Source: an uncultured delta proteobacterium
GTDB taxonomy: Bacteria; Desulfobacterota; Desulfomonilia; UBA1062
DNA length: 35,866 bases
NCBI GenBank assembly: GCA_963798485.1
Contig: CAWCTR010000013.1
Location: forward strand, 1 to 35,866
Reading direction: 5' to 3'
Shown: positions 1 to 35,866 of the stretch, one piece after another
How the letters are laid out: every line of letters begins with the position of its first letter
Numbering within the stretch: the stretch's first letter is position 1
Notes under the pieces: model-generated
What the model was told of the DNA's origin: nothing
The model's input: only the letters and a program-made list of their open reading frames with translations
Databases searched by the model: none
Position numbers and translations under genes: made by a program

Positions 1-1
1 A

Positions 2-1402
2 CTTGTTTGGGGTATATCCGCTTTTTTGGAGCAATGGCAGATACGTAAAAAAAATGTCTTGGTAGTATTCTTTATTTTAATTATCCCGATTCTGATGTTT
101 GTGACTTGGGTACAAGTCAGCTATTGGCAGGACAGTATTACCCTCTTTGGCCATGCACTTGATGTGACAAAAGATAATTTCCTTGCACATGAAAGATTCG
201 GTGCAGCTCTCTCTGAAAAGGGGGATGTTAAGGGATCAATTTATCACTTCAATGAAGCGCTGAAGATTTTCCCAAAGTTTGTCATTGCCCATGTTGGATT
301 AGGAGGAATGCTGGTAGGAATGGGTAAATATGATGAAGCCACAAAACAGTACAGTGAAGCCCTAGAGCTTGATCCGAAAAATGCCTTTGCCCATGTTGGA
401 TTAGGAGGAACGCTGGCAGAAATGGGTAAATATGATGAGGCTGAAAAGGAGTTTAACAAAGCCCTTGAGATTGATCCCAAGAATGATCCTAAGAATGTCA
501 TTGCTTATATAGGGTTGGGATCTGTCCTGGCAGGAAAGGGAAAAATAAGTGAAGCAATTGGAGTTTTCAATGAAGCCCTGAAGCTTGATCCCAACAATGC
601 AAATGTTTACTTTGGATTGGCAACTATCCTTATCGGAAAGGGAAGTAACGATGAGGCAATAAAGAATTATAATAAAACATTAAAAAACAACCCTGGTTAT
701 ATAGAAGCACTTGTAAATCTTGGAAATTTAATGCTGAGCAAGGGGAATTATGATGAAGCTATCCGTTATTATCTTGAAGTAATAGAGAGATATCCTCATC
801 AGGCTGAGGTTTACAACAATTTGGGGTCAGCTTATTGCAATATAGGAAACCTCAAGAAAGCCATTGAATACTTCCAGGAATCATTACGGGAGAAACCGGA
901 CTATGCTTCAGCGGCTGCGAATTTGAAAACTGCACAAATGAACCTGATAAATTTTGAAAAGCAACTTCCGCAGATTCAAGATGCAATAAAGGTAAATCCT
1001 CAGAACCCAATGCTTTATACAAAACTCGGTGACGTCAACAGGCTCATGGGAGAATACGATAAGGCCGCTGCCCAGTATCAAAAGGCGCTCTCTATTCAGC
1101 CCAAATACATCCAGGCCATGTATGGCCTTGTGCTTGTTTATTCCATCGGGGAGGGGGATTATGCAAAGGCACTTGATATGTTGCAGAGAATGCGACAGAT
1201 TCAACCAGAGAATCCCGAGATCTGTTACAACATTGCATGCATTTATGCAAAGCAGAATAGGGATGCTGAATCCATCATTTGGCTCAAGCAGGCAGTAGAT
1301 AAAGGTTTCCGGAATTGGGATCAGATCAAGAACGACCCTGACCTTGCTAACATTAGGAACACTTCTTATGTACTTGGATTGATGAAGAACTGTAAAACTT
1401 AG
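2..1402 (+). CDS. Membrane-anchored multi-TPR protein (C-terminal part; probably TMTC-like GT-C/TPR), 5'-truncated by window
   Basis: Frame is open from base 2 (LVWGISAFLEQW...), then a TM helix, the WQDSITLF motif, about 10 TPR repeats, and a C-terminal YNIACIYA...DPDLANIR TPR cap. Confidence 0.85.
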   Translation, partial: LVWGISAFLEQWQIRKKNVLVVFFILIIPILMFVTWVQVSYWQDSITLFGHALDVTKDNFLAHERFGAALSEKGDVKGSIYHFNEALKIFPKFVIAHVGLGGMLVGMGKYDEATKQYSEALELDPKNAFAHVGLGGTLAEMGKYDEAEKEFNKALEIDPKNDPKNVIAYIGLGSVLAGKGKISEAIGVFNEALKLDPNNANVYFGLATILIGKGSNDEAIKNYNKTLKNNPGYIEALVNLGNLMLSKGNYDEAIRYYLEVIERYPHQAEVYNNLGSAYCNIGNLKKAIEYFQESLREKPDYASAAANLKTAQMNLINFEKQLPQIQDAIKVNPQNPMLYTKLGDVNRLMGEYDKAAAQYQKALSIQPKYIQAMYGLVLVYSIGEGDYAKALDMLQRMRQIQPENPEICYNIACIYAKQNRDAESIIWLKQAVDKGFRNWDQIKNDPDLANIRNTSYVLGLMKNCKT

Positions 1403-1534
1403 CACTAAGTTGAGGATCTCCGCCCAGAATCTGAATCTCCAGAATGTCGATATTCCAATGCTCTATTTTGAAGATGTTGTATAGTAAACATTTATCTCGA
1501 ACTTCCTGCCTAGGTTATCTTTAAGGTTTCTATT

Positions 1535-3002
1535 TAGTCGATCCTGAATAATAGATTAACATAGTAATATTATTGAGTATAAGTGGTTATTTGTGGTACA
1601 TATTATTGCAAGGAAAGCCTGAAAAGAGAGGAGAAACCTTGCAATATGAAACCGAGGAAAAAGCCTGAAGGATCGATCCAGAGTGAGCTGTTCAAAGTGT
1701 TCCTGAAAGATCTCGTATTTGATCGTCACCCGTTGGTAAAGCTGGCTGACATGGTGGAGTGGGAGGTCTTTGAAAAGGAGCTGGCCCCGACGTTTTGCGA
1801 TGACAATGGCAGACCCGGATTGCCGGTGAGGCTGATGGTGGGTCTGCACTATTTGAAATACACGTACGGACTGAGTGATGAGGCAGTAGTGGAGGGATGG
1901 ATAGAGAATCCGTACTGGCAGTATTTCTGTGGGGGGATCTTCTTTGAGCATGAGTTGCCCATCGATCCGTCGAGCATGACCAGGTGGCGGGAACGCCTCC
2001 ATGGTGCCGGGCTGGAGGAGTTGCTTGGAGAGACGATACGGACCGGCCTGCGCGGAGGGTTTATCCGAGAGGCCGAACTGAAGCGGGTGAATGTAGACAC
2101 GACAGTGCAGGAGAAGGATGTACGCTTTCCCACGGATGCAAGGCTGTACGATCGCATGAGAGAGCGGCTGGTGGAAGCGGCCTGGGATCGGGGTATTGAG
2201 CTTCGACAGACGTATACCCGGAAAGGGAAGAAGGCCTTGCTACGGCAGAGCGGGTATGCACGAGCCCAGCAATTCAAGCGTGCACGGAGACAGACGAGGG
2301 CCTTGAAGACCTACCTGGGGCGTGTGGTGAGGGATATTGAACGTAAGGCCGGGGCTCTTGATGATGGCCTGATGGAGCTCCTGGACCTGTCTCGTCAGTT
2401 GCTTGTCCAGGAGAGGCATGACAAGGACAAGCTGTATTCTGTTCATGAGCCTCATGTGGAATGTATCAGCAAAGGCAAGATCCATAAGCGGTATGAATTT
2501 GGCTGCAAGGTGGGAATAGCGACGACGGCGAAAGAGAACTGGTTGGTTGCATCGCTCGCTTTTCATGGCAATCCGTATGACGGGCATACCCTGAAGCAAA
2601 CCCTTGATCAGGGTGGGACGTGTAACCGGGTTGGCACCTAGCCAGGCGGTCTGTGATCTTGGGTATCGGGGGCACAATTGTGAAGGAGGCTGCAGGGTAC
2701 TGATTGCCAATCGCTATCGTAAGTCAGTGCCGGCATCTATCAAGAAATGGTTAAAGCGGCGCTCCGCAGTGGAGCCGGTGATTGGACACCTGAAGCAAGA
2801 GCACAGGATGGATCGTAACACGCTCAAAGGCAAAGCCGAGGACTTCATCAATGCCCTGCTGAGCGCCTGTGGGTATAACATCCGGAAGTTACTGCGGGCC
2901 ATCGCCCGATTTTTTACCTTCATTTTTACCTTGCTGTATCTGGGCCACAATCGACCAGTCCCTCAGTCACCAGGATGAAAACGAGTTATTCAGGATCGAC
3001 TA
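1535..3002 (+). mobile_element. IS5-family insertion sequence
   Basis: Perfect 17-bp inverted repeats TAGTCGATCCTGAATAA (1535-1551) / TTATTCAGGATCGACTA (2986-3002); flanks TATTTA/TATCTA; encloses a DDE transposase; GC jump versus flanks. Confidence 0.93.
1646..2978 (+). pseudogene. IS5-family DDE transposase with +1 frameshift near 2611
   Basis: GRP...LSDE...ENPYWQYFCG, VDTTVQEK, YEFGCK, GNPYDG motifs in ORF 1583-2641. DLGYRG and RRSAVEPVIGHLK lie in the next frame. Removing one G from CAGGGTGG restores LDQVGRVTG. Confidence 0.85.
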
Positions 3003-3091
3003 TCTATATCGAATCGTTTCTAGAAAAATTTACTAAGGGAAAGCTCGGTGCCCATTTCATGTTGACTTTAATAAAGAATGTCTAATACTAA

Positions 3092-3163
3092 TTAGTCGCA
3101 CCTTAACAATAAATTACTATAATAATATTATTGAATATAAGTTTTAGCTGTAAAGGGTACATA
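3092..3163 (+). repeat. Degenerate copy of an IS5 left end
   Basis: TTAGTCGcaCCTtAAcAATAaATTActATAaTAATATTATTGAaTATAAGT aligns without gaps to 1534-1584. Confidence 0.7.
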
Positions 3164-3165
3164 GT

Positions 3166-4200
3166 GTGACGAGTAAAGAAAGATATATAGGTATTGATTA
3201 CTTGAGGGCACTGTTTTCAGTATGTGTGGTTGCGGTGCATTTGGGATATATCTCACCTTCAAGTATCTTCAATAGAGAACTATACATGAATCACAGGTTT
3301 ACATTATCTGATTTTGTCAATTTCTACATTCTTTTACTCGCTGTACCTGTCTTCTTTATAATCTCAAATTATTTTTTTTACAGGAAGCCCGTTGGGTGGG
3401 AAGTATGCTATAAATATCTAAAACGTATTATAAAATTAGCCATTATCTGGCCTATATTCTATTCATTATATGGAATTTTGGTATTTCAGGTTTGGCCTAG
3501 GATACCTAGAAACGGACTTGAAATGATTTATTTTATTTTCACAGCGTCTCGAACTATTTATTTTTATTTTGTCTCATTAATTGGCTTAACAATTATCACG
3601 TACTTTTCCAAATCAATCCGCATACGTTACATTGCGATATTTTTTATACTAACTACCTTGTTAGTATCTTCTCTACCTCTCCTATCGATGACGACAGGAA
3701 ATTATTTATTTAGCATTTTCTGGAATCCTTTGAATTTTCTTCCTTATCCATTTGCTGCAATATTGGTTTCTAGGCTTATTGATTTAAAGTTAAATAAGCT
3801 TAAGCAAACTTATTTGATGGTCGGTTGGTTCTTAATCTGCTTTCTTATGATAGTTATAGATTGGAGGGCATATATTGATGCTGGCTTTTTCAAGGTCAAT
3901 TCTTACGCAATTCCAGCATATTCAAGATCATCCTTGATATTTATTTCCATGGCGGTATTGTATTTCTCAATAAAAATAAGGCCAAAATTTAATTTTATAA
4001 TTGATTTTATGTCACGCTACAGTTTGGAACTATATTGCCTTCATATATTCTTTGTCCCATTTACATATTCATTATCACATGGAAATATTATTCTTTCATT
4101 GCCGATAACGATATTACTATCATACTTGGTTGCTGTAATATGGTCACACTTCTTGCGATTATGTCAACGGGCGTTTGAAAGTTTACCAAGAAGCAGTTGA
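3166..4200 (+). CDS. Acyltransferase-3 (OafA/YrhL-like) membrane O-acyltransferase
   Basis: GIDYLRA...VVAVH, AVPVFFIIS, SRYSLELYCLH motifs; about 10 TM helices. Confidence 0.85.
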   Translation: MTSKERYIGIDYLRALFSVCVVAVHLGYISPSSIFNRELYMNHRFTLSDFVNFYILLLAVPVFFIISNYFFYRKPVGWEVCYKYLKRIIKLAIIWPIFYSLYGILVFQVWPRIPRNGLEMIYFIFTASRTIYFYFVSLIGLTIITYFSKSIRIRYIAIFFILTTLLVSSLPLLSMTTGNYLFSIFWNPLNFLPYPFAAILVSRLIDLKLNKLKQTYLMVGWFLICFLMIVIDWRAYIDAGFFKVNSYAIPAYSRSSLIFISMAVLYFSIKIRPKFNFIIDFMSRYSLELYCLHIFFVPFTYSLSHGNIILSLPITILLSYLVAVIWSHFLRLCQRAFESLPRSS

Positions 4201-4294
4201 GCTTGATCAGTATCTTATAAAAATGAAGTTAAGCTTAGATATTTCAGCATAAGCGTGGAGGTGTTGTGTCTTTGTTTTTTATCGTTTGCGAAAA

Positions 4295-4355
4295 GGCCCC
4301 GTTGAAGGGCCAGCAAACATAAAGCCTCCGGCTCTGCTGCCGGAGGATAGTTACT
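4295..4355 (+). repeat. IS200/IS605-type end hairpins (orphan relic)
   Basis: GGCCC..GGGCC hairpin, then AAAGCCTCCGGC-TCTGCT-GCCGGAGG-ATAGTTACT, resembling IS200 tnpA right ends; no transposase nearby. Confidence 0.5.
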
Positions 4356-4395
4356 GTTGACTATTCCCTTAAATATAATTAGTTAGTTTAATTAT

Positions 4396-6420
4396 ATGTC
4401 GAAAAAATCAGAGGCTTCGGAAATAACTGTCCAAAATAATGAAAGAAAACCCTATTATTTACTTTCTAAAGATATAATAATACATCTTAAAGACATTCTT
4501 TTAAGTAAACCTCTAAAATACTTTTACTTTTCAACCTGTTTCTGTGTCACATATATTGCAATATTTATCCTAAGCGGACGCAACGTTCCTTCCTTAGATC
4601 TGGACAATTCCTGGCAGGTCGTTTTGGAATACGCTGTCGAGCATCAATTTCAGTTTGGCAAGGATATTGTCTTCAATTATGGCCCTCTCGGCTTCATAGC
4701 TACTTTAGTCAGCCAGGGTCATCTCATTGGACAACGCATTTTTTTCGCCTTACTTTTAAGCCTGATCATTGCTGCGTCAGTAACTTGGTTTATCAGCAAG
4801 ATAAATGGATTCCCTCGATATTTGTTTCTAATTTGGTTCTTTGTCTTCGTAACTGATATTGATATACTCGGTCCAGCATTTGATATATATCTTTTTGATA
4901 TATATCTTTCCTTGGCAATGATCTGCGGTACCATATTTCTCATTGACGAAGATTGCAAACAAATTTGGGTTACTCCACTGATTATAGCTAATTTTGCTTT
5001 ATTCTCCTTTATAAAATTCACTTATTTCTTGGCAGCATGCGTTAGCCTTACACTATGCATCTTATTAAAGTCTGTTGAAAAAAAGTTTGTGGAAGCAGTT
5101 TACATTGTAACATGTTCAATTCTATTCATTCTCCTTTTCTGGAAAGCACTTGGTCAGGAGATTGTGAACTTCCCAAGATGGATTTATGGAAGCCTCGAGC
5201 TAACATTCGGGCATGTTCAGGCAATGAGTAAATTACCTCTTCCAGGGGTTTTTCTCTTTGCAATAATTGCTTCATTACTCTATATCGTTGCAGTTGTTTT
5301 TATCATCTATAAGTCGAAACTTAATATGAAATCTCTGATCTTCCTCTTAGCCCTTCTCTTTTTTACATTCCTATTGTGGAAAGAAGGATTCACCCGTGCT
5401 GACGGTCATGTAGTATTGTATCTATGCTTTCTCCCCCTTGCATTTTGCATTATGTTCATCAGAACATCCTGGTTTTCAATTCAGCCTAGTAAACTTCTGA
5501 TCTCCCTTATAGTAGGCACTATTCTCTGTTGTCTCTTAGCTATTAATTCGCAATATAATGGTTTCGTCTTAAACTCAGTAAATTATTTACCAGTGAGTAT
5601 CTATTCTAAAACCAAAAGTGCTTGGTATGCCATTTCAGGTAAAGGGAAATCCCTTTTTCCTGACTATGAGCAGCTGAACGATTATAGAAGAGCGGCGATG
5701 CTCCCAACTACACAGAAGATTGTTGGCAACCATCCAGTTGACGTCATGAACTATCTTCAGTGGGCGGCAGTGGCAAATGGAATGAACTATCAACCCAGGC
5801 CTGTCTTTCAAGGCTATTTAGCATATACTCCCTATCTGCAGGAACTTAATAAAGCTTATCTCAAAAGATTAGATTCTCCAAACTATATACTGTTTTGTCA
5901 TCAAAGCATTGATAAACGATTTCCAACAATCAACGATTCAGCATCATTTAACTATGTTCTATGTAATTATGTGCCAGTTGAAAGTGAGAACGGGTTTATT
6001 CTGATGCATAAGATTCTAACAAAAGAGTTTGTGTTTCAACCTATTCATGAACAGACACTCCAATTTGGGGAGCAACTCGATATCACAAGATGGAACAAGG
6101 ACCTGATATTTATTTCAGTATCCATGAAGCCAACGGTCCTAGGACGGGTTATCACCTTCCTGTTTCAGCAATTTCCCATTGGCATGAATTGCTATGTTGG
6201 GGACTCAGTTGGATCGTTACAATTCGTGCCGATAATGGGAAATCTTCCGTTTCTCCTGAATCCACTTATCCTAAATAACGATGACATATTATATATGTAT
6301 AAAGGCACTCCGCGTTTCCCCATCCAAAAAATATCTTTTGAAATTTTAAACCAAAATTTGCCCAGTCAGTGGGAGGATTCTATTGTCGTTAAGCTTTATA
6401 AAGCTCAAAGAGTGAAGTGA
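4396..6420 (+). CDS. Large polytopic membrane protein, putative GT-C-like glycosyltransferase
   Basis: About 11-12 TM helices; N-terminal loop LDNSW...FNYGPLGF, then a soluble C-terminal domain (QPRPVFQGY, SIDKRFP); glycan-modification neighbourhood. Confidence 0.6.
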   Translation: MSKKSEASEITVQNNERKPYYLLSKDIIIHLKDILLSKPLKYFYFSTCFCVTYIAIFILSGRNVPSLDLDNSWQVVLEYAVEHQFQFGKDIVFNYGPLGFIATLVSQGHLIGQRIFFALLLSLIIAASVTWFISKINGFPRYLFLIWFFVFVTDIDILGPAFDIYLFDIYLSLAMICGTIFLIDEDCKQIWVTPLIIANFALFSFIKFTYFLAACVSLTLCILLKSVEKKFVEAVYIVTCSILFILLFWKALGQEIVNFPRWIYGSLELTFGHVQAMSKLPLPGVFLFAIIASLLYIVAVVFIIYKSKLNMKSLIFLLALLFFTFLLWKEGFTRADGHVVLYLCFLPLAFCIMFIRTSWFSIQPSKLLISLIVGTILCCLLAINSQYNGFVLNSVNYLPVSIYSKTKSAWYAISGKGKSLFPDYEQLNDYRRAAMLPTTQKIVGNHPVDVMNYLQWAAVANGMNYQPRPVFQGYLAYTPYLQELNKAYLKRLDSPNYILFCHQSIDKRFPTINDSASFNYVLCNYVPVESENGFILMHKILTKEFVFQPIHEQTLQFGEQLDITRWNKDLIFISVSMKPTVLGRVITFLFQQFPIGMNCYVGDSVGSLQFVPIMGNLPFLLNPLILNNDDILYMYKGTPRFPIQKISFEILNQNLPSQWEDSIVVKLYKAQRVK

Positions 6421-6626
6421 ACAATCAAGTATTTATACACCTGCATAGTATCTTTAAGTTATATGACGTCTGAAGCACAGCATTTGTTTACAAGGAAATA
6501 ATAAAATGCTTAGAATCTCTTTCTTATAACAAAACGGAATGTCCCATCTAACGGTAGCGCACATTAAACTTCCCATTAAAAACCATTTTATGATATTATT
6601 AGTGCATCTTCTATCGGGGGAGTGCA

Positions 6627-7103
6627 ATGGAAAATTTTTGGAAATGGGCAAGAAATACTGCGGCGCTTATCGCAATAGGTTTGTTTTTTAAATCGTGGAG
6701 AGAAAATATGGAAAGCTTATATTTCTTCTGGAATCATCTGACGCCTTGGCAAGTCATGTTCTTTCTGGTTCTATGTTTTGCATTCTTTTCAGTATGGAGA
6801 TGGAAATTGAGGGCAAATGAGACCAGATGTAAAAAAAATGACTTATCGACGATGGAATCAATAATATCTAACACTCGGTCTATTGAGGTAATACACAACC
6901 CAGAAGGTTATCAATACCTTGTCGAGAGGGATGTTTGTTCTCATATTCCTGATCCACCTACCTTTAATTATCTTGCGAGTCTATATGGTTTTACTTGGGG
7001 TGATTCCAAGTTGATGTTACCTGATGATATCAAGAAAAAATATACTATAGGCAAACAATTGCCTAGTGTATTGCTGCATTGTCCAATACCTCCTAAGCCT
7101 TGA
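6627..7103 (+). CDS. Hypothetical 2-TM membrane protein (IS1595 passenger)
   Basis: GGGGAG RBS; two hydrophobic helices and a small C-terminal domain (YLVE...HIPDPPTFN...GFTW...GKQLP). Confidence 0.7.
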   Translation: MENFWKWARNTAALIAIGLFFKSWRENMESLYFFWNHLTPWQVMFFLVLCFAFFSVWRWKLRANETRCKKNDLSTMESIISNTRSIEVIHNPEGYQYLVERDVCSHIPDPPTFNYLASLYGFTWGDSKLMLPDDIKKKYTIGKQLPSVLLHCPIPPKP

Positions 7104-7111
7104 TGGATTAT

Positions 7112-8029
7112 TCAATCATCCTCTTCAATCCATTCCATCTGCTCTGGCTCATGACTAAATGCACGCTTAAAGGATCGTTCAAAGTTTTTCCAATTAGAAG
7201 ATACCTTCATTAAGGTTGTTATAACAGCTACTTGTCTTTCGAGGTGAGGATTGCCTATATCATCTGTTAACCATTGATGATGTTTAAATTTGCGTCTGCC
7301 TTTTTCATTAGGCGGATTCTTGGATTCAAGTTCTTCTAAAACTCCTGGAGGTAGTTGCTCATAGACGAGTTTTTTTGTAAGCTTGCCTGCATACCTAGGG
7401 CCTCTAGGAGCACCTTTTATGATTGAGATAGGATAGGGCCACCTTTTCAATCTAAACATCTCTTTGTAAAACTCAGGAGGAAATCGTCTCGTCCATGGCA
7501 TTAATGCATCTGAAATATAAGCAGATAGTATTTTTTGCAGTTCATCGCGCTCTCTGTCTGCCTGATAGCCAGTAGCTTCATCAACTAAGGCTATAATTCC
7601 CACATGGGCAAGCCCACGCATCAATATTTCAGCCTGCGAGCACTTGCTCAGTTGTTGATTATTCAAGGCACCAGAGTCTCTGGCCTTTAGCCAGACCTCA
7701 CATATTTGTGGCAACAATACTGCCTTATAACCATGAGCAATTCGTCTTCCTACTTTATAACGTATTGGTTCAGTGAGCCCTATATATAACTCATCAGAAA
7801 TAAATGGTTTTAGGTTGTTTGATGCCATAAAAACAGGCAGGGGGGCCCTGCCTTCTGTTTGAGCTTTCTTCTTGTGGCGTTTAGCCGCACCACTTCTTGA
7901 TTTCATGGCTGTTGTTACACCATGATCTGATAGAATCCTGGTCCCATCCTCAAGAACTGCACAAGGTAATTCGATATCTCCTATCTTTAGTTTTCCTGGA
8001 TGTGTAGCTTTTAAAATCTTGTCATTCAT
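7112..8029 (-). CDS. P63C domain protein (IS1595 passenger)
   Basis: LKIGDIELPCAVLEDGTRILS N-terminus, GIIALVDEATGYQ, PWTRRFPPEFY, KHHQWLT..IG motifs; starts 1 nt after the transposase stop. Confidence 0.88.
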   Translation of the reverse strand: MNDKILKATHPGKLKIGDIELPCAVLEDGTRILSDHGVTTAMKSRSGAAKRHKKKAQTEGRAPLPVFMASNNLKPFISDELYIGLTEPIRYKVGRRIAHGYKAVLLPQICEVWLKARDSGALNNQQLSKCSQAEILMRGLAHVGIIALVDEATGYQADRERDELQKILSAYISDALMPWTRRFPPEFYKEMFRLKRWPYPISIIKGAPRGPRYAGKLTKKLVYEQLPPGVLEELESKNPPNEKGRRKFKHHQWLTDDIGNPHLERQVAVITTLMKVSSNWKNFERSFKRAFSHEPEQMEWIEEDD

Positions 8030-8030
8030 T

Positions 8031-8903
8031 TTAGCACCTCACTGCTTTTTCTAAGGTATAGTCAAACAGGTTATCTTGCTTATTGTGGTTCCAGCGATAG
8101 CAAAACTCATCGATATATTTTGGAAGATGGCGAACGCTGACCTTATGATACTGCCCGATGATTCCACGTTTCAAAAGAGCCCAAAAAGATTCTATTGTAT
8201 TGGTATGAATGTCTCCATTAACATACCATACAGCGTGATCTATGCTCATGTGAGGCATCATGGTTTTGATACCAAGATATCCCTTGAAAGCATCAGTCAT
8301 AAGTATAGAGTTTTTAATGTCTACGTTCTTACGTACAAGGGCATTGAGATTCTTGGCTGTCATTGGTTTATTCTTAAAGACCTCTGCTTTTACCCTTCCA
8401 TTTCTTTCAACCACACCTACAACGGGAGTCTTCTTGGTTCCGCGTCCACGTTTATGACCACCTTCCGGTGCATTACCTTTCCGTGGCTTTCCTCCAACGT
8501 ATGTTTCATCAGCTTCCACTATCCCCGTTAAAAGCTCACGTTGTTCGTGCTGATTCATGGCCTCACGTACTTTCATACCAATGCGCCATGCTGTGTCTTT
8601 ATTGACCTTGAGATCCCTTCCGAGTTGCCTTGCTGCAATGCCTTTCTTGGCATTCAAAACGAGTGTCACAGCAAGAAACCATTTCTGTAGGGGTATGCGA
8701 GTATGATGGAATATTGTGCCTACTGTAACACTAAATGTGGTGTTGCAATTATTGCAATGATGTCTCTTTTCTTTGGGCATTGGAGTTGATTTTGTGGACT
8801 TGCAATAAGGGCATGTAGGCTTATCATTCCAGCGTACTTTCTCAAGATGAGCTATGCAATCGTCATTGGTTGGGAACGTTTCATAGATTTCTACAATATT
8901 CAT
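8031..8903 (-). CDS. IS1595-family transposase
   Basis: Zn-ribbon CPYC..CNNC, HTH, VEADETYVGG, TD, HTNTIESFW, EFCYRWN; ATG 8903 follows a GAGGT RBS. Confidence 0.95.
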   Translation of the reverse strand: MNIVEIYETFPTNDDCIAHLEKVRWNDKPTCPYCKSTKSTPMPKEKRHHCNNCNTTFSVTVGTIFHHTRIPLQKWFLAVTLVLNAKKGIAARQLGRDLKVNKDTAWRIGMKVREAMNQHEQRELLTGIVEADETYVGGKPRKGNAPEGGHKRGRGTKKTPVVGVVERNGRVKAEVFKNKPMTAKNLNALVRKNVDIKNSILMTDAFKGYLGIKTMMPHMSIDHAVWYVNGDIHTNTIESFWALLKRGIIGQYHKVSVRHLPKYIDEFCYRWNHNKQDNLFDYTLEKAVRC

Positions 8904-9083
8904 ATCATCTACCTCTTGCCCATACATTATAATAGGCAAGAGGCACTTGTCAAGGTTTATTTCACTACCTTATGATGGGACATTCCGTAACAAAATAATC
9001 CCTATCCCTCAACAAGTCTATTACTCCTCCCATCCCAAAGCAGTTCAAGCTTTTCCCCCTTCAAAAAAACGGAGGTTTTCTGC

Positions 9084-9599
9084 ATGGAGCCAGTAATTCA
9101 GCAAGACATTGAAATTAGACGTGAGAAAGTCCTTGTACCCATTACTATGACGGTGAAAGAGATCATGGAGAAATACGATCTCTCAGACAGTGTCGCCAGA
9201 AAATCCCTGAAGAGAGGCTGGTTTGTGAAGAACTACGGAAGGAACCAGATAATCATTGACCGTGAGCATTTCAATCCGGAGACATCCTATTCCATTGCAA
9301 AGCAGGTCTTCTACAAGAATTTCAGGAAAAATCCTGTTGTCCAGACTATAAAGGAGGATCTCATCCAGGAAGCAGTTGCCCTCATGTTCATGCAATCAGG
9401 AAAGATCAGGAAAGGAGCCACCAAGAAATACAATGATCGATATGGGTACTGGTGGGCTGCTCATAACGCAATTCTATCTTACTTAACGAAATGGGTTCGG
9501 CAGACACGGTATGATGTCCAGCTTGAAGACGATATTCATCCATACATGACCAAAGGCAATAGAAGGTATTCACCTCAGTACGGATGGATATATTGTTAA
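9084..9599 (+). CDS. Hypothetical protein with putative N-terminal HTH and sigma-70 region-2-like segment
   Basis: GGAGG RBS; TVKEIMEKYDLSDSVARK; EDLIQEAV...AHNAILSYL. Confidence 0.7.
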   Translation: MEPVIQQDIEIRREKVLVPITMTVKEIMEKYDLSDSVARKSLKRGWFVKNYGRNQIIIDREHFNPETSYSIAKQVFYKNFRKNPVVQTIKEDLIQEAVALMFMQSGKIRKGATKKYNDRYGYWWAAHNAILSYLTKWVRQTRYDVQLEDDIHPYMTKGNRRYSPQYGWIYC

Positions 9600-9623
9600 A
9601 ACCAGGAGGGATGGTGGGGGAAG

Positions 9624-9652
9624 TTTTCAAGACGCCCGGGGCGCTTTGAAAA
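9624..9652 (+). terminator. Hairpin downstream of 9084-9599
   Basis: TTTTCAA-gaCGCCC-g-GGGCG-ct-TTGAAAA imperfect stem; no clear U tract. Confidence 0.35.
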
Positions 9653-9839
9653 TTAAGGATTAACCATGAGGTCAGCGTTCATCCTATTGAGGGATTCGGA
9701 GGGGGATCTTTATAGATAGGGTGGTCGCTGGCTTGCGTATTCCGGTGAAAGCGGCCACGTGTTCCGATTCAAAGCGGCCACCAATATGATGAAAGCGGCC
9801 ACCCCGTCGGAGCCGTCAGGCGACGCTGGTTTTTTCTCC

Positions 9840-10598
9840 TTACACTGTTTCTTCCTCCTGTGTAAATAATGCCTTTTTCCTTCTCATCGAGTCTTTTCCT
9901 GTCAGGTTTATCTTGTGGGCGTTGTGCACCAGCCTGTCAAGAAGGGCATCGGCGATGGTGGGGTCTCCTACGACCTCATGCCAGTGTTCCACCGGGAGCT
10001 GGCTCGTGATGATGGTGGAGGCAACTTCGTACCGGTCATCGATCACATCCAGGAGATCTCTCCTCTCCGGATCGGTGAGAACTGCAAGGCCGAAGTCATC
10101 AAGGATGAGCACAGGCACTTTTGCCAGTCTTGATGATATACTTGCGTAGCTCCCGTCCGCTTTTGCGATGGATAACGTGTAATAGAACTTCGGGCACCTC
10201 ACGTAGAAGGCGCCGAATCCTTCCCTGCAGGCCTTGTGAGCCAGCGCACAGGCGAGGTAGGTTTTGCCCGACCCCGTCGGTCCTGTTATGATCACGTTAC
10301 GGTGCTTCCTTATCCACTCGCAGGTTCCAAGAGAGAGTATTACCGATTTGTCCAGGCCTCTCGGTGTTCGATAATCGAGGTCTTCCATTGAGGAAGATAG
10401 CTTCAGCTTGGCACTTTGAAGAAGACGCTTCATCCTCTTGTTCTCCCGGAAGAGGTATTGGGCATCCACCAGCATGGCGAAACGTTCTTCGAAGGCAAGC
10501 CCGTCGAGGTCGGCCCTTGTCATCTGGTCCTTCATTGCCTCTGCCATGCCGTTAAGCTTCATGGTGTAGAGCTTCTCATACGTCTGTTCATTGAGCAT
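9840..10598 (-). CDS. istB: IS21 helper ATPase IstB
   Basis: GPTGSGKT Walker A, LILDDFG Walker B, TIADALLDRLVH. Confidence 0.96.
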   Translation of the reverse strand: MLNEQTYEKLYTMKLNGMAEAMKDQMTRADLDGLAFEERFAMLVDAQYLFRENKRMKRLLQSAKLKLSSSMEDLDYRTPRGLDKSVILSLGTCEWIRKHRNVIITGPTGSGKTYLACALAHKACREGFGAFYVRCPKFYYTLSIAKADGSYASISSRLAKVPVLILDDFGLAVLTDPERRDLLDVIDDRYEVASTIITSQLPVEHWHEVVGDPTIADALLDRLVHNAHKINLTGKDSMRRKKALFTQEEETV

Positions 10599-12147
10599 TA
10601 TTTTCTCCTTTCACATAGTAGGATTTGCCACGGATGTTCTCGTGGGTTATGGGTGATGACGGCCTATCGGGAGGCAACTCTTTGCCGTCCAGATTGTTCT
10701 CAAGGATCGACTTGACGCTTCTATACGAATAGGCCTTCATGAGAAGAGCCCTGGTGCATGCGGCCTCAAGTCTCTTCTGTCCGTAAGGCTTTTCCAGACG
10801 GATGATGCCGAGGCATGACCTGAAGCCTTGCTCGGGGTGGGATTTGCTCTCCATTATCTCTTTCAAAAGCAATCCTGTAGAGGGTCCTGTCTTCTCCGCC
10901 CATCTGATGATACGGGAAGGAGTCCATTCGAGATAGCGCTTATGGGACTCGGGCATATGATCGGTGACGGTGGTGTGCCTGGAGGGTTCATAGCTCCTTG
11001 CATGGGAGGCCACCCTCTTGCCTTTGAAGAAGATCTCCACGGTCCTGGCCGTGATCCTCGCAGTTACCACCTGGCCTTTCAGTTGATAGGGGACGCTGTA
11101 GTAGTGGCGTCTTATTTCGACGTGGTAGTCGATGTTCACCCTAGGCTTCTCCCACTCGGCATACTCATAGCGATCCTGAGGCAGGGGTTTCATGGCAGGC
11201 CGGTCAATGGTCTCGAAAAGCTCTTTTCGTGGGACCTTCATCTTCTGCAGGGGCCGGTTGTTCAACTCTGCTACTTTATCACGGATGGCCTTGTTCAGTT
11301 CTTCGATACTGAAGAAGGTATGGTTCCTTAAGGATGCGATGATCCAGCGCTCGGCAATGAGCACGGCCGATTCAACCTTGGCTTTGTCTCTTGGTTTCGC
11401 CACCCGTGCGGGGATTATGGTCGTGCCATAGTGCGTCGCCATTTCCTGGTAGGTGGGATTGATCTCCGGTTCGTACCGGCAGGGACGGCTTACGCCGGCT
11501 TTCAGGTTATCCGGGACCGTGATCAGGGGAACCGCACCCAGGAACTGGAACGTATGTACATGCAGGCTGATCCAGGCGTAGAGGTCCTGGGAGAGCGACG
11601 CCTGTGCATACGTGTAGTTGCTGGCGCCCATGGTCGCCACAAAGAGATAGGCCGGGCTGATGGCGCCGGTCATCTCATCGTGGATGGGGATCGTATCGCC
11701 GGCAAAGTCGACAAACAGCTTTTCACCGGCTTTGTAGTCCTGTCTCAGCGAGACATCCAGGGTTTTTGCCCATTCCCGGTAGCGCTGGCAGAACTGGCTG
11801 TATTGGTAGCCTTCAGGATTGTTTTCACGATACTCATGCCAGAGCAGTTGCAGGGTGGTATGCTTTTTCTTGAGCTCCTTGTACAGATAATCGTAGGAAG
11901 GCATGTTCCTTCCCTGGACCTCAAGGGATGCGCTGCGGGGGAAGAGCAGGTTCTCAAGCGCCGTATCGTCCAGGTCATCGGACAAGGGCCAGGACAGGCC
12001 GGCCTTCCTGGCCCTGTCCAGATACTCCCTGGCCGCGGTACGGCCAATGCTACAGCTTTCAGCTGCCTGCCTGGCTGATATCCCGCCACCTAAGCACAGG
12101 CGCAGTACTTCTTTGATCTTCCGCATGGATAACCTCACATTCGCCAT
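10588..12147 (-). CDS. istA: IS21 transposase IstA
   Basis: MRKIKEVLRL HTH, VDFAG, DNLK, PRDKAKVE; overlaps istB. Confidence 0.96.
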   Translation of the reverse strand: MANVRLSMRKIKEVLRLCLGGGISARQAAESCSIGRTAAREYLDRARKAGLSWPLSDDLDDTALENLLFPRSASLEVQGRNMPSYDYLYKELKKKHTTLQLLWHEYRENNPEGYQYSQFCQRYREWAKTLDVSLRQDYKAGEKLFVDFAGDTIPIHDEMTGAISPAYLFVATMGASNYTYAQASLSQDLYAWISLHVHTFQFLGAVPLITVPDNLKAGVSRPCRYEPEINPTYQEMATHYGTTIIPARVAKPRDKAKVESAVLIAERWIIASLRNHTFFSIEELNKAIRDKVAELNNRPLQKMKVPRKELFETIDRPAMKPLPQDRYEYAEWEKPRVNIDYHVEIRRHYYSVPYQLKGQVVTARITARTVEIFFKGKRVASHARSYEPSRHTTVTDHMPESHKRYLEWTPSRIIRWAEKTGPSTGLLLKEIMESKSHPEQGFRSCLGIIRLEKPYGQKRLEAACTRALLMKAYSYRSVKSILENNLDGKELPPDRPSSPITHENIRGKSYYVKGENNAQ

Positions 12148-12825
12148 AACCACTCCCGATCGTTTTGCTCAGGGATGTAGCATGGCTGTCCCTATGATTT
12201 ATCCAGCGTTGTCTCAGGCTCCTACAGGTGGCCGCTTTCATCGGATCACTGGCCGTTTTGAATCATATTCACTGGCCGCTTTGCGTCATAATGGTGGCCG
12301 CTTTGCGTCGGAATACGCACTGGCTTTCTTTATTCGATTGAGGAGAAATTCGCAGAATTCTGCGATTTTTGTGGAGATACGAGGATACAATTGATACCTG
12401 AGAGCTTAAATAACCTGTCTATAATCATCCTGAGCAAGAGATTGTTCATGAACTCACCTCATAGATGAGGGAGAATACCCAAACCTTTTCTGCTCGAATT
12501 AGGCGATCTTTTTTCTTGTGATGTTCAATGTGATCAACATTTTTACCAAGGCGGCACAGTTCAGGGGATTGTCGGCAGACAGTAGTTACAAGCTCCAGAA
12601 GGTTGGTGGGACGATATTGGGAATAGTGAAGTAGGAAGAGACAGAGGGTCAGCTTGCACAGGGATAGTGTGGGTTGGCTCTCTGAGTAAATCATATGCAG
12701 AGACCTTGACAATGACCTCAAATTATTTACTAAGAAGACATGAATCATATGTTTATAAAACATGAATCTAATTCAATTAAACTATCTCAAAAAGTAACCA
12801 ATATAATTATGGGAGGATGATAATA

Positions 12826-13054
12826 ATGGCTACTCGCGGAAGGAAACCGATAAGTTTGAGGAGTGATGGTAAGGCATCAAAGCTCATCAAAAGGAACTAT
12901 TATCTTGATGAACGGTATACAAAGGCTCTCTCGGTACTTTCTGCAATTAACGGGTAAAGAGCTCTCTCTTCTTGTTAATGAAGGTATTGGCTTGTTGATA
13001 AAGAAATACCAACCACAGACTGAGATCAAGCTTCTCGATTTGAAATCGATTTAA
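12826..13054 (+). pseudogene. Ribbon-helix-helix DNA-binding protein (~75 aa) with +1 frameshift at GGG 12952-12954
   Basis: GGGAGG RBS, ATG 12826 MATRGRKP...KRNYYLDERYTKALSVLSAIN; removing one G continues GKELSLLVNEGIGLLIKKYQ; the corrected length is a multiple of 3. Confidence 0.65.
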
Positions 13055-13257
13055 AGACAAGATTTGTAGGGTTGTTTCCAACGATACAACCAACCATACC
13101 ATTTCAACCGTTTTTTTGATGATAATGGTTATAGATATTCATTATGAGGAAACGCTGTGAATGGCGCGTCATCTATGATTCAATAAATCAATATGGCCTA
13201 TCAGTTTATTATTTAAATTTGTCTAGATAGAATCCCCATAATCTTGAGGGGATGCCT

Positions 13258-14261
13258 TCAGCTCTTATTCGAAGCTTCAGGTTCGAGAATTCCCATCTTT
13301 TTCAGTTCATGGTATAATCTATGGGTGAATGTGTATGCTCCCTTTATGTTGAAATGACCATAATCGATAAAGATAGAATCATCCAATCCGCAGTCCTTTG
13401 GTGTCTCCCAGATTATAGAATGTACCTTTTCATTCTCTAAACTATGGATGAATTGTAAGACTTCTTTATAGGTTTCAAGATATTTCGGATTATTATAAAT
13501 CACATCCATATATTCTTTACGTACCGGAGGCTGGAGAAGTACAATCTTCTTGGTCTTCTTTTCAGCCAACTGAACAAGGCTCTTTAGATATTCAGCCTTG
13601 TTTTCAGCAAACTCAAAATTGTTCATGTGGTCTTGTCCTATCGAGGGAGCTGAGAATCTTGGATCAGTGGCAAGCTCATTATAGGCCTCTGCACGATAAT
13701 GGTATGCAGGTACAGTTAGGTGAGGCTCTACCTTCTTTCCTTGTAGAAGTTTATCAATGACAGAACCCCACTCCTCAAGTGAGCGGCACTCGGAAAAAGG
13801 CAACAAATAATCTGCCAGCAGCAAGAACTTCGTCTTGAGGTCAGGGTACTCGAGTCTTTCATGAAACGTGGCCCATGTATAAAAATGAGGTTCAAATGGA
13901 TAGGGTATCTTGTAAAAAGGGTGAATACCATTATTATTGAACATCCATGGCTCTATCTCAATGATGAGAAGGGGTGAAGCATCAAGCAGGTCAGGGTACT
14001 TCCTGCAAATCAGCAGTTCTTCCCAGGCACCACCTGAGTCTGTTGCAAGATTGAGAACAAATAACGGTGTTGTTCCTAAAAGATTGGCAAAGAGATCGGG
14101 GTGAGGTTCGATCTCCCGATTCTCATCTCCAATGAACCCCGTAAGATAGAATAAGATATGCCTGTGCAGAAGAGTATTGCAAAGGCAAACAGAGCGACCT
14201 TTATGGCCTGGGGCATTTTCTTCTGTGGATTAGAAATTGAAGTAGATGAATGGTTGGACAT
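13258..14261 (-). pseudogene. SGNH-like (AlgJ/DltD/DUF1574-type) partner of the MBOAT, disrupted
   Basis: N-terminal MSNHSSTSISN plus TM overlaps the MBOAT end; frame break near 14100; other frame gives PDLF...NLA...IEIEPW...DYGH (block V DxxH). Confidence 0.7.
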
Positions 14262-15651
14262 ACGTTACCCCTAAGAAGGAGATGCTTAGAATGAGCAGGG
14301 CATACACTACACTTCGCCAGGGCCATGGGGTTTCAGCCGTTAACAGCAACTCCCGGTTGGATCTGTATAGTGGTAAATCTATTGCCAAGACAACAGCCAT
14401 GTAAAAAAGCGTAATGAAAATGAGCGAAGCTGATGAATACCCGAGATGGGATATATTGAATAAGGAATATATATAGCTGTATGCAGTCCCGAAATCAGGC
14501 GCCCTGAAGAATATCCATGCAAAGGCTACGATGTGAAAGGTAATGAAGACTGAGAGCAGGGACCTCATGGTGCCATGAACTTGCAGGGTGGTTGACCCTG
14601 GTTTTCTGAGGCTGTCCCTGAAATATCTGGACAAAGCGAGGTATAACCCATGGATGCCCCCCCACGCCACAAACACCCATGAAGCGCCGTGCCAGAGACC
14701 GCAGAGGAGCATGGTGGCGAGAAGATTTATATATGTTCGGACAGTGCCTTTCCGGCTGCCTCCAAGTGAAATGTAGAGATAATCCCTTAGCCAAGTTGAC
14801 AGGGATATGTGCCATCTTGTCCAGAATTCCCTGATGTTTTTTGACAGATATGGCTGTTTGAAGTTTTCCATTATCTCTATGCCCAGAAGCTTGCTGGTGC
14901 CCCTGACAATATCGGTATAGCCTGAAAAGTCGGTATATATCTGAAGGGTATAGAGATACATCCCGCAGAGAAGATCAATGCACATAAATTTTTGAGGAGA
15001 AGAAAAAAGCAGATTTACATGAGAGGCTACTGCATCTGCGATCACTTTCTTCTTGAAAAAACCCAGGAGAATCAGCTGTAGGCCAGCAAAGATCTGTTCT
15101 TTTCCCATAACCCTCTTCCTGTTAATCTGCGGGGTAAAGGTGTCGGCCCTCCCGATGGGTCCGGCAGATATTTCCGGAAAATAGCCAACAAATAAAGCAA
15201 ATGATACGATATCTGCAGGTGCATATTCGCCTCTATAGACATCCATAAGATATCCAATGATCTTGAAGGTGAAAAAGCTGATTCCAAGGGGTAAGATGAG
15301 GTTCAATATCTGCACATGGGGAACAAATCCAAAGGACTGAAAAGCATCTATAAATGAGGTGACGAAGAAATTGTAGTATTTGAAAAATCCCAGAATACCC
15401 AGATTATACACTAAGCTGATGGTTAAAAGGGTTTTTCTTGTTGTCTGATCCTTTGCTGCGTGGATTTTCAAACCAAAGTAAAAGTTTAATAAAGTAGTAA
15501 TAATTATAAGTGAGAGAAAACGATAGTCCCAGTAACTGTAGAACAGATAACTCGCAACAATAAGGAATATATTCTGCCATAATCTCGATAAGGAATAGTA
15601 TATCGGGAGTGTTGCAAGCAGTAAAATTATGACCCAATAATTGAAAAGCAT
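14230..15651 (-). CDS. MBOAT-family O-acyltransferase (AlgI/PatA/DltB-like)
   Basis: LPLGISFFTF, AGPI, YTDFSGYTD, FWTRWHISLSTWLRDYLYI, GLWHGA, FIYFNF. Confidence 0.93.
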   Translation of the reverse strand: MLFNYWVIILLLATLPIYYSLSRLWQNIFLIVASYLFYSYWDYRFLSLIIITTLLNFYFGLKIHAAKDQTTRKTLLTISLVYNLGILGFFKYYNFFVTSFIDAFQSFGFVPHVQILNLILPLGISFFTFKIIGYLMDVYRGEYAPADIVSFALFVGYFPEISAGPIGRADTFTPQINRKRVMGKEQIFAGLQLILLGFFKKKVIADAVASHVNLLFSSPQKFMCIDLLCGMYLYTLQIYTDFSGYTDIVRGTSKLLGIEIMENFKQPYLSKNIREFWTRWHISLSTWLRDYLYISLGGSRKGTVRTYINLLATMLLCGLWHGASWVFVAWGGIHGLYLALSRYFRDSLRKPGSTTLQVHGTMRSLLSVFITFHIVAFAWIFFRAPDFGTAYSYIYSLFNISHLGYSSASLIFITLFYMAVVLAIDLPLYRSNRELLLTAETPWPWRSVVYALLILSISFLGVTYVQPFIYFNF

Positions 15652-15798
15652 TATTAAATGACTATAATAAATTTAGGTGGTTTCTGGCAACTATAGAAAT
15701 TATTACTCATAACCTAATTGATTCTGACTGAAGATTAATGCGATAACTTTCTGGTTTTGAAAGGCCCAGAAACCGATGATCTTTGTAAATGATCTTCA

Positions 15799-16023
15799 CT
15801 CTTCGCCTCTCCAATCAGCGCAGGACCCCTTTCGCCTGCAGACAGCATCATAGAACAATCCATTGACCTAAACGAATTCCTGATCAAGAACCCTACCGCC
15901 ACCTTCTTTGTCAGGGTTGAGGGTACATCCATGATCGATGCCGGGATTCATCCCGATGATATCCTTCCCATGGACAAATCCATTTCCCCGTTTCCCAACC
16001 CCATTATGATCGCCATCGCTGTC
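15799..16023 (+). pseudogene. umuD: umuD (S24 peptidase) relic
   Basis: Not in the ORF track: LFASPISAGPLSPADSIIEQSIDLNEFLIKNPTATFFVRVEGTSMIDAGIHPDDIL; in-frame TGA upstream; diverges before the catalytic Lys; no umuC. Confidence 0.85.
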
Positions 16024-16262
16024 ACTGCATCTGCTCGCCGTGATAGGTGGTTTGGGAGAATTCCTGGTGAAGAAGCCGGTTAATGAATGTGGTGTGAAGT
16101 CTTTGATGGCGGGTGCGGGGCGGAGATGGAGTGGACAATCTGGATTTTGAGAGGGGATTGAGATTAGGGAAGAGGGTGATCAGGTTGAGATCTGAGGTTT
16201 GGTCATTAGAGCGACGCATAAATTGAGGTGAGAGAGTACCCCAGGAGGTGTGTCCTAGTTGA

Positions 16263-16367
16263 TTACCTGTTGTGCACTATCCTGGGAGCGTGTCCTGCAT
16301 GTTTCAGGAACCTTGTAGTCAGGGCCAGGAATGCTAAGATGCCGGTTGCTATGATGATGGCTATCAT
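16263..16367 (-). CDS. 34-aa single-TM microprotein
   Basis: MIAIIIATGILAFLALTTRFLKHAGHAPRIVHNR; starts 2 nt after the upstream stop, GAGGG RBS. Confidence 0.5.
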   Translation of the reverse strand: MIAIIIATGILAFLALTTRFLKHAGHAPRIVHNR

Positions 16368-16369
16368 GG

Positions 16370-16612
16370 CTAAGCCCTCTTTATCTTTCTCTCGATCACG
16401 ACTTCATGAATGAACCCTTTGAAGCCCAGCACGATGCCAGCTACCAGTCCTATCATCGTGAAATTGGGTGCCATGCCGAGAACCCTGTCAAGGTACATGC
16501 CGCCATAGAGTCCGAGGAAGGTCATTGTAACGAGCACTAAGCTGTATGCGCTTATCCTGCTGAGTCTGTTGGTAACTTCGCGGGGTAGTTTGTCTTTCTT
16601 AGTGCGTTTCAT
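16370..16612 (-). CDS. AtpZ/AtpI (ATPase gene 1)-like 2-TM protein, 80 aa
   Basis: AGGAGAAAGG RBS; GLYGGMYLDRVLGMAPNFTMIGLVAG matches the family G..LD...P...G...G pattern. Confidence 0.75.
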   Translation of the reverse strand: MKRTKKDKLPREVTNRLSRISAYSLVLVTMTFLGLYGGMYLDRVLGMAPNFTMIGLVAGIVLGFKGFIHEVVIERKIKRA

Positions 16613-16647
16613 GGCCTTTCTCCTTTCAGGAGTTCCTATCCTTCTTC

Positions 16648-16824
16648 CTAGAACAGGTTCATGAGGATTTCGCGTGCCGGGCCGGTGTTGATGGTGACCA
16701 AAGTCACAACCAGGACGAATATTGCGGTTGCTTCTACCGGGGTGAGTCCCAATACTCTGTAGGTGAACCTGATACCAATGCCGGTCATGAACAGTGCGCC
16801 GAGTACTAACCATAATGTCATCAT
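16648..16824 (-). CDS. 58-aa 2-TM small membrane protein
   Basis: GGAGGG RBS; MMTLWLVLGALFMTGIGIRFTYRVLGLTPVEATAIFVLVVTLVTINTGPAREILMNLF; below the ORF track cutoff. Confidence 0.65.
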   Translation of the reverse strand: MMTLWLVLGALFMTGIGIRFTYRVLGLTPVEATAIFVLVVTLVTINTGPAREILMNLF

Positions 16825-16871
16825 TGTCTTTCCCTCCCTGGGGTTTGTTTTTTTCTTTCTATCTCATATAG

Positions 16872-16887
16872 AGCAAGGGGCGTGCCA
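16872..16887 (-). promoter_or_regulatory. Sigma-54 (-24/-12) promoter
   Basis: TGGCAC-GCCCC-TTGCT, perfect consensus and spacing, about 48 bp upstream of the 58-aa ORF. Confidence 0.85.
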
Positions 16888-16902
16888 TGTTTTAGCGATT
16901 TT

Positions 16903-16915
16903 TAACTTATTGATA
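16903..16915 (-). promoter_or_regulatory. IHF binding site
   Basis: TATCAA-TAAG-TTA matches WATCAANNNNTTR, just upstream of the -24 element. Confidence 0.7.
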
Positions 16916-17365
16916 ACAGACAACATTTGCCAACAGGGGTTCCCTGGCATTGCCATATTGGCAAAAAGACTGCTGCCAGGACATTAACAGGTACAATAAA
17001 TGACAAAACACCCTAAAAGGCACCATTAAATTGACAGAATGACAAAGATGGGGGGGGAATTACACTCTGGCTCCATGCAAGAAGTGATTCTATAATAGGG
17101 ATTGCTTTGGGGGGACAGTAATCAGGTCGAGATCTGGGGCGTTGTTGTGTGGGTTGTGTAAGGTGAGGTAAAAAAGAGGGTCAGCGTACTAAAACTCCGA
17201 CGGGGTTGATGTGATAAAATTGTGATAGAATCAATAGAAAAGTATGGAAGCAGATAGAATGTGTGGGAATAGGCAGAATTGATAAATCTATTGGATTTAG
17301 GTAGTTATGGGAAATCAGACCTAAGATCGAGGAGTTAGTTTTGTGTGATTTTTCATGACTTGGAA

Positions 17366-18259
17366 TTAAATAACCGATGGTATCGAGCGGTAGTGCTCCT
17401 GGCGCTGCTTTTCCGGTAAAGAGAGGAAGGCGTTGATAAGGCGTAGCATCTCTTCCCTGTTTTCATCGAGCCTGCCGAAGACCTGGATGTAGTTGTTCGC
17501 ATGATCGCAGGCGAGCACGGCAGGCGTTGGGTCAAGGGCGGCAACAAGGTCTCTCAGCTCGATAACCGCACCTTCCGGGGTCTGTTCAGTGAACTCACCG
17601 GCATGTATCTTTTCCATGAGTTTCGACATGGAGTGGATCCACAACCGTCGCACCCGGACAAAATGGGGTTTCACTTCATTGATCACAAAGGCAGAGCCCT
17701 TTACGTGGTCCTCCCAGAGTGCTTGCCCGCCCAATCCCAGAAGGAAGTAATAGGACAGCTCCATGCCCGAGGCCATTGTTTTTTTCCCGGCATCGATAAG
17801 CTGGGCCTGGCTCGTACCCTTTTTCTGGAGCTTTAGCACCGCATCCGAACCGCTCTCCATACCCACGTGGACCCGGTCAAGGCCCGCATCATGGATGGCA
17901 ATGAGCTCCTCTTGAGTCTTCTTGGCCAGGCTCGAGGCCCTGGCGTAAGCCGTAACCCGATTCACTAAAGGAAACTTCGCCCTGAGGTGTTTCAGGACTT
18001 CAACGAGAAATTCCGTGGGCAAATCGAGCGGGTTCGCATCGCCCAAAAATGCGGTCTTGAAGATGCCTCCATACATATCATGCAGGGCGTCGATATCCTT
18101 GATGACTTCATCAACAGTGCGCTCGGAGTATGGGGTGTCAAAATAATCATAGATGCCGCAGAAGAGGCACCGGTTCCAATTACACCCACGTACGATCCTG
18201 ATAAGAAGGCTCCTGGCCTCGCTCGGCGGTCTAATCACAAGATGTTCGGGGACATGCAT
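17366..18259 (-). CDS. Radical SAM protein (RPPSEA family)
   Basis: RPPSEARSLL, GCNWNRCLFC, FLGDAN, GMESGSD, DHANNY. Confidence 0.9.
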   Translation of the reverse strand: MHVPEHLVIRPPSEARSLLIRIVRGCNWNRCLFCGIYDYFDTPYSERTVDEVIKDIDALHDMYGGIFKTAFLGDANPLDLPTEFLVEVLKHLRAKFPLVNRVTAYARASSLAKKTQEELIAIHDAGLDRVHVGMESGSDAVLKLQKKGTSQAQLIDAGKKTMASGMELSYYFLLGLGGQALWEDHVKGSAFVINEVKPHFVRVRRLWIHSMSKLMEKIHAGEFTEQTPEGAVIELRDLVAALDPTPAVLACDHANNYIQVFGRLDENREEMLRLINAFLSLPEKQRQEHYRSIPSVI

Positions 18260-18469
18260 GATGATGTTATAGGGCGAGGAAGCCCCTGGGTCAAGGATTT
18301 GAGAGCGGCAAGCTATAAACCCTAAGCGGAATCATCACCTGTGGTGAAGCTAATGGTGTAATCCGAACCGAGGGTACTCCCATCGGAGTCCTTCACTTGG
18401 GATTTTTTAAATTAAATTCATAAAAAATGCATGGTGAATTTCTATCCGAATATGAGTTACAAGATACCC

Positions 18470-18883
18470 ATGGAAATCTTATACACTGCAATCGGCCTCA
18501 TGCACTGTGAGCTCTATGACTCGGACACAGCGCCCAAGTTTTATACCGAATCCACCATCAAAGGGACCATCGAGATCTTCGAGGCGTATGGGGAAGGACT
18601 TGCCGGGCTTAATGAATACGACCATATCATGGTCTTCTTCCACTTCCACCGCTCTGCGGGCTACAGCCTTATGCAGAAGCGGCGGGGCGTGGGGGAGTTG
18701 CGCGGTGTGTTCAGCCTGTGCTCGCCGAACCGGCCCAATGGCATCGGTATGTCGATCCTTAAGCTAATAAAAATAGAGGGGAACATACTCCATGTGGAGA
18801 ACGTAGATCTGCTTGATGGCACACCCATCCTCGATATAAAACCTTACAAACCGCAGGATTACCCGAGCGGTACAAAGGACTGA
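18470..18883 (+). CDS. tsaA: tRNA (t6A37-N6)-methyltransferase TrmO/TsaA
   Basis: GL.GL.EYDHI...FHFH, RGVFSLCSPNRPNGIG, DLLDGTPILDIKPY; start could be 18431. Confidence 0.88.
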   Translation: MEILYTAIGLMHCELYDSDTAPKFYTESTIKGTIEIFEAYGEGLAGLNEYDHIMVFFHFHRSAGYSLMQKRRGVGELRGVFSLCSPNRPNGIGMSILKLIKIEGNILHVENVDLLDGTPILDIKPYKPQDYPSGTKD

Positions 18884-18997
18884 AGCCCTGAGCTACCCGA
18901 ATATGGATTGAATTTTTTTCCCTTATATGGTTGTGTAATATATTCTAATAACAACGGAAGCACCTACATCATGATAAGGGGTTCAAGGAGATAATCA

Positions 18998-19876
18998 ATG
19001 GAATACGATATGCCGCTCTACAGGCCGCCTTCAGAGGCGCGCTCTCTCATCTTCCAGGTGACATTAGGCTGTTCGTGGAACAAATGTATGTTCTGCGCCA
19101 TGTACAAGACCAAAAATTTCCTTGTAAGGCCGTTACCCGAGATCGAGAAGGATGTCCTGGAGATGGCGAGGCTCTACCCGCAGACACGCAAGATCTTCCT
19201 AGCCGACGGCGATCCCTTGGCTGCGCCAAGCGAGTTCCTTATCAGGGTCCTCGACCTCATGAACCAGCGGTTCCCCAAACTTGAGCGCATCAGCACCTAT
19301 GCCGGCCCCACCAATCTTAAGGACAAGTCAAAAGAAGAACTCAGGGAGTTCAAGGCACGTAAGCTCGATGTCCTCTACCTTGGCATCGAGACCGGGAATG
19401 ACCCCCTCCTGAAAAGGATCAAGAAGGGGGCAAAGGCCTCCCAGATCATAGACGTCTGCAGGAAGGCAAAAGATGCCGGCCTGCGCATGTCCACCTTCAT
19501 CATCCTGGGTCTGGGCGGCCTTGAGGGCAGTTATGACCACGCCAAGGATTCGGCCCGGGTGGCAAATGCCATCGACCCGGACTTCCTGGCAACGCTGACC
19601 CTCATGCTGGGACCCTATGAGAAACTCTACGAACAGGAGATCATGGGCGGCGGGTTCAAGCTCATCGACAAGAAGCAGTCCCTGCAGGAGCTCAGGTGGT
19701 TCGTAGAGGACCTTGATCTCACCGACTGCAAGTTCGGCTCTGAGCACGCATCCAACTACCTGCCCATCAGCGGGACCCTGCCCCGGGACAAACAGGAGAT
19801 CCTCGCTCTCATCGACAAGGCCCTTGCCGATAGCTCCTCAAAGATGATCAGGCCCGAGTGGGCCCGGGGGCTGTGA
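18998..19876 (+). CDS. Radical SAM protein (RPPSEA family), paralog of 17366-18259
   Basis: YRPPSEARSLI, GCSWNKCMFC, FLADGD, GIETGND, HASNY, RPEWARGL; AAGGAG RBS. Confidence 0.92.
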   Translation: MEYDMPLYRPPSEARSLIFQVTLGCSWNKCMFCAMYKTKNFLVRPLPEIEKDVLEMARLYPQTRKIFLADGDPLAAPSEFLIRVLDLMNQRFPKLERISTYAGPTNLKDKSKEELREFKARKLDVLYLGIETGNDPLLKRIKKGAKASQIIDVCRKAKDAGLRMSTFIILGLGGLEGSYDHAKDSARVANAIDPDFLATLTLMLGPYEKLYEQEIMGGGFKLIDKKQSLQELRWFVEDLDLTDCKFGSEHASNYLPISGTLPRDKQEILALIDKALADSSSKMIRPEWARGL

Positions 19877-19917
19877 TGGTTCTGTTAAGAAATAATGACA
19901 AAGGGGATTAAAGAAAG

Positions 19918-21186
19918 GTGATCAATGCAATACGCGGCATGAACGATATCCTTCCTGATGAGGCGGCCAAGTGGCGCCTTATGGAAGACACCACACGCAC
20001 TATCTTCTCGCTCTATGGCTTTTCCGAGCTGAGGCCGCCCGTGATGGAAAGGACCGAGCTCTTCCTCCGGGGTATCGGCGACGACACCGATGTGGTGGAA
20101 AAGCAGATGTACACCTTTATTGACAAATCGGGCGACTCGGTGACGCTCCGTCCCGAGGCCACGGCATGTGTGCTCCGCTCTGTCATCGAGCACGGCCTGT
20201 TGAACAAAGACCCCATCGTCAAGCTCTACAGTATCGGGCCCATGTTCCGCTACGAGCGGCCCCAGAAGGGCAGATACCGCCAGTTTCACCAGATCAATGC
20301 CGAGCGCCTGGGCGAGGATGGCCCTTTGGCGGATGCCGAGACGCTTGCCATGGCCTATAACCTGGCGAGTTCCATCCTGGGCGGCGATGTACTGCTCATG
20401 GAGGTGAACTCGCTCGGTTGCAAGCAATGCAGGCCAAGGTTCCAGGGGGCATTGCAGCGGTTCCTCGCCTCCAGGCAGGACACCCTTTGCGGCGACTGCA
20501 AGCGGCGGATGAACACAAACCCTTTACGGGTATTGGACTGCAAGGTACCCGCATGCAAGGAGGCGGTGCAGGGTGCGCCTTTTATCGAAGAACACCTCTG
20601 CGAAGACTGCCATACTCATTACTCCACAGTACTGACAGGGCTGGCCGCATTCGGCGTTAACTATGAGAAGAACCCAAGGCTGGTCAGGGGCCTTGATTAT
20701 TACACCAGGACCACCTTTGAGATAACGGCCACAGGGCTCGGATCCCAGAACGCCATCGCCGGAGGAGGCAGATACGACGACCTCTTGAGCTCCCTGGACG
20801 GTCCGGCGGTCGGCGGCATCGGCTTCGCGTTCGGCATGGAGCGCATGATCATGCTCATGGGCGAGCGCCAAGAGCGGATCAAGGGGTGCTTTGTCGTGGC
20901 CCAGGCCGAGCCCCGGGTGGAGCAGGAGGCCTTGGGCCTCATGACCGAACTCCGGGCGGCAGGCATCCGGGCCGAGGCCGCCTTCGGCAAGAGCATGAAG
21001 GCCCAGATGCGTCGCGCCGACAAGGCAGGATACCCTGTCTGTATCATCATAGGAATAACCGAGGTGGATTCGTCCACCCTTACGGTGAAGGACATGATCA
21101 ATGATGTGCCCCAGCGCACTATTCAGAGAAAAGACGCCGTTGAAGAGATCAAACCCATGCTTATAGATAAAGGAGATAACGCGTGA
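19918..21186 (+). CDS. hisS: Histidine--tRNA ligase
   Basis: [44 protein letters not shown]. Confidence 0.98.
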
Positions 21187-22967
21187 CGAGCGGCATGAAA
21201 GGATTGAAGCGGACACATTACTGCGGCGAGATCAACGAAGTCCCGGAAGGTACCTCCGTGACACTTTTCGGATGGGTCCAGCGCAGGAGGGACCTGGGCG
21301 GCCTCATATTCATCGACATACGCGACCGCACCGGCGTTGCCCAGGTGGTCTGCAATCCGGAAGACCAGCCAAAGGCCCACGCAGTAGCCCACACCTTAAG
21401 GCCCGAATACTGCATCGCCATCACGGGAGAGCTTATGATGCGGCCTGAAGAGATGCGGAACCCCGCCATGTCCACAGGGGATGTGGAGATAACAGCCCAT
21501 GAGATGGTAGTGTTCAACGAGGCGCTGACCCCTCCCTTTATCCTCGAAGACGGCGCCGAGGTCAACGATACCTTGAGGCTCAAACACCGCTACCTTGACC
21601 TGCGTAGGACCGCCCTGCAGCAGAACCTGCTTTTAAGGCACAAGGCCGCATCTGCGGTGAGACGGTATATGGACCGGCACGGCTTTATCGACGTGGAAAC
21701 CCCTGTGCTGACCAAGAGCACTCCCGAGGGTGCGCGCGACTACCTCGTGCCCAGCAGGATCTTCCCGGGCAAGTTCTATGCCCTGCCCCAATCTCCCCAG
21801 CTCTTCAAACAGCTCCTCATGGTTTCGGGCTTTGACCGCTACTACCAGATCGTCAAATGCTTCCGCGATGAGGACCTGCGCTCTGACCGCCAGCCGGAAT
21901 TCACCCAGATCGATATCGAGATGTCCTTTGTGGGCATGGATGATGTCCTCGACATCACCGAGGGCATGATCGCAGATCTTTTCAAAGAGACGAAAGGCGT
22001 GGAACTGAAGCGTCCCTTTCCAAGGCTCACCTATAGCCAAGCCATGGCCGACTACGGCAACGACAGGCCTGACACCCGCTTCGGCATGAAGCTTGTTGAT
22101 GTCTCTGATATCGCAGCCACATCCGACTTCCGCGTTTTCACCGCCACGGTGGCCGAGGGTGGGGCGGTCAAGGCCATAGCGGTGAAGGCCCCGCATAATC
22201 TCAGCAGAAAGGACCTGGACTCTTTACTGCCCATCATTGCGGATTATGGCGCCAAGGGAGTGCTCTGGGCCCGCATCGATGAGGATGGGTGGAAGTCCAC
22301 CCTGACGAAATTTTTCAAGGAAGGCCACCTGGCAGGTATTGCCCAGCGGCTCGATATGGCGCCGGGCGATGTGGCGTTGTTCATTGCAGACAAGAAGAAT
22401 GTGGTAAATGCAAGCCTGTCGGCCCTGAGGCTGCATCTGGCCGAACGCCTGAAGCTCATAGAGCCTGATACCTTTTGCGCGCTGTGGGTCACTGACTTCC
22501 CGCTGTTCGAATGGAGCGAGGAGCAGGGCAGGCTGGTATCGGTCCATCATCCCTTCACCTCGCCGGTCCTGGAAGATATCCCCCTGCTGGATACCGACCC
22601 GGCCAAGGTCAAGGCATTGGCCTATGACATGGTGATCAACGGCAGCGAGGTGGGCGGAGGCAGCATCAGGATACACTCCCAGGACCTCCAGCAAAAGATC
22701 TTCACGGCTATCGGGATGAGTGAGGAAGAGGCAAAAGTTAAGTTCGGGTTCCTCCTGGATGCACTCCAGTACGGCGCACCACCCCACGGAGGGCTCGCCT
22801 TCGGACTCGACAGGCTCATCATGCTGCTTGCCTGCACAACGAGCATCCGCGATGTCATTGCCTTCCCCAAGACACAGAAGGCGTTCTGCACCATGACAGA
22901 GGCCCCCTCTGACGCTGATCCCAGGCAGCTCGCCGAGCTAGGCCTGAAGATAATAGAGGGTAAATAA
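21183..22967 (+). CDS. aspS: Aspartate--tRNA ligase
   Basis: [51 protein letters not shown]. Confidence 0.98.
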
Positions 22968-23767
22968 TGAGACGATACTGCAGTTTGTTTTTCCTGGTGC
23001 TGTTTCTCTTCGGTTGCGCCACGACCAAGACGGCGCAGGAAGGGTCGCAGCCCGACCCTAAAAAAGAAGCCATGAAGGTGCTGGCACAAGACATCAGGCA
23101 GGGCCTTGAGGCGCTGAACCACAAAGATGACGTAAAGGCCTCAGAGGCCTTCATCAAGGCCTTCAGAGCGCTTCGGGCCTTTGATGATGAAGGAAAGGCT
23201 ATTCTAGGCTCTGCATCTGAAAATCTCAAGAACGTCGTAGAGATCTCGGGTTTCGAGTATGCAAAGAAGGAATCATTCTCCCTGCTGCTCCTTTACCAGG
23301 ATATGCTTAAGGCTTATATGGATAACGATGCAAAAACCCTGCATTCGCTTGCCCTGAGCTTCAACACTGCCTATCTGGACGTTCAGGCCAAGACCGCTCA
23401 AGAAAAGCAGAAACGCATCGAAGAGCTCGACACCGAGATAACCCAAAAACGCGATGAGATCCAGAAGAGCTTAGAGCCTGTGATACCGGAGACCAACCCA
23501 ACCATATACGCAGTAAAGAAAGGGGATACCCTGCCGAGCATTGCCTCTAAGTACGAGATCTATAACGATTCTTACATGTGGCCGCTCATATACAAGGCGA
23601 ATCGCGACCAGATCAAGGACCCCAAGGTGCTCTACTCCGGTCAGGACCTGAAGATCCCCAGGGAGATGTCCGTCGAAGAGATCATCGAGGCCCGTAGGGA
23701 ATCCGGCGCCCCGGAGCCGGAGAAGATACCAAAGGACGCATACATTCCGAAAGGGAAGAAGAAATAA
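22967..23767 (+). CDS. LysM-domain lipoprotein
   Basis: Lipobox LFGC; coiled coil; YAVKKGDTL..IA...WPLIYKANRDQIKDP..LYSGQDLKIP. Confidence 0.9.
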   Translation: MRRYCSLFFLVLFLFGCATTKTAQEGSQPDPKKEAMKVLAQDIRQGLEALNHKDDVKASEAFIKAFRALRAFDDEGKAILGSASENLKNVVEISGFEYAKKESFSLLLLYQDMLKAYMDNDAKTLHSLALSFNTAYLDVQAKTAQEKQKRIEELDTEITQKRDEIQKSLEPVIPETNPTIYAVKKGDTLPSIASKYEIYNDSYMWPLIYKANRDQIKDPKVLYSGQDLKIPREMSVEEIIEARRESGAPEPEKIPKDAYIPKGKKK

Positions 23768-23768
23768 C

Positions 23769-25682
23769 ATGGCCAGATGGGACCCGGAAAAGAGGGTTTA
23801 TTATTACACCCCTGGTAAAAACTTTGAATCAGGCATCCAGGAGATCGAGCGCGGCAACTACTACCGCTCCATCTTCAATTATGACGAAATTCCGAAAATT
23901 GACTTTGATATGAGGCTGGTTCCCATCCAGCCGGCAGAAGACATCTTCATCACCGACACCACCTTCAGGGACGGGCAGCAGTCCATGACGCCTTTTTCCG
24001 TGGAGCAGATCGAGCGCATCTTTGATTTCCTGCACCGCATCGGCGGGGATTCCGGACTCATCAGGGGCAGCGAGTTCTTCCTCTACTCAAAAAAGGACAA
24101 GGCCGCCTGTGAGGCCTGCCTTGCCAAGGGGTATAATTTTCCAAGGGTGACCTCATGGATCCGCGCCCACAAAGACGACCTTAAGCTCGTGCACGAATTC
24201 GGTCTGAATGAAACCGGCATCCTCACCTCGGTTTCCGATTACCACATCTATCTCAAGCTCGGGTGGTCGCGCCGAAAGGCGCTGAACGACTACCTCGCCA
24301 TCGTCAAGGAGGCATTGAGCCGGGGTATCATCCCGAGGTGCCATTTTGAAGATGTGACCAGGGCCGATATATACGGGTTCTGTATCCCCTTTGCCCGCGA
24401 GCTCATGAGGCTCAGGGAAGAATCAGGGATCGACGTGAAGATAAGGCTCTGTGACACCATGGGTTATGGTGTTTCCTTTCCCGGGGCGGCGCTACCCAGG
24501 GCCGTGGACAAACTGGTTCGCGCCTTCATCGACGACGCGGGCGTGCCCGGGCACCTGCTGGAGTGGCACGGGCATAATGACTTCCATAAGGTGGTGGCAA
24601 ACGCGACTACGGCCTGGCTCTATGGGTGCGGTTCGGTCAACTGCGCCATCTTGGGGTTCGGCGAGCGCACGGGCAACACCCCCATCGAGGCCATGGTCTT
24701 TGAGTACCTTTCATTACGGGGTCACGACAAGAGTATAGACACCAGGGCCATCACCGAACTCGCCGAGTATGTGAGCTCGGAGATCAATTACCATATCCCG
24801 GGCAACTACCCCTTTGTGGGCAAGAACTTCAACGTGACCAGGGCGGGCATCCATGCGGACGGCCTGGTGAAGAACGAGGAGATCTACAACATCTTCAACA
24901 CGGACAAGTTCCTGAACCGGCCCATCGGGATCGCCATCACCGACAAGTCCGGCAAGGCGGGCATCGCACACTGGGTCAATTCCAATTTCAAGCTTGAGGA
25001 TTCCAACAAGATCGACAAGCGCCATCCCGGCATTACCCGTATGTACCAGCAGATCGCCAAGGAATTCGAAGACGGCCGCAACACCTCCATGACGGACGAG
25101 GAGTTGGAGAAGCTCACCATGCGTTTCATCCCCCACCTCTTCCTGTCGGGCTTCGACCTCATCAAGTATGAGGCCCAGGAGTATGCCAGCCAGCTCATCG
25201 AGAAGCTCCTGGAAAACGAAGACATGAAGAGCATGAAGCCCAAGAAGCAGGAGCCGGTCATCACCGAATTCATCAAGGAATATCCCTTTGTGCAGTTTGC
25301 CTATGTCACGGACATGAACGGCATCAAGATAACCAAGAATATCACCCAGCCCGAGTATCGCGGACAGTTCATGAACAAGATGAAGGAAGATGAAGACTGC
25401 TCGGATCGGGAATGGTTCATCAGGACCGTGGAGACGGGCAGGCTCCATGTGACCTCCGTGAACACATCCCGCATCACCGGGGCCTTGATTTTAACGGTCT
25501 CCGCGCCTGTTTTGAATGACAAGGAAGACATGGTGGGGGTCTTGGGTCTGGACATCAGGTTCGAGGACGTGGTCAAGGCCATTCAGAGCATGTACGAGGC
25601 CAGGGGGACGAGCATGAGCCCCAAAGACCTTCAGCACTATCAGCGGCTGCTCTGGGAGGAGTTGCACAGAAACTCGTTCTAA
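23769..25682 (+). CDS. DRE-TIM metallolyase, probable Re-citrate synthase, with C-terminal Cache-like domain
   Basis: [32 protein letters not shown]; C-terminal SDREWF...SRITG...TVSAP...GVLGLD; adjacent to icd. Confidence 0.78.
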
Positions 25683-25696
25683 GAGAAAGGATTGCA

Positions 25697-26911
25697 ATGG
25701 AAGGAACCAGGATACGGTTTCAGGAAGGAAGGCTTAATGTCCCCGATGACCCCATCATCCCCTTCATCGAGGGCGACGGCGTCGGGCCTGACATCTGGGC
25801 TGCATCGGAGAACGTCTTTGATGCAGCAATAAAAAAGGCTTACCACGGCAGAAGGCACATAATCTGGAAAGAGATTTATGCAGGTGAAAAGGCCAATGCC
25901 AAATTCGGAACCTACCTGCCGGACGAGACCATAGCGGCTTTTAAGGAGTACCTCGTGGGCATCAAAGGCCCCCTGACCACGCCCGTTGGCGGGGGTATCC
26001 GCAGCCTGAACGTGGCGCTTCGGCAAATCCTTGACCTGTTCGCCTGCATACGCCCGGTGAAGTACTACGCCGGCACCCCGGCACCGGTGAAAAGGCCCGA
26101 GCTCGTGGACATCGTTGTGTTCCGTGAGAACACCGAAGACCTCTATGCAGGCATCGAGTGGTCAAAGGGCAGCGCCGAGGTGTTAAAGGTCATCTCCTTT
26201 TTGAACGATCAGATGGGCACCCAAATCTCGGACGATTCGGGCATCGGCATCAAGCCCATATCCGTGCACGGCACCAAGCGGCTGGTGCGCATGGCCATCG
26301 AGTATGCCGTCAAGCATGGCAAGAAGACCGTGACGCTCGTGCACAAGGGCAACATCATGAAGTTCACCGAAGGCGCCTTCAGGGACTGGGGCTATGAGCT
26401 GGCAAAAGAGGAGTTCGGGGACGTGACGGTGAGTGAGGCCGACCTCAACAAGAACTATGACCACAAGCTGCCCGAGGGAAAGATCCTCATCAACGACCGC
26501 ATTGCCGACTCCATGTTCCAGCAGGTGCTCTTAAGGCCCGGGGAATACGAGGTGCTCGCCGTGCCGAACCTCATCGGCGACTTCATCTCGGACGCCCTGG
26601 CCGCCCAAGTGGGCGGGCTCGGTATGGCGCCGGGAGCGAACATCGGCATCCCCTTTGCCGTGTTCGAGGCCACCCACGGAACGGCCCCAAAATATGCGGG
26701 GCAGGACAAGATCAACCCCGGCTCTCTCATCCTGTCAGGGGCCATGATGCTCGAACACCTGGGCTGGACCGAAGCGGCTGAGCTCATCCGCAAGGGCATT
26801 GCAAAGGCCATCTCTGACAAGCAGGTCACCTACGACCTGGAGCGCCAGATGGAAGGGGCGACGCTCTTGAAGTGTTCCGAGTTCGGCAAGGCCATCATCG
26901 CGAGGATGTAA
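25697..26911 (+). CDS. icd: NADP-dependent isocitrate dehydrogenase
   Basis: [47 protein letters not shown]. Confidence 0.97.
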
Positions 26912-26934
26912 TTTGCAGGGGCAGAAACTTATAT

Positions 26935-26973
26935 TCCCTCCCCTTCAAGGGGAGGGTCAGGGTGGGGATGGGG
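26935..26973 (+). repeat. CCCTC..GAGGG-type REP-like hairpin (copy 1)
   Basis: CCCTCCCC-TTCAA-GGGGAGGG-TCAGGGTGGGG; related copy at 34309-34347. Confidence 0.7.
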
Positions 26974-27043
26974 TTATGGAAAAACACTTGCAAGATCCAC
27001 ATCAAGGTCAGGACTGTAGGCGCTGAACGCTATTGTTGAACCC

Positions 27044-27069
27044 GTAGGGGCAGCCCTAGTGGCTGCCCT
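27044..27069 (+). repeat. GTAG-family REP (copy 1 of 3)
   Basis: GTAGGGGCAGCCCTAGTGGCTGCCCT; near-identical copies at 34389-34414 and 34789-34814. Confidence 0.8.
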
Positions 27070-27136
27070 TATCATATTTTGAGGAATCTTGAACCTAATA
27101 GAAGATCAATCGATAACTGCTGTATTTATTTAGAGA

Positions 27137-27361
27137 ATGGGGAACCCAGCTTTTCGCGGATAATAAGATGTTTTTTCACTTGAAAAATTTAAGAATATAG
27201 CGTAATTATTCTTTTTTAATTAAATGGTATCTCACCCCTGATCCCGCAACACATACCTCTTGAACGGCAAAAGATTGTGCACCGAATACCCGGATATGCA
27301 GCAGATGTGCTTTGGATAATTACATAGACGAAGCAAAAATCCAGTATCGTTATTGTTACGT
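27137..27361 (+). repeat. Conserved non-coding module copy A (promoter + attI-like end)
   Basis: Collinear with 34821-35055; TTGAAA-17-TAATTA promoter-like; ends GTTATT-GTTACGT. Confidence 0.8.
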
Positions 27362-27407
27362 TTCACATGGCACATCTGAACGACTTTTATTTTGATGGGA
27401 GGAACGT

Positions 27408-28109
27408 ATGTCGAACATTGAGAAAGCAATCTTGGGGGCTCTGGGAGGGTTCTCTGCAGTACTGATTAAGTTTCTCGGCCAGGACTATGCGAACGTGGTC
27501 GCTCACGCATCGAACCTCACAGCCGATCAGTTGCTGGCATACAAAATCGGCTATGGACTTCTTACCCCAATCCTCATGTTCTTGGGCGGCTTTATCGCTT
27601 GGATCTCAGACGAACAAAAGCGTCTCAAGATAGTAGCGCTGGCGGTTGCAGCCCCCGCGATGATCACTACTTGGGCGGGAGGTCAAAAAGTTGAATCAAC
27701 GTCTGCGTTGCAGGCCCTTCTTGTCCCTAGTGCTTACGCGCAGTCGCGTGATCCTGCCAAGGAGATCATCAACGTCGAAAACCCGGACGTCATTACGGAA
27801 AAAAACACTTTTCATCAAATCCAGAACGGTATCGGCGTTTTCTTCGGATACGGCAATCAACCCTCAAAATATCGGGTCATAGTCGGCTCCTACAAAGACA
27901 TGGACGCTGCTCAACAGTTTGCCGATAAGATAAATGCCGAGGACAGGACATTGAACGCCAGGGTCGGGCCAAAATCTCAACCAAACGATCCTTATTCAGT
28001 CATCGTCGGCGACTATAGCTCTCTGAGCGAAGCCAAGGAGTTACGACGAAAAGCCTTGGCCACTAAGTCCATCAAGAAAGCATATTTTTCCCCCGGGGCA
28101 CGGCGATGA
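27408..28109 (+). CDS. Multi-TM protein with C-terminal SPOR-like domain
   Basis: GGGAGG RBS; 3-4 TM helices; YRVIVGSY...AQQFADKI...YSVIVGDY...EAKEL...AY SPOR pattern. Confidence 0.75.
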   Translation: MSNIEKAILGALGGFSAVLIKFLGQDYANVVAHASNLTADQLLAYKIGYGLLTPILMFLGGFIAWISDEQKRLKIVALAVAAPAMITTWAGGQKVESTSALQALLVPSAYAQSRDPAKEIINVENPDVITEKNTFHQIQNGIGVFFGYGNQPSKYRVIVGSYKDMDAAQQFADKINAEDRTLNARVGPKSQPNDPYSVIVGDYSSLSEAKELRRKALATKSIKKAYFSPGARR

Positions 28110-28234
28110 GAAACTGAATGGCTGAATGGGTATCACCTTGCCTTTTGCCTGCCGGATTATGAAAAGCAAAAAACAAGACCCCTTTATGACCTCAGGGTCC
28201 AGAGCGGGCATTGAAACGTGGGTATGACGGTTGC

Positions 28235-28262
28235 CGTTACTGTTTGCCGGAAAACAGTAACG
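28235..28262. other. Perfect 11-bp inverted repeat
   Basis: CGTTACTGTTT-gccgga-AAACAGTAACG upstream of the GH13 gene; operator or hairpin. Confidence 0.5.
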
Positions 28263-28315
28263 AGTAGGTATAGGCCTCACCTCAGGGTTCGTGGAAGGGG
28301 TAAAGGAGGGGAAAC

Positions 28316-30730
28316 ATGCCACTTCAAAAAGTCGAGTTTCAATTCATAACCGGGCTGAAGCGCTCGATTTTTCGCCATGCCCGCTTGCGCGGCAGTTGGG
28401 ACGCACAGGGCCGGTATTCGGATACCTGGATGGAATCCCCCATGCAGAAACAAGCCGGGGCTGATGGGTGCCCGATCTTTCACGCCACTGTCTTGCTTGA
28501 CCTTGCCGACCGGGACAAGATCTTCAAGTGGGGGGTGGTCCTCGATGGGCCGCAGGGTAGCAGTTTCTGGGGCATTCCGACTGAAGTACATGATGCAACG
28601 TCCACCGAGCGCTTCCGACAGTTTCAGCTCAGCAGCAGTGATACTGCGCTCCAGGTCGAACGCTACTACTTTACCTATTGCCGCCGCCTAGGGGCCAATA
28701 AACTCTTCGTTACGGGAATTGCCGAGCCAGGCCTGCACTTTGCCGTATGGGCACCCAATGCGCAAAAGGTGGAAGTCGTCTTCGGAAACCCGGCAAACGG
28801 GTATATTGCCAATGACGGTAGCGGTATTGATGCGGCGAAACCGGTTGTGGCGCTTACCCGCCAAGCTGACGGCATGTGGGAAGGCGGTCCGAAGGGAACC
28901 TTTGAAACATACAAGGGCCTACCCTACCTGTATCGCATCGAAAATGCGCAGGGCCAACCTGTGTATCACACCGATATCTTCTCCCGCAGCCAGATCGGCA
29001 AAGGCGACACAAACCCCGGGGGGAACGCATGGTCCGGAAAAATCGATGACTTGGACGGCACGGTTAGTTGCAGCGTGGTCATTGACCCTGATGTGGTGCG
29101 CCGGAATTTCGAATCCCCTGCCCCCGGAGAGAAGCCGGACCTCATAGCGGCAACGGAATTCTGGGCTACGGAATTCACGTCCGGCCTGCCGGTGCCCACC
29201 CGTCTGGAAGATCTCGTGATTTATGAGTTGCATGTCGGCTCTTTGGGGTTTGGCAAGGCCGGCCCCGGTGATTTGAGCGACGCGCTGAACTTCTTGGATC
29301 ATCTTGTAGACCTCGGGGTGAACGCAGTGGAACTCCTGCCCATGGCCCAGTTCTCAGGCAATGTCGGCTGGGGCTATGGTGACACGCACCACTTCTGTAT
29401 TGAATCCAGTGCCGGCGGGCGCGATAAATACCGGAACTTCGTGCGGGAGTGCCACCGGCGGGGTATCGCTGTCATTCAGGACGTGGTCTACAATCACTTC
29501 GACGGCGAGGCTGAGCGCGCCGAGTGGCAGTATGACTCTACCGCTCCGGAAGAGAACATCTACTACTGGTATGAGGGACGTGCTACTGATTACAAGTTTT
29601 CTGATGGGGGCTACCTCGACAACGGCTCCACCGGATATACCCCGCGCTTTTGGGAAGAAATCGTACGCCAGGTTTTCATCAGCAGTGCCGTTTTCCTCAT
29701 CGAGGAAATGCATGTCGATGGCCTCCGGGTAGACTTGACGCAGGCGATCCACCGCGACAACGTGCTCCATGCAGACGGGCGGTCGATCGGCAGCGCCAAC
29801 AACTTCGGGCAGAAGATGCTCCGCGAATGGAGCCGTACGCTTAACATGATCCGGCCCACAGTCATGCTGATTGCAGAAGACCATACCGGATGGGATGCCG
29901 TAACAAAACTGCCGGCCCAGGGAGGGCTTGGCTTTAACGCCAGATGGGCGGTGGAGTTTTACCACAACTTGATCGGCGATTCCGACATGGCCGGAGGTAA
30001 GGCGCGGCTCTTGAAACAAGCCGGACTCGGCAGCAACGATCCTCTCGGGATGGACCAATTTTCCGGCACCCTCTACGGGAGCTACTACAACCAAGTCGTT
30101 TTCCATGAATCGCACGACGAGGCCGGCAATTCCAGCGGCACGGAACGGACCATGGTGACTGCCGTCAATGGTGCGGCTATCTATGGCGACACGCGCATCT
30201 GGGCAGAGGCACGCTCGCGCGTGTGCTTCGGCCTGTCTTTGCTCTCGGCAGGCATACCCATGTTCTTTATGGGCGAAGAGATCGGGGCGCAGAAGCCCTA
30301 TACCTATAATAATTTTCTATCAAACCGTGAAGATATCCTTGGCGAGCGGTCCGCAAACGGCAAGGCGCTCTTTCGCTTTTATCAGGAGCTCATCAGTCTC
30401 AGCCGCCGTCTGCGCTCGATACGCAGCCAAAACATTGATATCCTCCACCAGTCAAACGCCAATCGAGTCATCGCCTTCAAGCGCTGGAGTGGGGATGAGG
30501 AAATCATTATCGCCGCGAGCCTGAACAACTCCGCGTTCGCTAACGGGTACGTCATTGCAAAAGATCTGACGGCCATTCCCAATGCCTTATGGAAAGAGGT
30601 CTTCAACAGCGATGCTGCCGTCTATGGCGGCCGGAACATGGGTAATGGCGGCGCAACTATCTACTCCAACCAGGGCTGCCTCAACGTGGTGATCCCTGCC
30701 AATGGCTTCGCGGTGTTTGTGAAGCAATGA
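28316..30730 (+). CDS. GH13 alpha-amylase family enzyme (glycogen branching/TreZ-like) with CBM48
   Basis: FAVWAPNA, IYELHVG, WGY, DVVYNH, DGLRVD, IAED, SHDE, PMFFMGEE. Confidence 0.9.
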   Translation: MPLQKVEFQFITGLKRSIFRHARLRGSWDAQGRYSDTWMESPMQKQAGADGCPIFHATVLLDLADRDKIFKWGVVLDGPQGSSFWGIPTEVHDATSTERFRQFQLSSSDTALQVERYYFTYCRRLGANKLFVTGIAEPGLHFAVWAPNAQKVEVVFGNPANGYIANDGSGIDAAKPVVALTRQADGMWEGGPKGTFETYKGLPYLYRIENAQGQPVYHTDIFSRSQIGKGDTNPGGNAWSGKIDDLDGTVSCSVVIDPDVVRRNFESPAPGEKPDLIAATEFWATEFTSGLPVPTRLEDLVIYELHVGSLGFGKAGPGDLSDALNFLDHLVDLGVNAVELLPMAQFSGNVGWGYGDTHHFCIESSAGGRDKYRNFVRECHRRGIAVIQDVVYNHFDGEAERAEWQYDSTAPEENIYYWYEGRATDYKFSDGGYLDNGSTGYTPRFWEEIVRQVFISSAVFLIEEMHVDGLRVDLTQAIHRDNVLHADGRSIGSANNFGQKMLREWSRTLNMIRPTVMLIAEDHTGWDAVTKLPAQGGLGFNARWAVEFYHNLIGDSDMAGGKARLLKQAGLGSNDPLGMDQFSGTLYGSYYNQVVFHESHDEAGNSSGTERTMVTAVNGAAIYGDTRIWAEARSRVCFGLSLLSAGIPMFFMGEEIGAQKPYTYNNFLSNREDILGERSANGKALFRFYQELISLSRRLRSIRSQNIDILHQSNANRVIAFKRWSGDEEIIIAASLNNSAFANGYVIAKDLTAIPNALWKEVFNSDAAVYGGRNMGNGGATIYSNQGCLNVVIPANGFAVFVKQ

Positions 30731-30924
30731 GCGACCCACGCCGGCGTGATGGCGCTTTATCATTAAAGAAGAGGTTCCCAAGTTCTCTAAAATGAAGTAG
30801 CCTTGTGATTCCATCATCAGATTCGGGCTGGAAAATCATTCATCGGATGTTGTCCGTCGATGGAGAGGGCTTTATGCAGGATTTTGTGAAGACAGTGGAG
30901 GCGCTGTTTGAGGGTAATTCCCCG

Positions 30925-30981
30925 GGGAACAATATCTCGGATGACCTGGAGATGATCAAGGGGCTTGGTTTCGAGGTATGA
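30925..30981 (+). pseudogene. bioB: C-terminal remnant of biotin synthase
   Basis: GNNISDDLEMIKGLGFEV* resembles BioB C-termini and ends 3 nt before bioD; no radical SAM body upstream. Confidence 0.6.
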
Positions 30982-30984
30982 AGA

Positions 30985-31707
30985 TTGGCTAGAGGGATAT
31001 TCATTATCGGCACGGATACCGGCGTAGGCAAAACTGTAGTCTCAGCAGGCCTTATGCACTTGTTCCTGTCTAAAAGATACAATGCCTGTTACTTCAAACC
31101 GGTATCGAGCGGCATGGTCGATGGGGGAAACAACACCGGCCCAACGGATGTGTTGTTCGTGAAGGCCGCATCAGGGCTCAGAGAGGAGGAACACACCATC
31201 AACCCGTTCAGCTTCAAGGCGCCCGTGTCCCCCCACCTGGCCTCCCGGATGGAGGGCAGGGCCATTGATGTGAAGGTAATCAAAGAGAGACTGCATGACC
31301 TGAAATGCCGGTATGACTATATCGTTGCTGAAGGGTGCGGCGGCCTTGCCGTGCCGCTTAGCGATAGCGGTTACCTGCTCGGCAATCTCATAGCGGACCT
31401 GGGTTTTGATTGCGCCCTTGTAGCCCGGACCGGCCTGGGAACCATCAACCACACCCTCCTTAGCGTGAACTATGCACAAGGTTTAAACATAAGGATACAA
31501 GGGATCTTCATGAATAATTATACACAGTCATCCCTGGAGGATGACAACTGTGAAACCCTGCGAAGGCTGGCCGGCCTTCCTGTATTCGCAATTGTCCCGG
31601 CTTTGCAAGGTGTGGATGTCGAGAAGCTGATGATAGGCAATCTCAGGGAAGTGTTTGAAAAAACTATTAACATCGAAGAATTCATCAAAGGAATGGGCGA
31701 TCTCTAG
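30985..31707 (+). CDS. bioD: Dethiobiotin synthase
   Basis: GTDTGVGKT, FKPV, SPHLA, EGCGG, GLGTINHT. Confidence 0.96.
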   Translation: MARGIFIIGTDTGVGKTVVSAGLMHLFLSKRYNACYFKPVSSGMVDGGNNTGPTDVLFVKAASGLREEEHTINPFSFKAPVSPHLASRMEGRAIDVKVIKERLHDLKCRYDYIVAEGCGGLAVPLSDSGYLLGNLIADLGFDCALVARTGLGTINHTLLSVNYAQGLNIRIQGIFMNNYTQSSLEDDNCETLRRLAGLPVFAIVPALQGVDVEKLMIGNLREVFEKTINIEEFIKGMGDL

Positions 31708-31746
31708 AATCACGGGAGAATCGACCTGAATTGGCGGGAACTTGAT

Positions 31747-32943
31747 ATGGAGAGAATCGTAAAAAGCCTGGAGACGATCAAGGAAAAGGGATTGTACAGG
31801 GAGCTGAGATATCTGGAGGCCGCCCAAGGCCCGTATAGTGTTATTGACGGCAAGAAAGTCCTTCTGCTCTCTTCAAACAGCTACCTGGGCCTCTGCACCG
31901 ACGAACGCCTGAAACAGGCCGCCATAAGCGCAATCGAAAAGTACGGCGTGGGTTCCGGCGGCTCCCGGCTGACCACCGGCAGCTATGACCTTCACCGGAA
32001 ACTGGAGCGGAAGATCGCACGGTTCAAAGGGACAGAGGCATCGCTGGTATTCAACACCGGGTACATGGCCAATCTGGGGACCATAGCAGCTCTAGCGGAC
32101 AGAGACTGGGTGATCTTTTCCGACAGCCTCAACCATGCCAGCATCATTGACGGCTGCCGGCTGAGCGGCGCGAAAACTTATGTCTACAGGCATGCCGACA
32201 TGGAAGACCTTCAAGCGAAGGTGAAGGAATGTCAGGGTTCGCCGGGGCTGATTGTGACCGACGGCGTATTCAGCATGGACGGGGATATCGCACCGCTTCC
32301 GGAGATCGTCGCCATAGCCGGACGCTATGGGCTCCTTGTCATGGTGGATGACGCCCATGCCACCGGGGTGCTCGGGACGAACGGCAACGGGACGTCGGAC
32401 CATTTCGGCCTGAAAGGTGAAATCGACATCCAGATGGGGACCTTGAGCAAGGCCCTGGCCAGTGAAGGCGGTTATGTGGCAGGAAAGCAGTGCCTGATCG
32501 ATTATCTGAGGAACAAGGCCAGGAGCTTCATCTTTTCAACCGCGCTGGCCCCTCACACGATTGCAATATCATTGAATGCCCTGGATATCGTGATGAATGA
32601 GCCCGGACCAAGGAGAACCCTGATCGCCAACTCCTTATGGTTCCAGGCCAGGCTCATATCATCGGGGTTTCGTGTCATGGAAGGCATAACCCCCATAATA
32701 CCGATAATCATCGGCGAGGCCGGTACGGCTGTTAGGTTCAGCCGCTATCTGATGGATCAAGGCATCTATATCCCGGCCATAAGGCCGCCAAGCGTTCCTG
32801 TGGGCACGAGTCGTTTGCGGGCCACCCTGATGGCCACGCACACCAGGGAAGATCTGGAAGGCGCCTTGCAAAAGATCGAAGAGGCCGGACGGGAACTGGG
32901 CCTGGTGGAGAAACGGGCAACTGAAACCGGCCAGGGTGTATAA
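31747..32943 (+). CDS. bioF: 8-amino-7-oxononanoate synthase
   Basis: SNSYLGL, GSGGSRL, NHASIIDG, DDAH, GTLSKA, IRPPSVP. Confidence 0.96.
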   Translation: MERIVKSLETIKEKGLYRELRYLEAAQGPYSVIDGKKVLLLSSNSYLGLCTDERLKQAAISAIEKYGVGSGGSRLTTGSYDLHRKLERKIARFKGTEASLVFNTGYMANLGTIAALADRDWVIFSDSLNHASIIDGCRLSGAKTYVYRHADMEDLQAKVKECQGSPGLIVTDGVFSMDGDIAPLPEIVAIAGRYGLLVMVDDAHATGVLGTNGNGTSDHFGLKGEIDIQMGTLSKALASEGGYVAGKQCLIDYLRNKARSFIFSTALAPHTIAISLNALDIVMNEPGPRRTLIANSLWFQARLISSGFRVMEGITPIIPIIIGEAGTAVRFSRYLMDQGIYIPAIRPPSVPVGTSRLRATLMATHTREDLEGALQKIEEAGRELGLVEKRATETGQGV

Positions 32944-32955
32944 GGAAACCCATTC

Positions 32956-34305
32956 ATGAACATCTGGCAGAAAAAAGATCTGCAGTATATCTGGCACCCC
33001 TGTTCTCAGATGAAAGACTATGAGGATTTCCCGCCCATAGTGATCGAACGGGGCGAAGGGGCCTACCTCTACGATGTGGACGGCAGGTCCTACCTGGATG
33101 CCGTTTCTTCATGGTGGGTAAACCTGTTCGGGCACAGCAACAAGAGGATCAACCGGGCGATACAAAAACAACTCGAAGACCTTGAGCATGTCATCTTCGT
33201 CGAACTTCTCCCACAAGCCGGCCATCGAGCTCGCAGAGAGGATTGTCCGGATCACGCCCGAAGGCCTGAACAAGGTTTTCTTTGCCGACAACGGCTCCTC
33301 TGCGGTCGAGGTCGCGCTGAAGATGAGCTTCCAGTACCACCAGCAAACGGGCAACACAAACAAGACCAGGTTTGCGGCCATAACGGATGCCTACCACGGG
33401 GAAACGCTGGGCGCCTTATCGGTCGGGGATATCGACCTGTACAGCAGGATATACAGCCCGCTCCTGATGAACACCTTCAAGGCCACCGGGCCCGACTGCT
33501 ATCGCTGCCGTTACGGCAAGACCAGAGATGAGTTGTGATGTCGAATGCTTTACGGATATGGAAAAGATGGTGCTGCAAAACCACCACGAGATCTGTGCTG
33601 TCTTCATCGAGCCGCTCATCCAGTGCGCTGCAGGCATGAAGATGTACCCGGGCGCCTATTTGAAAAGGCTCAAAGAGCTCTGCACGCAGTTCGATATACA
33701 CCTGATCGCCGATGAGATCGCGGTCGGGTTCGGAAGGACCGGGCATATGTTCGCGTGCGGGCATGCGGGCATTAGCCCGGACATCATGTGCCTGTCAAAG
33801 GCCCTTACCGCAGGCTACATGCCCCTGTCCCTCGTGGTTACCACGGATAACATATACCAGGCCTTCTACAGCGACTATATCGAACAGAAGGCCTTCATGC
33901 ACAGCCACAGCTACACGGGCAACCCCATAGCCTGTGCCATTGCCTGTGAATCGCTCGACATATTCAAAGACGACGATGTGCTGGCGAAAAATGATCTTAA
34001 ATCAAAATTTATTGCCGAGATGGTGGGCGGGTTTGCACAAAACCACCCGTATGTCGGCGAGTTTCGCCAAATGGGCATGATCGGCGCCCTGGAACTCGTT
34101 GAAGACAAGCTCTCGCGAAAAGCATTCGCATGGGAGAAACGGGTAGGATACGGCATCTTCAAGATAGCACTGGCTAAAGGCGTGCTGTCTGCGCCCGCTG
34201 GGCAATGTCATCTACTTCATGCCCCCTTATGTCGTGGAGAAAAAGGATATCGAGCTCATGGCCGACGTCGCAATCCAGTCCATTCAGGAATACTTCGTGG
34301 TGTAA
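32956..34305 (+). pseudogene. bioA: DAPA aminotransferase split by three +1 insertions (~33201, ~33533, ~34188)
   Basis: [15 protein letters not shown]; [13 protein letters not shown]; DEIAVGFGRTG, SKALTAGY, HSHSYTGN; LRPLGNVIYFMPP. Removing 3 nt gives one 448-aa frame. Confidence 0.9.
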
Positions 34306-34308
34306 ACA

Positions 34309-34814
34309 TCCCCTCGCCCCTTGGGGGAGAGGGACAGGGTGAGGGGGTGCATGAAAGAAGACTGCATGCTTATTGTCATTAAAATTCCGTAGGGGCATCC
34401 CTCGTGGCAGCCCTTTCTTATCCCCTCTGTGTCATTCCCGCGAAGGCTTCGAATCCAGGAAGCATACCAGTTCTATCCAATCTTTCTGTTCTCAACCCAG
34501 TCATTGCGAGGAGCCGAAGGCGACGCGGCAATCCCATCTTTTATTGTTACTTTCTTTTAGTGCTAAAAGAAAGTAACCAAAGAAAAGGCACCCCGTGACC
34601 CCGCCCTTCGGGTCCGTTCGCTCGTTCGTAAAATTCAGGCAGCGGCCAACTCGCTCCGTTTCACTCCGCTCAGACATGGGCCGCTTTTCCCCTGAATTTT
34701 CCTTCACTCGCTCACCGGGTTCAAGGGGGGAAAAGAAAAACACCTCTCTTTGATGTCATTCCGAGCGACATCAAGGAATACCGAACATGTAGGGGCAGCC
34801 CTTGTGGCTGCCCT
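34309..34814 (+). repeat. Cluster of REP-like palindromes
   Basis: CCCTC hairpin 34309-34347; GTAG REPs 34389-34414 and 34789-34814; GTCATT-type units 34431-34458, 34500-34535, 34755-34779; 15-bp perfect stem 34546-34577 heading a multi-hairpin unit to ~34730. Confidence 0.8.
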
Positions 34815-34820
34815 ATCGTC

Positions 34821-35055
34821 ATGGGGAACAAGTAAATGTGTCTCCTGATTTTCCGGATAATAACCTGATTTTTCACTGGATAATTTCAAGAATATAGCGT
34901 ATTATATTCTTTGTGGAATGGTAACTCACCTCTGATCCCGCAACACATACCACTGTAATGGCAAAATAGTGTGCACTGAATGTCCGAATATGCTGAAGGC
35001 ATGCTACGGATAATTATCGAGGCGTATCAAAAGTGCAGTATAGTTATTGTTAGAT
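34821..35055 (+). repeat. Conserved non-coding module copy B (promoter + attI-like end)
   Basis: TGGATA-17-TATTAT promoter (34877-34905); ends GTTATT-GTTAGAT, which fits GTTRRRY. Confidence 0.8.
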
Positions 35056-35063
35056 GATCAAAT

Positions 35064-35866
35064 ATGAAGACAACCGCCAGACTCACTGAAGGACTTAAAA
35101 TAGGACACTATGCGCTAATAAGGTGCATCGGAAGGGGCGGGAACGGAGAAGTGTGGAGCGCTACCAACGACAAGGATACAAAAGTTGCTATCAAATTCTT
35201 GACAAGAGCGAGCAGAAAAGGCCGTTGCAGATTCTACGATGAAACAGAAGTAGTAAGCAAAAACCTTGATATAGTTGGTATACTGCCGATTTTCGAATAC
35301 TCTTTTACGCCAGAGGATAGAATAGATATTCCCTATTATGTAATGCCCCTGGCTAAACCATTGATTCAAGTTCTCAAGACCAAGAACCCCCAAGAGATCG
35401 TGGAATACATGTGTCAAGTGGCCCATACGTTGGTTCAACTACACAATCGAAGCATTTCGCATCGTGACATAAAACCCGCCAATCTCCTATTCTACAATGA
35501 CCGGGTTTGTCTTAGCGATTTTGGACTCGCGGATTTCCCTGATAAGCAAGACATCACAGCAAAAAACGAGGCTGTAGGTCCCAGATGGACAATGGCTCCG
35601 GAAATGCGTCGAGACCCCAAATCCGCAGACGGGATAAAAGCTGACCCCTATTCATTCGCAAAGACCCTTTGGATTATGTTGACCAACGAGAACAAGGGAT
35701 TTGACGGTCAATATCTTCCTAATACTGTATTAGCTCTGAGAAACTATGTTTCCTTATCGTACTACAAAGGGCTTGATGACTTGCTGATGGACTGTACCAA
35801 CAACAACCCCGACCAGAGGCCCAATGCGCAGGAGATTATTAAGCACTTGTCAGAATGGCTGAAGGT
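35064..35866 (+). CDS. Hanks-type Ser/Thr protein kinase, 3'-truncated by window
   Basis: Not in the ORF track (no stop): IGRGGNGEVW, VAIK, HRDIKPANLL, DFGL, MAPE, ADPYSFAKTLW; open to the end of the window. Confidence 0.92.
   Translation, partial: MKTTARLTEGLKIGHYALIRCIGRGGNGEVWSATNDKDTKVAIKFLTRASRKGRCRFYDETEVVSKNLDIVGILPIFEYSFTPEDRIDIPYYVMPLAKPLIQVLKTKNPQEIVEYMCQVAHTLVQLHNRSISHRDIKPANLLFYNDRVCLSDFGLADFPDKQDITAKNEAVGPRWTMAPEMRRDPKSADGIKADPYSFAKTLWIMLTNENKGFDGQYLPNTVLALRNYVSLSYYKGLDDLLMDCTNNNPDQRPNAQEIIKHLSEWLK

Follow-up and report, generated by a model that had tools for sequence, protein, structure and literature searches.

A conserved sigma-54-type cassette of three small membrane proteins, pairing an orphan AtpZ-like protein with a c-subunit-like hairpin, in uncultured Desulfomonilia

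Control by sigma-54 and an enhancer is among the tightest switches in bacteria. It is found at pspG of Escherichia coli and Yersinia, an orphan gene that encodes a small protein of the inner membrane and combines an IHF site with upstream activator sites and a sigma-54 promoter. In Vibrio, several near-identical small-RNA genes, the Qrr genes, fire together under one activator, LuxO; every copy has a sigma-54 promoter to itself and a 13-bp dyad arranged as 5-3-5. On the protein side, the function of the widespread PF09527 family (AtpZ, AtpQ) is not settled. PF09527 genes normally head atp operons (PMC2881411). AtpZ of Bacillus pseudofirmus OF4 has been proposed to act in Mg2+ acquisition, the sole experimental link given for the family in two papers, which cite Hicks et al. 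2003 for it (PMC4453477, PMC3543383). A search of the literature found no published description of a cassette such as the one below.

The window is the whole stretch of DNA analyzed here, 35,866 nucleotides from an uncultured member of the Desulfomonilia. Between 16263 and 17044 of its minus strand lie three ORFs of 58, 80 and 34 aa, together with an exact match to the sigma-54 promoter consensus, an IHF-like site and three dyads that resemble enhancers. A previous sequence-only reading had described these elements as a hidden sigma-54-controlled operon of membrane microproteins, and every coordinate that it gave holds when read on the minus strand. The features are the following:

17118..17136 (left copy) and 16176-16194 (right copy), minus strand: 19-nt direct repeat, 17/19 identical, bracketing the window cassette
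17032..17044, minus strand: UAS3, distal dyad TGTCATTCTGTCA, about -157 from the T of TGGCAC
16991..17005, minus strand: UAS2, middle dyad TGTCA-TTTAT-TGTAC, with a spacer of 5 nt here instead of 3
16951..16963, minus strand: UAS1, proximal dyad TGCCAATATGGCA, at -76 from the T of TGGCAC, inside the palindrome TTGCCAATATGGCAA (16950-16964)
16903..16915, minus strand: IHF-like site TATCAATAAGTTA, between enhancer and promoter
16872..16887, minus strand: sigma-54-type -24/-12 promoter TGGCACGCCCCTTGCT, the sole exact match to TGGCAC-N5-TTGCW in the window
16648..16824, minus strand: ORF1, 58 aa, predicted two-helix membrane hairpin, c-subunit-like and the constant gene, R19 and E31 being invariant
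16370..16612, minus strand: ORF2, 80 aa, two-helix protein of the AtpZ/AtpQ family (PF09527), with basic termini and invariant D42
16263..16367, minus strand: ORF3, 34 aa, predicted single-pass peptide with a basic tail

Each of the three ORFs is preceded by a GGAGG-like site 8-9 nt 5' of its ATG, in agreement with their earlier description as RBS-equipped, and the ORF3 ATG lies 2 nt past the ORF2 stop. First-start calling produces a 147-aa ORF (16370-16813) that overlaps ORF1 out of frame. Because ORF2 is 79-80 aa long in the other three copies of the same genome, 16612 can be taken as its real start. The operon had been called hidden, which is true only in part: public records already contain homologues of ORF1, called as "hypothetical protein". 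Gene calling can hide or mis-start conserved microprotein genes, one of which was engulfed here by a false 147-aa ORF. Lack of conservation of the small ORFs had been named beforehand as an argument against the operon; all three are under purifying selection, with a median dN/dS of 0.19 for ORF1 (n=68), 0.23 for ORF2 (n=51) and 0.42 for ORF3 (n=44), and codon-position variability follows the order 3>1>2 in each.

The cassette is present four times in its own genome, with homology confined to the stretch from the enhancer through the ORF3 stop. Of 36 genomes from the same family of uncultured Desulfomonilia, 33 have ORF1 (1-7 matches each), while the near-complete genome G021 lacks it; none of 24 genomes of the sister family has it. 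Among 70 cassettes, a count that takes in those cut by a contig end (62 are uncut) and leaves out 3/67 loci without a complete ORF1 for the motif-based finder (L064, L066, L092), the order ORF1-2-3 occurs 42 times, ORF1-3 11 times, ORF1-2 nine times and ORF1 alone eight times. ORF2 is absent from 15/62 uncut cassettes, and ORF3 is found in 51/62, some of its HMM matches being weak. The constant gene is accordingly the 58-aa ORF1 and not the AtpZ-like ORF2. The recurrent neighbors, among them a ResIII helicase (14 loci), a glyoxalase (8) and AsmA (8), are housekeeping genes of various kinds, which do not point to a function. Flanking repeats occur at 5/54 cassettes. The 19-nt repeat has four genome-wide matches at <=3 mismatches, the bracketing pair differing from each other by 2 bases and the other two matches having 3 mismatches; it is peculiar to the window copy, and cassette mobility via this repeat was rejected in favor of a local oddity. 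IS21 genes lie near the cassette within the window, and a truncated IstB-like ORF adjoins another copy (C25).

With one mismatch allowed, the window contains 2 promoter matches against 1.31 expected, so that a single site is not significant alone, and the promoter owes its weight to conservation across cassettes. Described earlier as perfect, it matches the consensus exactly and is kept in 58/70 cassettes, with eight more carrying a TGGCAC-N5-TTGA variant; where it is present, the distance to the ORF1 ATG is 53-64 nt. With the C of GC placed at -12, the transcript would start near 16861. The IHF-like site, likewise proposed from the window sequence, is within one mismatch of WATCAANNNNTTR in 42/56 cassettes vs 0/56 in a control window, and it sits at an offset of -28 in 48/56. 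The upstream enhancer candidates, which included the palindrome, resolve into three dyads conserved across cassettes. UAS1 has all 8 fixed bases of TGNCA-N3-TGNCA in 52/56 cassettes and 7/8 in the other 4. Its central bases are complementary in 35/56, vs a shuffle mean of 23.0, and 0/2000 shuffles reach 35, a figure that is not a probability since the sequences are related. UAS2 is elsewhere mostly TGNCA-N3-TGTAC and has 6/8 fixed bases in 39/56 cassettes, and UAS3 has all 8 in 54/56, at -156 to -162. Promoter, IHF-like site and dyads are conserved, and the spacers separating them are not. Altogether, the data support a real, conserved operon of three predicted small membrane proteins, of sigma-54 type and equipped with a putative enhancer.

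In its own genome, a sigma-54 site with dyads at -157/-117/-76 occurs only in the four cassettes, and of 15 strict dyads genome-wide, six fall in the four cassette promoters (~1 kb in total). The genome has one rpoN gene and 21 full-length PF00158 activator genes (E<=1e-60), with about 2 more that are split. No PF00158 gene adjoins any of the four cassettes, and no activator is found among the recurrent cassette neighbors, so that the proposed switch is read from DNA motifs. A PAS/GAF hybrid kinase recurs at 7/68 loci; in three genomes, no activator gene was found on the same contig as this kinase. Such a compact putative regulon, with four identical enhancers and nothing else detectable, offers a handle for finding the activator and its signal.

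ORF2 is a true PF09527 member by HMM search, the check that had been suggested for it, with 41.4 bits vs a gathering cut-off of 26.6; genomic context is outside Pfam's definition of the family, and its orphan location leaves membership unaffected. At E<=1, Pfam gives nothing else for the three ORFs. ORF2 has hydropathy stretches at 20-39 and 44-68, invariant loop residues D42, P49, N50 and F51, and 35% and 30% identity to the F-type AtpZ and the AtpQ of its own genome, respectively. This genome has 8 PF09527 matches, ORF2 among them, six of which are orphan copies; most genomes of the phylum sample have 1-2. PF09527 proteins are found here away from ATPase operons, in six orphan copies that are invariably accompanied by a partner resembling a cut-down rotor subunit, and an AtpZ-like protein with a c-like hairpin makes a concrete, testable pairing.

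That partner, ORF1, looks like a shortened c subunit of ATP synthase, a likeness that is new here. Searching 53,630 six-frame segments of the same genome with an ORF1 HMM retrieved the 4 ORF1 copies, then 2 paralogues termed ORFa and, next in rank, three of the four genes for c subunits (E 0.045-0.18). In the reverse search, a c-subunit HMM placed the window ORF1 fifth, right behind the 4 c genes, which makes ORF1 and the c subunits mutual best non-self matches genome-wide. Profile alignment of ORF1 with c subunits by hhalign gave a probability of 40.6% (E 2.9e-4) and placed E31 on the ion-binding Glu. AtpI (PF03899, 0.4%), AtpR (TIGR03165, 0.8%) and the AtpZ-like protein (<1%) were rejected as relatives of ORF1 in the same way. 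Hydrophobic composition could add to the likeness, though the scores of these three small membrane proteins were much lower.

Every single c-subunit score for ORF1 is weak. The only NCBIfam match is "ATP synthase subunit C" (PRK13468), at E 0.036 and 14.4 bits vs a cut-off of 116, and Pfam PF00137 gives no match at E<=1. AlphaFold2 predicts a helical hairpin (H2-25/H29-57, pLDDT 87.5), so that ORF1 would share with c subunits a hairpin with a possibly membrane-embedded helix-2 carboxylate, E31. R19 and E31 are invariant in 68 ORF1 sequences. The likeness lies mainly in the ~30 residues 24-54, which align with c helix 2. Just G15-x-G17 of the GxGxGxG motif is present, the loop is G26-L-T-P29 with no polar R-N/Q-P loop, and ORF1 is ~30 residues short of c subunits in the alignment. 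Searched against the PDB with Foldseek, the ORF1 model had no match at E<=0.001; NaK channel helices came closest, at E ~4, a result that is uninformative for a 58-residue hairpin. In a protein atlas, the nearest clusters are unnamed hypothetical proteins, with recognition under the usual mark. Complex prediction for ORF2 with ORF1 scored 0.00 in two runs whose controls were not folded, and it has no bearing on binding. The same genome also has orphan c subunits that bear signal peptides and have sigma-54 sites.

Complete F-type (atpZ-atpI-atpB) and N-type (atpD-C-Q-R-B-E) operons are located elsewhere in the genome. In 68 flanks (467 kb), tblastn with AtpB (F and N), AtpE, AtpI, AtpR and AtpC as queries gave no match, and one beta-like match was detected, at locus L072. 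The earlier description of the AtpZ/AtpI-like protein as an orphan with no atp genes around it holds. A dependence of the cassette on the N-ATPase was rejected, as five near-complete ORF1-positive genomes (G019, G020, G022, G027, G035) have no AtpR match; any target would for this reason not be the N-ATPase alone.

The explanation that is preferred here, to which about even chances are given, comprises four paralogous sigma-54 operons, one unlinked NtrC-type activator and an Fo-derived pair acting on H+/Na+ conductance. It builds on the observed features, their conservation and selection, the copy number and the family membership of ORF2; transcription, translation, assembly and function, as far as they can be read from sequence, would proceed as follows. 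The four self-contained operons would form the entire detectable regulon of the activator, which, judging by the conserved anatomy, would bind the three 13-bp dyads (TGNCA-N3-TGNCA). Because the dyads are spaced ~41 bp apart, they would lie on one helix face. IHF would bend the DNA between dyads and promoter, and sigma-54 polymerase at TGGCAC-N5-TTGC would produce a short tricistronic mRNA from near 16861. Since the enhancer is common to all copies, these would fire together and at high dose. ORF1 would be a 58-aa hairpin equivalent to a c subunit minus the cytoplasmic loop half, with a Glu retained where c subunits have their ion-binding carboxylate. ORF2, a hairpin of the AtpZ/AtpQ family, would be its insertion or assembly partner, and ORF3 a 34-aa single-pass peptide with translation coupled to that of ORF2. 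The ORF1-ORF2 pair would derive from Fo genes and work in the membrane on H+/Na+ conductance, with ORF1 either forming a small proteolipid oligomer of its own or docking on, or entering, an F- or N-type Fo sector.

A possible modulation of ATP synthase assembly or of ion flux had already been suggested by the sequence-only reading, and this suggestion gains weight from the c-subunit likeness of ORF1. Its interpretation stands as regards a conserved orphan sigma-54 operon, but it missed the multi-copy state, the constancy of ORF1 and the likeness itself. A more specific and rather doubtful version holds that ORF1 and its signal-peptide-bearing paralogue ORFa are rotor subunits minus the F1-coupling cytoplasmic half, which would remodel ion flow. 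On a sigma-54 signal, many copies would be made with the AtpZ-like partner. They would either enter or dock on the interface between c-ring and a subunit in the F- or N-type enzyme, or assemble into a proteolipid ring of their own; ion flow would thereby be switched, braked or uncoupled in an energy-limited anaerobe. If true, a rotary ATPase would be remodelled at the protein level by truncated rotor subunits, under the control of a signal. More generally, if the c-like reading holds, truncated subunits would regulate membrane ion flow or ATP synthase in Desulfomonilia known solely from metagenome-assembled genomes.

Other functions could also be hypothesized for the cassette. It may encode a general set of membrane-stress effectors, like pspG and the psp operon in enterobacteria, made in bulk on damage to the membrane or the proton-motive force and with no specific ATP-synthase link. 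The regulatory anatomy is the same as that of pspG, the dosage from several copies points to a stoichiometric role more than to a catalytic one, and a 97.5%-complete genome with no PspA/IM30 gene (PF04012) has room for another system. However, with PF09527 as the sole Pfam family at E<=1, no Psp-family match is seen, and both the reciprocal ORF1/c-subunit likeness and the pairing with an ATP-synthase accessory family would be left unexplained; such a role is judged unlikely. An inducible uptake channel for divalent cations (Mg2+/Ca2+), with the AtpZ-like ORF2 conducting and ORF1 and ORF3 as accessories, would follow a proposal made for AtpZ of B. pseudofirmus OF4 and would agree with the Mg2+ link of PF09527 and with the invariant acidic D42 in the outer loop of ORF2. 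It is considered quite improbable, as ORF1 is the constant gene (11/70 cassettes have ORF1 and ORF3 without ORF2, and 8/70 ORF1 alone), the Mg2+ role of AtpZ itself is indirect and no transport-related neighbor recurs.

Small hydrophobic toxin-like or lysis peptides, kept off by very strict sigma-54 control and dispersed on a semi-mobile cassette, would be in line with the multiple copies in varied contexts and with the IS21 genes, the truncated IstB-like ORF and the 19-nt repeat mentioned above. Long-term purifying selection and near-universal presence across a bacterial family speak against this idea, as do flanking repeats at just 5/54 cassettes and the absence of any antitoxin-like partner or antisense feature among those seen, and its probability is put very low. 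Hardly credible at all is a decayed remnant of an atp operon, an outcome that had been named in advance as fatal to the operon, or a set of untranslated ORFs. A PF09527 gene would be expected at the head of an atp operon (PMC2881411), but intact F- and N-type operons exist elsewhere in the genome, the 68 flanks hold no Fo gene match and just the one beta-like match, and all three ORFs are under purifying selection.

Compared with the AtpZ of B. pseudofirmus OF4 and with AtpQ, known as "gene 1" in N-ATPase operons, ORF2 has the same two-helix core and passes PF09527, but it is located outside atp operons, comes after a c-like microprotein and before a 34-aa peptide, and stands under a sigma-54/enhancer-type promoter in a genome with six orphan copies. 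ORF1 resembles the F/N-type c subunit (PF00137) in its predicted helical hairpin with a Glu at the ion-binding position; unlike that subunit, it is ~30 residues shorter than mature c, scores below all curated thresholds and is never found in an atp operon. With pspG, the cassette shares the layout of sigma-54 promoter, IHF site and upstream sites for a small membrane protein, whereas it has no sequence relation to pspG, comprises three genes, is multi-copy, uses a different dyad and belongs to a genome without PspA. The likeness to the Qrr genes lies in multiple copies, each equipped with a 13-bp 5-3-5 dyad and a sigma-54 promoter; the dyad sequence differs, and the cassettes are protein-coding whereas Qrr are non-coding RNAs.

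The cassette on the minus strand of the window (16263-17044) has the layout that the sequence-only reading had proposed for it: an exact -24/-12 promoter, an IHF-like site, TGCCA/TGACA-rich candidate enhancer sites, and three ORFs of 58, 80 and 34 aa with ribosome-binding sites. The candidate enhancer sites take the form of three dyads (TGNCA-N3-TGNCA, degenerate in the middle one) which, together with the IHF-like site, are conserved across cassettes.

Features of the cassette in the window
17032-17044, minus: distal dyad, TGTCATTCTGTCA
16991-17005, minus: middle dyad, degenerate, TGTCA-N5-TGTAC
16951-16963, minus: proximal dyad, TGCCAATATGGCA
16903-16915, minus: IHF-like site, TATCAATAAGTTA, fitting the IHF consensus WATCAANNNNTTR
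16872-16887, minus: sigma-54 -24/-12 promoter, TGGCACGCCCCTTGCT, the sole exact consensus match in the window
16648-16824, minus: ORF1, 58 aa, with a Shine-Dalgarno-like site
16370-16612, minus: ORF2, 80 aa, with a Shine-Dalgarno-like site
16263-16367, minus: ORF3, 34 aa, with a Shine-Dalgarno-like site

An A-rich leader separates promoter and ORF1 (minus-strand reading). ORF2 passes the ATPase_gene1 HMM (Pfam PF09527; 41.4 bits, cut-off 26.6), and ORF1 and ORF3 match no Pfam family at E<=1. The mechanical ORF list holds a 147-aa ORF (16370-16813) overlapping ORF1 out of frame; because ORF2 is 79-80 aa long in the genome's other three cassettes, the longer form is a false start, as had been suspected. 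No intrinsic terminator was found 3' of ORF3 in the window; the cassette on contig C30 has a G+C-rich hairpin with a T run after it. A 19-nt direct repeat (17118-17136 and 16176-16194, 942 nt apart, 17/19 identical) brackets the window cassette; it has four matches genome-wide at <=3 mismatches, among which only the bracketing pair differ mutually by 2 bases, and flanking repeats surround only 5 of 54 cassettes. About 4 kb downstream lies an IS21-type element (9840-12153, minus strand; IstB-like ATPase and Mu-transposase/rve-type transposase), and the C25 cassette is adjoined by a truncated IstB-like ORF.

The genome (a 4.3-Mb assembly in 32 contigs, 97.5% complete) contains eight PF09527 matches. 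One, on C7, leads a normal F-type operon (atpZ-atpI-atpB), and one, on C21, is the atpQ of an N-ATPase operon (atpD-C-Q-R-B-E). Four belong to 58/80/34 cassettes on C13 (the window), C25, C4 and C30, and the other two to two-gene cassettes encoding ORFa (91-93 aa) and an 87-aa AtpZ-like protein. The DNA of the four cassettes is homologous from the distal dyad to the ORF3 stop, with unrelated flanks. Most of 151 sampled genomes of the phylum have one or two PF09527 matches, compared with eight here and five in each of two relatives. ORF1 was detected in 33/36 genomes of the family (1-7 matches each; the three negatives are 78, 77 and 96% complete) and in 0/24 of the sister family. Searched with the ORF1 profile, 1.84 billion representatives yielded no more than 17 hits at E<=0.001, of which two were weak and lay in very long proteins, and a survey of 5.8 billion proteins gave 226 ORF1 clusters, none with a Pfam family and the named ones all 'hypothetical protein'; on these grounds ORF1 is a lineage-restricted gene.

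Architecture was compared in 70 cassettes, from this genome and 67 public-genome loci, three loci without a complete ORF1 being left out; ORF1, the search query, is constant in this set by design.

Gene content of the 70 cassettes
ORF1-2-3: 41 uncut, 1 cut by a contig end
ORF1-3: 10 uncut, 1 cut by a contig end
ORF1-2: 6 uncut, 3 cut by a contig end
ORF1 alone: 5 uncut, 3 cut by a contig end

ORF2 is dispensable, and so is ORF3, for which some HMM hits are weak. Median pairwise dN/dS is 0.19 for ORF1 (n=68), 0.23 for ORF2 (n=51) and 0.42 for ORF3 (n=44), and codon-position variability follows 3>1>2 in each; all three are therefore coding sequences under constraint, conserved in the family, and not the unconserved small ORFs that would have spoken against the operon. 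In a relative, locus L054 carries two ORF1 genes in tandem (1722, 1916) behind one sigma-54 promoter, without ORF2 or ORF3.

The -24/-12 element lies 53-64 nt upstream of the ORF1 ATG in 58/70 cassettes. Among the remaining 12, the DNA upstream is too short in two, one is the downstream member of a tandem pair, one has nothing, and eight have TGGCAC-N5-TTGA, TTGAA or TTGTT with dyads (all three in seven, two in L065). Loci L053, L055, L056, L057, L065, L073, L084 and L086 form a divergent ORF1 subgroup, with TGGCAC at -24, two or three dyads, and TTGA/TTGT replacing TTGC at -12. With the -24 element as anchor for 56 cassettes, the promoter, aTCAAtnaGTTAtaa (offset -28) and the dyads, which are spaced ~41 bp apart, carry much information and the spacers almost none. 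All eight fixed bases are present in 54/56 distal and 52/56 proximal dyads; the middle one is mostly the variant TGNCA-N3-TGTAC. In the proximal dyad, the bases at the variable centre positions complement each other (e.g. TGCCA..TGGCA, TGACA..TGTCA, TGTCA..TGACA) in 35/56, against a shuffle mean of 23.0, which is only suggestive since the sequences are related. An IHF-like site with <=1 mismatch occurs in 42/56, compared with 0/56 in a control window. Genome-wide, the strict dyad is found 15 times against 16.4 expected, yet the four cassette promoters account for six of these occurrences. Neither the 56 strict sigma-54 sites nor a broader scan, in which the -24/-12 and dyad patterns were relaxed, showed dyads at -157/-117/-76 anywhere but at these four cassettes. 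The genome encodes rpoN and 21 full-length and ~2 split activator genes, none adjoining a cassette.

ORF1 is predicted by AlphaFold2 (family alignment) to be a helical hairpin (H2-25, H29-57; pLDDT 87.5), and 68 sequences share 14 invariant residues (M1 W5 G9 F12 G15 G17 R19 F20 T21 G26 E31 A32 N46 P49). ORFa, from the second cassette type, is a relative of ORF1 by profile alignment over the entire ORF1 (hhalign probability 77%, E 2e-5); in ORFa a signal-peptide-like N-terminus is added to the hairpin.

ORFa genes of the genome
C4:153971-154258: 87-aa AtpZ-like gene next
C7:343925-344212: 87-aa AtpZ-like gene next
C10:92340-92669: without an AtpZ partner
C25:25370-25561: C-terminal fragment

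The upstream sites of the C4 and C7 copies read TGGCAC-N5-ATGC or TGGCAT-N5-GTGC, and on C4 the ORFa cassette lies tail to tail with the ORF1 cassette. ORFa-like and AtpZ-like pairs also occur in two further families of the phylum; the pair at L104 has a TGGCAC-N5-ACGC site.

Against 53,630 six-frame segments (>=40 aa) of the genome, the ORF1 HMM ranked the ORF1 copies 1-4, ORFa copies 5-6, three ATP-synthase c subunits 7-9 (E 0.045, 0.16, 0.18) and the N-type c subunit 19. With the c-subunit HMM, the four c genes came first, followed by the window ORF1 (E 0.086) and next by two ORFa copies; the other ORF1 copies took ranks 10, 11 and 13. ORF1 24-54 aligns on c helix 2, with E31 aligned to the ion-binding Glu; alignment against alignment gave an hhalign probability of 40.6% (E 2.9e-4), and in NCBIfam ORF1 matches solely 'F0F1 ATP synthase subunit C' (E 0.036, well under the cut-off). 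Taken singly, each score is weak; chance likeness is unlikely because the rankings are reciprocal in searches over tens of thousands of segments. The mature c subunit is ~30 residues longer, and its polar loop and most of its glycine motif are missing from ORF1, which is thus not a PF00137 member and would be at most a c-subunit derivative. Kinship to the AtpZ-like alignment, AtpI or AtpR was rejected (hhalign probability <1%). Two of the four PF00137 genes of the genome are orphans with signal-peptide-like N-termini (C4:359253-359642, locus L129, and C32:11309-11698); at the one inspected, on C4, a gene for a 429-aa membrane protein comes next downstream, and a sigma-54 site (C4:359705-359720) precedes the c gene by ~80 nt. 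Genomes of the genus have 4-6 PF00137 matches (one, 71% complete, has 1), compared with 1-2 in the sister family.

The window cassette does lack neighbouring atp genes, and tblastn of 68 flanks (467 kb) with the genome's AtpB (F and N), AtpE, AtpI, AtpR and AtpC returned nothing. AtpD gave a single beta-like match, in L072. By these 68 flanks the cassette is not the decayed atp remnant that had been named as a counter-explanation. Neighbours vary (ResIII helicase at 14 loci, glyoxalase at 8, AsmA at 8, and others). A PAS/GAF hybrid histidine kinase (~813 aa) lies by the cassette in 7/68 loci (L067, L081, L090, L030, L069, L072, L080), directly downstream on the same strand in three, and in three genomes its contig holds no activator gene. 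AtpR, an N-ATPase marker, was found in 25/36 family genomes; five near-complete ORF1-positive genomes lack it. Elsewhere in the window, a 637-aa protein (23769-25682) shows an unusual pairing of an HMGL-like (isopropylmalate/homocitrate synthase type) domain with a C-terminal Cache/PDC sensor-like domain, its gene adjoining an isocitrate/isopropylmalate dehydrogenase gene, and the genes for two similar radical-SAM proteins (292-297 aa; 17366-18259, minus, and 18998-19876, plus), divergently transcribed, flank a TrmO-like gene (18431-18883).

Altogether, the sequence data best support a reading of the cassettes as multi-copy operons that form a dedicated sigma-54 regulon of all-or-none type; their predicted products would be a c-like hairpin (ORF1), a hairpin of the AtpZ family (ORF2) and a peptide with a single membrane pass (ORF3). 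Since the two recognisable ones, ORF1 and ORF2, appear to have their origin in gene families of the Fo sector, they would most likely act on H+/Na+ conductance or on the Fo sector itself. Rival readings would have the cassettes act in membrane stress in a Psp-like way, conduct cations through an AtpZ-type channel or encode toxin-like peptides. The genome, 97.5% complete, gave no match to PspA/IM30 (PF04012). No description of the cassette, its enhancer or the shortened c-like partner was found in the literature; among known systems, the cassette can be likened to pspG and to LuxO/Qrr.
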